This document shows positions 1 to 64,000 of a DNA stretch of 64,000 nt, piece after piece (within the stretch, counting starts at the first letter, position 1; each line of letters opens with the position of its first letter). A model generated the notes under the pieces. It made no database searches. It was given only the letters and a program-made list of their open reading frames with translations, and had not been told where the DNA came from. The stretch is from an uncultured bacterium (GTDB taxonomy: Bacteria; Desulfobacterota; DSM-4660; Desulfatiglandales; JALVMZ01), in the NCBI GenBank assembly GCA_965613025.1, contig CBFDUE010000003.1, positions 3,363 through 67,362 of the forward strand, written 5' to 3'. Position numbers and translations under genes: made by a program.

Positions 1-87
1 GCCTGATCCTCCTTTTTATAAAGTAAAGGGTAAGGCTAAATAATACTTGTCAATTCATTCAAAATCCATCTAAATTTTATTTTTAAT

Positions 88-813
88 ATGAAGCTCTTAA
101 AAAGATATGATCATATCCTTATAAGATTAGTCCCTCCTATATGTGCCCTTCTAATTAAGGGCATAATGGGTTCATGCAGAGTTGTGGAAATCAGAGGAGA
201 AAGTAGAGCCAAAGAGGCAATGAAAAAATCCCCTGGAGGTGTTCTCTATGTGACGTGGCATCAGAGGATGTCATACAATTTCTATCTCTTTGGTTTTAAA
301 AATATCAATATGCTAATAAGTGAAAGTAGAGATGGAGAATATGCTGCAAGAATTGCACATGGGATGGGTTTTAAGAGTATTCGAGGATCCTCTACAAGGG
401 GAGGAACAAAGGCGTTAAAAGAGCTTATAAAAAGGCTTAGAAATGGAGAGTCAGCAGGAATACTTGCCGATGGTCCCCAAGGCCCTCCAAGAGTCTCTAA
501 GATGGGCCCCATAATTATTGCAAAAGCAGCAGGGATTCCCATTTTACCAGTGCTTTGGGGAGCAGAGAGATGTTGGATACTCAATTCTTGGGATAGATAT
601 ATGATACCAAAGCCCTTTACTAAGATAGTTATTAGTTATCAAGATCCTATCTGGATTCCAAAGCACATAAAAAAGGAGCAGATGGAAATCTATAGGAAAA
701 GGCTTGAAGATGTATTAAATAAAGGGGCAAAATGGTGCGATCTCTATTTTGGAACTGAAAGACCATGGAGGAGGACCTTTAATCCTCATATACCAGAAAT
801 CGGCCCCTTATAG
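88..813 (+). CDS. DUF374 / lysophospholipid-acyltransferase-like protein
   Basis: 241-aa ORF. The WHQRM...ESRDGEY...RGSSTRGG...DGPQGP pattern resembles the DUF374 family. Confidence 0.65.
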   Translation: MKLLKRYDHILIRLVPPICALLIKGIMGSCRVVEIRGESRAKEAMKKSPGGVLYVTWHQRMSYNFYLFGFKNINMLISESRDGEYAARIAHGMGFKSIRGSSTRGGTKALKELIKRLRNGESAGILADGPQGPPRVSKMGPIIIAKAAGIPILPVLWGAERCWILNSWDRYMIPKPFTKIVISYQDPIWIPKHIKKEQMEIYRKRLEDVLNKGAKWCDLYFGTERPWRRTFNPHIPEIGPL

Positions 814-888
814 ATAGTCTTATTTTATCTATATTCAGGTTTAAGAAGGCTTTAATTATAAATAATTTTTTTAAATCTTCATCTTTTT

Positions 889-1305
889 TCATACAGGTTC
901 AAATGCAAGATATGTCTCTTCTTCTTTACCATCGGTTATGTGGATAAATTTAACCTTCATCTCTGTACCAATCTTAATATTCTCTGGATCTTTAACATCC
1001 ACCCCCTCAATCCGTGCATCAACTTTGGCTCCCTCTTCGAGTTCAACCACACCAGAGCAATAGGGATTGTTACGATTATATCCCTGTTTCATCATAGAAG
1101 GCGGAGCAACAGAAATGCATGTAAAAGCAATGAGCCTGCCCTTTCCCTTCATCTCCTCCCATTCCATCTCTGTATTAAAACATTTTGTACAGAGGGCGCG
1201 GGGAGGGACATAAAGTGCCCCACATCTTTTGCATCTTGAACCCATAAGTTTTTCTTCTTTTAAAAATTCCTCATAGGATCTATCACTGAAGGCTCTCTCT
1301 TTCAT
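889..1305 (-). CDS. Zn-ribbon + OB-fold protein (DUF35 family), thiolase partner
   Basis: CKRCG...CTKC zinc ribbon followed by an OB-fold-like C-terminus. I used the internal ATG at 1305 (MKERAF...) because the longer track ORF (to 1470) overlaps the upstream thiolase by 160 nt. With the internal start it lies 4 nt after the thiolase stop. Confidence 0.8.
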   Translation of the reverse strand: MKERAFSDRSYEEFLKEEKLMGSRCKRCGALYVPPRALCTKCFNTEMEWEEMKGKGRLIAFTCISVAPPSMMKQGYNRNNPYCSGVVELEEGAKVDARIEGVDVKDPENIKIGTEMKVKFIHITDGKEEETYLAFEPV

Positions 1306-1309
1306 GGCA

Positions 1310-2575
1310 CTATCTCCTTTCAAGTATGGTAAATGTGCATGTTCCACCTGTGCCTCCCAGATTATGGGCAGCCCCAACCCTAAGATCAGGATTTGGAATC
1401 TGTCTCTTTCCTGCCTTTCCTCGTAGCTGAACCCAGACCTCATAGAGCTGGGCAATACCAGTTGCCCCAACTGGATGTCCTTTACATTTTAACCCACCAG
1501 AGGTATTAATCGGTATAGATCCATCCAATCTTGTTAAACCTTCTTCCACTGCCTTATACCCCTGTCCAGGTGGAAAGAATCCCAGATCTTCCATATGGAT
1601 AATCTCTGCTATTGAAAAACAATCATGGACCTCAGCAAATTGAATATCTTTGGGGCTGAGGCCTGACATAGAATATGCCTCTTTTGCAGCATACTTAGTG
1701 GCCTCAAAGGATGTCAGATCATCACATGCATGGAGCCCTCTTCCACTTCCCTGCCCAATTCCAGCGACATAAATTGGATCATCAGTAAAATTTTTTGCAA
1801 TATCTTCTGCAACTAATAGCATACAGGCCGCTCCGTCACTGATGGGGCAGCAGTCATAAAGATGCATTGGCCAGGCAACAACCGGATTTGCCCTTGGATC
1901 TCTTAAGAAATCCTTCTCATCTTCCCATCTTGGAATATCCAATCCCTTTTTCTTTGCCCTCTCTTTCTTCATATTCATAATATCTTTAATCGTATATGGA
2001 AACTGTGCCTTTGGATTTAGGGGGGCATTGTTGTGGCTTTTGATTGTAACATTCATCAGATGCTCCCGATTTGCACCATATCTTTCAAAATATGCCGTTG
2101 CAATAGCACCAAAGACACCAGGAAAAGTAAACCCTACCTTGCCCTCATATGGAATGGTGGCTAATGCCAGACCTTCTGCAACCTCCTCTGTGGTCTTTTT
2201 AGACATCTCTTCAAGTCCACCAACCAGGACCACATCATACATACCAGAGGCAATGGCAAAAACCCCCTCCCTGAAGGCCAGGGCACTTGATGCACATGCC
2301 CCCTCAGTTCGGGTTGCAGGCCTTGGTGAAAGCCCGATTAGATCAGAGATAATGGGCCCCCAGTGGGCCTGGTGCACAAAAAAATCATTTGTAAAATTAC
2401 CCAGATAAAGGGCATCTATATCGTTTACATCCATCCCTTTATCAACGGATTCAATCATCTCTCTAAACGCCTCTAAAAATAGATCCTTTGAATTCTTATC
2501 CTTAAACATCCCAAATCTGGACATACCTGCACCTACTACTGCTACACCTCTTGCCAATTTCCCTTTTCTCTTCAC
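1310..2575 (-). CDS. thiolase-like protein (SCP-x/archaeal-type acetyl-CoA acetyltransferase family)
   Basis: 421-aa ORF. Thiolase hallmarks are present: active-site Cys context (TEGACASS), C-terminal HDCF and NTSGG...GHPVGATG motifs. Paired with the DUF35 gene. Confidence 0.85.
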   Translation of the reverse strand: MKRKGKLARGVAVVGAGMSRFGMFKDKNSKDLFLEAFREMIESVDKGMDVNDIDALYLGNFTNDFFVHQAHWGPIISDLIGLSPRPATRTEGACASSALAFREGVFAIASGMYDVVLVGGLEEMSKKTTEEVAEGLALATIPYEGKVGFTFPGVFGAIATAYFERYGANREHLMNVTIKSHNNAPLNPKAQFPYTIKDIMNMKKERAKKKGLDIPRWEDEKDFLRDPRANPVVAWPMHLYDCCPISDGAACMLLVAEDIAKNFTDDPIYVAGIGQGSGRGLHACDDLTSFEATKYAAKEAYSMSGLSPKDIQFAEVHDCFSIAEIIHMEDLGFFPPGQGYKAVEEGLTRLDGSIPINTSGGLKCKGHPVGATGIAQLYEVWVQLRGKAGKRQIPNPDLRVGAAHNLGGTGGTCTFTILERR

Positions 2576-2814
2576 CTTTAACCTCCTTAAAAAGGAATTT
2601 TGAATTTTCTTTTATAAAACATAAAATCTGGTCTATTTCAACAATCTTTGTGTGATATAATATATAATTTTTTAAAAAGGATATATTCGATTTTTTCAGG
2701 CAGAATCAGAACATATAATGCAAGGAGTCTTTAGTATTTAAATTTCTTATTTTGGAGTTTTAAAGTCTCTGTTAATGTGTATAATTATCCAAATTCCTTA
2801 GAAAGGCAAGAGCT

Positions 2815-3645
2815 ATGAAGATAGTAGATTTTCATATACATATCACAAGAGCAGATCAATATAATAGCTGGTTTTTAAGGTGGCTTGAAGAGTTGGGAAA
2901 TATCAAAGAAGATCCAGAGGAATATTTAAATAAGATACTCAATTCACCTAAGAGTCTGCTTTCATATCTGGATAGTCAGAGCATCCATTATGCGGTATGT
3001 CTTGCTGAAGACAATCCTATGTTAACTGGCACCATATCCAATCAAGAGGTGGCTGAGTTCTGCTCTTATTCAGAGAGGCTTATCCCCTTTGCCAATCTGA
3101 ACCCATATACTGTAAAAGACCTAAGGGGTGAGCTTGAAAGGTGTGTAGAGATGGGGCATCAAGGACTTAAGCTATATCCCACATATCAGCATTTCTATCC
3201 AAATGATTCCAGACTCTATCCTCTATATGAAAAGGTTCAGGAATTAGGAATTCCTGTCATGTTCCATACAGGTTCATCCTCTTTCCCAGGGGCAAAGATA
3301 AAATATGGGGATCCTCTCTTCTTAGACGACGTGGCAGTGGATTTTCCCAATCTCACTATCATAATGTCTCACGCTGGTAGAGGATTCTGGTATGATAAGG
3401 CATTTTTTCTCTGTAAGCTTCACAAAAAGGTGTATTTAGATATCACAGGTCTTCCTCCTTCAAGGCTTTTAAGATACTTCCCTGAACTGGAGAAGATCTC
3501 TTCAAAGGTGGTATTTGGATCTGATTGGCCTGCCATTGTGGATATAAAAAAGAATATAGAGGCAATCAAAGCCCTTCCCATATCCCAAGATGCAAGGCTA
3601 AATATTCTGGGGCAAAATGCCATTAGGCTTTTGGCTCTAAAATAA
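2815..3645 (+). CDS. amidohydrolase-family (TIM-barrel metal-dependent hydrolase) protein
   Basis: N-terminal DFHIH metal-binding motif, later MFHTG and SHAG, and C-terminal FGSDWP, typical of amidohydrolase_2-type proteins. Confidence 0.7.
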   Translation: MKIVDFHIHITRADQYNSWFLRWLEELGNIKEDPEEYLNKILNSPKSLLSYLDSQSIHYAVCLAEDNPMLTGTISNQEVAEFCSYSERLIPFANLNPYTVKDLRGELERCVEMGHQGLKLYPTYQHFYPNDSRLYPLYEKVQELGIPVMFHTGSSSFPGAKIKYGDPLFLDDVAVDFPNLTIIMSHAGRGFWYDKAFFLCKLHKKVYLDITGLPPSRLLRYFPELEKISSKVVFGSDWPAIVDIKKNIEAIKALPISQDARLNILGQNAIRLLALK

Positions 3646-4755
3646 TTCAATCCCTTCTATCTTTTTAAGCCTTTCTAATTTTTCTCTAAGCTCGGCATTT
3701 GCCTCGGCCCTTGCCTTAAGTCTCCACATATACTGCTCTCTGGGATTTTTGGGAAGGGGTTTCTGTTCACTTTCCGGTTTTCTTTCCAGTTTAAGTGCAC
3801 CACTTGGGCAGGTAGATACACATAGACCGCATCCAATACATCTGGTCCTATCAAGTTTGACCTTTTCATCTTCAAGAGTTATGGCATCCATCTGGCAACG
3901 CTCCACACAGGTCCCACATCCCTCACATATATCTGGATCTGCACTTGCGATAAAGGGAGAAGAGACCATGAAGGCAGGAGCAGGATGTCGTTTGATATGA
4001 AGCAATACCTGGCAACAATCCCCACAGCAACAACAGATATTTACTATCTTTTCTGAATTACTTGGTTGAAGCACCAATGCCTCTTCTTCCGCTCTCTTTA
4101 ATATATCCAGTGTCTCTTCTAAGGTTATCTTTCTCCCTAAACCATTTCTTTCATAGTAATCCGCTGCCCAACCAAATATCAGACAGGCCTCCATCATCCT
4201 TCCACACCACTTGCCCTTGATCTCATGCTCCCTTCTACAGATACAGGGAGCTACGAGAATTTTCTTCTGCTCTCTTACCAGCTCTTCAACATTTTCATAA
4301 GGAAGAATTCTGGTTTCAGCTCTAATACTCTTTTTGACAGGAACAACCCTAAGTTGAGGAACATAATCAAATGCATCCTTTGCAAGATAGGGTATGTATC
4401 TTTCCATGTCTTTTATTAGCTCAATGTCCAAGTCCTTTACATGGTATTCCCAGATACCTACCACAAACTGGGCTGCCATAAACATAGGGGGTCTATCAGG
4501 TGTTTCAATACTAAATATTAGCCCCTTTCTTGACATCTTCTTTAAGGCCTCTTCAGCCTCTTTTTCTCCTATCCCTGCTCTCTTTGCAATCACTGAGGCA
4601 GGTTCAAACTTCCATCTTAGATGTTGAGCAAGTTCCGCCTCTTCTGGAGTAAAGAGCCTTTTAAGGATTCTTATCTCTAGCCCATCTTCTGTCTTTGGAA
4701 AACCCCCAGGGAGGGTATCCAGATGTTCTCTTAACCTTTCATATACATCTTTCAT
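3637..4755 (-). CDS. Fe-S protein with C-terminal 2x[4Fe-4S] ferredoxin domain and Cys-rich CCCCGDCC motif
   Basis: CEGCGTCVERC and CIGCGLCVSTCP ferredoxin motifs, plus APCICR and CCCCGDCC clusters. The N-terminus looks like a winged helix. Confidence 0.7.
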   Translation of the reverse strand: MKDVYERLREHLDTLPGGFPKTEDGLEIRILKRLFTPEEAELAQHLRWKFEPASVIAKRAGIGEKEAEEALKKMSRKGLIFSIETPDRPPMFMAAQFVVGIWEYHVKDLDIELIKDMERYIPYLAKDAFDYVPQLRVVPVKKSIRAETRILPYENVEELVREQKKILVAPCICRREHEIKGKWCGRMMEACLIFGWAADYYERNGLGRKITLEETLDILKRAEEEALVLQPSNSEKIVNICCCCGDCCQVLLHIKRHPAPAFMVSSPFIASADPDICEGCGTCVERCQMDAITLEDEKVKLDRTRCIGCGLCVSTCPSGALKLERKPESEQKPLPKNPREQYMWRLKARAEANAELREKLERLKKIEGIELF

Positions 4756-4898
4756 AGGATTTCCTCCTCATAGATCTAAAAATTTTGTCTCTTTTAACAT
4801 CTTTTCTGTCTAATTTAAATACCTTAATATTTGACCCCTCTGTAAGCAGATTCTGGACATCAAGATATAGGAATGTCAGATAAGGAATAGAGTAAAAT

Positions 4899-6686
4899 CT
4901 ATTTAATTATTTGGATATGGAGATCATGGAGTTGAGCATCATCAATCTCAGTGGGCGCACCTGTTACAGGGCAGGTAGCTGTCTGAGTCTTTGGAAACGG
5001 AATTACCTCCCTGATGGAATCTGCCCCCGTGATTATGGTAACAAGCCTATCAAATCCAAGTGCAATACCACCGTGAGGAGGAGCCCCATATCTTAATGCC
5101 TCAAGGAAAAACCCAAATTTTAACTCTGCCTCACTTGGATCTATTCCTAAGATACGAAAAATCTTCTGCTGTAAATCCATCCTGTGGATCCTTATACTTC
5201 CGCCACCTATCTCATGGCCATTTAAGACAAGGTCATATGCCTTTGCTCCCACCTTTAATGGATCCTTATCTAAGAGATGGAGATCCTCATCTTTGGGAGA
5301 AGTAAAGGGATGGTGCATGGATTCTATTCGTTTCTCTTCCACATTATACTGAAAAAGGGGAAAGTGAGTGATCCACAAAAAACTGAATCTATTTTTATTT
5401 AACAATTCCATCTTTTCTGCAACCTTCAATCTCAGATTGCCAAGGGCTGCCTCTGAAACCTCCTTTTTATCTGCAACTATTAAGATGAGATCACCTAAGT
5501 GAAGATCCATCTCTTTTCCTAATTCCTCTTTTTCTCTCTCATTAATATACCTGGTAATAGGGGAGCTCCACCTATCTTCCTGGATCTTTATCCAAAATAG
5601 ACCCTTTGCTCCCTCCCCTTTAACTACGGACTCCAACACCTCAATATCCTTTCGTGAAAACCTATTACCTCCATCTTTAACCTTTATTGCCTTTATCCTG
5701 CCATCTGAATCTATGGTATTCTTAAATATCCGAAATTCACTCTCTTTAAAGATAGATGATATATCCTTAATCTCCATTCCAAATCTGGTATCTGGCTTAT
5801 CAGTTCCAAATCTCTCCATAGCATCTATATAGCTCATTCTTGGAAAAGGAATGGATATATCAATATCAAGCACCTCCTTAAAAAGATGGTGGATCATCTC
5901 CTCTACCACCTCCATTATATCCGATTCCTCCACAAAGGACATCTCCATATCAATCTGAGTAAATTCTGGCTGGCGATCTGCCCTTAGATCTTCATCCCTG
6001 AAGCACCTTACAATCTGAAAATATCTATCACATCCTCCGATCATAAGTAGCTGTTTGAAAAGCTGTGGAGATTGGGGAAGGGCATAAAATTTTCCTTTAC
6101 TTACTCGGCTTGGAACAAGATAGTCCCTTGCGCCTTCAGGGGTACTCTTTGTCAAAAAAGGGGTCTCTACCTCTATAAAGCCTTTTCCTGAAAGGAAATT
6201 CCTGACAGTTAATGCTATCCTGTGTCTCATCCTTATCTTTTCAAATACCTGCCTTCTTCTAAGCTCCAGATAACGATATCTGAGCCTAAGAGTTTCAGAT
6301 GCATCAATCTTTCCATGGATCTGGAAAGGCGGAATATCAGAGCTATTAAGTATCCTTAACTGCTCTGCCTTAACCTCTATCTGACCAGTTGGAAGATTGG
6401 GGTTTTCCTGTCCCTTTAATCTCAGAGCCACTTTCCCCTTTATAGCTATGACCCATTCATCTCTAAGACCATGGGCCTTTTTATGGGCATCTTCAGAAAC
6501 AGTAGGGTCAAAGACCACCTGAGTTATTCCTTCCCTATCCCTCAGATCCACAAATATGAGCTTTCCAAGATCCCTCCTTCTCTCTACCCATCCCATTAAA
6601 ACCACTTCCATACCTTCATGCTCTTTACGAAGGCTGCCACAGTCATGGGTCCTCTTCCACCCTTTCATCCCTTCAATTAGATCCAT
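4899..6686 (-). CDS. aspS: aspartate--tRNA ligase
   Basis: 595 aa. N-terminal OB anticodon-binding domain and a class II core (FQIVRCFRDEDLRADRQPEFTQID, GGGSIRIH, APPHGGIALGFDRL). Confidence 0.95.
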   Translation of the reverse strand: MDLIEGMKGWKRTHDCGSLRKEHEGMEVVLMGWVERRRDLGKLIFVDLRDREGITQVVFDPTVSEDAHKKAHGLRDEWVIAIKGKVALRLKGQENPNLPTGQIEVKAEQLRILNSSDIPPFQIHGKIDASETLRLRYRYLELRRRQVFEKIRMRHRIALTVRNFLSGKGFIEVETPFLTKSTPEGARDYLVPSRVSKGKFYALPQSPQLFKQLLMIGGCDRYFQIVRCFRDEDLRADRQPEFTQIDMEMSFVEESDIMEVVEEMIHHLFKEVLDIDISIPFPRMSYIDAMERFGTDKPDTRFGMEIKDISSIFKESEFRIFKNTIDSDGRIKAIKVKDGGNRFSRKDIEVLESVVKGEGAKGLFWIKIQEDRWSSPITRYINEREKEELGKEMDLHLGDLILIVADKKEVSEAALGNLRLKVAEKMELLNKNRFSFLWITHFPLFQYNVEEKRIESMHHPFTSPKDEDLHLLDKDPLKVGAKAYDLVLNGHEIGGGSIRIHRMDLQQKIFRILGIDPSEAELKFGFFLEALRYGAPPHGGIALGFDRLVTIITGADSIREVIPFPKTQTATCPVTGAPTEIDDAQLHDLHIQIIK

Positions 6687-7953
6687 TATTATCTCTCCCA
6701 GATAAGATCTCTTTTAGGTTATCTATGAGATTATCCATATAGATCTCCTGCTGATTCCCCTCCTTCATATCCCGAAATATCACCTTACCCTTTTCAAGCT
6801 CATCCTCTCCTACAATAACAGCTGCCTTTGTTCCCATCTTATCTGCCATCCTGAGTTGAGCCTTTAAGCTCTTAGGACTATAGCTCATCTCTGCCCTTAT
6901 ACCATTATCCCTTAGAAGCATCATCCATCTTGTCCCTATCCTTTTAGCCCTATCACCCAAACAGGCAATAAAGATATCTGGAAGGATTAGAGCAGGCTTT
7001 AGATCATCACTGATAAGCGATATAAGCCTTTCCATTCCAATTGCAAAGCCTATGGCAGGTATTTCAGGCCCACCCAGTGTCTTGATAAGTCCGTCATATC
7101 TGCCACCACCCACAATCGCATTTTGGGCACCCAAAGAGGAACTCTGAATCTCAAAGGCAGTTCTTGTATAATAGTCAAGACCTCTTACAAGTCTGGGATT
7201 TAGCTCATATTCCACCCCATTTTCCTTTAACATATCTAAGAGATTCTGTAGATGAGCCTTACATTCAGGACACAGAAAATGAAGGATATTGGGAGCCTTA
7301 TCCATTGCATCTCTGCAATCAGGCATCTTACAATCAAATACCCTAAGAGGATTACTGTCTGCCCTTCTTTTACAGTCTATACATAGGGTGTCTTTAACCG
7401 TCTTTAAATATCCGATAAGTTCTCTCTTAAAGAGGCCTCTACAGTTGCTACATCCAATGGAATTGATATATAAGGTAATATCTTTAATTTGAAATATCTC
7501 CATGAGCTTCATGGATACCACTATGATTTCCATATCAGATAGAGGACCAGGATCACCTAATATTTCCGCATTCAGTTGATGAAACTGTCTGAATCTGCCC
7601 TTCTGTGGTCTTTCGTGTCTAAACATGGGACCAATGGTATAGAGCTTTAGGATCTGGGATCTATTATAGAGCCTATTTTGAATATATGCCCTGACAATGG
7701 ATGCGGTGGCTTCAGGTCTAAGTGAGATGGATCTTCCCTTTGAATCCTTGAAGGAGTACATCTCTTTACTTACAATATCAGTCTCTTTTCCGATGCTCCT
7801 TTTAAAGAGTTCTGTATATTCTAAAATTGGGGTTCTGATCTCTTTAAAGCCATGCAGGTGAAAGATTTCCCTTGCCTTTGATTCAACCCACTGCCAAAGT
7901 CCTGTTTCTTCTGGTAAGATGTCCCTAAACCCTTTAATTGCGCGGATTTCCAT
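6673..7953 (-). CDS. hisS: histidine--tRNA ligase
   Basis: 426 aa. Class II motifs (MFRHERPQKGRFRQFHQ, GGGRYDGL) and a C-terminal anticodon-binding domain. Overlaps aspS by 14 nt. Confidence 0.95.
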   Translation of the reverse strand: MEIRAIKGFRDILPEETGLWQWVESKAREIFHLHGFKEIRTPILEYTELFKRSIGKETDIVSKEMYSFKDSKGRSISLRPEATASIVRAYIQNRLYNRSQILKLYTIGPMFRHERPQKGRFRQFHQLNAEILGDPGPLSDMEIIVVSMKLMEIFQIKDITLYINSIGCSNCRGLFKRELIGYLKTVKDTLCIDCKRRADSNPLRVFDCKMPDCRDAMDKAPNILHFLCPECKAHLQNLLDMLKENGVEYELNPRLVRGLDYYTRTAFEIQSSSLGAQNAIVGGGRYDGLIKTLGGPEIPAIGFAIGMERLISLISDDLKPALILPDIFIACLGDRAKRIGTRWMMLLRDNGIRAEMSYSPKSLKAQLRMADKMGTKAAVIVGEDELEKGKVIFRDMKEGNQQEIYMDNLIDNLKEILSGRDNNGSN

Positions 7954-7958
7954 GGTTA

Positions 7959-8168
7959 TTATCTTACTTCAATCTTCTGGGCATCTATATTCTTTTTGTC
8001 AACGGATTCAAGCTGTGTGATTCTGAGATCAATTAAAGATCTAAATGCCTTAAGAAACTCTATCTTTGACTGTCTAAGATGTCTTCTAAATTCTGACTCT
8101 GAGCCAAAAGCCTGATTTACGATACTAATTATCTTAGTAAGTGGACAGGATACCTGCTCATTTTTCAT
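7959..8168 (-). CDS. hypothetical small protein (69 aa)
   Basis: ORF lies 5 nt upstream of hisS on the same strand. No recognisable motif. Confidence 0.4.
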   Translation of the reverse strand: MKNEQVSCPLTKIISIVNQAFGSESEFRRHLRQSKIEFLKAFRSLIDLRITQLESVDKKNIDAQKIEVR

Positions 8169-8337
8169 GACCTATCACACCTCCTTTATAAAGATTTGGA
8201 CTTTTTATATTTTCTTATATTATCCTTCTTTTGATCAATGGAATATTTTTAGTATCATAAATTTTAGCTTGAAGAGGGACTATTTTTAAAGAGAAATGAC
8301 TGATATTATTAAAATTGATAGTAAAACAATTCTTTAA

Positions 8338-9552
8338 TCAGCCCTCTAAGAATCTGATCTCTAAATGATCCTCTCTCCATTTTGCAGTGATATCCTTTGC
8401 TGAAAACACCTGGCGTGGTAAGGGAATATGTCTTTTAAATGCACCTATCCTAACTACTAATTCATCTTCTATACGGTTTAACTCTATATCTTCCTTCTCT
8501 ACAAATGGAAGGGTAAGCCTTAGAATATAACAATGATCCTCTTTTTTAAGACTATATGGATCTCCTCTATAGAAGTGCTCTAATGGGTCTCTATCCCCAT
8601 ATAACCTATCGGCCAGCTCCCTTAGCCTGTCATAGCCCAATGCCTCGGATTTCATTAGATCCAGATAGAATATAGGAATAGGGTTGAAAAATTCCTGAAC
8701 CCTCTTTATATAGCCATCTTGGACTCTAAGCCAATCCTTAAAGAATTCCGTATTAGACAGGGATATATCAGGTATAATCTTGTTAATTATGATACAATCT
8801 ATGTTCATATGATATAGATAAAAATACATTAATGCCCTCTGTGTCTCTTTTATAACCACCTTTTCAGGATTGGTTATAAGTCTTACTGAGGTGATGGTGC
8901 GATTTAGCAGGATCTCATTTATTCCTTTAAGCCTGTTAAAGAGTCTTTCAATAGAGTCAAAATATTCCTGATCTGGGATGGGCACATCATACAGCCTCTT
9001 TAGCACTCCCCCAGCATATCTTGCAATTGCCCTTTCCATCTTAAATATCTTTTTCATATACCACTCTAAGGTAGTAGGAATACTTATGAAACGGATGGAT
9101 TCTCCAGTTGGTGCACAGTCAAGAATAATTACATCAAATAGGGATTCCTTTACATACTTGTTAATATATAACAGAAGACTTACCTCTTCCATTCCAGGGA
9201 GAATGGCAAACTCCTCTGCCAATACCTCATCTAACCCGGTGGTATTTAGAAGTCGTGTAAGATACCTATGGATCTGTCCCCAGTTTCTCTCTATCTCCTC
9301 AGATATATCTATCTCCTGAATCCAGAGATTCTCTTCTACCTGAAAGGGCTTTCCCCTGTTCTGATCCAAGAGGCCCTTTTCAAGGTCAAATATATCAGAG
9401 AGGCTGTGAGCGATATCTAAGGAGATTATGATTGTCCTGTATCCTAAGGAGGCACTCTTTATACCAGTTGCAGAAGATACTGTTGTCTTTCCTACCCCGC
9501 CTTTTCCGGCAAAAAAGATTATCCTTACTCTTCTATCCATACAGATAGACAC
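8338..9552 (-). CDS. ArsA/GET3-family ATPase with C-terminal HSP20-like domain
   Basis: Deviant Walker A GKGGVGKTT near the N-terminus. The C-terminal ~100 aa (YILRLTLPFVEKEDIELNRIEDELVVRIG...) resemble an alpha-crystallin-like fold. The start may be the internal ATG at 9540. Confidence 0.8.
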   Translation of the reverse strand: MSICMDRRVRIIFFAGKGGVGKTTVSSATGIKSASLGYRTIIISLDIAHSLSDIFDLEKGLLDQNRGKPFQVEENLWIQEIDISEEIERNWGQIHRYLTRLLNTTGLDEVLAEEFAILPGMEEVSLLLYINKYVKESLFDVIILDCAPTGESIRFISIPTTLEWYMKKIFKMERAIARYAGGVLKRLYDVPIPDQEYFDSIERLFNRLKGINEILLNRTITSVRLITNPEKVVIKETQRALMYFYLYHMNIDCIIINKIIPDISLSNTEFFKDWLRVQDGYIKRVQEFFNPIPIFYLDLMKSEALGYDRLRELADRLYGDRDPLEHFYRGDPYSLKKEDHCYILRLTLPFVEKEDIELNRIEDELVVRIGAFKRHIPLPRQVFSAKDITAKWREDHLEIRFLEG

Positions 9553-9820
9553 TGTATTGGGTCTCTCTATTTAGGAGCTTATCGATCTTTTCCTGTATCT
9601 CCGCTCTATCAGGATCCTCCTTCCAGGCCTTCCAGTCTTCATAACTCTTCCATGTACTGATTACTAAATATTCTTCAGGGTCTTCAATATTTCTCCAGGT
9701 CTCCCCTGAGATATACCCTTTCTGCATCATTGCTCTGGATCTGAGCTGATTGAGAAGGGGTAGTATATCTCCTTCCTTGTCTTTTGGAATCTTTCGTCTT
9801 ATTATAACTTTTACTGCCAT
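9533..9820 (-). CDS. antibiotic-biosynthesis-monooxygenase (ABM) domain protein
   Basis: 95-aa ferredoxin-like ABM pattern (GYISGETWRN...YLVISTWKSYEDWKAW). Overlaps the ArsA-like gene by 20 nt. Confidence 0.65.
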   Translation of the reverse strand: MAVKVIIRRKIPKDKEGDILPLLNQLRSRAMMQKGYISGETWRNIEDPEEYLVISTWKSYEDWKAWKEDPDRAEIQEKIDKLLNRETQYSVYLYG

Positions 9821-9892
9821 AGCTTCCTCCTTGTGGATTAATTTATTATAATTAGGTGTATATTATCAAGCTAAAATATTGCGGAGACTCAG

Positions 9893-12800
9893 ATGAGACA
9901 GGATAATCTTAGCAGATATTTTGAGCTTATAAAAGATATGGATAGGGTCTTATCCAAAAGGAATATAAAGGTATGTGGAGTAGAGGGATGCCTTAGAAAC
10001 TATCTCATATCCCATATTCTAAAGGAAAGAGAAAGGGTAAGTATAATAATATGTCCTGATGAAAAGACATGTAAAAGTGTCTATCTTGACTGCACCTTCT
10101 TTCTTTCAGAACAAAAAGAGGATATCCAATACCCTGAAAGGAGGGTATTTAGATTTCCCCGATATGATGTATCCCCTTTTACAGGACTGAGTCCCAGAAG
10201 GGACATAGTCAAAGAGCGATTGGAATCCCTCTTTATGCTCTGTTCAGGGGGTAATTCAGTAATTATTACCCCCTTAGAGGCACTAATCTTTAAGATCCTC
10301 CCAAAGGATGAATTTTTAGAATCAGTGGATATATTTGAACCACAAGAGGAGCTGGATCTGGACTCTCTAAGAGAAAGACTCTTTACTCTGGGATACAGGC
10401 CTGTTCCTATGGTTGAGGAAAGGGGTGACTATGCCATAAGAGGATATGTATTGGATATATTCCCTCCACTGTATTCACTTCCTATAAGGATTGAATTTTG
10501 GGGTGAGAGGATAGAATCCATCAGACAATTCAATCCGTTTAACCAGAGGTCGGTCAGAAGCTTAGATGAGATAATATTAATCCCTTTTAGTGAACTTATA
10601 TGGAAAAAAGAGAACATACAGAGGGCAAGGGAAAAGGGAAGGCTTCCTGAAACGCTGAGAGGAATTCCTGGTTTTCCTGGCCAAGAGGCGTGGATAAATC
10701 ATTTTTACAGGGAATTAAATACACTATTTGACTACTTTCCAGAAGAGTCTCTTATTATCCTTTTAGATGGAGAAAATATCGAAGAAAAGGCCATTCGGGT
10801 GATAGAGAAGGCTGAATCAGAGATAGAAAGATATGCTCTTGAGGCTGAAAAGAGGGAGCAATATTTTCCAGATACAGAAGGAATCACTCTTGATATAGCC
10901 TATCTTACGGAAAAGATCGGAAAGTTTAAAAAGATTCAGTTTGTTGAATTACCCTTTGAACAGAGAGGAGATGAAGATGAGGTCTTAGAGCTATTTCTTG
11001 AAGATTATTCATATGATAGATTGATTTTAGAGTTAGAAAGTAAAAAGAGGCTTTCCCTTGCGCCTTTAATAGGACAGATAAGATATTGGATAGAGGCAGG
11101 AAGCAGGGTAGTGGTGGTATGTAGTTCTGATTCACAGATAGAGAGGACAAGAGAGATATTTGAAAATTATGGTGTTAAGGTATGGGATATAAAGGGATGC
11201 TGGGGTGATATACCTCTTCAACGAGGATTGTATCTGTGTAGAGGGGATGTATCAGGTAGTCTATATCTTCCTCAAATAGAGCTCTTTTTGATAGATGAAG
11301 ATAGCATATATGGTAAGAGAAGAATCTTTAAAAGAGACTCTATCTATAGAGAAGGGCTAAGAGAGAGATTTGATACCTCTTCGGATCTAAGAGAGGGAGA
11401 TTTTGTTGTGCATCAAGAACATGGAATTGGAAGATATAAGGGCCTTCATAGATTAGAGGTGGATGGCATAATAAATGATTATGTGCTCATTGAATATGCA
11501 AATGATGATAGGCTCTATATCCCTTCAGATAGGATAAGTGTGCTTCAGAAATATATAGGGCCTGATGAGAGGGAACCCAGTCTGGATCAATTAGGAGGAA
11601 GGGCATGGTCAACTTCTAAGGAGAGGGTTAAGAGATCAGTTAAAAAGATTGCCCGACAACTCGTGGAGCTCTATGCCTTAAGAGAGATGCAAAAGGGCTT
11701 TGCCTTTAGTCCTCCTGATAACAGATTTAGGGAATTTGAAGGCACCTTTCCCTATGAAGAGACCCCTGACCAGATAAAGGCCATAGAAGATGTATTAAAA
11801 GATATGCAATCAGAAAGACCAATGGATAGGCTTATCTGTGGAGATGTAGGATTTGGAAAGACAGAGGTGGCACTAAGGGCATCCTTTAAGGCGGTTATGG
11901 ATGGGAAACAGGTCGCAGTATTGGTTCCAACCACTGTGCTGGCAGAGCAGCACTGGAGAACATTTAAGGAGAGGATGGAGCCTTACAGGATTCGGGTAGA
12001 GGTATTGAGTAGGTTTAGAAGCAGGGCTGAGCAAAAGAGGATTGTGGCTGAGCTCAGATCCAAAAAGATCGATATAATAATCGGAACACACAGACTCTTG
12101 CAGAAGGATGTGGAATTTGCCGATTTAGGAATCTTAATTATAGATGAAGAACATAGATTTGGGGTTAAACAGAAGGAAAAGATCAAAAGATACCGAACAA
12201 GGGTGGATGTGCTCTCTCTTTCTGCAACCCCCATTCCCAGAACACTGCAGATGTCCCTGATAGGCATCAGGGACATGAGTCTTATTATGAGCCCCCCTGA
12301 AAACCGTTATGCTATACAGACACACATAATTCCATTTGATGAGGAGAAGATAAGATATGCCATTGAGATGGAGTTGGAAAGAGCTGGGCAGGTCTTTTTT
12401 GTCCATAACAACATAAGGGATATTCATAAGATAGGGGATATGGTAAAGGAGTTAGTTCCAGATGCCAATGTGGCTATAGCTCATGGCCAGATGAAAGAGA
12501 AGGAGCTGGAAGAGACAATGATTAAATTTATAAGAAATGAGATAGATGTGCTTATCTGCACAACCATTATTGAATCGGGATTAGATATCCCCTCTGTAAA
12601 CACAATAATTATTGATGAAGCAGAGAGATTAGGTCTTTCACAGATATACCAGTTAAGAGGTAGGGTGGGACGCTCTGATAAGACCGCCTATGCATATCTG
12701 GTTATAAGGGATGGGGCAGCCCTTACAAGAGAGGCAGAAAAGAGGCTTAGAGCACTTATGGAATTTTCCCGACTTGGATCCGGTATCAATCTTGCCTTAC

Positions 12801-13384
12801 ATGACCTTAAAATTAGGGGTGGAGGTAATATCCTGGGTTTTAATCAGTCTGGACATATATATTCTATAGGATATGAGCTTTACCTTAAATATATAAGAAA
12901 GGCCATTGCTGAACTTAAAGGGAAGGAGTGGATTGAAGATATAGACCCTGAAATCTCCATTAAGATTCCGGCATATCTACCATCTGAATATGTTCCTGAT
13001 ATGGATCTCAGGTTGTCATTGTATAGAAGACTATCCTCAGTGGAGGATCATAAAGAGTTAAATAGACTTAGAGAAGAGATAAAAGATAGATTTGGAAGAC
13101 CTCCCATAGAGGCTCTGAATCTCTTTGATATCATATATCTTAGAGTGGGGCTTAAGAGATTAAGGGTGCTTAAGATGAATATGGATCTTAAAGGGGTCAT
13201 GCTAAGATTTTCAAAAGATACCATATTATCACCTAAAAAGCTCATAGAGTCTTTTAAGTTAATGGGACTTAATATGAGATTTTTAAGGGATGACACCTTA
13301 TATATTAATAAAAACAGCAGGGATATTAAAGAGAGCCTTGAATATGGAAAGGAACTCATTGATCAATTACTTTCCCTGATATAA
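9893..13384 (+). CDS. mfd: transcription-repair coupling factor
   Basis: 1163 aa. CarD/TRCF RNAP-interaction domain (FVVHQEHGIGRYKG), SF2 helicase motifs (GDVGFGKTEVA, DEEHRFG, SATPIPRT) and a C-terminal TRCF domain. Confidence 0.95.
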   Translation: MRQDNLSRYFELIKDMDRVLSKRNIKVCGVEGCLRNYLISHILKERERVSIIICPDEKTCKSVYLDCTFFLSEQKEDIQYPERRVFRFPRYDVSPFTGLSPRRDIVKERLESLFMLCSGGNSVIITPLEALIFKILPKDEFLESVDIFEPQEELDLDSLRERLFTLGYRPVPMVEERGDYAIRGYVLDIFPPLYSLPIRIEFWGERIESIRQFNPFNQRSVRSLDEIILIPFSELIWKKENIQRAREKGRLPETLRGIPGFPGQEAWINHFYRELNTLFDYFPEESLIILLDGENIEEKAIRVIEKAESEIERYALEAEKREQYFPDTEGITLDIAYLTEKIGKFKKIQFVELPFEQRGDEDEVLELFLEDYSYDRLILELESKKRLSLAPLIGQIRYWIEAGSRVVVVCSSDSQIERTREIFENYGVKVWDIKGCWGDIPLQRGLYLCRGDVSGSLYLPQIELFLIDEDSIYGKRRIFKRDSIYREGLRERFDTSSDLREGDFVVHQEHGIGRYKGLHRLEVDGIINDYVLIEYANDDRLYIPSDRISVLQKYIGPDEREPSLDQLGGRAWSTSKERVKRSVKKIARQLVELYALREMQKGFAFSPPDNRFREFEGTFPYEETPDQIKAIEDVLKDMQSERPMDRLICGDVGFGKTEVALRASFKAVMDGKQVAVLVPTTVLAEQHWRTFKERMEPYRIRVEVLSRFRSRAEQKRIVAELRSKKIDIIIGTHRLLQKDVEFADLGILIIDEEHRFGVKQKEKIKRYRTRVDVLSLSATPIPRTLQMSLIGIRDMSLIMSPPENRYAIQTHIIPFDEEKIRYAIEMELERAGQVFFVHNNIRDIHKIGDMVKELVPDANVAIAHGQMKEKELEETMIKFIRNEIDVLICTTIIESGLDIPSVNTIIIDEAERLGLSQIYQLRGRVGRSDKTAYAYLVIRDGAALTREAEKRLRALMEFSRLGSGINLALHDLKIRGGGNILGFNQSGHIYSIGYELYLKYIRKAIAELKGKEWIEDIDPEISIKIPAYLPSEYVPDMDLRLSLYRRLSSVEDHKELNRLREEIKDRFGRPPIEALNLFDIIYLRVGLKRLRVLKMNMDLKGVMLRFSKDTILSPKKLIESFKLMGLNMRFLRDDTLYINKNSRDIKESLEYGKELIDQLLSLI

Positions 13385-13460
13385 AGATACCTTAGAAATA
13401 ACTTTAAAATGGGATTCTATGATGTTAAATTAGATAGATAAAAAATAATAAGGAGAGTAT

Positions 13461-14420
13461 ATGAAAAGGACTGCACTACTTATATCCCTATTTTTTCTGA
13501 TCCTTCCTCTATCCTTAGCATATTCAGAAGTGATCAACAGGATTGTTGCCTTTGTAAATGATGATATTATAACCCTATATGAGTTAGAAGACAGGATAAG
13601 ACAGGTTACCGGATATTTCCCTACAAAACTTAAAGACATGGATAAACAGGCCTATATTAATGCCAGAAAGATGGTTTTAGAGGAGATGATAAATGAAAAG
13701 CTCACCGAACAGAAGATAGAAGAGCTGGGAATAGAGGTAAGAGATTCAGAGATAGATGATGCTATTGAAAGGATCAAACAGATAAATGGATGGACTCAGG
13801 AAGATCTCCTTGAAAGGCTAAAAGAGGAGAGGATAAGTTACGGTAAATATAGGCAGAGGATTAAAGAGGATCTCAAAAAGGTAAAGCTTATAAATAGGGA
13901 GGTAAAATCAAAGATCCTTATTAAGGATAGTCAGGTAGAGAAGTATTATAGAGAACATAGAGATGAATTTATGGAAGAGGAAGAGGTGGAGCTGGCATGT
14001 ATCTTTTTATTCCCTAAATCAAAAGAGGAAGGAGAGTTAAAAGATCTTAAGGAAAAGGCCTGGGCCATCTATAAGGAGATAAAAGAAGGAGAGGATTTTG
14101 GTAAGATGGCAAAGAGATATTCAATGGGGCCAGGTGCAGAGGATGGCGGAAAAATAGGCAGCTTCAAGGTCTTTCACCTTGACCCTGTGCTTAAAAAGGC
14201 AATTGAAGGTCTTCCTAAAGGAGAAATCACTGAACCTATTGTAACGGAGCAGGGTATTAGGATTATTAAGGTGCTAAACAGGACAGGTGGTCAGATAAAG
14301 GGATTATCAGATGTAAGAGATAAGATAATGGATATCCTCTATAGGGATGAAGTAAAGCGAAGATATAACAGATGGATTGAAGAAGTGAAGAAGAGATCCT
14401 ATATAAAAGTGGTATTTTAA
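13461..14420 (+). CDS. SurA-like periplasmic chaperone / parvulin-type peptidyl-prolyl isomerase
   Basis: Signal peptide, SurA N-terminal-like domain and a parvulin domain (ACIFL...GEDFGKMAKRYS...GGKIGSF). Confidence 0.8.
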   Translation: MKRTALLISLFFLILPLSLAYSEVINRIVAFVNDDIITLYELEDRIRQVTGYFPTKLKDMDKQAYINARKMVLEEMINEKLTEQKIEELGIEVRDSEIDDAIERIKQINGWTQEDLLERLKEERISYGKYRQRIKEDLKKVKLINREVKSKILIKDSQVEKYYREHRDEFMEEEEVELACIFLFPKSKEEGELKDLKEKAWAIYKEIKEGEDFGKMAKRYSMGPGAEDGGKIGSFKVFHLDPVLKKAIEGLPKGEITEPIVTEQGIRIIKVLNRTGGQIKGLSDVRDKIMDILYRDEVKRRYNRWIEEVKKRSYIKVVF

Positions 14421-14433
14421 GAAGAAAAGAGCT

Positions 14434-15246
14434 ATGGAACAGAGCAAGAGCACTGAAGATAGTAAAGAACAGGGCTTGGGAAGATATCTCAGGAGGGAGC
14501 GGGAAAACAGGGGCTATAGTATAGAAAAATTGGCCTCCATTACAAGACTTAGGCCTGAGATAATTAAGGCGATAGAGAAAGAGGAATGGGATAAGATGCC
14601 CGCTCCTGTCTTTGTAAGAGGATTTATTAGATCATATATTCAGGCATTAGGTCTTGATAAGGAAAAGATCTTTCAGAGATTTAAGTATATTCCAAAAGTA
14701 GAGGCAGAGGCTCCTGAGATCTTAATGCCAAAACAGGAAGGCATCTCTAAAAGATTCTTCATCTATGGTTCAATTATAATAATCTTTATATCTTTGATCT
14801 CTATAATTACAATTAAAAAGGTGAAAAATACCTATAGTCCCATTACCCCTTCTATTACCATTCCTTCACAGGACAGGGGAGCCCTAAAAAGATCTGTTCC
14901 TACCAGAGAGGTGAAGGATTCAAAAGTGGGTCATATCCAAAAGGTTGAAAAAGAGAGACAGATAAAGGCGAGCCCAGAGTCCACTTTTAAACACACCCTC
15001 ATCTGTAAAGCAAAGGATAGATGCTGGCTCAGCATCTCCATTGATGGTTTAAAAAATAAGGAACTATTGCTTGAGCCGGGAGACTCTATAAGATGGGGCT
15101 TTAACGATAGGATAGATCTGATAATAGGAAATGCAGGTGGAGTTGAGCTTGAATATGATGGGGATAGGATCCTTAAGCTTGGTAAGAAGGGTGAGGTAAA
15201 GAGGATCTCTATTCCCAATGATCTTAAAGAGGTCAAAAACAGATAG
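14434..15246 (+). CDS. RodZ-like cytoskeleton protein (HTH + TM + DUF4115)
   Basis: N-terminal XRE-type HTH (LGRYLRRERENRGYSIEKLASITRL), one TM segment, and a C-terminal DUF4115-like region (CWLSISIDG...GNAGGVELEYDG). Confidence 0.7.
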   Translation: MEQSKSTEDSKEQGLGRYLRRERENRGYSIEKLASITRLRPEIIKAIEKEEWDKMPAPVFVRGFIRSYIQALGLDKEKIFQRFKYIPKVEAEAPEILMPKQEGISKRFFIYGSIIIIFISLISIITIKKVKNTYSPITPSITIPSQDRGALKRSVPTREVKDSKVGHIQKVEKERQIKASPESTFKHTLICKAKDRCWLSISIDGLKNKELLLEPGDSIRWGFNDRIDLIIGNAGGVELEYDGDRILKLGKKGEVKRISIPNDLKEVKNR

Positions 15247-15260
15247 ATGGGGAGGGAGGT

Positions 15261-16502
15261 GTGCAGGATATAATTGATATCTTTGAAGAGAGAGGTTTTG
15301 TTGAACAGATAACTGATAGAGAAGGGCTTAAGAGATTAGCTGAGGATACCATCACATGCTATATCGGATTTGATCCCACTGCCAAGAGTCTTCATGTGGG
15401 AAACCTCATACCCATAATGGCTCTCTCTCATATGCAGAGGCAGGGACATCGGCCTATTGTGGTTATGGGAGGTGGAACAGCCCTTGTGGGAGATCCCAGT
15501 GGAAAGACAGAGGCACGACCCATAATGAGCAGAGAGGAGATTGAAGAAAATGCAGAGAGGCTCAAAGTGCAATTTAAAAAATTTTTGGACTTTTCAGAAG
15601 GAAGGGCCATTATGGTCAATAATGCAGATTGGCTGGTTGAGCTTAAATACATTGATTTTTTAAGGGAGATTGGAAGACATTTCAGTGTAAATAGAATGCT
15701 TTCCGCTGAAAGCTATAAGATAAGGCTAAAGACAGGCCTTAGTTTTATAGAATTTAATTACATGCTACTTCAGGCATATGATTTTTGGTACCTGTTCAAA
15801 CATTACAATTGCAGGCTTCAGATGGGGGGAAATGATCAGTGGGGAAATATAGTTGCTGGCATTGAGCTTACAAGGAGACTTGAAGGTGAGACCATATATG
15901 GACTTACATTTCCCCTAATTACTACTTCAAGTGGTATGAAGATGGGTAAGACACATAAAGGGGCTGTATGGTTAGACCCGAAGCTGACCTCTCCATATGA
16001 ATATTATCAATACTGGATAAATCAGGATGACAGGGATGTGGAAAGATTCCTGGCATTATTTACCTTTCTGCCTATGGATGAGGTAAGAAGGCTCGGTGCC
16101 TTAAAAGATGAGGCTATTAGAGAGGCAAAGGAGATATTGGCATATGAGGCTACAAAGATATGTCATGGAGAGGAAGAGGCTAAGAGGGCAAGAGAGGCCT
16201 CTAAGATCCTGTTTTCTAAATCATCTCCCAAAGAGGCCCCTGATACCATTCCCACAGTATTACTTCCCTATAGCGAGATAGAAGAAGGTATCCCTGCCTA
16301 TATCCTATTCCACAGAGCTGGACTATGCAGTAGCAGAAGTGAGGCAAGAAGATTAATAGGTCAAGGAGGAGGATATATAAATAATAAGGGTGTTGAGAGT
16401 TTTGATCAGATTATTGATTTAAGTTATCTAAAAGATGACTATATACTTTTGAAGGCGGGAAAAAAGAGATTTGTGAAGGTAAAGATTAAGAGAGATACAT
16501 AA
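15261..16502 (+). CDS. tyrS: tyrosine--tRNA ligase
   Basis: GTG start. HIGH-type HVGN and KMSKS-type KMGKT motifs, and a C-terminal S4 domain. Confidence 0.95.
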   Translation: MQDIIDIFEERGFVEQITDREGLKRLAEDTITCYIGFDPTAKSLHVGNLIPIMALSHMQRQGHRPIVVMGGGTALVGDPSGKTEARPIMSREEIEENAERLKVQFKKFLDFSEGRAIMVNNADWLVELKYIDFLREIGRHFSVNRMLSAESYKIRLKTGLSFIEFNYMLLQAYDFWYLFKHYNCRLQMGGNDQWGNIVAGIELTRRLEGETIYGLTFPLITTSSGMKMGKTHKGAVWLDPKLTSPYEYYQYWINQDDRDVERFLALFTFLPMDEVRRLGALKDEAIREAKEILAYEATKICHGEEEAKRAREASKILFSKSSPKEAPDTIPTVLLPYSEIEEGIPAYILFHRAGLCSSRSEARRLIGQGGGYINNKGVESFDQIIDLSYLKDDYILLKAGKKRFVKVKIKRDT

Positions 16503-17470
16503 TGAAAAATTCTCCACAATTAAAAGAAGAGGTAGAATTTACTGAGCCTCTCCCATCGGAGGAGAAGATAGATCTTCTTCCAGTCGCAGAGATAGGGGAA
16601 AAGGGTGTTGTTCCCTATGATCCTCTTCAGCTATATCTACTGGAGATCAAAAAGTTTAAACTTTTAAGCAGGGAAGAAGAGATTGAACTTGCAAGGAGAG
16701 TCAGAGAGCATAATGATAAGATGGCCGCATATAGATTAATTACTGCTAACCTAAGATTGGTTGTTAAGATAGCAATGGATTTTTATAGATACTGGAATAG
16801 AAGCCTTATGGATCTTATCCAAGAGGGTAATGTGGGTCTGATTCAGGCAGTAAAGAAGTTTGATCCATATAAGGGAATAAAATTTTCCTATTACGCATCC
16901 TTTTGGATAAAGGCATATATACTGAAATTTATTATGGAAAATTGGAAACTTGTTAAGATTGGCACCACTCAGACCCAGAGGAAGCTCTTCTTTAACCTTG
17001 CAAAAGAAAGGGAGAAGCTGATGGCTCAGGGATTCATCCCTGAACCCAAGCTCCTGGCAGAGAGATTGGAGGTTAAAGAAAAGGATGTGGAGGAGATGAC
17101 TCAGAGGATGGGTGGAGGGGAGATCTCCTTAGACTCACCCATTGGAGATAATGGCAGAGAGATGTTAGGATCGCTATTGCCCGATAAAGGGCCTCCACCA
17201 GATGAGCTAATCGGGCAAAAGGAGGACAGAGAACTACTTTTAAAGAAGCTTGAAGAATTTAAGAGACATTTAAAGGGAAAGGAGCTGGATATATTTGAAA
17301 ATAGGATTATGGCAGAAAAGCCCCTGACCCTTCAGCAATTGGGCGATAAATACAATATATCCAGAGAAAGGGTCAGGCAGATTCAGGAAAAGATTATAGG
17401 CAAGATAAAAGAGTTTTTAAAGAAAGAGATTCCAGATTTTGAAGAGAGATATTCAGACTTTTTGAAATGA
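16502..17470 (+). CDS. rpoH: RNA polymerase sigma factor, RpoH (sigma-32)-like
   Basis: Sigma-70 regions 2-4 (LIQEGNVGLIQAVKKFDP; YNISRERVRQIQ). Contains a QRKLFFNL sequence matching the RpoH box. Confidence 0.8.
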   Translation: MKNSPQLKEEVEFTEPLPSEEKIDLLPVAEIGEKGVVPYDPLQLYLLEIKKFKLLSREEEIELARRVREHNDKMAAYRLITANLRLVVKIAMDFYRYWNRSLMDLIQEGNVGLIQAVKKFDPYKGIKFSYYASFWIKAYILKFIMENWKLVKIGTTQTQRKLFFNLAKEREKLMAQGFIPEPKLLAERLEVKEKDVEEMTQRMGGGEISLDSPIGDNGREMLGSLLPDKGPPPDELIGQKEDRELLLKKLEEFKRHLKGKELDIFENRIMAEKPLTLQQLGDKYNISRERVRQIQEKIIGKIKEFLKKEIPDFEERYSDFLK

Positions 17471-19206
17471 TGAAGATAAGAATTCCTATCCTATGTATTC
17501 TCTATATTGTATTTCTATCATGTGCATCCACTTGTCCAGTGGTAAAAGAAGATCTTTCTAAAAGTAATGACGAAATTCAAAAAGGAAATGCTACCGCTGA
17601 GCCGGAGAAAGATCCAAAACAGATAGCATATGCCAAATTCCTCCTGTCTTCATTCTATATCAATAAAGGGGAATATAAAAAGGCAGAACAATATCTTAAT
17701 GATGCATTACGATCTGATCCCGACTCTGCTTATCTGAATACAAAGATGGCTCTGCTTTTAAAGGAGATGGGAAGGCTGGATGAGGCTGAGCTCTATGCCA
17801 AGAGATCTATGGAGTTAGATTCCCAAAATCTGAATTCCCTATTGGTCTTGGCAGAGATACTGAGGAGGAAAGGTCAGGAGAAAAGGGCGTTTGAAGTCTA
17901 TGAAAAGGCTATAAAGCTGGACCCTCAGAACAGAAACTTAAGGATATTGCTCTGCAATTACTATCTGAGGAAGAGAGAATTTAAGAAGGCACTTAACCAT
18001 GCCAAGAATCTTTTAGATATCGCACCCCAACTTCCCATCACACACTACTATTGGGGAAGGATACAGTTCCATATGGGTAATTATAAGAAGGCTGAAGAAG
18101 GCTATAAAAAGGCCATTGAATTAAAGGAGGATATGGTTCCTGCACTTTTTGATCTGGGCACTCTCTATCAGGTAAAGGGAATGTATAAGAAGGCAATTGA
18201 TGTATATGAGAGATTCATAAGGAGGTTTCCATCTAATATAGAGGTGCGAAAGAGGTTAGTAAATCTCTATATGAGTATAAATAAAAGGCAGGATGCCGAA
18301 AGACATCTAAAAGAGATGGAAAAGAAGATTAAGGAGGGAGACAAAAAGGGCTCTGAGCTTGCGCTCCTCTATATCAGATATGGTAGGATTGATAGGGGCA
18401 TAAAAATACTTAAGGCCATTCTCAATAGATGGCCTAAGTATAATAAGGCACTATATTATCTTGGTTTAGCATATGAAGAAAAGGATGAGTATGAAAAGGC
18501 ACTTAATAATCTTAAAAAGATCGGCAAAGATTCTCCCTTATATGAAGATTCCAGGATCCATATGGTCTATGTGCTATCAAGACTTAAAAGATTTGATGAG
18601 GCAATAGAGATTATTGAAAATGCAAAGAGATATAAGAAGAGCAGAGACTTTGATATAATGCTTGCTGAAATCTATGAAGAAAAGAAAGATTACCAGAAAT
18701 CCCTTGAGATATTAAATGGCCTTTTAAAAGATAATAGTCAAGACGTGGAGCTTATCTACAGGATAGGCATAGTTTATGATAAGATGGGGAAAAAAGAAGA
18801 ATCTATAAGGACTATGGAAAAGATCCTCTCTATTGACCCAGATCATGCTGATGCCTTAAACTATATAGGCTATACCTATGCAGAGATGGGGATAAGGCTT
18901 GATGAAGCACTCAAACTTATAGAAAAGGCCTTAAAGATAAAACCGAACAGTGGATATATAGTTGATAGCTTGGGTTGGATCTATTTCAAGAAAGGACAAT
19001 ATGATAGGGCATTGGAACTGATTAAAAAGGCCCTATCTCTTACACCCAATGATCCTACCATAATAGAGCACTTAGGCGATATATATATAAAAAGGAGGAG
19101 ATATAAAAAGGCTCTGGAGCTATATCAAAGGGCTATTGAACTGAATCATCCTGACAAAGAAAAGATAAGAGACAAGATTAGGAGAATAAAGGAATTTATT
19201 AAATGA
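17467..19206 (+). CDS. TPR-repeat lipoprotein
   Basis: Signal peptide with lipobox (VFLSC) followed by many TPR units across 579 aa. Confidence 0.8.
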   Translation: MMKIRIPILCILYIVFLSCASTCPVVKEDLSKSNDEIQKGNATAEPEKDPKQIAYAKFLLSSFYINKGEYKKAEQYLNDALRSDPDSAYLNTKMALLLKEMGRLDEAELYAKRSMELDSQNLNSLLVLAEILRRKGQEKRAFEVYEKAIKLDPQNRNLRILLCNYYLRKREFKKALNHAKNLLDIAPQLPITHYYWGRIQFHMGNYKKAEEGYKKAIELKEDMVPALFDLGTLYQVKGMYKKAIDVYERFIRRFPSNIEVRKRLVNLYMSINKRQDAERHLKEMEKKIKEGDKKGSELALLYIRYGRIDRGIKILKAILNRWPKYNKALYYLGLAYEEKDEYEKALNNLKKIGKDSPLYEDSRIHMVYVLSRLKRFDEAIEIIENAKRYKKSRDFDIMLAEIYEEKKDYQKSLEILNGLLKDNSQDVELIYRIGIVYDKMGKKEESIRTMEKILSIDPDHADALNYIGYTYAEMGIRLDEALKLIEKALKIKPNSGYIVDSLGWIYFKKGQYDRALELIKKALSLTPNDPTIIEHLGDIYIKRRRYKKALELYQRAIELNHPDKEKIRDKIRRIKEFIK

Positions 19207-19975
19207 CCATATTAGATAGAGAAAGACATATCTTAATTATTATAATCTTTTTTTTTACCTGTTTGGATGTGCAATTAGGCCAGGCTATAGGGTTTCAGAA
19301 ATTAAATTCAGAGATACTATTAATCTTTTAAGGAAACAAGGGGAATGTGTCTACTCTATATATGGCTCCTTTACATGTGAGATATATAGTTGGCCATATG
19401 AAGGCAGGTTTAATGTATTTTACGTGCTTTCAAAAGGGCCATTCCGATTAAAGATGGAGATCAATGCTGTTTCTGGAATGCCCCTCTATCATATCCTTAT
19501 AAAAGACAGGAGAGTCCATATAATCTCCTTTATTCAAGATTCCTACTACCGTGGTAGGGCTAAGGATATTACAACACTATTTCCTTTTATGATTGATGAA
19601 AAGGTTATATGGTATCTACTAAGGGCCTTTCCAGCCTTATGGCATCACAATAGCACTATACTTAAAGATGGGCTGATATATATTCTCAATGATAAAGAAG
19701 AGATAGAGGGAAGATTGAGATTGTTAGATAAAGGCATGGAGTGCGATTTTCCGACTAAGGGCCTGAAGATGAGATTTTTATCCATTGAAAGACTTAAAGA
19801 AGGAATCCTTTATGCAAAGGATATAGATATCATATCCACAGAGGGGAAAGGAAAGGCACTGATTCATCTTAAGAAAATCGGATTTAATCCTACCCTTCCT
19901 ACTGGTATCTTTAAGATATCTATCCCTCCAGATTTCAGAGAGGTTCCCATCGATGCCCTATCCTCCAATACTTGA
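19203..19975 (+). pseudogene. LolB/DUF4292-like outer-membrane lipoprotein gene with an apparent frameshift at a T9 tract (or a sequencing error)
   Basis: The ATG at 19203 overlaps the TPR gene stop as ATGA and encodes MTILDRERHILIIIIFFF. After the T9 run (19248-19256), a different frame is open from 19220 to 19975. That frame reads ..FFYLFGCAIRPGY.. (lipobox LFGC) continuous with the track ORF 19424..19975. One extra T would fuse both parts. The family call is tentative. Confidence 0.55.
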
Positions 19976-20935
19976 CATATGTCTTGAACATCTCCTCGGA
20001 TATATTATCCCCTTTTGAATAATCCTCTTCTTTTTTTCAATGGTATGTCTCAGAACCTCCACAAGCTCTTGATCGCTTTTTCCGTTTCTAAGCATGTATC
20101 TAAGATCCACCTCAGAGTCAGAAAAGAGGCAGCTCCTGAGGCCACCTTCGGCTGTAAGACGAAGCCTGTTACAGTTTTTACACTGATGTCCTGTCATGGT
20201 TTCGATAATTCCGATCTCTCCTATGGAATCTTTTATCTTAAATCGCCTTGCAGGACCAGAGTAAGGATCTGAAGGTATCTCAATTAGTTTACCATATCCC
20301 TTTACCCTTTCCAAGATCTCTCTACCGGATATGAATCTTTTAGGATCCCACCTGTTGTTTTCTCCAATGGGCATAAATTCTATAAATCTTATATGAAAAG
20401 GCCTTTTAAATGTAAGTGAGATAAAATCTTCCAATTCATCATCATTTAGCCCTTTCATTACCACTGTATTTATCTTTACCGGATCAAATCCCTGATCTAA
20501 CGCCTCTTCAATCCCTTCCCAGACATCACGGAAGTGGTCTCTGCCTGTTATCTTCTTATATCTATCCGCTCTCAGGGTATCTAAGCTTATATTAATTCTC
20601 TCTATACCACACCTTTTAATGTCCTTTGCAAATCTCTTAAGCAATACCCCATTGGTGGTAAGGGATATATCGACGAGTTCAGGAATCTCCCTTAATCTAC
20701 ATAGAAATCCTATAATCCCTCTTCTTAAAAGGGGCTCTCCACCAGTGAGCCTTACCTTTCTTATCCCCACCTGGATAGATAGACGCACCACTCTTAGTAA
20801 CTCTTCATAGGTCAATATCTCTGAATAAGGCACAAATCTTATTCCTTCCTGGGGGACACAATAGATACACCTCAGATTGCACCTATCTGTAATTGAGAGC
20901 CTAAGATAGTTTATCCTATGTTCATATTCTTTCAT
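19958..20935 (-). CDS. moaA: GTP 3',8-cyclase (Moco biosynthesis protein A)
   Basis: Radical-SAM CNLRCIYC motif and a C-terminal second-cluster Cys triad (CKNCNRLRLTAEGGLRSC). Confidence 0.9.
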   Translation of the reverse strand: MKEYEHRINYLRLSITDRCNLRCIYCVPQEGIRFVPYSEILTYEELLRVVRLSIQVGIRKVRLTGGEPLLRRGIIGFLCRLREIPELVDISLTTNGVLLKRFAKDIKRCGIERINISLDTLRADRYKKITGRDHFRDVWEGIEEALDQGFDPVKINTVVMKGLNDDELEDFISLTFKRPFHIRFIEFMPIGENNRWDPKRFISGREILERVKGYGKLIEIPSDPYSGPARRFKIKDSIGEIGIIETMTGHQCKNCNRLRLTAEGGLRSCLFSDSEVDLRYMLRNGKSDQELVEVLRHTIEKKKRIIQKGIIYPRRCSRHMSSIGG

Positions 20936-21987
20936 GTTCTATTAAAGAGATCTTCCTGCAATCTGAATCCGGTATCATTCTTCAGGTCATCTTCATCTGG
21001 TATAATACCCTTTAAAAAGAATCTGTCATATACCCTGCTAAAACCTGTCCAGAGCCCTTCATTTCCATCTGTTTCAAAGAATCTGTATATACCATTTATC
21101 TTGGCATCTATCTCATCTACTAAATGGAGAACAACAGCTTCAAGTATTTTAGGCCTCTTTGGAGAGCCAAATTCATATTCTCCGTGATGGCTAAGGATAA
21201 GATGTTTCAGTTTAAGTATGAGATCCTTAGGTATCTTATCAATATGTCTGATCTTTTCTTCCAACATGGAAATTCCCAATATCAGGTGTCCCAATAGTCT
21301 TCCCTCATGGGTATAGTCAAAATGTAGATCATATTGATATTCCTTTATCTTTCCAATATCATGTAGAAATGCCCCACACAACAGCAGTTCCCTATCTAAG
21401 AATGGATATAGCTCTGATATCTGGGTGCACATCTTCATAACATTTAGGGTATGCTCAAGCAGGCCACCAAGATATGGATGATGAAGGTTTTTGCCCGCTG
21501 GTGCTCTTTTAAAAGAAGTCATAAAATCTGAGTCTTTGAGAAACTCATCTATAATGAATTGAAGATATGGATTTTTAATCTGTCCTAAGATATCCTCTAA
21601 TTCTTTCATCATCTGAGAGATATCTTGAGAGGTGCTTTCCAGAAATACAGATGGATCAATCTTCCCTTTATGGGGTCTTATCTCCTTTATGTTTAGTTGG
21701 ATAGAGTCCTTAAAATATGTTACATATCCTTCAATATGGATAACATCCCCCTCTTTAAACTGGGCTGATAGTTCTTCCACCCTATCCCATACCCTGGCCT
21801 CAATCTGACCTGTCTTATCAGAGAGGATCATGCTCAGATATGGGTCCCCCTTTTTTGTTAACATGGATCTCTTACTCTTGACCAGATAGGACTCCTTAAC
21901 CCAGGTGTCAACCTTTATATCCCTTATCCAGATTCTGTAATTTTTATTGGTCTCTCTTTCAGTCATCATAGTCACCGGCTTTTCCAT
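20932..21987 (-). CDS. YhaM-like 3'-5' exoribonuclease (OB-fold + HD domain)
   Basis: N-terminal OB fold and a C-terminal HD domain (LEHTLNV...FLHDIGK...SHHG). Confidence 0.7.
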   Translation of the reverse strand: MEKPVTMMTERETNKNYRIWIRDIKVDTWVKESYLVKSKRSMLTKKGDPYLSMILSDKTGQIEARVWDRVEELSAQFKEGDVIHIEGYVTYFKDSIQLNIKEIRPHKGKIDPSVFLESTSQDISQMMKELEDILGQIKNPYLQFIIDEFLKDSDFMTSFKRAPAGKNLHHPYLGGLLEHTLNVMKMCTQISELYPFLDRELLLCGAFLHDIGKIKEYQYDLHFDYTHEGRLLGHLILGISMLEEKIRHIDKIPKDLILKLKHLILSHHGEYEFGSPKRPKILEAVVLHLVDEIDAKINGIYRFFETDGNEGLWTGFSRVYDRFFLKGIIPDEDDLKNDTGFRLQEDLFNRT

Positions 21988-23248
21988 GGTCAGATGAAAA
22001 CTGAGATGCCCTCTTTCTTATCTCTTCTACTGTCCAATCTGCTGGATCCTCTTTTTTTGTGGTCTTAAAGCCCATATCATAGGATCCCTTCTCTAAGATG
22101 AGTTCCAATGCTATATCTGCACTCTCTTTTGCATTAAAGACCTCTGTAAGAAGTCTATATACAAAATCTGAGACCCCTTCGGTTATCCTATCCCTTACCT
22201 TAATAGGAAGACTGAGCAGATAGTTTTCAAAAGGAAGGTTCAGCCTCTTATAATCAGAGATACCCCAACCTCTGTCATTGGCATATCTAACCATCTCATC
22301 CCACAGTTCAGAAGGTATTCCCTTAGAGTCTTCTTTAATTAATCTACCTTCACTATCCAATATGGCATTTCCATATTCATTTACTTTCACACCCCATGAG
22401 ACCATCTGAAGAGCAGTAGAGATATTTGCCTTTGTAGTAAGGGTCTCACTTGCAACCCTTTTAAGCATCTCAAAGCTATTTCCAGAAGTTCCGTGTTGAG
22501 CTCCAGAGATACCAAAGTCTGAGATAGCATTATGTATCTCAATTGTTCTTTGAAGATCTATTCCATAAGCTTCTTGCTCAATTCCATGTACAGTTCCATT
22601 ATTTATAGCAAGCCAGTCCGGAAATATTCCATTGGCATTTAATCCCCTTATATGGAATTCAGCCTCTTCAACAGTGGTCATTCCCTGTCTTCCCTTTATC
22701 TCTCCAACCTCTGTCTCATATCCGGCCCACGAAGGAATATACCTGCAGAGTTCTATATTAGCAAGCAGGTTTTCATCTTCTGGTAGGTGGGATGCATCAA
22801 TAGCTATGGATGTTATTCCATAATCAAACAGGGAGGGAATGATATCTTTTGCCTGCTCTAAATCATCGCTATTTTTTATGCTATAGTGATCAGCATGTAT
22901 GGCAATGGGTATAGTAATATGAAGTTCATTGCATAAATTATCTACAATTCTTGCCAGATTCCAATAATTTATTGCACAATAACCATTTAACCCCCCTTCT
23001 GATTTTGCAATCTCCACTATTATTGCCGCATTTGCTCTCTGGGCTGCAATTAATACCCCCCTTGCAACAAAATAGTTTCTTGCATTGGCGGCTATGGTCA
23101 TACATCTTCCCTTTTTTATCATTGCTCTGTCTATAACCTTACCGCTTACAATAAGGGCCTTTGAATTGGGGAATAGCCTCTTTATATTAGGAGGTCTCCC
23201 TTTATCCAGTGCCTCTAAATAATCCCTTGAATAGGTAAGATTATTCAT
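21959..23248 (-). CDS. class II fructose/ketose-bisphosphate aldolase (long form)
   Basis: 429 aa. Class II aldolase pattern: AIHADH, DASHLP, and a later HG(T/I) metal-ligand region. Confidence 0.75.
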   Translation of the reverse strand: MNNLTYSRDYLEALDKGRPPNIKRLFPNSKALIVSGKVIDRAMIKKGRCMTIAANARNYFVARGVLIAAQRANAAIIVEIAKSEGGLNGYCAINYWNLARIVDNLCNELHITIPIAIHADHYSIKNSDDLEQAKDIIPSLFDYGITSIAIDASHLPEDENLLANIELCRYIPSWAGYETEVGEIKGRQGMTTVEEAEFHIRGLNANGIFPDWLAINNGTVHGIEQEAYGIDLQRTIEIHNAISDFGISGAQHGTSGNSFEMLKRVASETLTTKANISTALQMVSWGVKVNEYGNAILDSEGRLIKEDSKGIPSELWDEMVRYANDRGWGISDYKRLNLPFENYLLSLPIKVRDRITEGVSDFVYRLLTEVFNAKESADIALELILEKGSYDMGFKTTKKEDPADWTVEEIRKRASQFSSDHGKAGDYDD

Positions 23249-23326
23249 CTAAAATCACTCCCAGATAATCTCTTGGGTATGTTATGCTACAGAGAAAAGT
23301 AATTCAACATAAAATAGAATCTACTT

Positions 23327-23656
23327 TTGAGAGAGGAAATTCAATTGGTTGATGAACTTGAAATAGAGCAGGGATATGCAAATTTTTATCGCAACCTGAA
23401 TCATGTGCTCAGAAAAAGGGATGTAAAGCTCTTTAAAAGATATATTTCAGACCATCCTCAACAGGCAGGCAGACTCTCCCACTGTCTTGGATTAAGCGAT
23501 GAACTTGCTACAGTAGAGATGTATAAGGCTATTTTAAAGAGGGGTGCACTTAGAGATCTCCACAAAGAGGCAATTGAGTTTTTAAAGGAAAAAGGTATAT
23601 CCATTAAATTTAATAGAAAGAAGAGGGGAAGGAGAAAGACCTATGGCAGAAGATGA
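23327..23656 (+). CDS. hypothetical protein with basic C-terminal tail
   Basis: 109-aa ORF with a TTG start. No recognisable motif. Overlaps the next gene by 14 nt. Confidence 0.4.
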   Translation: MREEIQLVDELEIEQGYANFYRNLNHVLRKRDVKLFKRYISDHPQQAGRLSHCLGLSDELATVEMYKAILKRGALRDLHKEAIEFLKEKGISIKFNRKKRGRRKTYGRR

Positions 23657-24110
23657 CCTAAAGCCATGTAATATAAGGATTGATAAAGAGGGAAAGTGGT
23701 TCTATATGGGTGTTGAGATGATTAAAAAAGAGATAATAAACGACCTATACAGATACTTAGATAGACTTGAAGATGGAAGATATATACTAAATATGAATGG
23801 TCAGAGATGCATAATTGAGGTAGAAGATTGTCCATTTGTGGTTCTAAGTGTAAATATAGTAGGGGAGATAGATAGATCGCCTTCTGCCTATATCTTAAAA
23901 TTAAATGATGATAGCACAGAGGAACTAATCCCTGAAACCCTCTTTATTGGGAAAGAAAATGTTCCATACTGTATGGTCAAAGGAGGAAGATTTCAGGCAC
24001 GCTTTTCCCGATCAGCCTATTATCAACTTGCATCTAAGATAGAACAAAGAGATGGAATCTTTTATCTTCCATTAAAAGATAAGAGATATATGATAGAAAT
24101 AAAAAGTTAA
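23643..24110 (+). CDS. DUF1285-like protein
   Basis: IRIDKEGKWFYMG...VEDCPFVV pattern resembles DUF1285. Confidence 0.5.
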   Translation: MAEDDLKPCNIRIDKEGKWFYMGVEMIKKEIINDLYRYLDRLEDGRYILNMNGQRCIIEVEDCPFVVLSVNIVGEIDRSPSAYILKLNDDSTEELIPETLFIGKENVPYCMVKGGRFQARFSRSAYYQLASKIEQRDGIFYLPLKDKRYMIEIKS

Positions 24111-26003
24111 TTATGGCCTCTTAACTATCCTTATATCTGCTCTCCCTTTTACTGAAGTAAGCCATTCAGCAAGAAACAGGTTATACTTTGAAAACATAAG
24201 GGTCTTAAAAAGCTCTGCCCTCTCTTCTTTAAATAGCTCTTCCTCTGGAAGCCGCTCATCTAATAATCTAAATATCAATGCCCCATTTTTGTCTCTAAAA
24301 GGCCTATCAGGATAGGGCATATGTCTTGAAAGGGAAAATATCTCATCTACTATCTCTTCTCTATAGCCTATTTCAGATGGTGGCTCCCCCCTTTTAAAAA
24401 AGCCTGTCTCTTTTGACTCAACCTTTAATTCATCTCTAATTGCTTCCCAGCTTTGACCTTTTTTTAATCTTTCAAGGGCATCTCGTGCAATCTTTAAGGC
24501 CTTCTTCACAGAAAGCTCATCTTTTAAGTCTTCTTTTACCTTTGTTATCACCTCTTTTAGATCTGGAATCCGTGAAGGTATCTTTTTTAATACCTGAAAG
24601 ATATAAAACTTACGATCAATCTCAAGGACATCACTTATACATCCTTCTTCAAGAGAAAAGAGTGTATCTTTTATATCTTCACTAATGCTGGGATTGTAAA
24701 TTGGGTCATCTTTTGAAAATGGATTGAGCTTAGAGTATCTTACTTTGCTTTCCTTTGCGTAATCCGATAGATCCGTTTCATAGGGCATATGATCCCATAA
24801 CTCCACAGCCTTTTCATAGGCAAGCTCTTGAGCTTTTCTCTCTTTGAGTATCTCTCTTATCTCTTCTCTTACCTCTTCAATAGGCCTAATCCTCTTCTCT
24901 TTTATATCTTCTACCTTTATTATATGATATCCAAAACGTGTCTTAACAGGCCCTCTTATCTCACCCTTTTTCATGGAAAATACCGCATCTTCAAACTCCT
25001 TTACCATCTGACCCCTGCTGATATATCCCAGCTCTCCTCCCTGTTTGGCAGAAGGCCCTTCAGAATATCTCTTTGCAAGTCTGGCAAAGTCCTCCCCCTC
25101 CTTTGCCAACTTTAATATCCTCTCTGCCTTCTTTCGTATCTTATCTTTCTCCTCTTCTGATGCTCCCTCCTTTACTTTTAAAAGTATGTGCCTTACCTTT
25201 ACCTTCTTCTCTTCAATAAATTGTTCCATATTCTCTTCATAATAGTCCTTTATCTCTTCTTGGGTAATTTTTACCCCTTTTTTAAATTCATCAGGATCTA
25301 TATCTAAATAGGCAACTTCAATCTTTTCAGGAATTCTATATCTTTCCCTATTCTCTTTAAAATATTTTTCAATAGCCTCTTGATCCGGTTTTATATCCTC
25401 TATGAACCTGCTCTTAGGTATCTCCATAATCTCAATCTTTACTTCTCTATTTTTGATATAAAAATAGTCTTTAAGCTCTTTCTCTGTAACTGGAGTAAGT
25501 GATATAAGGATTTGGGATAATTTATCCTTTAGTATCTGCTGAGCCACCCCTTTTTCAAACTCTGGGGGATCCATGTGATTCTGCTCTAATATCTGTCTAT
25601 ATCTTGCCATACTGAAACGTCCTTTTATCTGAAAAAGGGGATAATTTAAGATGGCATGCTGAATCTCATTTTCATTGACATCCAGCCCTAATCTCCTTGC
25701 CTCTTGACTGAGAAGCTTTTGATCAATAAGCTCCTCTAATACCTTTTCTCTTAGATTCAGCCTCTTGATCATCTGATCATCCCATAGCTTTCCCAATCTT
25801 CTCTGAAGCGCCTGAATCCTTTCCATATATAGTTTCTGAAACTCTCCTCCACTTATTACCTCTCCATTTACATAGGCGATCTTAAGTCCCTCTCTTGAAC
25901 GAAAGGAATAGCCAAAATAGAAGATAAAGACTATGGTAATCATTCCTATAATGAACTTAATCAACCACGACTTAGCATGCCTTCTCATCATCCCAAGTAT
26001 CAT
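24111..26003 (-). CDS. PpiD-like membrane-anchored periplasmic chaperone / parvulin PPIase
   Basis: N-terminal TM anchor, SurA_N-like region and a parvulin domain (VRHILLKV...[12 protein letters not shown]...[12 protein letters not shown]). Confidence 0.8.
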
Positions 26004-26012
26004 AACTGTCCC

Positions 26013-26225
26013 CTATGCCTTTGCCCTTTCATAGAGCTGTTCAGGGGTAAAACAGGCTGAACAGTTTTTACCCCATAAGGTAAAAGTGTTATTCTCTTTA
26101 TAATGTAAGATATCTGTATAGCCATCCTGCATCATCCTCTTTAATACATGGACATGAACCTGGACTCCATCAATATTAACCTGCTCATTATCCCCTCTAC
26201 CTTTTATTAATTCTTCAATCTTCAT
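26013..26225 (-). CDS. hypothetical small protein (70 aa)
   Basis: ORF packed between the DAC-like gene (3-nt gap) and the PpiD-like gene (9-nt gap). No motif recognised. Confidence 0.4.
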   Translation of the reverse strand: MKIEELIKGRGDNEQVNIDGVQVHVHVLKRMMQDGYTDILHYKENNTFTLWGKNCSACFTPEQLYERAKA

Positions 26226-26228
26226 CCT

Positions 26229-26900
26229 CTACCCCTCCTTTAAGGATTTTTTACTAACCACAGTAAGATTATGAGAACTTTTACGAGTAAATCTTCCTTT
26301 CAGATGATGGCTATAGCGGCTTATCATCCAGATTTCAGGAATTATCTCAGAGACCAGCTCTCCATCATCAAATATCCTTACTATAGAGCTTTCTGATACC
26401 ACCACTGCAACAGCAGAGGTCTCCTTGGTAATGGATGCGGCCGCCATATGTCTGCTTCCAAAACCTAAGGGGAGATTAATGCCATCAGATGAGGCATTTA
26501 TATACCTGCATGCAGAGATTACTACTCCTTCATCAGATACGATAAATGCACCATCCAATTGTGCCAGCTCTTTTATGGTCTCCCTCATATTGGGATCATC
26601 AATTCGTTTAAGATTGTCAGGATGTCCTTTCAGTGGATCAAGTATAATGCAACGGGATCTCTTTAATACCTCCTCAGAGTCAGAGACCACAAAGAGAGTG
26701 CCTATCTTCCTCCCCTCCCTTCCCTCCCTTGCAATCTCTAAGGAAAGGATGAGAACCTGTTCCAAAGTGAAGAGATTTATCTCTCTATCCTGACAACATA
26801 CATCTTTTAAAAGCTCTATAGCCATATAACATATAAAAGATGCATAATCTATAATTAGAATCAATAATAAAAAATGGGATTGGATCAAATCCAATCCCAA
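26229..26900 (-). CDS. DisA_N / diadenylate-cyclase (DAC)-domain protein, variant RHM motif
   Basis: By eye it aligns with the CdaA DAC domain: GTLFVV, LDGAFIV (DGA motif), ISACRYINAS, FGSRHMAAASIT (RHR motif position) and VVVSESS. The N-terminus has one hydrophobic segment. The start could instead be the ATG at 26825. Confidence 0.65.
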   Translation of the reverse strand: MGLDLIQSHFLLLILIIDYASFICYMAIELLKDVCCQDREINLFTLEQVLILSLEIAREGREGRKIGTLFVVSDSEEVLKRSRCIILDPLKGHPDNLKRIDDPNMRETIKELAQLDGAFIVSDEGVVISACRYINASSDGINLPLGFGSRHMAAASITKETSAVAVVVSESSIVRIFDDGELVSEIIPEIWMISRYSHHLKGRFTRKSSHNLTVVSKKSLKEG

Positions 26901-26909
26901 ACAGACTCC

Positions 26910-27281
26910 CTAACCCTCTATCTTTATCTTATGAGGTGTTGCCTCTTTTATCTTTGGAAGAGTAATACGCAGAACACCATTTTTAAGTTCTGCCTCTATG
27001 TCTGTCTGATCCACTATGGGTGTAAGGACAAATTCCCTCCTATATCTTTCAGTATCAATCTCCCTGAGTATATAATTCTGTGTATCATTCCTATTGACCT
27101 TACCATCTATGGATAGGATATTGTCCTTAACTTCCACTGACAGATCCTCTGTCTTTACTCCAGGAAGATCTGCCAATATGGTAATTGAGGTATCATCTTC
27201 AAATATATCAACCCTGGGTTTGGTAGTATAATAGGCCCTTCTCTTATATCTTTCCACTTTCTTCATATCCATCACCTCCAC
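26910..27281 (-). CDS. Hsp20/alpha-crystallin family small heat-shock protein
   Basis: Alpha-crystallin domain (VDIFEDDTSITILADLPGV...AELKNGVLRITLPK). Confidence 0.85.
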   Translation of the reverse strand: MEVMDMKKVERYKRRAYYTTKPRVDIFEDDTSITILADLPGVKTEDLSVEVKDNILSIDGKVNRNDTQNYILREIDTERYRREFVLTPIVDQTDIEAELKNGVLRITLPKIKEATPHKIKIEG

Positions 27282-27287
27282 TTCATC

Positions 27288-27731
27288 TTAGCTTTTAACA
27301 GGTATCTGCTTTGGCTTAGCCTTATCTGATTTGGGAAGTTTCAGATACAATATCCCATCTCTTAATGAGGCATCAGCACTCTCTGGATCTACCTCCACAG
27401 GAAGAGAGACAGCTCTGCTAAATCTTCCCCTCTCTATCTCCTTTCTGAAGAATCTGAGCTCATCACCTTCAACACCATCTCTTCTTTCTCCCTCTATTAT
27501 TAAGGTATTCTGATTTATGGAAAGATCAATATCTTCCGGACGAACACCAGGAAGCTCTGCCTCTACATAGATACAATCCCTATCTTCAGTGATATTTAAG
27601 GCGGGATACAATCCCACCTCTCCTTCTTCTAAAAAACTTCTACCTAAGTCATCAAATAGCCTATCAATCTCTCTTCTAAGCTCTTCAAACTCCCTAAAAG
27701 GATCCCTTAATTCAGATCTTACCTGTGCCAT
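27288..27731 (-). CDS. Hsp20/alpha-crystallin family small heat-shock protein
   Basis: PALNITEDRDCIYVEAELPGV...ERGRFSRAVSLP...ASLRDGILYLKLPK. Confidence 0.9.
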   Translation of the reverse strand: MAQVRSELRDPFREFEELRREIDRLFDDLGRSFLEEGEVGLYPALNITEDRDCIYVEAELPGVRPEDIDLSINQNTLIIEGERRDGVEGDELRFFRKEIERGRFSRAVSLPVEVDPESADASLRDGILYLKLPKSDKAKPKQIPVKS

Positions 27732-27765
27732 ACCTTCCCCCTCCTTATAATGGATTTTTTTAGAA

Positions 27766-27793
27766 AAAATAATTTTGTTTAGGTGTATGTCAA
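27766..27793 (-). promoter_or_regulatory. putative sigma-70-type promoter for the Hsp20-Hsp20-DAC-like operon
   Basis: On the minus strand: TTGACA (27793-27788), 16-nt spacer, TATTTT (27771-27766). About 35 nt upstream of the ATG at 27731. Confidence 0.45.
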
Positions 27794-27854
27794 GTTGCTA
27801 ATTCCTAAATTTAGAAGATCAATCTATACTTTATTAAAAAATCCCTAAGCTCCC

Positions 27855-27882
27855 TTGACAATGGACAAAGTGATCTTATTTA
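27855..27882 (+). promoter_or_regulatory. putative sigma-70-type promoter for the plus-strand Hsp20 gene
   Basis: TTGACA (27855-27860), 16-nt spacer, TATTTA (27877-27882). An AGGAGG RBS follows, just before the start cluster at 27909-27918. Confidence 0.45.
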
Positions 27883-27908
27883 AGAAATAGAAATTAATCT
27901 TAAAGGAG

Positions 27909-28367
27909 GTGATGGCGATGTTAGAACTGATACCCTGGAGGGAGAGAAGAGAGCTTGACAGATTCAGAAGAGAGATGGACAGACTCTTTGATGAATTCTT
28001 TGAGATGAGACCTCTGAGAAGGCTGTTTGGTGAAGGTGAGTGGATACCCTCTGTGGATGTATCTGAGAATCCTAAGGAGATAGTTGTCCATGCTGAAGTT
28101 CCTGGTATTGATCCAAAGGACATTGATATAACAATTCATGGGAGGACTCTGACCCTTAAAGGGGAAAAGAAGAGTGAAAAAGAGGAAAAGGATGTAAATT
28201 ATCATCGTATAGAGAGGAGATATGGCTCTTTCACCAGAACCTTGGAGCTTCCTACTGATGTGGATCCTGACAATGCAAAGGCAACTTACAAAGATGGGGT
28301 ATTAAAACTGGTCATTCCTAAGACAAAAGAGCAGGCAGTTAAAAAGATAGAGGTTAAGAGCGGTTAA
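27909..28367 (+). CDS. Hsp20/alpha-crystallin family small heat-shock protein
   Basis: PSVDVSENPKEIVVHAEVPGI...ERRYGSFTRTLELP...ATYKDGVLKLVIPK. The track start is GTG at 27909; ATG at 27912 or 27918 is equally possible. Confidence 0.9.
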   Translation: MMAMLELIPWRERRELDRFRREMDRLFDEFFEMRPLRRLFGEGEWIPSVDVSENPKEIVVHAEVPGIDPKDIDITIHGRTLTLKGEKKSEKEEKDVNYHRIERRYGSFTRTLELPTDVDPDNAKATYKDGVLKLVIPKTKEQAVKKIEVKSG

Positions 28368-28376
28368 TGATGATTG

Positions 28377-28405
28377 GGGGCTGGATATAATATCCAGCCC
28401 CTTTT
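28377..28405 (+). terminator. rho-independent terminator after Hsp20
   Basis: Perfect 11-bp stem GGGGCTGGATA / TATCCAGCCCC with a 3-nt loop, followed by TTTT. Confidence 0.65.
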
Positions 28406-28425
28406 AATACATATACCGACTTTAA

Positions 28426-28453
28426 TTGACATATCCCGATAAATGACTATATT
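28426..28453 (+). promoter_or_regulatory. putative sigma-70-type promoter of the DIP operon
   Basis: TTGACA (28426-28431), 16-nt spacer, TATATT (28448-28453). This would give an AT-rich leader of ~115 nt before the ATG at 28574. Confidence 0.4.
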
Positions 28454-28573
28454 TTTTTGTGTTAATCATAAATTTATGTTCATAATTCAATTTTTTTAGC
28501 ATAATAGTAAACTTAGTAAAATCTATCAGTATTAACCCTTAGCTTGTTAAATAAAAATTTTAAGGAGGGTGGT

Positions 28574-29710
28574 ATGGATAAGATCAGAATTGGAATTGTG
28601 GGTGTTGGGAATTGTGCAAGTTCGTTAATTCAAGGAATTCATTACTATAGGGACAAAGATCCTGAAGATGCCATTGGTCTTATGCACTGGGAGATAGGAG
28701 GGTATAGGCCATACGACATTGAGGTGGTAGCTGCATTTGATATAGATAAGAGAAAGGTGGGGAAAGATCTTAAGGATGCCATATTTGCCCCCCCCAATTG
28801 CACAAAGATATTCTGCCCTGATATTCCGAATCAAGGGGTCAGGGTCCATATGGGAAAGGTGTTAGACGGCTTCTCTGACCATATGAAGGACTATGAAGAT
28901 AAATATACCTTTGTGCTTTCTGAGGAGGAGGAGCCAAAGAAAGAGGATGTGGTAAGGATTTTGAAAGAGTCAGGAGTAGAGATTCTCCTAAATTATCTTC
29001 CAGTGGGCTCTGAAGAGGCCACCCGCTTTTATGCAGAGTGTGCACTTCAGGCAGGAGTTGCATTTATAAACAACATTCCGGTATTTATTGCAAGCACTCC
29101 CATGTGGGCAGCCCGTTTTAAAGAGAAGAATCTTCCACTCATTGGTGATGATATAAAGAGCCAGATTGGCGCAACCATCACCCATAGGATCTTGACAGAT
29201 CTCTTTAAAAAGAGGGGGGTAAAGCTGGAGAGGACCTACCAGCTAAACACTGGTGGTAATACCGATTTCCTTAATATGTTAAATAGGCACAGACTGGCAT
29301 CAAAGAAAAAGTCAAAGACTGAGGCTGTTCAGTCTGTAACCGCAAAGAGATTGGAAAGTGAAAATATACATATAGGTCCCAGTGATTATGTGCCCTGGCA
29401 AAAAGACAATAAGATCTGTTTTATCAGGATGGAAGGAAAGATATTTGGCGATGTGGCAATTGATCTGGAACTCAGGCTATCTGTAGAGGATTCCCCAAAT
29501 TCAGCAGGTGTTGCTATAGATGCTATAAGGTGCGCTAAGCTGGCATTAGAAAGGGGCCAAGGTGGAGTGCTTATAGGGCCATCTGCCTATTTTTGCAAAC
29601 ATCCTCCTCAGCAATTTACGGATGATGAGGCATACCGTATGGTAGAGGAATTTATCAATCAGGAACAAAAAAGAGCAGTCCATGAAGTGCCTTATTATAG
29701 CAGCAGGTAA
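28574..29710 (+). CDS. ino1: myo-inositol-1-phosphate synthase (inositol-3-phosphate synthase)
   Basis: N-terminal [20 protein letters not shown] is typical of bacterial/archaeal MIPS. I preferred the ATG at 28574, which follows an AAGGAGGG RBS, over the track TTG at 28544. Confidence 0.9.
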
Positions 29711-31028
29711 AGGGACACGGATCAGGAATAAGGGGCCCTGCAAGCCCCTTGTTCCCATATTGGGTGTTCCTCTGATTGAGAGGATAATAAGATCTGTCAT
29801 AGAGGCAGGGATAAGAGATATATATGTGGTAGTAGGATATAATGGTGATAAGTTAAGGGAATTTTTAAAAAGGCTTCAAATTAAGATAGGGCAGGAGATT
29901 CATATAATTGAAAATCCTCAATGGGATAAAGAGAATGCCATATCAGTATTGAAGGCAAGAGAATATATAAGAGATAATTTTATCTTGGTAATGGGAGATC
30001 ATCTCTTTGACCCTCAGATACTAAATGAGATTAAGGACTATCCTCTTCAAGAGGATACGGTCCTGTTGGTAGTTGATAGAAATCTGGATAACCCCTACAT
30101 AGATCTAAGGGATGTTACTAAGGTAGAATGTCAGGATAATAGGCTCATAAGCATTGGAAAAGACATTGATAGATTTAATGCCTATGATACAGGTATATTC
30201 CTATGTTCTCCCTCCATATTTACCCATATTCAAGAGGCGGTCTCTGAGACAGGTAATACTACACTTTCAAGTGTTATAAGATATATGGCAGAAAGAGGTA
30301 AGGTATTTACCTATGATATGGGAAAACGCTACTGGATAGATGTGGATGATGAAGAGGCCCTTTTAAAGGCAGAAAGGCTAATATTGGAAGATCTAAGTTC
30401 CAAGCAGAGTGATGGCCCCATATCCAGATATATAAATAGACCCATATCTTTAAGGATTTCGAAACATATCTGTAATTGGCCCATAACCCCAAATCAGATA
30501 ACCCTCTTTTCTTTTTTCCTATCTCTTTGTGGTTCTGCGATAATACTATTAGGAACATATCTCTATCTCCTTTTGGGTGCCATATTGGCTCAACTGGGCT
30601 CCATAATAGATGGTTGTGATGGGGAGATAGCAAGAATAAAATATCAACGAAGTGAATACGGTGCCTGGCTTGATGCGGTTTTAGATAGATATCAGGATGG
30701 ATTCCTTATCTTTTCCCTTACATATTATGGCACTCTCAGTAATCCTTCCTTTTTTACTTTTCTGATTGGCTTTATGGCACTTATTGGATCATATATGGTA
30801 AGCTATACAGCCCATAAATATGATAGGATAAAAAAGGAGGAGGGCCTGCCTTTTAAATTTAGGATAGGAAGAGATATCAGAATCTTTCTGATATTTGTAT
30901 TTTCCATACTTAATCAGGTGATTTGGGCACTTATCGCTATTGCTATCTTGATGAATCTGGAAACTGCCCGAAGGATATGGATTATGAGGGATCAGGGATG
31001 GGATATGAAAAGATATGGAGGGAGATAA
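29682..31028 (+). CDS. bifunctional CTP:inositol-1-phosphate cytidylyltransferase / DIPP synthase (IPCT/DIPPS)
   Basis: N-terminal nucleotidyltransferase ([10 protein letters not shown]). The C-terminal membrane domain carries the CDP-alcohol phosphatidyltransferase motif [10 protein letters not shown]8[13 protein letters not shown]. Immediately downstream of MIPS with a 29-nt overlap. Confidence 0.85.
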
Positions 31029-38560: not shown

Positions 38561-39409
38561 CTATCCTCCTTTAAGTTCGCCTAAGGTAAAACGGATTACT
38601 ATCTCATCCCACTGTTTGCGATATATGGGAGGGAAAGGAGGCAGAGGATCTGATCTTTTAATGGCCTTAACTACAGATTCATCAAAAAGGGGATCAGAGC
38701 TTCTTTTCCTAAGGCTTATATCCATTATCTTCCCTGCCCTATTTACCTTTATCTCCACGATAGCCTCTAAATCCTGACTCCTGGCAAGGGATACAGGATA
38801 TGCCCAGTTTCCCTTTATCTTCTGTTCCACCTTTGCCTGATACAGGCTTAAGGCTGAGCCCCATAGAGATCCACTTCCACGTAATGTCACATTTGATCCC
38901 TCTCCCTGACCCCTTCCAATTCCTCCTCTTTTAACTCTTTGAACCGCCTGGATAGTGGATTTAGATTCCCTAAGTGCCTTGCCTTCCATATCTTTCTTTT
39001 TTATCCTTGAGATGGCCTCTTCAAGTAATTTTGTTGATGATTCCCTCTCCAAAGTGGTGGATAAGGTCTTTATTCTTAGCTTAGGAATCCTCCTCTTCTT
39101 TTTTTTTATATTCCATATCTCTCTTTCCCCAGGGATTCCCTTAACTTTGGAGATAGATATTAGATGCTTATTTTTTATATTTTTCTGGCCACTTTCCAAC
39201 TTATCTGAATCTTTAATATTGTGGGGAAGTTCCAGTAGATCCACCTGATAGATCATCACATCCGATAGATTCAACTTTTTTGCGGTGGGAGATAATAAAA
39301 ATAGGGGTATAATTACCATAATATGAATAAGTATAGATAATCCCACCATTGGCTTCCAATTGGGCTCTTTGATACGATCATTTACCAGTTCTTTTATTTC
39401 AGTATTCAT
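38561..39409 (-). CDS. tolA: TolA-like protein (TonB/TolA C-terminal domain)
   Basis: N-terminal TM anchor, a charged linker and a TonB_C/TolA-like C-terminus. Positioned between tolR and tolB. Confidence 0.7.
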   Translation of the reverse strand: MNTEIKELVNDRIKEPNWKPMVGLSILIHIMVIIPLFLLSPTAKKLNLSDVMIYQVDLLELPHNIKDSDKLESGQKNIKNKHLISISKVKGIPGEREIWNIKKKKRRIPKLRIKTLSTTLERESSTKLLEEAISRIKKKDMEGKALRESKSTIQAVQRVKRGGIGRGQGEGSNVTLRGSGSLWGSALSLYQAKVEQKIKGNWAYPVSLARSQDLEAIVEIKVNRAGKIMDISLRKRSSDPLFDESVVKAIKRSDPLPPFPPIYRKQWDEIVIRFTLGELKGG

Positions 39410-39419
39410 AATATGGGAA

Positions 39420-39836
39420 TCAGCTTAAAGGCCTTTTTGATACAGGTTCTGTTATCATGCCTAATCGCTTAATACCTGCCTTTTTTAATTTAGAGATAAC
39501 CTTAATTACATATCCATAGGGTAGATCCCTATCCGCCTTAAGCGCTACCTCCTTAGATTCCCTATACTTCATAATCACTCTGATCTTATCCTCTATCTCG
39601 TCATAGCCTATGGTATGATCTTCCACATAAATGCTTCTATCTTTTGAAATGGTAATAATCAAGGGCTCCTTTCCCCTGTATATCCCTTTAGAAGAGGTCT
39701 TGGGGAGATTTACCTCCACGCCTTGCATCATCATGGGTGCAGTAATCATAAATATGATAAGTAGCACCAGCATCACATCTACCAGAGGGGTGACATTTAT
39801 ATTGGACATAAATCTGTTGGAAGAATCCATTTCCAT
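39420..39836 (-). CDS. tolR: TolR/ExbD-family biopolymer transport protein
   Basis: 138 aa. INVTPLVDVMLVLLIIFM TM motif typical of ExbD/TolR. Confidence 0.85.
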   Translation of the reverse strand: MEMDSSNRFMSNINVTPLVDVMLVLLIIFMITAPMMMQGVEVNLPKTSSKGIYRGKEPLIITISKDRSIYVEDHTIGYDEIEDKIRVIMKYRESKEVALKADRDLPYGYVIKVISKLKKAGIKRLGMITEPVSKRPLS

Positions 39837-40544
39837 CTATCGTCCCATTTCTCGCCTTTGATGTATCCTCTTTAATCCTTGACGTTGAAAGATTAATATG
39901 AGCTCAGAAGAGAAGCTTTCCATCTCTGATTTAAGATTCTGGATCTGTTGAGTAAAATGATTGAAGAATATCACTGCAGGTATGGCAGCGGCAAGACCTG
40001 CGGCTGTGGCCACAAGCGCCTCAGATATTCCAGGTGCTACTGTTGCAAGATTGGCACTTCCCATAAGTCCAATCCTTCTAAAGGATTCCATTATGCCCCA
40101 TACGGTTCCAAAAAGCCCTATAAAGGGTGTGGTATTACCCGTTGTAGCTAAAAAGGGTAATGTCCTTTCAAATCGCTGTATCTGCAATGATATGCCCTTT
40201 TTTAATACCCTCTCCAAGGTATCTACATATGTATTAATATGGGGATTTGCATCTTCTGAGGGAGCTATCTTCTTAAAACGGGTAAGTTCTCTATAAAATG
40301 CCTTAAATAGTGCCACCATAGGGCTATATGGAAGATCCTCTGATTCTTTATAAAGCCGTGTAAAATCCAATCCCTCATAGAAGAGATCCATGAAGACTGA
40401 GGTATCTTCTTTTGCCTTTTTTAGACTCATCCACTTAAAGAGTATAATTGTCCAGGAAACAACAGAAAATACAACCAGTGTAAATAGCACTATCTTTACC
40501 ACCAGTCCTGCGTGCAATACCATCTGTATTATCTCATTTCCCAT
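39837..40544 (-). CDS. tolQ: TolQ (MotA/TolQ/ExbB proton channel)
   Basis: 235 aa, three TM segments, conserved LATTGNTTPFIGLFGTVWGI motif. Confidence 0.9.
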   Translation of the reverse strand: MGNEIIQMVLHAGLVVKIVLFTLVVFSVVSWTIILFKWMSLKKAKEDTSVFMDLFYEGLDFTRLYKESEDLPYSPMVALFKAFYRELTRFKKIAPSEDANPHINTYVDTLERVLKKGISLQIQRFERTLPFLATTGNTTPFIGLFGTVWGIMESFRRIGLMGSANLATVAPGISEALVATAAGLAAAIPAVIFFNHFTQQIQNLKSEMESFSSELILIFQRQGLKRIHQRREMGR

Positions 40545-40546
40545 AC

Positions 40547-41047
40547 CTATTCCTTTCTCATGGGAAGTCTTAAAAAAGAGAGGATAAAATCTACGATCTC
40601 TTCGATCTTTTCCGGGTTAAATTTTGGAATCTTAAGATCTACTTCCATTTCGGTTATCACCGCTATAAGAGTCCCATCCTTTATCATCGGCTCTTTAGAA
40701 AATTTAGGATTTAATACCTCAATCTTAGGATATCTTTCCTCCTTGTATCCTTCAGTAAGGATAATATCAAGGTCTTCCATAAATCTGATAATGGACTCTA
40801 AGGGCAATTCTTCGCTCAACTCTTTTACAATTCCTATTCTAAAAGGAGAAGAGATAATGGATACCTCTGCTCCCGCATTCTTATGCCGCCATGAATCTTT
40901 CCCAGGAAGATCCATTTCAAAGGGTCTTCTGTAGTGTTTTACTGTTCCTACTCTAAACCCTCTTCTTTTTAACTCAGGAATAAGCCTTTCAATAAGGGTG
41001 GTCTTTCCCGAATTGGATCTTCCTACTATGGATATGACAGGGGGCAT
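40547..41047 (-). CDS. mobB: molybdopterin-guanine dinucleotide biosynthesis adapter MobB
   Basis: Walker A GRSNSGKTT followed by GFRVGTVKH, typical of MobB. Confidence 0.85.
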   Translation of the reverse strand: MPPVISIVGRSNSGKTTLIERLIPELKRRGFRVGTVKHYRRPFEMDLPGKDSWRHKNAGAEVSIISSPFRIGIVKELSEELPLESIIRFMEDLDIILTEGYKEERYPKIEVLNPKFSKEPMIKDGTLIAVITEMEVDLKIPKFNPEKIEEIVDFILSFLRLPMRKE

Positions 41048-41051
41048 CTCT

Positions 41052-41225
41052 TTAAAAACATCCCAGCTGACAGTCCCTGATCTTTATCTTGTATTTATCA
41101 AGGAGCTTAGCCATCTTCTTCGTGGGTATATCTGCCTCTGCTGCAAGTTTTAATGCCTCTCTACAGCTTATCTTAGAATCCTTTGAAATTTCAAGTATCT
41201 TTTTGATCAGTTCCTCTTCTTTCAT
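41052..41225 (-). CDS. 57-aa hypothetical protein ending in CQLGCF (not in the supplied ORF track)
   Basis: My own translation of the minus strand gives MKEEELIKKILEISKDSKISCREALKLAAEADIPTKKMAKLLDKYKIKIRDCQLGCF, with a TAA stop at 41054-41052. A GGAGG RBS precedes the ATG (41225). The stop lies 4 nt upstream of the mobB start. Confidence 0.45.
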   Translation of the reverse strand: MKEEELIKKILEISKDSKISCREALKLAAEADIPTKKMAKLLDKYKIKIRDCQLGCF

Positions 41226-41314
41226 CCCATGACCTCCTGCAATAAATTGGTTTAATTTTGCTGCCTAATTCATGGAAGCTGTCTTTTCAATATACTCTAA
41301 GATCAGTCTTTTTC

Positions 41315-43249
41315 TCAGATCTCCTTCCACAATCTTCCACTAAAGGTTGCATCATATCCTCCTAAGGAATGCATACGCTCTTTAAAGGAATCAGAGCTTA
41401 TAAGCTCTATTATCATCCTTATAACACCTAAATCCAAGTATTCTGAAGGTATAATAAGATCATACTGCTCTTCCACAATAGGTATAAAATCCAGATCCAA
41501 AGCCTTCGAAGCGGCATATATGCCCATAGCACAATCAGCCAATCCACTCTTTACTGCAACAGCAACAGCCATGTGTGTAAATTCCTCATTTTCATAACCT
41601 CTAACTTTTTGAGGATCTATCCCAAGCTCTTTGAGCTTATAATCCAAGAGAATGCGTGTTCCTGCCCCTCTCTGTCGATTCACAAAGCTGATATCTTCTC
41701 TTATAAGATCTTCTACACCCTTTATGCCTTTTGGATTTCCCTTCTGAACTATAAGGCCCTGCAATCTCTTAACAAGATTAAATATGCTTACCTTAATACC
41801 TCTCAGGTATCTTTGAATATAAGAGACATTATATGTGCCAGTTTCTGGATCTAAGAGATGGGAACCTGCTATATGGGAATATCCTTTTTTTAAAGAGATC
41901 AATCCACCGAGGCTGCCCACATTTCCAGATGATATTCTCAAAGGGAGCTCTTTCCTTTTAGCCTCATCTTTGAGGATATCAATTGAAATATCATGACTTC
42001 CGATGATAAATACCGATTCTTCCACGTCTTTTTTATCAACCAGCAGTTCCACCTCTATCTCCTGCCCCTCTTCAAGCCCCTCTTTGTCCTGAGGGATTCT
42101 TACAATTCCCTCTGCTCTAATTAATGTGGAAATAGACCCCGCTGATCTGGAAAGGGGTAAAAAGATATATCTTTTCCCCACCTTTCCCACATTTACCCTT
42201 ATAAATTCTTCTATTCCAAGTCTGGAAGGAATGTTTCTACCCGCATATGCTCTAAGGGTATCTTTTCCTGTAAGTTCCATTCCCTGAAACCTTAAAAGTA
42301 TGGGTCTTATAAAGTGCTCAAATGAGATGGAGGCAGATACCATATAACCTGGATTTCCAATAATGGGAGTCCCTTTTATTATTCCTAAGATAGTGGGTTT
42401 TCCAGGCATAATACTGACTCCATGAACAAGGACCTCTCCCATATCCTCTATAACATGGGATGTTATATCCTTGGTTCCAGCAGATGACCCCGCATTTATG
42501 ACAATGAGATCAAAGTCTTTACAGAGTGCATCTTCAATCACCTCTTTAAGGAGCCTTTCATCATCAGGGACAATTTCATGAATATAAGGGATTCCATGAT
42601 TCTGTCTTACTAAGGAAGATAGGAGATAGGAATTGGAATCTAATATATTTTCAGGACTGAGTCCCTTAAGTGATTCCATCCTTTTATGGGATAGGATCTC
42701 TGAACCAGTGGGAATTATTAATACCTTTGGCCTTTTCCATACCCTAATCTTAAAATTACCTGAGGCAATAAATGCGCCAATATCATATGCATTTATTAAG
42801 TGATTTCTCGGAACAATCAGTTCACTTGCTACAATGTCTTCTCCGACCTTTCTCACATTCTGCCAAGGGTATGCAGGGGCTCTGATCTCTAAATGTCTTT
42901 CATCCAGTTGATGTAGTTTCTCAACCATAATAACGGCATCAAATCCAGGTGGAAGAGGCTGACCAGTATTTATCCATAGGGCATCTTTACCTACGGTAAG
43001 CACAAGTGGGTTTACTTCAGATGCTGAAAATGTCTTCTCTGCCCTAACTGCCACCCCATCCATAGCTGCCCCGTGATAATGGGGAACGGAGATCTTTGCA
43101 AATACCGGCCTGGAGGTGACTCTCTGAAAAGAATCTTCAACCCTTACCTCCTCCTCCTTTTTCATATACCAGCTATTTAGGCTTGAAAAAAAGACATCCT
43201 TAGCCTCCTGCATAGATCTCATTGAAAGATATATATTTCTCTTTTTCAT
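41315..43249 (-). CDS. MoeA-type molybdopterin molybdotransferase fused to a C-terminal periplasmic-binding-protein-like domain
   Basis: 644 aa. MoeA core (AAMDGVAV...PTGSE...INAGSSAGTKD...MPGKP), then ~230 aa resembling a PBP/ModA-like fold. Confidence 0.8.
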   Translation of the reverse strand: MKKRNIYLSMRSMQEAKDVFFSSLNSWYMKKEEEVRVEDSFQRVTSRPVFAKISVPHYHGAAMDGVAVRAEKTFSASEVNPLVLTVGKDALWINTGQPLPPGFDAVIMVEKLHQLDERHLEIRAPAYPWQNVRKVGEDIVASELIVPRNHLINAYDIGAFIASGNFKIRVWKRPKVLIIPTGSEILSHKRMESLKGLSPENILDSNSYLLSSLVRQNHGIPYIHEIVPDDERLLKEVIEDALCKDFDLIVINAGSSAGTKDITSHVIEDMGEVLVHGVSIMPGKPTILGIIKGTPIIGNPGYMVSASISFEHFIRPILLRFQGMELTGKDTLRAYAGRNIPSRLGIEEFIRVNVGKVGKRYIFLPLSRSAGSISTLIRAEGIVRIPQDKEGLEEGQEIEVELLVDKKDVEESVFIIGSHDISIDILKDEAKRKELPLRISSGNVGSLGGLISLKKGYSHIAGSHLLDPETGTYNVSYIQRYLRGIKVSIFNLVKRLQGLIVQKGNPKGIKGVEDLIREDISFVNRQRGAGTRILLDYKLKELGIDPQKVRGYENEEFTHMAVAVAVKSGLADCAMGIYAASKALDLDFIPIVEEQYDLIIPSEYLDLGVIRMIIELISSDSFKERMHSLGGYDATFSGRLWKEI

Positions 43250-43267
43250 TATGATTGCCCAAATCTT

Positions 43268-44548
43268 TTAAAATAGGAAGACCTCTACCTCCTCCCCTTC
43301 ATAAGCCCCTTCCCTATTCTTAGGGATACATATGTATCCATCTGCATGGATTAATGTGGAAATAAAGGCAGATTTTCCAAATATGGGCTCTGCAATCCAC
43401 CTATCCCCCTCTCTTCTTAGATGGACTCTTATAAAGTCATCTCTCCCTGAAGAGGATTCTATGTTTCTTGAAAGTTGTGCCATGAGCTTAACCTTCCTGA
43501 TATCTGCTATCATTAGTCCCCTTAGTCTTCTTAAAAGTGGCCTTAAAAATATCTCTGCAACCATCATTGAAGAGGCGGGGTGTCCAGGAAGGCCAAAAAC
43601 GGGAATCCCCCCTATCTTTGCCAAGATGGTGGGCTTTCCAGGACTGATTGATATGCCATGTGTAAGTATCTCTGTATCTTTAAAAGAGCTTATTACCTTC
43701 AGAGTGATATCTCTGACTCCTATGGAACTTCCACCTGAAATCCAGACACTATCTGAAGATTCAAGCCCCCTTTCTATCATACTCTTAAGCTCTTCAGGAT
43801 TGTCCTTACAGATTCCAAGATAGTTAGGGACCGCCCCTTCTTGAATGCATAATCCCTGCAATGTGTATCCATTTATATCTCTGATCTTTCCGGGCACTAT
43901 CTGTTGCTTAGGAGATATCAGCTCATCCCCTGTCGATACTATGGAAATTTGTGGTCTTCTATATACCTCAATTTCGGTAATCCCAACTCCTGAAAGCACA
44001 CCTACATCCTGAGGTCTCAGCATATCCCCTTTTTTAATAATCCTTTCCCCTTTTTTAATATCCTCTCCTGGTCTTATCACATTTTCATAGGGAGATATGG
44101 GTCTTATAATCTCAATGGTGTCGCTGTCCACAGTATGGGTGTATTCTATCATCACCACCCCATCTGCTCCTGAAGGAAGCATTCCACCAGTTGATATCTT
44201 CACTGCTTCGCCACTTCTGATTTCCACCTCAGGAACCTGCCCCATTCTGACCTCTCCTATGACAGTTAGAATAGATGGAATGGCTTCAGATGCACCAAAG
44301 GTATCCTTTACCTTTACCGCATATCCATCCATGGTTGCTCTGGGAAAGGATGGCATATCCTCAGGACTATGGATATCTTGGGCAGCAGTTCTACCTATGG
44401 CATTAAATAGGGATACCTTTTCAGTATCTAAGGGTCTGTGTGAGGATATGATATCCAGGATCTCTTCTCTGCTCTTTACTTTTAAATACAGACCTATCCT
44501 CCCCTTAGGGAATAGTATCAAATTATAATAGAATATTGAAATATCCAT
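43268..44548 (-). CDS. moeA: molybdopterin molybdotransferase MoeA
   Basis: ATMDGYAV, STGDEL, SGGSSIGVRD and SPGKP motifs. The N-terminal ~25 aa look atypical, so the start is uncertain. Confidence 0.85.
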   Translation of the reverse strand: MDISIFYYNLILFPKGRIGLYLKVKSREEILDIISSHRPLDTEKVSLFNAIGRTAAQDIHSPEDMPSFPRATMDGYAVKVKDTFGASEAIPSILTVIGEVRMGQVPEVEIRSGEAVKISTGGMLPSGADGVVMIEYTHTVDSDTIEIIRPISPYENVIRPGEDIKKGERIIKKGDMLRPQDVGVLSGVGITEIEVYRRPQISIVSTGDELISPKQQIVPGKIRDINGYTLQGLCIQEGAVPNYLGICKDNPEELKSMIERGLESSDSVWISGGSSIGVRDITLKVISSFKDTEILTHGISISPGKPTILAKIGGIPVFGLPGHPASSMMVAEIFLRPLLRRLRGLMIADIRKVKLMAQLSRNIESSSGRDDFIRVHLRREGDRWIAEPIFGKSAFISTLIHADGYICIPKNREGAYEGEEVEVFLF

Positions 44549-44574
44549 ATCAAGTAAGATAAAAGGGATCTCAA

Positions 44575-45300
44575 ATGGGATTTAAAAGATATTATTACTG
44601 GATCAAGGGGGATAGATTAAAAGGGGTCTTAGAGGATCTAAGATCAGCAGGGCATAGAGTAGTATCTTTAAAAAAGGGCCCTGTCTGTCTCTCCCTTAGA
44701 TCCAAAAAGAGAATATGCGTAGTATTTCAGGATGCCTGGAGCAGTGGTTGCAAAAGGCAGGGTTCATGGTATGGTCTATCTTCCAAGAGAGGAGATATAC
44801 TGCTGGTAAGTCCAATTAGGCTTAAAATAATAAACTGCCTTATAGGTGGTATAATAGAAGAAAGCGATTTTATACCTCCACGATATGCAGATTTTGAAGA
44901 TAAGCTCAGATTATTCCAAAACCTTAGGTTTAGCAATCTAATTCCATGGAGATGGAGATATGTCTCTGAATCTGAAAAGAGGATCTATATAAGATGGGCA
45001 AAGAGATTTAGGGGTAATGTGGATGACTATTATCAGCTCTATCTAAGTCATAGCGCAAATCATTCCAATTTCATCTCTCCCCTTCTATATGTAAAAGAGA
45101 AAGATCTTATAATTCCCTATTCCATAGAGCATACAGCATCAGTCTGTTCCTGTTGTATTGAGCTTTTTGGAATACTGGGCTCAGAGTTTAAGATCAGATA
45201 TGTTATTCCATGCCCCGGTGCATGTATATTTGCTGAATTAAGATCAGATATATATCTAAGAGTTACAGGGCCTTCTTATAGTCTTTTTACATGTGATTAA
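44575..45300 (+). CDS. hypothetical protein with Cys-rich C-terminus
   Basis: 241-aa ORF with no family recognised. The C-terminal EHTASVCSCCIELFG...VIPCPGAC suggests a metal-binding site. Confidence 0.4.
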   Translation: MGFKRYYYWIKGDRLKGVLEDLRSAGHRVVSLKKGPVCLSLRSKKRICVVFQDAWSSGCKRQGSWYGLSSKRGDILLVSPIRLKIINCLIGGIIEESDFIPPRYADFEDKLRLFQNLRFSNLIPWRWRYVSESEKRIYIRWAKRFRGNVDDYYQLYLSHSANHSNFISPLLYVKEKDLIIPYSIEHTASVCSCCIELFGILGSEFKIRYVIPCPGACIFAELRSDIYLRVTGPSYSLFTCD

Positions 45301-45341
45301 TCCTGAGAGTCTTAATTATCTATATTTTGTTGAATTTATTA

Positions 45342-45370
45342 TTGACATGTTCTTTTTATTATTTTTTAAT
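45342..45370 (+). promoter_or_regulatory. possible promoter of the hydrogenase operon
   Basis: TTGACA (45342-45347), 17-nt spacer, TTTAAT (45365-45370). About 45 nt upstream of the ATG at 45416. The -10 element is weak. Confidence 0.3.
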
Positions 45371-45415
45371 TTCAGACAGATTTTGAACACTTAAACACAT
45401 ATTGAGGAGGTCCCC

Positions 45416-46357
45416 ATGAGTCAGGAGAGAGATTTTTATAAGAGATTGGAGGATAAGGGGATATCCAGAAGGGAGTTTATGAAATATTGTGGTCTTTTGA
45501 CCGCAACCATGGGACTCTCTTCCTCCTTTATCCCCAAGATAGCTGAGGTATTTGCTGCACCGAAGCAGCGGCCTCCGGTGATATGGCTTCATTTTGCAGA
45601 ATGCACCGGATGTTCTGAAGCGGTATTGAGATCCATGTATCCGTGGATAGATGAGCTGGTCTTGGAGATTCTCTCAATTGAGTATCATGAAACCATTATG
45701 GCAGCTGCAGGAACTCAGGCTGAGGAGATTCTAAAAGAATCTGTGGAAAAGTATAAAGGCAAATTTATATGTGTGGTTGAAGGGGCGGTCTCTACAGCAG
45801 ATGGCGGTGTGTATGGAAAGATAGGTGGTAAGACATTCTTAGAAGTAGCAAAAGAGGTATGTCCTAAGGCAGCAGCGGTGATCTGTATCGGAAGCTGTGC
45901 CTCCTACGGTGGTGTTCAGGCAGCTGCACCAAATCCAGGTGGGTATAAGGGCATCTCTGATGCATTGGGAATTAAGACAGTAAATATACCTGGATGTCCT
46001 CCCAATCCCATAAACTTTGTTGGCACGGTGGTAAACTATCTGCTTTTGGGTAAACTACCAAAGCTGGATGATGTGGGAAGACCCCTATTTGCTTATGGAA
46101 AGACCATACATGATCAATGCCCAAGGAGGGCACATTATGAAAATGATGAATTTGTGGAGGAATTTGGCTCACCTGAAGCCGAGATGGGATATTGCCTATA
46201 CAAGATGGGTTGTAAAGGGCCCGATACCTATAATAATTGTCCAATAGTAAAATACAATGAAGGAACGGGCTGGCCTATAGGAGCGGGCCATCCATGTATT
46301 GGGTGTAGTGAGCCCAATTTCTGGGATAAGATGAGCCCTTTCTTTGTTCAGAAATAG
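45416..46357 (+). CDS. periplasmic [NiFe] hydrogenase small subunit
   Basis: Twin-arginine signal (SRREFMKYCG), proximal cluster motif (ECTGCSE), and medial/distal cluster Cys motifs. No C-terminal TM anchor. Confidence 0.95.
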   Translation: MSQERDFYKRLEDKGISRREFMKYCGLLTATMGLSSSFIPKIAEVFAAPKQRPPVIWLHFAECTGCSEAVLRSMYPWIDELVLEILSIEYHETIMAAAGTQAEEILKESVEKYKGKFICVVEGAVSTADGGVYGKIGGKTFLEVAKEVCPKAAAVICIGSCASYGGVQAAAPNPGGYKGISDALGIKTVNIPGCPPNPINFVGTVVNYLLLGKLPKLDDVGRPLFAYGKTIHDQCPRRAHYENDEFVEEFGSPEAEMGYCLYKMGCKGPDTYNNCPIVKYNEGTGWPIGAGHPCIGCSEPNFWDKMSPFFVQK

Positions 46358-46393
46358 AAAGATGATAAAAATAGAGAAAGAGAGGGATAGGCT

Positions 46394-48034
46394 ATGGGAA
46401 AGAAGATAATGATAGACCCAATCACGAGGATTGAGGGCCACCTCAGAATAGAGGTGGAGATCTCTGGAGGAAAGGTGGTAAATGCCTGGAGTTCTGGGCA
46501 GATGTTTAGAGGCCTGGAGATTATTCTTCAGGGAAGAGACCCCAGGGATGCGCCACTTATCACCCAGAGGTCATGTGGTGTATGCACCATGGTCCATTAT
46601 TTAGCCTCAGTTCGGGCAATTGAAGATGCAGTAGGAGTAATGATTCCTGATAATGCAAGGATTATTCGTAATCTTATGGCGGGGACACAGTTTCAGCATG
46701 ACCATATTGTCCACTTCTACCATCTCCATGCCTTGGATTGGGTGGATGTGGTAAGTGCACTTAAGGCAGACCCCAAAAAGACCGCTGCCCTTGCAGATAA
46801 TGTGAGCAATGCACCTTGGGGAGGAACGGTCTATTTTAAGAATGTGCAGCATAGGCTTAAGAAATTTGTTGAAGGTGGGCAACTTGGGCCCTTTAACAAT
46901 GCCTACTGGGGACATCCTGCATATAAACTTCCTCCAGAGGCAAATCTGATGGCAACTGCCCATTATATTGAGGCTCTGAGACTTCAGGCAAAGGCAGCCA
47001 AGATGCATGCGGTGTTTGGTGCAAAGAATCCCCATCTTCAGAGCTTTGTGGTTGGTGGAGTTACATGTGTAAAGGATCTTACCCCTGATAGGATTGCAGA
47101 ATATCTGTATCTTTGGAAAGAGACACAGGATTTTGTTAAGAATGTATATATTCCGGACATAATCGCATGTGCCTCCTTCTATAAGGATTGGGGTTCCATA
47201 GGAGGAACTACAAATTTCCTTGCATGGGGTGATTTCCCCCTCTCTGATAAGGAGCCAGAGAGCCTATATATGCCAAGGGGAGTGATATTAAATAGAGATC
47301 TTAAAGGCGTTAAGATGGCAACCCATGATAAGGTAGTTGAAAGTGTGGCCCATTCCTGGTATGTGGGAAGAGATGCAAAACATCCATTTAATGGAGAGAC
47401 TAAACCCCAGCATGGAGAGTATAACACAGATAAGGAATACTCATGGATAAAAGCTCCCAGATATGAGGGTCAGCCATGTGAAGTTGGGCCTCTTTCCAGA
47501 GTGTTGGTGGCATATGCAAAAGGGCATAAGGAGATACAAAAGGCAGTAAATGAGGTGCTCTATAAATTGAGTCTTCCTGTAACTGCTCTCTTTTCCACTC
47601 TGGGTAGAACCGCAGCAAGGGCAATTGAAACACTTGTTATTGGAAATGCAATGGAAGGATGGGTGATGGAGCTTGTGGAAAATCTTAAAAAAGGGAATAA
47701 GAAGACCTATGAGCCCTGGACTATGCCTAAGAGCGGTATGGGAATAGGACTTAATGATGTTCCAAGAGGTGCATTAGGACACTGGATTGAGATTGAAAAT
47801 AAAAAGATAAAGAACTATCAATATGTGGTTCCTTCTACATGGAACTTGGGACCCAGGTGTGCAAATGGAAAATTGGGACCAGTAGAAGAGTCTCTCATAG
47901 GGACACCTGTAGCAGATCCATCAAGGCCTCTGGAGATCTTACGGACAGTGCATTCCTTTGATCCATGCCTTGCATGTGGAGTACATGTAATTGATCCTGA
48001 CTCTAACAGGGTCTATAAGGTAAAGGTCTTATAG
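46394..48034 (+). CDS. [NiFe] hydrogenase large subunit
   Basis: N-terminal RIEGH and RSCGVC, plus C-terminal DPCLACGVH Ni-binding motifs. Cys rather than Sec at the C-terminal site. Confidence 0.95.
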   Translation: MGKKIMIDPITRIEGHLRIEVEISGGKVVNAWSSGQMFRGLEIILQGRDPRDAPLITQRSCGVCTMVHYLASVRAIEDAVGVMIPDNARIIRNLMAGTQFQHDHIVHFYHLHALDWVDVVSALKADPKKTAALADNVSNAPWGGTVYFKNVQHRLKKFVEGGQLGPFNNAYWGHPAYKLPPEANLMATAHYIEALRLQAKAAKMHAVFGAKNPHLQSFVVGGVTCVKDLTPDRIAEYLYLWKETQDFVKNVYIPDIIACASFYKDWGSIGGTTNFLAWGDFPLSDKEPESLYMPRGVILNRDLKGVKMATHDKVVESVAHSWYVGRDAKHPFNGETKPQHGEYNTDKEYSWIKAPRYEGQPCEVGPLSRVLVAYAKGHKEIQKAVNEVLYKLSLPVTALFSTLGRTAARAIETLVIGNAMEGWVMELVENLKKGNKKTYEPWTMPKSGMGIGLNDVPRGALGHWIEIENKKIKNYQYVVPSTWNLGPRCANGKLGPVEESLIGTPVADPSRPLEILRTVHSFDPCLACGVHVIDPDSNRVYKVKVL

Positions 48035-48102
48035 AGGGGGATATAAAGGCTACTTCACAAAAAAACCATGTTAATGGGGAAGTGGCCATTATATTTTAAA
48101 AT

Positions 48103-48627
48103 ATGAGGGTGTTGGTTCTGGGAATAGGAAATATCCTCTTTAGAGATGAAGGAGTGGGAGTTAGGGTTGTAGAAAGGCTCCTTCAGGAATATGAATTTCC
48201 TGAAGATGTAATGATACTTGATGGAGGGGTTTTGGGTCTGAGCCTGCTATCCTATATGGCAGATGCAGAATATATGATTGTCATAGATGCCATAAAGAGG
48301 GGTGGAAGACCCGGAACCCTTTATAGATTAAAGGAAGAGGATCTTCCAAAGAGGATAAGGGTTAAAGAGTCTCTTCATGAGGTGGATTTCTTAGAGGCAA
48401 TGGCATCCCTTCATCTCTTAGATAGAGTACCTGAGACGGTTATTCTGGGAGTTGAGCCAGAAGATATACATACTGTGAGTCTGGAGCTTTCTCCTGTTGT
48501 GGAGCGTAAGGTGGAGCAGCTTGTGGGAATGGTCTTAGAGGAGCTTAATAGAGTCGATATCTCTTATAAAAAGAGGACTGATAATGTGTCTTGCAATTCC
48601 AGCGAAGGTCTTAGATATACAGGATGA
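48103..48627 (+). CDS. hydrogenase maturation endopeptidase (HyaD/HybD family)
   Basis: VLGIGNILFRDEGVGV, DAI and H-containing motifs. Directly downstream of the large subunit. Confidence 0.85.
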   Translation: MRVLVLGIGNILFRDEGVGVRVVERLLQEYEFPEDVMILDGGVLGLSLLSYMADAEYMIVIDAIKRGGRPGTLYRLKEEDLPKRIRVKESLHEVDFLEAMASLHLLDRVPETVILGVEPEDIHTVSLELSPVVERKVEQLVGMVLEELNRVDISYKKRTDNVSCNSSEGLRYTG

Positions 48628-48823
48628 GATTGCCACTGTGGATATGGGAGGGCTAAAGAGGCAGGTAAGCCTACTTCTTCAGCCAGATGTCCAGATTGGT
48701 GATTATGTAATTGTGCATGCAGGTTTTGTTATCAATCGCCTTGATCAGGAGGCAGCACAAGAGACCTTAAAGGTTTTAAAGGAGATGGCATCAATTAGTG
48801 AAAAAAATTACAATTTAGATTGA
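48584..48823 (+). CDS. hypC: hydrogenase assembly chaperone HypC/HupF family
   Basis: Starts MCLAIPAKV, the invariant N-terminal Cys2 motif. 79 aa. Confidence 0.85.
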   Translation: MCLAIPAKVLDIQDEIATVDMGGLKRQVSLLLQPDVQIGDYVIVHAGFVINRLDQEAAQETLKVLKEMASISEKNYNLD

Positions 48824-48886
48824 CATTGAAAGGAATATTTATTAATTAAAAACGGAGCTTACTACAAGATAGGAGGTGGAAGAGGA

Positions 48887-49297
48887 ATGGTAAAGAGATT
48901 ATTTAGCTATTTTATAGTATTGGCTATGGTATTGGGTGTGGTAGGTATCCTGATGGCAGTGGATGTGCCTACCGAGATAATGATTGATAATAAGGTCTAT
49001 AAGACCGATAAGAAAGGGCCTGTGAAATTAACCCATCAAAAACATATAAAAGACTATAATGTATCATGCACAGAATGTCATCATGTTTACAAAAACGGTA
49101 AGAACGTCTGGAAAGAGGGAGACCCTGTCCATAAGTGTAAGGAATGCCATGATCCCGCCAAGAAGAAAGGAAAGGTTCGCAAACTAAAGAATGCATATCA
49201 TAAGAACTGCAAATCCTGTCATAAAAAGATGATTGCTAAAGGTAAAAAGGCACCATTTAAGAAATGCAATCAATGCCATCAGAAAAAGAAGAAGTAA
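48887..49297 (+). CDS. tetraheme cytochrome c3 (class III)
   Basis: Signal/anchor segment plus four CxxCH motifs (CTECH, CKECH, CKSCH, CNQCH) in a lysine-rich ~110-aa mature part. Confidence 0.85.
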   Translation: MVKRLFSYFIVLAMVLGVVGILMAVDVPTEIMIDNKVYKTDKKGPVKLTHQKHIKDYNVSCTECHHVYKNGKNVWKEGDPVHKCKECHDPAKKKGKVRKLKNAYHKNCKSCHKKMIAKGKKAPFKKCNQCHQKKKK

Positions 49298-49321
49298 TTC
49301 AGATCTAATTCTTTATAAACT

Positions 49322-49357
49322 AAAACGAGGGAGAATAATATTTCTCCCTCGTTTTTT
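49322..49357 (+). terminator. rho-independent terminator after cytochrome c3
   Basis: 11-bp stem ACGAGGGAGAA / TTCTCCCTCGT with a 6-nt loop, followed by TTTTTT. Confidence 0.7.
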
Positions 49358-49365
49358 ATTTTTAT

Positions 49366-49406
49366 AAAAATGCCGCTAACTTTATTTACAAAAGTAGCGG
49401 CATTTT
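49366..49406. terminator. second hairpin; likely terminator for the convergent ferredoxin gene (bidirectional)
   Basis: 12-bp stem AAAATGCCGCTA / TAGCGGCATTTT, with A/T runs on both sides. Confidence 0.55.
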
Positions 49407-49453
49407 AATTTTAGAAGTTGAGATATTATTCCCTGTAGGTAGGTCTGCTTCCC

Positions 49454-49642
49454 TTAGATCTCAGTTACTGTAATTGCCTCTTGATCGCATACTTCAACAC
49501 AGCTTTCACATCCCAAGCACTCTTCCGCATTTACCGGAACAGACTTTCCATCCTGTATCTCATAAACATCTACAGGACAGACCTCCACACATTCCTCACA
49601 TCCTTCACACTTTTCTGGATCAACTACTACTTCGTATGCCAT
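49454..49642 (-). CDS. 2x[4Fe-4S] ferredoxin
   Basis: CEGCEECVEVCP and CLGCESCVEVC motifs. I preferred the ATG at 49642, which follows a GAAGGAGG RBS, over the track start at 49687. Confidence 0.85.
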   Translation of the reverse strand: MAYEVVVDPEKCEGCEECVEVCPVDVYEIQDGKSVPVNAEECLGCESCVEVCDQEAITVTEI

Positions 49643-49746
49643 ATTTAATCCTCCTTCTTTAATTTTTAAATTAGATAATTTTACCAAACGGATGGGTTAT
49701 GTAACAAAGGAAAAAGACCCTGTCAAGCCTTTTTAAACCTTAAAAT

Positions 49747-50913
49747 CTAATACGTCCCAAGCTCCACCTCTTCTTTCACAGATACAGCCACCTTATATAA
49801 TACACTTAATACAAAGAACCCTGTTGCCCACACCCCAATAGTAATCATCACCTCTGGCTTTGTTGGCCAATAATCGGTAATCCTTTCAAATGGATTGGGT
49901 GTAAATCCCCCAATTAACAATCCTAATCCTTTATCTATCCACGTAGCTATAATTACCGCTGCACATCCAATAGCCATTGTAGATTCATTTCTACGGGTAT
50001 ATGGCACAATTAAAAGGACCAGCGCTACTAAGGCAAAAAATGCCGCTGTCCACATCCAAGGAACAAGTCTTGTGTGGCCTTCAAGACCCATAAATAGGAA
50101 GATATATGGATGTTTATGTCCAGGTATCTGGCTATAAAATGTGGTAAAGAGCTCAAGCAGGAAGAAAAACACATTTATTATCATGGCATAGGTGATAATG
50201 CCTGCCAAGGTTCTAAGCTGCTCCTTTCCAGGATCAAAACGGCTTACCTTTCTAACTATTAGACATAACAGTAGCAATATGGCAGGCCCGGAGCAAAAGG
50301 CTGAGGACAGAAACCTGGCTGCCATAATCGCAGTCAGCCAGAAATGCCTTCCAGGAAGTCCTGCGTATAAGAAGGCGGTGACAGTATGGATACTAAACGC
50401 CCATGGTATGGATATATAGATAAGGGGTTTAACCCATGTGGGATAGTGTATCCCCTTTCTCTCTGCACTCAATACATTCCACCCTATCAATATATTCAAC
50501 AAGAGATAGCCATTTAATACGATCATATCCCAAAAAAGGATTGAATTGGGTGTGGGATGTAATAAGACATTAAGGATCCTTGTGGGCCTTCCTAAATCCA
50601 CAAAGATAAATAAGAGACACATAACCAGTGCGGAGATAGCCAGGAATTCCCCAAGTATGGTAATTCTTCCAAAGGCCTTATAGTTATGGATATAGTAGGG
50701 AAGAACCACCATCACTCCAGATGCAGCCACTCCCACTAAGTAGGTAAATTGTGCAATGTAGAGACCCCAGGAGACATCCCTGCTAAGACCCGTAATCCTC
50801 AATCCCTCAAAGAACTGATAGAGATAACAGGCAAATCCTCCTGCCATTAATATTAAAAGAAATATCACCCAACTCCAATACCTCTGATCTCCTCTTAATG
50901 CTTTCTCTAACAT
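49747..50913 (-). CDS. dsrP: DsrP (NrfD/PsrC-family integral membrane quinone-interacting subunit)
   Basis: 388 aa and about 10 TM segments. Follows the dsrO-like gene. Confidence 0.8.
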   Translation of the reverse strand: MLEKALRGDQRYWSWVIFLLILMAGGFACYLYQFFEGLRITGLSRDVSWGLYIAQFTYLVGVAASGVMVVLPYYIHNYKAFGRITILGEFLAISALVMCLLFIFVDLGRPTRILNVLLHPTPNSILFWDMIVLNGYLLLNILIGWNVLSAERKGIHYPTWVKPLIYISIPWAFSIHTVTAFLYAGLPGRHFWLTAIMAARFLSSAFCSGPAILLLLCLIVRKVSRFDPGKEQLRTLAGIITYAMIINVFFFLLELFTTFYSQIPGHKHPYIFLFMGLEGHTRLVPWMWTAAFFALVALVLLIVPYTRRNESTMAIGCAAVIIATWIDKGLGLLIGGFTPNPFERITDYWPTKPEVMITIGVWATGFFVLSVLYKVAVSVKEEVELGTY

Positions 50914-50925
50914 GACCCCCTCATC

Positions 50926-51726
50926 TTATATCATATAGAATATATTTGGACCCGTTCCAAGCTCGGGTTTTCTCCTCAAAGAAAACCTCTCATTTAAGAC
51001 AGCCCTTATCTCTGATTCACTATCTGAAATATCTCCAAATATCATGGAACCCTCTTTCATCTCATTTGCAACCTCTACACACTTAGGAATCTGGCCCTTA
51101 TCAATAAGTTCATTACAGAATGTGCATTTTTCAACCACACCCTTTGTCCTGGTAGGATACTCCATATTTGTGGGAAATCCAGGATTCAATTTTGGATCAG
51201 CCTTTCTGGGATCCCACCAGTTAAAGCTCCTCGCCCCAAATGGACATGCTGCCATACAGAATCTGCATCCAATACACCTATGCCAGTCCATCATTACAAT
51301 TCCATCTTCCCTCTTCCATGTAGCCTTTGTGGGACAGACCCTAACACATGGAGGATTTGTGCAATGATTACATAAAAGAGGGAATAACTTGGCCTTTAAT
51401 CCTTCAGGCACATATTCATGCTTCTGATCCGGGAATGCATGCTCATATTCCTCTTTCCATATCCACTTTATCTCCTCTTCACTATTGCCGATATTGGGAA
51501 CATTATGAAGCTTATGACACTCTTCAATACATCTATCCAATATCTCATCAGTTATAAGATTCATATCTACTGCAATTGCCCACTGTATTCCCCCATTTTT
51601 AGATATCTCTTCTGCCACTGCACCAATGCTTTTGGGATATATCAATTCAAAAAGGGAAGCACTACCTATAGCTGCAATAGATGAAAGCCCGATAACCTTT
51701 AAAAATCTCCTTCTATCCATCTCCAT
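50926..51726 (-). CDS. dsrO: DsrO (periplasmic 4Fe-4S ferredoxin-like subunit, Tat signal)
   Basis: MEMDRRRFLKVIG Tat signal and several Cys clusters (CNHCTNPPCVRVCP, CIGCRFCMAACP, CTFC). I used the ATG at 51726, which overlaps the dsrJ stop by 1 nt. Confidence 0.8.
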   Translation of the reverse strand: MEMDRRRFLKVIGLSSIAAIGSASLFELIYPKSIGAVAEEISKNGGIQWAIAVDMNLITDEILDRCIEECHKLHNVPNIGNSEEEIKWIWKEEYEHAFPDQKHEYVPEGLKAKLFPLLCNHCTNPPCVRVCPTKATWKREDGIVMMDWHRCIGCRFCMAACPFGARSFNWWDPRKADPKLNPGFPTNMEYPTRTKGVVEKCTFCNELIDKGQIPKCVEVANEMKEGSMIFGDISDSESEIRAVLNERFSLRRKPELGTGPNIFYMI

Positions 51727-52115
51727 TATCCATTCTCCTTTGGAGAGATATGGCATTGCCAACAATATGGGTCCACATCTGCCCAATTATGACACTTATC
51801 GCAGAATTTACTCTTATTATAGTGACAATCCATACAGGTATTTTGAAGACTCCTTTCAAATACCTTGCCACTACTTGAGATATATATTCTGTCTGTCTTT
51901 CGAACCACCTTATTTCTCCATTGATCCAGAAGCTTCATATGATTCATTCGCATAAAACTTTTACTTTCCACGCATACCTTTGCCTCTTTTGCCTTTGGAG
52001 TAAGCTCAGGCTCAGGCCCCTTTGCAGCCCATTTTCCTCCCGTTGGCCAAAAGGGCATAAGCAAAAGAATTATCCCCAAGATCAATCCTATAAATATCTT
52101 TCCTGCATCATACAT
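51726..52115 (-). CDS. dsrJ: DsrJ (triheme periplasmic cytochrome c)
   Basis: N-terminal anchor and three CxxCH motifs (CMDCH, CDKCH, CWQCH), plus an upstream conserved Cys (KVCVES). Confidence 0.8.
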   Translation of the reverse strand: MYDAGKIFIGLILGIILLLMPFWPTGGKWAAKGPEPELTPKAKEAKVCVESKSFMRMNHMKLLDQWRNKVVRKTDRIYISSSGKVFERSLQNTCMDCHYNKSKFCDKCHNWADVDPYCWQCHISPKENG

Positions 52116-53745
52116 CCTCTACTTCCTCCTCCATACCTGGAAGGGGTTCTCCCCTCAGATTTGTGGTTCGTTTCTTCTCTCCTTTTAGGATCAAAGCATT
52201 TGCAACTAACTCGTGGACACCGGTGACCCTGACTTCAGGAACCCAATATTCCATAAGGGCTGGAAAAACTGCTCTATCAATGGCACAGATACATGCAAGC
52301 ATATTAACTCCATGCCTTTCATGCACATACTTAACAGCATTAGCTCGCGGCAATCCCCCTCTCATCCTGAGTTCCATATTCTCACCCGCATTTAGTCCAG
52401 CCCCACTTCCACAGCAGAATGTCTGCTCCCTTATGGTATTTTCTGGCATCTCATAGAAGTTATTACATACACTCTTTATCACATATCTCGGCTCTTCAAA
52501 CATTCCCATACCACGTGCCACATTGCAGGAGTCATGAAATGTCACAACCAGGTTATCGTTTCTACTGGGATCCAGATTTAGCTTTCCATGTCTGATAAGA
52601 TCAGCGGTAAACTCAATTATATGAACCATCTTGGTCGCTCTGGCATTTTCAAATTTTGTCCCTGTTATGGGAGATACAGGCTCTTCTAAGAAATCAGGTG
52701 GCCCATTCATGGTATTCATATACTGATGCACCACCCTCCACATATGCCCGCACTCTCCTCCCAAGATCCACTTTACTCCCAATCTCTTTGCCTCTGCATA
52801 CATCTTGGCATTGAGCCTCTTCATCATCTCATGTGATGTGAAAAATCCAAAATTTCCTCCTTCAGATGCATATGTGCTCCAGGTGATATCAAGTCCCATA
52901 TCTTTTAGATAATGAAACAGCATAATATATCCCATCGCAGTATATGTTCCAGGATCTGCAAACACGTCACCTGAAGGGGTAATAAATAGTATCTCAGCCC
53001 CCTTTCTGTTAAGATCAACCTCTGGTCTGATCCCTGTGATCTCTTCTATATCATCACAAAAGAAATCCAGCATATCCTTATATGCATGGGGCTGAATACC
53101 TAAGTGATTACCGGTTCTGTAACAATTAGCAACAGGTGCCTGAATCCAATCTGTATTTAATCCTAAGAGATTTAAAAGCTCTCTTCCTATAATAGTTATC
53201 TCTGCGGTATCAATTCCATATGGACAAAATAGGGAACATCTCCTGCACTCAGTACACTGAAAGAAATAGTACCACCACTCTTTAAGCACATCCACTGTGA
53301 GTTCCCTTGCACCCGCTATCTCTCCCAATATCTTCCCGGCAGTGGTATATTCCTTTCTATAGACCGATCTCAATAGCTCTGCCCTGAGCACAGGCATATT
53401 TCTAGGATCACCACTTCCAATATAGAAATGGCATTTGTCTGCACACGCTCCACACCTAACACATATATCCATAAAAACCTTAAGAGATCTAAATCTTTCA
53501 AGTCTCTCTCTGAGTCCCTCCAATATTATCTCTTTCCAATTTTCGGGCAGCTTCCAGTCCTCATCAAAAGGGGACCATTCCCTGGGATTAGGCATTCCCA
53601 CTGCCTCAAGATTCTGAGGCCTTGCCCCATAACAGGCAATTCCTTCTCTTATCTTTACCTTTTCACGCATCCATCCCTTAAAAAGGGGAACTCTATGCTC
53701 AACTTTTCCCAATTCTTCTGGTTTTGGAAGATCCGCCATGGGCAC
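52108..53745 (-). CDS. dsrK: DsrK (HdrD-like Fe-S/CCG-domain catalytic subunit)
   Basis: Two ferredoxin-like CxxCxxCxxxC motifs (CVRCGACADKC, CTECRRCSLFCP) and CCG-domain motifs (HDSCNVARG, FCCGSGAG). Confidence 0.85.
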   Translation of the reverse strand: MPMADLPKPEELGKVEHRVPLFKGWMREKVKIREGIACYGARPQNLEAVGMPNPREWSPFDEDWKLPENWKEIILEGLRERLERFRSLKVFMDICVRCGACADKCHFYIGSGDPRNMPVLRAELLRSVYRKEYTTAGKILGEIAGARELTVDVLKEWWYYFFQCTECRRCSLFCPYGIDTAEITIIGRELLNLLGLNTDWIQAPVANCYRTGNHLGIQPHAYKDMLDFFCDDIEEITGIRPEVDLNRKGAEILFITPSGDVFADPGTYTAMGYIMLFHYLKDMGLDITWSTYASEGGNFGFFTSHEMMKRLNAKMYAEAKRLGVKWILGGECGHMWRVVHQYMNTMNGPPDFLEEPVSPITGTKFENARATKMVHIIEFTADLIRHGKLNLDPSRNDNLVVTFHDSCNVARGMGMFEEPRYVIKSVCNNFYEMPENTIREQTFCCGSGAGLNAGENMELRMRGGLPRANAVKYVHERHGVNMLACICAIDRAVFPALMEYWVPEVRVTGVHELVANALILKGEKKRTTNLRGEPLPGMEEEVEDV

Positions 53746-53762
53746 ACTCCTCTAAGATTTAT

Positions 53763-54836
53763 TTAGGATTCATCCTTTTGTTCTTGCTCTTCACTCTGCT
53801 GCTCTTCAGGCATCTTTTCAACGGGGATACCTGCCTCTATCATCTTATCCCTGAATTCCTCTTCATATTCTTCATAGCTGTGGACCTTAACAGGATAGTT
53901 CCAGGGATTTATATGTCTCTTATAACGGCTGTTATTGGATAGGTTTCTTGTAGGTGAAAGGAATATCCCGGCCATATGCATGATCTTGCTGAAGGGAATA
54001 TATGCTAAAAGCACACAGACTAAGAATAGATGTATAAAGAATAATACCCCTATACCATCTGGAATGGTGGGGTGAAAGGTCACAATTCCAAGCGTAAGGG
54101 TCTTTATGTTTATGATATCCTGTTTTAGGAAATATCTCATTAAAATACCTGTAGTTGCAATCCCAAGGATTAAAAAGAGGGGGAAATAATCAGATGGTAG
54201 GGATACAAATCGAACTTGACCAATTAGAAGCCTCCTTAACAATAACAAGGTAATAGCAGCTGGAAGGACCACTCCACTTAAGAATAGAACAGGGGTTTCA
54301 AACCCGGGAAATGGAAAGATTCCCACTTCCATAAAGCTATCCAATCTCTCCAATATCTTTATAAATCCTGGCACAGGCTCCATAAAGAATCTCATATGCC
54401 TAAGCACCGTTATAAAAAAGGAATAATGAAACAGAAGGGCAAATAGCCACAGCCACTTTTCCCATTCATATCCAATCTTAGGCCCCTCTCTAAACTGCAT
54501 CTTGGTATTCCTGAAAAGAGACCTAAAACATAGGACCTCAAACAGCATCCTCCAAGCTACACCCCAATTACTCTTGGGATTGTCAATCTTACTGTATTTT
54601 ATCCATGGAAGTGTCCACTGCTGCCCGGCTGTAGTGGGAATCCTGAATGGAACAGGAGACTTGGCCCAGATAATGACTCTCCTAATAATTCCAATAAAAA
54701 AGGTCAGAATGGCAGCATAGGGAATTATGATACCAAATAGAACCTTAAGATTAAATGCCCCAACCCCAATCCACGGGATAAGAACCAAGATTATAACCGC
54801 AACCAATGAAATAACAATACTTGCGATGAAGTTCAT
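53763..54836 (-). CDS. dsrM: DsrM (NarI-like membrane dihaem cytochrome b)
   Basis: 357 aa and multiple TM helices, with a NarI-like architecture. First gene of the M-K-J-O-P order. Confidence 0.8.
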   Translation of the reverse strand: MNFIASIVISLVAVIILVLIPWIGVGAFNLKVLFGIIIPYAAILTFFIGIIRRVIIWAKSPVPFRIPTTAGQQWTLPWIKYSKIDNPKSNWGVAWRMLFEVLCFRSLFRNTKMQFREGPKIGYEWEKWLWLFALLFHYSFFITVLRHMRFFMEPVPGFIKILERLDSFMEVGIFPFPGFETPVLFLSGVVLPAAITLLLLRRLLIGQVRFVSLPSDYFPLFLILGIATTGILMRYFLKQDIINIKTLTLGIVTFHPTIPDGIGVLFFIHLFLVCVLLAYIPFSKIMHMAGIFLSPTRNLSNNSRYKRHINPWNYPVKVHSYEEYEEEFRDKMIEAGIPVEKMPEEQQSEEQEQKDES

Positions 54837-54852
54837 CTATTCCTACCTCCAT

Positions 54853-55353
54853 TTATTGAGAAGCTCCCCACTGGGAAAGCTCACTTAAAAGCCCTTTCTT
54901 CCTTAAAAGCCCTGATACCTGATTGGCCATCTCATTGGCCCTTAATCTATAGATCGTCTCCTTTCTTTGCATATATATATCAAAGGCCATTAGTGCTGCC
55001 TCATCAATCCTCCTAAAGATCTCAGTTAAGCCACCTCCCACATACTCTTCAATAATCCCTTTTAGATCAAATATGAAAGAGATGGATTCCGAAGGTGTAA
55101 AATCCTGAACTGCCCTGATGGCGATGATATTGTCCAATGCTCCTTTTATATTATCCTTATTGAAGCCATCTATTAGCTCATTAAATAGCCTGTTTAGCTC
55201 CTTTTTAAATATATGTCTTACAGGATTTTGAAATTGATCTTTCTGGGTATTTAGAAAACGTCTTGTCTCTTCAGGATAGCTATTAAAGATCCCCTTTATC
55301 CACCTGTTTAAGATCGCATCCTTAGACCTTTTTAAGATCTCCTTTTGGGCCAT
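54853..55353 (-). CDS. RsbRD_N-like domain protein (tentative)
   Basis: 166-aa soluble protein. N-terminal pattern W..IFNSYPEE...DQFQNPV resembles the RsbRD N-terminal domain family. Sits 16 nt upstream of dsrM. Confidence 0.4.
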   Translation of the reverse strand: MAQKEILKRSKDAILNRWIKGIFNSYPEETRRFLNTQKDQFQNPVRHIFKKELNRLFNELIDGFNKDNIKGALDNIIAIRAVQDFTPSESISFIFDLKGIIEEYVGGGLTEIFRRIDEAALMAFDIYMQRKETIYRLRANEMANQVSGLLRKKGLLSELSQWGASQ

Positions 55354-55461
55354 TAGAGTAACCCTTTAAAAATATATATTATTTTGATATTGGTATGGGG
55401 ATATATTCAAAATGGAAAATGATGTCAAGCAAAAATCTCAACAATTGTAAATCTTAAACAC

Positions 55462-56223
55462 TTATCTCTCATATGAAAAAAGGGCAGCTTTAATAAATTC
55501 CCTATTAAACCTTGCGATATTGGTAATTGATATCCCTTTTGGACACTGGGCTTCACACTCCCTGTGATTACTACAGTTTCCAAAGCCAAGCTCATCCATA
55601 CGTCTTAACATATTAAGTGCCCTTCTTTCAGCCTCAACTCTTCCCTGAGGCAATAAGGCCAGGTGTGAGATCTTTGCCCCTACAAATAGCATTGAAGATG
55701 CATTGGGGCATGCAGCCACACATGCACCGCACCCTATACAGATGGCCGCATCCATGGCAAGCTCTGCATTCTTTGGAGCTACAGGTATGCTGTTTGCCTC
55801 AGGAGCCTGACCTGTATTAACAGATATATATCCACCTGCCTTAATTATTTCATCAAATGCGCTTCTATCCACTATAAGATCCTTAATAACCTTAAAAGGT
55901 CTTGCCCTGAATGGCTCTATTACAATCGTATCCCCATCTCTAAAATGTCTCATGTGTAATTGACAGAGGGTGGTATTTTTCAGCGGGCCATGTGCCACCC
56001 CATTTACCACAGCACCACAACTTCCACATATCCCTTCACGGCAGTCATGGTCAAATGCAACAGGTTCCTTTCCTTCTAAGGTGAGTTTCTCGTTTAATAG
56101 ATCCAGCATCTCTAAGAACGAGATATCAGGTGGGACATCATTTAGGGTATAGGTTTCAAAGTGCCCTTGATCATCAGGCCCTTTCTGTCTCCATATCTTC
56201 AATGTCAGATTAAGCCCTTTCAT
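55462..56223 (-). CDS. sdhB: succinate dehydrogenase / fumarate reductase iron-sulfur subunit
   Basis: [2Fe-2S] motif ([10 protein letters not shown]), plus [12 protein letters not shown] and CPKG cluster motifs. Confidence 0.9.
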
Positions 56224-58133
56224 TTGTAACTCCTCTCGGTGAGTTCCACAAATTCAAATACAAGGGATTCTTTATGAAGCTTAGGGGGAGAGTCATCCCC
56301 CTGATATTCCCATGCAGCCACATATGCATATTCTTCATCATTCCTCTTGGGTTCTCCCTCTTCTGTCTGATATTCCTCCATAAAGTGACATCCACATGAC
56401 TCTTTCCTGTGTAATGCATCCTCTATCATAAGGAGTGAGAAATCAAAAAAGTCAGCCACCCTTATGGCCTTCTCCAAGCTCTGATTCAGATCCTCCTTTC
56501 TTCCAGGAATGAGAAGGTCATCCCAGAATCTGTCTCTCAATGCCAGGATCTCATCCCGTGCCTTTAAAAGCCCCATCTCGTTTCTGCTTATTCCACAGCT
56601 ATCCCATAGGATCTTCCCAAGTTCTCTGTGAAATTCATCCACCGTCTTATGTCCCCTGATAGACAAGAGTCTCTCTATCCTCTGATCCACCTGCCTCTTT
56701 GAATCCTCAAATGCAGGATGTGTATCATCGACATCCTCAAGCAATGTCCCTGCAAAGTATCCTCCAATGGTATAAGGAATAATAAAATATCCATCTGCAA
56801 GTCCCTGCATCAGAGCGCTTGCCCCTAATCTATTTGCACCATGATCTGAGAAATTGGCCTCTCCAAGCACAAAGAGCCCTGGAATTGTGCTCATAAGGTT
56901 ATAGTCCACCCAGAGCCCTCCCATAGTGTAATGCACTGCAGGATATATCATCATGGGAGTCTCATAGGCATTTTGCCCGGTGATCTTTTCATACATATCA
57001 AATATATTCCCATATTTTTTCTCTATTGTCTCCCTGCCGTCCCTCTCTATTGCATCACGAAAGTCTAAATATACCGCATAGCCTGTTGGACCAACTCCCC
57101 TTCCCTCATCACATACCTGTTTTATGTTACGGGAGGCCACATCCCTTGGGGTAAGATTACCATAGGTTGGGTATTTTCTTTCTAAGAAATAGTCTCTGTC
57201 CTTTTCGGGTATCTCATTGGGAGGACGCCTGTCTCCAGGACTTTTAGGAACCCATACCCTTCCATCATTTCTTAGGCTCTCACTCATTAGAGTAAGCTTT
57301 GATTGATACCTTCCATGAACAGGAATACAGGTTGGATGGATCTGGGTAAAACAGGGGTTTGCAAAGAATGCCCCCTTTTTATATGCATTCCATATGGCGC
57401 TCACATTGGAATTCATTCCATTGGTGGAAAGGAAATATACATTTCCATATCCACCAGTTGCAAGCACCACTGCATGGGCACTATGGGTTTCCAGCTCACC
57501 ACTTACAAGATTCCTTACCACCACACCCCTTGCCTTTCCTCCTACAAGCACCAGATCCATCATCTCTCTTCTGGTAAAGAGCTTTATCCTGCCTGCATTT
57601 ACCTGTCTCATCATGGCAGAATAGGCACCGAGCAATAGCTGTTGGCCAGTTTGCCCTTTTGCATAAAAGGTCCTGGATACCAAAGCTCCTCCAAAGGATC
57701 TGTTTGCAAGATACCCTCCATATTCCCTTGCAAAGGGCACTCCCTGAGCCACACACTGATCAATTATATTATTGCTTATCTGAGCGAGTCTGTAGACATT
57801 TGCCTCTCTTGCCCTAAAGTCTCCTCCCTTTATGGTGTCATAAAAGAGCCTGAAGATACTATCTCCATCCCCAGGATAGTTCTTTGCGGCATTTATTCCA
57901 CCCTGTGCGGCAATACTATGTGCCCTTCTTGGGCTGTCCTGTATGCAAAAGGTCTTCACATTATATCCAAGCTCTGCAAGAGTGGCAGAAGCAGATGCCC
58001 CCGCAAGCCCAGTTCCAACCACAATTATCTCAAATTTTCTCTTATTTGAAGGGCTTACAAGCTTTAGCTCATCCTTGTGTCTTTCCCATTTGCTCTCAAG
58101 TGGGCCTCCAGGAGTCTTTGAATCCAATACCAT
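56220..58133 (-). CDS. sdhA: succinate dehydrogenase / fumarate reductase flavoprotein subunit
   Basis: FAD dinucleotide fold ([14 protein letters not shown]), HS(I)AAQGG covalent-FAD His region and HYTMGG. I chose the ATG at 58133 after a GGTGAGGTGAG RBS; the track start at 58181 would overlap sdhC. Confidence 0.9.
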
Positions 58134-58143
58134 ATATCTCACC

Positions 58144-58785
58144 TCACCTAATAAAAAACATATATAGGGGAATTGATCCAAAACCGATTAAAAACAGGAT
58201 ACTCAATATATAAGATAAGACCCATATGGCACTCATATATTTGGGATGATTAAGGCCGAGGCTCTGAAATGCGCTCCAAAAGCCATGTCGCACATGCAAT
58301 GCCACCGCTATCATGCCAAGTATATAGAATATCACATATGGAAAAGAGGAAAACCATCTCTTAACCACATCATATAGTTCAACACGGGCTACTCCGAAAT
58401 GAAAGGTAAATAGATGAAAGATTACAAAGATAAGAAGAAATGCTCCACTGTATGGCATAAGAGCTGAGGAAAGGGTTCTTCCTCCCTCATATCTCTTCAT
58501 GCTGTATGAAACGGGGCGAGCCCTGATATTTTCCAAAAATAGGATCAGACCAAAAGATATATGCAATATGGCACATAAAAGTAATACAATCTCAATGAGA
58601 TTTATAATTATCCCAAGGGAATGAAGCCTTGAAGAGTAATTAAGCAGAGAGTCTTTCCCACCATAGATAGTCAAATTTCCAAGGAGATGCACGCACAAAA
58701 AGCTTATAAAGATAAGGCCAGTTAGGGCCATAACCATCTTCTTCCCAATTGATGACCAGACTATCCTAAGAAACCAGCCCATCAT
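58144..58785 (-). CDS. sdhC: succinate dehydrogenase / fumarate reductase cytochrome b subunit (type B, 5-TM)
   Basis: 213 aa and five hydrophobic helices with conserved His residues. Directly upstream of sdhA. Confidence 0.75.
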
Positions 58786-60398
58786 AATCCCTCATTTAGT
58801 GTCTCATAGAAGTCATTTCCCTTATCATCAATTATTAAAAACGCTGGAAAGTCTTCAACTTCTATCATATATATGGCCTCCATTCCAAGCTCTTCATAAT
58901 CCAGCAATCTCATATCCTTGATGCATTCTTTTCCGATTCGTGCAGCCGCTCCTCCGATGGAACCCAGATAGAATCCTCCATATCTTTTACATGAATCCTT
59001 AACCATAGGGGATCTATTACCCTTACCCACCATCACCAAGGATATACCCTGTTTTTGAAATTCGGGCACATAGGGGTCCATCCTGGCAGAGGTGGTAGGT
59101 CCAAAAGAGCCCGATGGGTATCCAGGAACTGTCTTTGCAGGGCCTGCATAGTATATAGGATATTCAAAAAGATATGAGGGGAGTGATTCCCCTCTCTTAA
59201 GCCTATTTAGGATCTTGGAATGAGCCATATCGCGTGCAACTACCATATGGCCTTTAAGCCTAAGCCTTGCCCCCACTGGAACCTTTGAAAGCTCTTCTCT
59301 TAGATGAGTCATTCCTTTGTCCATATTAATCTCATATGCATTTTCCATATCCTCAAAGGAAGAGGTGGGAAGAAAGCGGGCAGGATCTTCTTCAAGCCTC
59401 TCTAAGAAGATTCCTTCATCAGATATGTATCCTAAGATATTTCTGTGTGCAGAACAACTCACCCCTATCCCCACAAAGCAGGAGGCTCCATGCCTTGGAA
59501 GCCTGAGTGCGCGAGCTTCAATTGCAAAATATCTTCCTCCAAATTGTGCACCGATTCCCAGATCCTTTGCCTTTTCAATAAGCCATTTTTCAAATTCTCT
59601 ATCCCTAAATGCCAGGGATCTACCGCCCTCTTTGGGAAGAGAGTCCAGATATCCGGCAGAAGCAAGCTTTACCGTCTTTAGATTAAACTCAGGAGATGTT
59701 CCACCCACTACCACCACTAAGTGATACGGGGGGCATGCAGCAGTTCCTATCTCCTTGATCTTTTCACCTATAAATTCCTTTAAGGCCCTTTCATTTAATA
59801 TGGCCTTGGATTTCTGAAATAGATAGGTCTTGTTGGAAGACCCCCCTCCCTTTGCAATAAAGAGAAATGAATATCTATCACCTCCGCTTGCTTCAATCTC
59901 TATCTGAGCAGGAAGATTATTACCTGAATTCTTTTCCTCATACATTGTGGATGGAATTACCTGAGAGTAACGAAGTGGATTCTTGGTATATGCATTAGAT
60001 ATCCCTTTTAATAGGGCCTCCCTGTCATTAAATCCGGTCCAGACCATCTGCCCCTTCTTTCCAAATACAATAGCGGTTCCAGTATCTTGACATAGGGGAA
60101 AGAGCCTGCTTGATGCAATCACAGCATTTTTAATAAGTTCCAATGCCACATATCTATCGTTCTTAGAAGAGTCAGGAGCATTTAAGATCTCTTGTAATCT
60201 CCTTAGATGAGAGCTTCTGAGAAGATATGCCATATCTGTAAAGGCTGTTTCAGACAGAAGCACAAGACCTTCATAGTGAATCTTTAATATGCGGTGTCCT
60301 TCAAAATCCCCTACTTCCACATAGTCCTCTGTTATGCATCTATATGGAACATCACTATTTTCTATCTTAAAAGGTTCACTATGTAAAAGGTGCTCCAT
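58782..60398 (-). CDS. class I (Fe-S) fumarate hydratase, fused alpha/beta
   Basis: 538 aa. CQDTGTAIV motif in the N-terminal part and GxxxGGAA/ARD-type motifs in the C-terminal part. Overlaps sdhC by 4 nt. Confidence 0.9.
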   Translation of the reverse strand: MEHLLHSEPFKIENSDVPYRCITEDYVEVGDFEGHRILKIHYEGLVLLSETAFTDMAYLLRSSHLRRLQEILNAPDSSKNDRYVALELIKNAVIASSRLFPLCQDTGTAIVFGKKGQMVWTGFNDREALLKGISNAYTKNPLRYSQVIPSTMYEEKNSGNNLPAQIEIEASGGDRYSFLFIAKGGGSSNKTYLFQKSKAILNERALKEFIGEKIKEIGTAACPPYHLVVVVGGTSPEFNLKTVKLASAGYLDSLPKEGGRSLAFRDREFEKWLIEKAKDLGIGAQFGGRYFAIEARALRLPRHGASCFVGIGVSCSAHRNILGYISDEGIFLERLEEDPARFLPTSSFEDMENAYEINMDKGMTHLREELSKVPVGARLRLKGHMVVARDMAHSKILNRLKRGESLPSYLFEYPIYYAGPAKTVPGYPSGSFGPTTSARMDPYVPEFQKQGISLVMVGKGNRSPMVKDSCKRYGGFYLGSIGGAAARIGKECIKDMRLLDYEELGMEAIYMIEVEDFPAFLIIDDKGNDFYETLNEGL

Positions 60399-60406
60399 CC
60401 CCTCTT

Positions 60407-61345
60407 TTATCCCTTAAGCCTCTTCATATCATCTACAAGCCTCTTTACCGCATCCGCTGACCTTTTAAGCTCTGACATCTCTTCCTCATTTAAAGGGATC
60501 TGGATTATCTCTTCAACTCCTCCCTTTCCAAGCTTAACCGGTACACCCACAAAGAGCCCTTCAATTCCATACTCTCCTTCAAGGTATGCAGAGCAGGGCA
60601 CAATCTTTTTCTTATCCTTTAATATGGCCTCTGCCATCTCAACTGAAGCAGCAGAAGGGGCATAGTATGCACTGCCTGTCTTAAGGTATCCCACAATCTC
60701 TGCCCCCCCTTTTCTGGTTCTATCAATAAGTGCCCCAATTCTTTCCTTAGAGATAAACTCTGTAATAGGAATACCAGATACAGTGGAGAATCTGGGAAGG
60801 GGAACCATCGTATCTCCATGCCCACCAAGAACAAGAGCCTGAATATTTTCAACGGATACATTTAGCTCCATTGATATAAAGAGCCTAAATCTTGCAGAAT
60901 CTAAGATTCCTGCCATTCCCATAACTCTCTGTTTTGGAAAACCGGTTACATCCTTTACCACATGGCACATTGCATCTAAGGGATTACTTACCACAATTAC
61001 TATGGACTCTGGACAGTATCTTTTAATATTCTCTGAAACCTCCTCTACAATTTTCATGTTGGTGGAAAGAAGATCATCCCTGCTCATACCTGGCTTTCTT
61101 GCCACTCCAGCGGTAACTATCACTATATCACTTCCTTTAGAGGCCTCATACTCTGAGGTATATCCTAAGATAGCACAGTCATGCATCTCAATAGGTGCGG
61201 CTTCATACATATCTAAGGCCTTACCCTGAGGGATACCATCTAATACATCTATGAGGATTACATCTCCAAGCTCCTTCTCTGCAATCCTCATGGCAGTGGT
61301 TGCACCCACATTTCCTGCCCCAATAACTGTTATCTTAGCCTTCAT
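60407..61345 (-). CDS. mdh: malate dehydrogenase (LDH-like type)
   Basis: [15 protein letters not shown] Rossmann motif, SRDDLL and GGHGDTMVP motifs. 312 aa. Confidence 0.9.
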
Positions 61346-61363
61346 AGCAGACTCCTTAAAGCC

Positions 61364-62875
61364 CTATTTTGAATCTTCTTTAAGCCTCTTTAATGCCTCT
61401 TCAATTGCCTCATCTTCCCTCTTTATATCTTCCAGTGTCTTTGGTCTTACATGCTCTGGCTTTTCTTCAATCCCATATTTCCATTTCAAAAACTGCTCAC
61501 CAGTGGTAGGGAACAGTGCCACAATCAGGAGATCATAGTCATCTTTAATGAGGTCACCATATTTCTCTTTGACCTTAGGAAGTTCAGGTTCCAGATAGTC
61601 TGCTGGTCTTCCTGTAATAGGAGTTTCTCCCCGTTTGTAGCCTTTAAGGATCTTCTTTTGGATTTCAGGATCAACAGGTGTGGGAGTCCTTCCATATAGC
61701 CCATAGACCAGGTCTTTTACTTCATTGGTGACCATGCGGTATTTTCCAAAAAGCACATTTAGCACCGCCTGCACCCCTACTATCTGACTTGTGGGAGTAA
61801 CCAATGGGGGTGTCCCTAACTCCCTTCTGGTTATGGGTATCTCTTTCAATACCTCGGGGAGTCTATTCAGTGCCTTTGCCTCTTTAAGCTGGTTTACCAG
61901 ATTGGATATCATACCACCCGGTATCTGATGCACTAATACTCCAGTATCTATCACAGAGACCTTTTCCTTAGAAAGATAATCCCTGTACTTAGGTGCGATA
62001 CTCTCTAAGTAATCTCCCAACTCAAGAAGCAGATTCAGATCAAAGCCAGGGTCCCTTGTAGTTCCATAGAGCGCTGCAACAATTGGTTCCACCGCAGGCT
62101 GAGAAGTTCTCAATGCAAAAGGTGCAAGGCATGTATCAATTATGTCTACCCCGGCCTTAATTGCCTCCATATAGACCATAGAGGCCATACCACTGGTGTA
62201 GTGGGTGTGAAGATGTATGGGTATATCTATCTCCTTTTTAAGTTCAGCTATAAGTCTTCCCACATCAAATGGTGCCATGATACCAGCCATATCTTTTATA
62301 CAGAGGGAGTCTGCTCCCATATCTACAATCTCTTTTGCCTTTTTCTTGTAATAGTCAATGTTAAAGACATCTCCACCCATCCTTCTCTCTGTAAGGGAAT
62401 AACAGATGGCACCCTGAAAGTGCTTTCCATTTGCCTTGATTCTTTCAACTACTGTTTCAAAATTCCTTATATCATTTAGTGCATCAAACACCCTGAATAC
62501 ATCGATTCCCACCTCGCAGGCCTTATCTACAAATAGCTTTGCCACATCATCTGGATATTGTCTGTAACCCACCAAGTTCTGACCTCTCAGCAGCATGGAA
62601 AATGGGGTATTTTTTATATATTTTTTAAGGGTCCTGACTCTTTCAAAAGGGTCCTCTGCAAGAAACCGATGCATGCTGTCAAAGGTGGCTCCACCCCATA
62701 CCTCCATTGCCCAAAATCCAACACTATCCATCTTCTCTGCAATGGGTATCATATCCTCTGTTCTCATACGTGTTGCAAACAGAGACTGATGCCCATCACG
62801 GAAGGTGTTATCCTGAATCTTTACAGGATTCTTTTCCCCTTCTTCTAAGAATCTATCCATGATCCAATCCTCCAA
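61364..62875 (-). CDS. carboxyltransferase subunit (transcarboxylase 5S / OadA / PycB type) lacking a biotinyl domain
   Basis: IQDNTFRDGHQSL, HLHTHYTSGMA and the conserved CIKDMAG motif. The protein ends at 503 aa with no AMKM biotin-attachment motif. The start may be the ATG at 62860. Confidence 0.8.
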   Translation of the reverse strand: MEDWIMDRFLEEGEKNPVKIQDNTFRDGHQSLFATRMRTEDMIPIAEKMDSVGFWAMEVWGGATFDSMHRFLAEDPFERVRTLKKYIKNTPFSMLLRGQNLVGYRQYPDDVAKLFVDKACEVGIDVFRVFDALNDIRNFETVVERIKANGKHFQGAICYSLTERRMGGDVFNIDYYKKKAKEIVDMGADSLCIKDMAGIMAPFDVGRLIAELKKEIDIPIHLHTHYTSGMASMVYMEAIKAGVDIIDTCLAPFALRTSQPAVEPIVAALYGTTRDPGFDLNLLLELGDYLESIAPKYRDYLSKEKVSVIDTGVLVHQIPGGMISNLVNQLKEAKALNRLPEVLKEIPITRRELGTPPLVTPTSQIVGVQAVLNVLFGKYRMVTNEVKDLVYGLYGRTPTPVDPEIQKKILKGYKRGETPITGRPADYLEPELPKVKEKYGDLIKDDYDLLIVALFPTTGEQFLKWKYGIEEKPEHVRPKTLEDIKREDEAIEEALKRLKEDSK

Positions 62876-62976
62876 AAGATTTAATTAAGAAAGATATCTT
62901 TTATTACTTAGAGGGAGATCATGTCAATAGAATTTATGTATTTAGCGAAAGACATTCCCCTTCTCAGGTCAAAATA

Positions 62977-63573
62977 TTATTTATGACATAGGGCCTTAAT
63001 GACTTCACTGGCAAAAGCAGAGGCACTCTGTGGACCATTGGCAGTTATAATATCTCCATCCCTTTCAACGCCCTTTCCAGTATATATGGCACCTTTAGCC
63101 CTGAGCCTTGAAGCCTCTGTTGGCCAGACCGTTGCCCTCTTTCCTTTAAGGACTCCTGCATTTGCAAGGGTAACAGGTGAAATGCATATGGCACCAATCA
63201 CCTTGCCTTTGTTAAAGGCCTCTTTTAAAAGCCTATGGACTGTCTTATTGTTCCAGTATTCAGTGGCTCCAATTCCACCAACAAGAATCAGCGCATCAAA
63301 AGAGTCCATATCTATCTGGTTTACAAGTTTCTCAGGCCTGACTTTTAACCCAAGCATTCCAACAGATTCTCTTAAAGAAGAAGATGCGATCACAACCTTT
63401 GCACCCTCTGCCTTGAATAGATCATAAGGTATCTTAAATTCCTCATCCCTGAATTTGCTACTTGCAATAATCATTACTATCCCTTTTCCCTTAAGTGATT
63501 GGGCTTGACTATCATGAATAGCCCCAAAGGATATAAAGAAAAGCATTGCTAATAATAGAGATATCCTCTTCAT
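62977..63573 (-). CDS. DJ-1/PfpI-family protein with N-terminal signal peptide
   Basis: Signal peptide MKRISLLLAMLFFISFGAIHDSQA and the nucleophile-elbow motif GAICISP. Confidence 0.8.
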   Translation of the reverse strand: MKRISLLLAMLFFISFGAIHDSQAQSLKGKGIVMIIASSKFRDEEFKIPYDLFKAEGAKVVIASSSLRESVGMLGLKVRPEKLVNQIDMDSFDALILVGGIGATEYWNNKTVHRLLKEAFNKGKVIGAICISPVTLANAGVLKGKRATVWPTEASRLRAKGAIYTGKGVERDGDIITANGPQSASAFASEVIKALCHK

Positions 63574-63577
63574 GCTC

Positions 63578-64000
63578 TTACCTCCCTTTTAAATATTTTT
63601 CAGCACGCCTTATCTCCGAAATAAAACTCTTTACCTTTTTAATATCCTTCTTAAATCTTATGGGATTTCCATATATATCTTTCAGATTTGTCTTTGTGCA
63701 GCTATCTGCTCCTTCTGTCTGTGTAAATATCAGGGCATCATAGACATTTTCCGGCCCTAAGCCTCCTGCAAGTATAACCGGTATCCTGGAAACTCTGATT
63801 ATCTCTTTTGCCATGATCCAATCACACGTATCTCCTGTAATTCCCACATAACCCTTTACAGGAGAGTTATTCTTATAGGTATCAATAAGGAATATATCTG
63901 TTAAGTCCTGAAAGAGGGCTATCCAATGGAGTATCTCTTTTGCCCTGCTCTTATCAGTTTTCTTTGGAACAGGTATAGATCTCATAATAAGGAGATGAGG
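63578..64000 (-). CDS. phosphoribosylanthranilate-isomerase (TrpF)-like protein, 5'-truncated by the window edge
   Basis: GITGDTCDW...IPVILAGGLGPENV resembles the TrpF C-terminal half. The frame stays open to position 64000, and there is no RBS before the ATG at 63985. Confidence 0.5.
   Translation of the reverse strand, partial: PHLLIMRSIPVPKKTDKSRAKEILHWIALFQDLTDIFLIDTYKNNSPVKGYVGITGDTCDWIMAKEIIRVSRIPVILAGGLGPENVYDALIFTQTEGADSCTKTNLKDIYGNPIRFKKDIKKVKSFISEIRRAEKYLKGR

Follow-up and report, generated by a model that had tools for sequence, protein, structure and literature searches.

A stand-alone DacZ-type protein, probably a diadenylate cyclase without a sensor domain, encoded beside small heat-shock genes in a thermophilic Desulfobacterota genome

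Within the window, the whole 64,000-nt stretch of DNA analysed here, the ORF listing contains five co-directional ORFs on the minus strand, running from 27731 down to 24111 as the initial annotation had described. Profile matches agree with the products it had named: two HSP20 proteins, a DAC-domain protein carrying LDGAFIV and GSRHMAA, a 70-aa ORF and a PpiD-like protein. The TTGACA-N16-TATTTT site that it had reported is likewise present, at 27793-27766. The locus comprises the following features:

27909..28367, plus strand: third, divergent Hsp20 gene, 152 aa (PF00011, 86.7 bits)
27766..27793, minus strand: sigma-70-like promoter candidate, TTGACA-16-TATTTT, upstream of Hsp20a, the first gene of the locus (10/12 consensus matches; consensus match only, function putative)
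27288..27731, minus strand: Hsp20a, small heat-shock protein, 147 aa (PF00011, 71.8 bits)
26910..27281, minus strand: Hsp20b, small heat-shock protein (PF00011, 73.1 bits)
26865..26899, minus strand: terminator-like hairpin followed by TTTTTTATTA, between Hsp20b and the DAC start (hairpin scan)
26229..26825, minus strand: stand-alone DacZ-type diadenylate cyclase, 198 aa, activity predicted (PF02457, 76.5 bits)
26013..26225, minus strand: ORF70, conserved small protein, 70 aa (synonymous-difference count against the relative L007)
24111..26003, minus strand: PpiD-like membrane-anchored periplasmic chaperone / parvulin PPIase, 630 aa (SurA_N_3, 151.5 bits; Rotamase, 120.4 bits)

Hsp20a has a strong AAGGAGG ribosome-binding site on sequence reading and shares 98.9 % nucleotide identity with L007, while Hsp20b more likely starts at ATG 27266, behind GGAGGTG, than at the listed GTG 27281. 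The DAC gene does lie embedded in chaperone genes, as first noted: three of the four Hsp20 genes in the genome flank it, and a close relative (81 % identity) has the order 3xHsp20-orf-DAC-Zn-ribbon-FtsH, with HtrA nearby.

The DAC gene had been read from TTG 26900, the start of its longest ORF (223 aa), and credited with one N-terminal hydrophobic helix. Homologue lengths and alignments indicate that this start is over-extended. The 119 homologues among the matches listed (P0002-P0120) cover 82-88 % of the 223-aa ORF, and their alignment begins at ATG 26825; because all but one of them are 189-230 aa long, we place the start at that ATG, giving 198 aa. The 75 nt between the two codons contain the terminator-like hairpin, and L007 carries a 1-nt insertion or deletion in the T-run that puts the first nine "codons" of the extension out of frame. 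On sequence reading, GGGAG lies 5 nt upstream of TTG 26900 and no Shine-Dalgarno sequence is seen before ATG 26825. The stretch held to encode a helix instead belongs to an 84-nt non-coding spacer after Hsp20b, with hairpin and T-run, and the hydrophobic "helix" is the translation product of a T-rich terminator tail. A CdaA-like anchor at the N-terminus is rejected, as the sole hydrophobic stretch falls in this spacer. Since the gene begins at ATG 26825 and not at TTG 26900, the true spacing of the five genes is ~6 (or 21), 84, 3 and 9 nt in place of the earlier 6, 9, 3 and 9: the last two figures stand, the second gives way to 84 and the first is either ~6 or 21.

The hairpin itself (26899-26875) follows directly after Hsp20b and consists of an 11-bp stem and a 3-nt loop, then TTTTTTATTA; stem and T-run are conserved in L007. 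It has a free energy of -15.6 kcal/mol at 37 °C, weakening to -6.4 at 70 °C and to roughly -4 to -6 over 70-80 °C, and the growth temperature of the host is estimated at ~70 °C. We envision two transcription units, of which the first, Hsp20a-Hsp20b, would run from the TTGACA-N16-TATTTT site to the hairpin terminator and the second, with intergenic gaps of 3 and 9 nt, would comprise DAC-ORF70-PpiD. Given its marginal stability at ~70 °C, the hairpin may let some transcription through, and since a consensus scan finds no convincing promoter within the spacer, DAC may rely for its expression on transcripts that start at the Hsp20 promoter and pass the hairpin. A search for sigma-54 promoters gave no match in 24-28 kb of the window.

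The five genes had been proposed to form one operon behind a single promoter; the promoter-like site stands, but the terminator-like hairpin between the Hsp20 pair and the DAC gene speaks against the single operon. A reading in which this would be one heat-shock operon of five genes, with DAC translated from TTG 26900 behind a membrane-anchoring helix and c-di-AMP synthesis built into the heat-shock response, we consider unlikely. It accords with the common direction of the genes, the want of a clear promoter in the spacer, the GGGAG before the TTG, the flanking Hsp20 genes, the 81 %-identical relative, whose chaperone-DAC array has no terminator-like site between, and the marginal stability of the hairpin at ~70 °C. 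However, hairpin and T-run fall squarely within the supposed coding extension, which is missing from homologues and is broken by the frame-shifting indel in L007; translating a T-rich terminator tail yields just such a "helix", and none of the 16 other sampled members of the phylum has Hsp20 linked to DAC.

That the gene belongs to the DAC family, as originally annotated, is borne out by both profile and predicted fold. A Pfam search matches PF02457 (DAC / DisA_N; gathering cut-off 27 bits) over profile positions 3-118 of 119, and the AF2 model (pLDDT 85.7, pTM 0.86), compared with the PDB by Foldseek, returns DisA, CdaA, CdaM or CdaS in all 50 listed matches, at TM 0.63-0.67 on the target and probability 1.00 for the top matches. 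The gene is under purifying selection; 34 of the 44 nucleotide differences to L007, a 93.7 % identical relative, fall at third codon positions.

In 198-aa numbering, the motifs are D91-G92-A93 (in the context L90-D91-G92-A93-F), G123-S124-R125-H126-M127 and S144-E145-S146, and among 60 diverse family members D91, G92, G123, R125, H126 and S144 never vary. Where the canonical RHR motif is GxRHRxA, the protein reads GSRHMAA, with Met at the third position, from which a degenerate or sensor domain had been suggested. Among DacZ equivalogs, however, RHM is the rule: G[AT]RHM, LDGAF and SESDG are found in 14/14 retrieved haloarchaeal DacZ equivalogs (above the 430-bit cut-off). Among the 120 family proteins listed, window protein included, 112 have RHM and 119 DGA, and in a set of 150 proteins representing the DacZ-like branch the third position varies between L, A, M, V, I and W, being R in only 6. 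Haloferax volcanii DacZ, the family type enzyme, is a proven cyclase that makes c-di-AMP with Mn2+ (PMC6741144). The ATP contacts listed for CdaA are L131, D171, T202, R203, H204, S222 and E224 plus main-chain atoms, and the second Arg of RHR is absent from them (PMC7288161 sec. 2.3). Since all 14 equivalogs carry RHM, the type enzyme is a proven cyclase and the replaced Arg is no listed CdaA contact, we do not interpret RHM as degeneracy. Ser146 aligns with the metal-binding Glu224 of CdaA, a substitution that DacZ shows as well; bacterial family members read SESS against SESDG in DacZ, the Asp after that Ser being missing. Residues ~163-198 form a family-specific C-terminal tail of ~35 aa, predicted as a beta-hairpin, and the clade of the protein carries an N-terminal Cys motif.

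The best NCBIfam match is DacZ (NF041371) at 134.1 bits, over profile positions 127-268 only and short of the 430-bit equivalog cut-off. CdaA (TIGR00159) scores 25.2 bits against a cut-off of 188.8, and its three N-terminal transmembrane helices are absent; DisA (NF010009) scores 22.1 bits against 201, and there is no C-terminal linker and HhH domain, the protein ending ~35 aa past the DAC domain. DAC is the sole Pfam domain, with no DACZ_N or DacZ_P (PK_C-like) match; for comparison, DACZ_N is present in a haloarchaeal DacZ (195.6 bits), and DacZ_P in a relative of 355 aa that comes from the host's order. In the tree, the protein falls in a stand-alone clade (SH-aLRT 100) inside the DacZ/CdaZ superclade (SH-aLRT 99), with DisA and CdaA separate as the outgroup. 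Planctomycete matches (L072-L086) were rejected as family members, as they group with a 452-aa protein in a different clade.

Judged by its sequence, the protein is a further member of an already known stand-alone DacZ-type subfamily of putative cyclases, represented by entries of ~196-200 aa named "DAC domain-containing protein / diadenylate cyclase" with 65-81 % identity, the same length and the same tail. The family is very large, comprising over 7,000 database entries (65-80 % identity) from bacterial phyla and ANME archaea, with hosts in Desulfobacterota, Chloroflexota, Calditrichota, Acidobacteriota and ANME-1. Its members differ from the window locus only in their neighbourhood, the Hsp20 pair, ORF70, PpiD and DIP operon being particular to this genus. 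The family may correspond to one of the bacterial classes predicted by Corrigan & Gruendling in 2013, for example "DacC", whose representatives as listed in the legend of Fig. A1 of PMC6741144 are mostly deltaproteobacterial. A literature search found no assayed enzyme of the stand-alone clade.

DacZ of H. volcanii (NF041371; DACZ_N + DAC) and CdaZ/DacY of Methanocaldococcus jannaschii share the DAC tree branch of the window protein. DacZ also has in common with it the motif variants LDGAF, G-x-RHM-A and SES and its solubility, whereas the ~125-aa N-terminal DACZ_N / DacZ_P (PK_C-like) sensor domain occurs in DacZ alone and the ~35-aa C-terminal tail only in the window protein. With CdaA/DacA of Listeria, Bacillus and Staphylococcus it shares the DAC fold (Foldseek TM ~0.65), DGA and the T/S-R-H phosphate-binding residues, and like them it may serve as the main or only source of c-di-AMP, with PgpH as its counterpart. 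Those enzymes, however, have a three-helix membrane anchor and RHR where the window protein has no anchor and RHM, and their partners CdaR or GlmM are not encoded near the window gene. DisA of Thermotoga and Mycobacterium, which supplies the top Foldseek matches (9y4s and 9y9y), has the fold in common but adds a linker and an HhH DNA-binding domain that the window protein lacks; in ANME-1 relatives the DAC gene is followed by that of the repair helicase-nuclease Hef, recalling the DNA-repair context of disA.

We interpret 26229-26825 as probably encoding a diadenylate cyclase from the DacZ/CdaZ lineage, soluble and 198 aa long, in which the sensor domain was lost or never present and which carries a short, family-specific C-terminal tail. 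By analogy with the family, two DAC domains would meet face to face, each binding ATP via L44, D91 (DGA), S124-R125-H126 and S144-E145, and the pair would yield c-di-AMP and 2 PPi; the metal is probably Mn2+, which H. volcanii DacZ uses. The question of whether the genome holds another cdaA or disA, or c-di-AMP phosphodiesterases, is answered by profile searches: the genome (98.64 % complete) has a single DAC match, so that this thermophilic Desulfobacterota MAG probably has no c-di-AMP synthase besides the product of the window gene, and a PgpH with full 7TMR-HDED + 7TM-7TMR_HD + HD architecture is encoded elsewhere; three further genomes (G155, G156 and G004) have a PgpH too. This PgpH-type phosphodiesterase would degrade c-di-AMP, and RCK_C and CBS proteins are candidate receptors. 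In four other lineages the DAC gene adjoins one for a DHH/DHHA1 protein, and at locus L008 a transporter with four TrkA_C domains is encoded two genes downstream. Neither a c-di-AMP riboswitch nor a DarA/PstA receptor was found in the genome; the window has no Rfam family, and PADLOC gave no defence match.

It is very unlikely that the enzyme is an active cyclase with a product other than c-di-AMP, such as another cyclic or a linear dinucleotide, serving a pathway other than osmotic homeostasis. The clade is uncharacterised, its C-terminal tail and N-terminal Cys motif are private to it, and the genome is without the canonical riboswitch or DarA receptor; against this, the residues contacting adenine, ribose and phosphate agree with CdaA and DacZ, PgpH co-occurs, DHH/DHHA1 genes lie adjacent in other lineages and there is no defence-system signature. 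Least probable is a pseudo-enzyme, a degenerate DAC domain acting as nucleotide sensor or regulator: RHM for RHR, Ser in place of Glu224, the absent sensor domain and a very high conservation (65-80 % identity across phyla) that could mean a binding surface might suggest it, but RHM and SES also occur in DacZ equivalogs, whose type member is active, the remaining ATP-contact residues are invariant, and this is the sole DAC of a genome that retains a PgpH, where the lack of any other synthase would leave no signal to be sensed or broken down.

With an active c-di-AMP synthase as the preferred reading, we turn to its surroundings, compared over ~100 loci with fetched flanks of up to 6-8 kb a side. 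A conserved link of DAC to chaperones, PpiD or the DIP operon is not supported by these loci. Hsp20 occurs near the DAC gene in only 4 lineages among these loci and in 0/16 other genomes of an even sample of the phylum, and in Pfam counts 2 of the 85 immediate neighbours are HSP20. Adjacency of ORF70, PpiD and DIP genes to DAC, like the full gene order, is seen in the same genus only (L007/G155), so the synteny is conserved in relatives within the genus and not beyond it. Neither clustering of neighbours over 85 loci nor the Pfam counts over the 85 immediate neighbours revealed a general DAC partner gene, and a 124-aa ORF upstream of DAC in L002 is unrelated to the upstream ORF in L114. The setting among chaperone genes is specific to the lineage and does not represent a functional module that has been conserved.

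ORF70 is a real gene, since 9 of its 11 nucleotide differences to L007 are synonymous; its WGxxCxxCFT motif is invariant, and its AF2 model (pLDDT 93.4) has no fold match in the PDB. Homologues occur in 21 of 61 genomes of the order, in other gene contexts, where ORF70 does not accompany DAC or PpiD. The PpiD-like protein has the PpiD-type layout of N-terminal anchor, SurA_N-type chaperone domain and parvulin domain, and matches NF008054 over its full length (5-627) at 228 bits, below the 493-bit equivalog cut-off.

A link of c-di-AMP to heat or osmolytes is speculative, as it rests on a lineage-restricted gene arrangement. DIP genes adjoin the locus, and a literature search for a connection between c-di-AMP and either Hsp20 or heat shock in thermophilic organisms found nothing relevant. 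One could imagine that in this thermophile and its nearest relatives the hairpin is a temperature-sensitive attenuator, such that a heat-induced Hsp20 promoter and melting of the terminator would allow read-through into DAC-ORF70-PpiD, tying c-di-AMP to chaperones and, via its targets, to uptake or synthesis of the thermo-osmolyte DIP; we regard this as quite improbable, although the link would be of interest if true.

The correction of the gene call turns an apparent transmembrane helix into a putative terminator, and RHM in DacZ-type cyclases is no sign of a dead active site. Taken together, the locus points to a predicted sensor-less c-di-AMP synthase on which some thermophilic bacteria resembling sulfate reducers, and methane-oxidising archaea, would depend as their sole cyclase, where regulation of such a minimal DAC may lie in its C-terminal tail, its N-terminal Cys motif or its transcription.

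The product of the middle gene carries a diadenylate cyclase (DAC) domain, as a by-eye alignment in the initial annotation had proposed. It scores 76.5 bits against the Pfam DAC profile (cut-off 27), and with an AlphaFold model based on 60 sequences of the family (pLDDT 85.7, pTM 0.86) a Foldseek search of the PDB returned DAC enzymes, namely DisA, CdaA/DacA, CdaM or CdaS, in 50 of the 50 matches listed. Among the NCBIfam cyclase models, the archaeal DacZ is the best match by far, with 134 bits over the C-terminal half of the profile only; the CdaA, DisA, CdaM and CdaS models score 19–31 bits. In a maximum-likelihood tree of DAC domains, the window protein falls inside a clade of stand-alone proteins of ~200 aa (SH-aLRT 100), with bacterial as well as ANME-1/Methanosarcinales members; this clade nests in the DacZ/CdaZ superclade (SH-aLRT 99), well removed from the DisA/CdaA outgroup. 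A C-terminal tail (positions 163–191), predicted by AlphaFold to form a beta-hairpin, is private to the stand-alone clade in the family profile. From its likeness to DacZ/CdaZ, the window protein is predicted to work alike, but it lacks two defining traits of DacZ, a score above the 430-bit equivalog cut-off and a sensor domain at the N-terminus. Pfam found neither DACZ_N nor DacZ_P in it; the same search did detect them elsewhere, DACZ_N in the DacZ of a haloarchaeon and DacZ_P in a relative of 355 aa that belongs to the window's order. Judged by sequence, the window protein belongs to an already known database family of very large size, whose entries are labelled 'diadenylate cyclase / DisA N-domain protein'. 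Among 8,000 candidates scored, at least 7,782 proteins pass E≤0.001, the best matches being 65–81% identical and spread across phyla.

The RHM that the protein carries in place of the canonical RHR (GxRHRxA) had raised the suspicion of a degenerate domain; it is not a degenerate motif. Our DacZ reference set comprised 14 haloarchaeal proteins above the curated 430-bit equivalog cut-off, a family whose type enzyme is H. volcanii DacZ; all 14 read G[AT]RHM[AS][AG], together with LDGAF and SESDG. Given Mn2+, H. volcanii DacZ synthesises c-di-AMP in vitro, and the nucleotide is present in the cells (PMC6741144). In a set of 150 proteins representing the DacZ-like branch after clustering at 50% identity, L, A, M, V, I or W occupies the third motif position, with Arg in only six, and within the stand-alone family RHM is found in 112 and DGA in 119 of 120 listed proteins (the window's own counted). 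According to a review of the CdaA-ATP structure, the side chains contacting ATP are L131, D171, T202, R203, H204, S222 and E224, a list from which the second Arg of GxRHRxA is absent (PMC7288161, section 2.3). The matching residues of the window protein are L44, D91, S124, R125, H126 and S144, with D91, R125, H126 and S144 invariant in an alignment of 60 diverse members. Only one residue really departs from the CdaA set: the metal-binding Glu224 is replaced by Ser146. DacZ also has Ser at this position, but bacterial stand-alone members read SESS where DacZ reads SESDG, a caveat for metal binding.

The cluster around the DAC gene comprises the following features:

24111–26003, minus strand: PpiD-like gene, 630 aa, SurA_N_3 and Rotamase domains
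26013–26225, minus strand: ORF70, 70 aa
26229–26900, minus strand: DAC ORF in its longest form, 223 aa, TTG start
26910–27281, minus strand: Hsp20b, 123 aa, HSP20 (Pfam, 72–73 bits)
27288–27731, minus strand: Hsp20a, 147 aa, HSP20 (Pfam, 72–73 bits)
27793–27766: promoter-like TTGACA-16-TATTTT (sequence scan)
27909–28367, divergent from the five-gene cluster: third Hsp20 gene

An ORF listing recovered all five minus-strand ORFs where the initial annotation had drawn them, the promoter-like site is likewise present, and Pfam and NCBIfam bear out the two Hsp20, the DAC and the PpiD-like identities, the last matching the NCBIfam PpiD profile over its full length at a sub-threshold score. The start of the DAC gene calls for revision. 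The 223-aa ORF is only 82–88% covered by 119 homologues among the matches listed (P0002–P0120), of which 118 are 189–230 aa long (the exception has 322 aa), and in the 60-sequence alignment the homologues start around ATG 26825. The 75 nt from TTG 26900 to this ATG hold an 11-bp hairpin (26899–26875) followed by TTTTTTATTA, which the scan scores as terminator-like. The same-genus relative L007, 93.7% identical in nucleotides over 4.5 kb, keeps the stem and the T-run, with a 1-nt deletion in the T-run that shifts the first nine 'codons' of the long ORF into another frame. The hydrophobic 'helix' (FLLLILII...) previously assigned to the N-terminus, an extension that homologues lack, is best read as the translated T-rich tail of a terminator. 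Homologue lengths and starts, the hairpin in the spacer and the L007 frameshift lead us to place the gene, provisionally, at 26229–26825 (198 aa), which leaves a spacer of 84 nt behind Hsp20b. Counter to the ATG start, GGGAG sits 5 nt upstream of TTG, ATG 26825 has no Shine-Dalgarno sequence of its own, and the sequence scan identified no convincing promoter in the 84-nt spacer. From the proposed gaps of 6, 9, 3 and 9 nt, the tight packing downstream of the DAC gene (3 and 9 nt) stands, and the 9 nt before it give way to the spacer; the claim of a single operon is weakened.

ORF70 evidently evolves under purifying selection, with 9 synonymous changes among the 11 that separate it from L007. 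Its family has an invariant WG-x-x-C-x-x-C-F-T motif and its AF2 model is very confident (pLDDT 93.4), yet neither Pfam nor a PDB fold search gave a match (best E of the fold search 0.47). Among 61 genomes from the order, 21 carry homologues; there they come after ABC-2 transporter genes, away from DAC, PpiD and Hsp20 (loci L144–L151).

In a set of 85 loci drawn from public genomes and metagenomes, only four lineages have Hsp20 within the fetched flanks of the DAC gene. L007 is arranged identically to the window, including ORF70, PpiD and the DIP genes; one lineage of 81% identity (L002/L003/L009) reads HtrA ... 3xHsp20-orf124-DAC-Zn-ribbon-FtsH; at L008 (75% identity) Hsp20 follows DAC; and one ANME-1 contig has a convergent Hsp20 near DAC. 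In an even phylum sample of 401 genomes, 17 with a DAC orthologue, none of the 16 other carriers has Hsp20 within 7 kb. Thus the synteny holds in the same genus and fails in the phylum sample: the proteostasis clustering is real, though limited to the closest relatives of the window, and the DAC-ORF70-PpiD-DIP arrangement is genus-specific. Pfam counts over 85 immediate neighbours at 45 bacterial loci (ACR_tran 5, HAD 3, HSP20 2, DHH 2) revealed no recurrent partner. In another genus of the same family (L114), a KamA-like lysine-2,3-aminomutase radical-SAM gene (1009–2115) lies 14 nt downstream of DAC, and a gene for a basic 116-aa protein on its other flank. This contig is short. KamA-type enzymes serve methanogens in making the osmolyte N-epsilon-acetyl-beta-lysine, and they also act in EF-P modification.

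A functional link of the DAC with proteostasis is improbable; we keep it in view because three of the genome's four Hsp20 genes are located at this cluster and the theme recurs in the L002 lineage with other partners, FtsH and HtrA. The proposed signalling between heat or osmotic stress and DIP accumulation is speculative. The IVYWREL fraction, 0.435 over 1,463 long ORFs, would predict a growth optimum near 72 °C by the regression to growth optimum reportedly published by Zeldovich et al. in 2007, in agreement with the adjacent DIP operon. As the nearest-neighbour free energy of the hairpin drops from −15.6 to about −6 kcal/mol at this predicted optimum, termination there may be leaky and temperature-dependent.

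The archaeal DAC neighbourhood is far more conserved than any seen in bacteria. At 35 archaeal loci (among L035–L071, ANME-1/Methanosarcinales) the stand-alone DAC is divergent from a GHMP-kinase-family gene, and at 14 a gene for a Hef-type helicase with ERCC4 nuclease follows it, a neighbourhood that recalls the DNA-repair context of disA. Two ANME-type DAC genes contain in-frame stops, a TGA exactly at the conserved N-terminal Cys (L036:8040; K-C-D/N-P-E in relatives) and a TAG at a Glu/Val position (L039:8199), which sequencing error, loss of gene function or recoding (Sec for Cys) could explain.

In the window's genome, 2.75 Mb in size and 98.64% complete, the window gene is the one DAC match, and there is an 803-aa PgpH with the full 7TMR-HDED, 7TM-7TMR_HD and HD architecture, so a second cyclase is not found and a phosphodiesterase is. 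PgpH also occurs in the same-genus, same-family and L009 genomes. The same-genus genome, like two ANME genomes, again has the stand-alone protein as its only DAC, and two larger Desulfobacterota MAGs carry canonical DAC genes in addition to it. Four RCK_C-domain proteins are encoded in the window's genome; neither a c-di-AMP riboswitch nor DarA was found there. Together with the DIP enzymes and a ClC channel bearing four CBS domains (33334–35541 in the window), RCK_C proteins are candidate c-di-AMP targets.

Two further genes of this genome were noted. An open frame of about 906 aa (L087:1435–3432, running off the locus) fuses DHH, DHHA1 and two CBS domains to a poly(A) polymerase/CCA-adding head, and may include, in its DHH/DHHA1 portion, a second nucleotide phosphodiesterase. 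About 2 kb past the PpiD end of the cluster, a minus-strand gene (20932–21987) encodes an OB-fold and HD protein with the architecture of a YhaM-like 3'-5' exoribonuclease. HD phosphohydrolases include c-di-AMP- and pApA-degrading enzymes; nothing ties this protein to them.

Elsewhere in the family, a DHH/DHHA1 phosphoesterase gene directly adjoins the stand-alone DAC in four unrelated lineages, Calditrichaceae, Anaerolineae, Caldilineales and Fimbriiglobus (L012, 7812–8984; L019; L061; L080), and is a candidate cognate c-di-AMP phosphodiesterase. At L008 (8001–11864), the Hsp20 gene after DAC is followed by a CitMHS/SLC13-type transporter with four TrkA_C (RCK_C) domains, plausibly a c-di-AMP-gated target encoded beside its cyclase. 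With the sole DAC, PgpH and the RCK_C proteins at home, and the DHH/DHHA1 and TrkA_C neighbours in relatives, the genome evidence fits a working c-di-AMP system in which the window gene would be the synthase.
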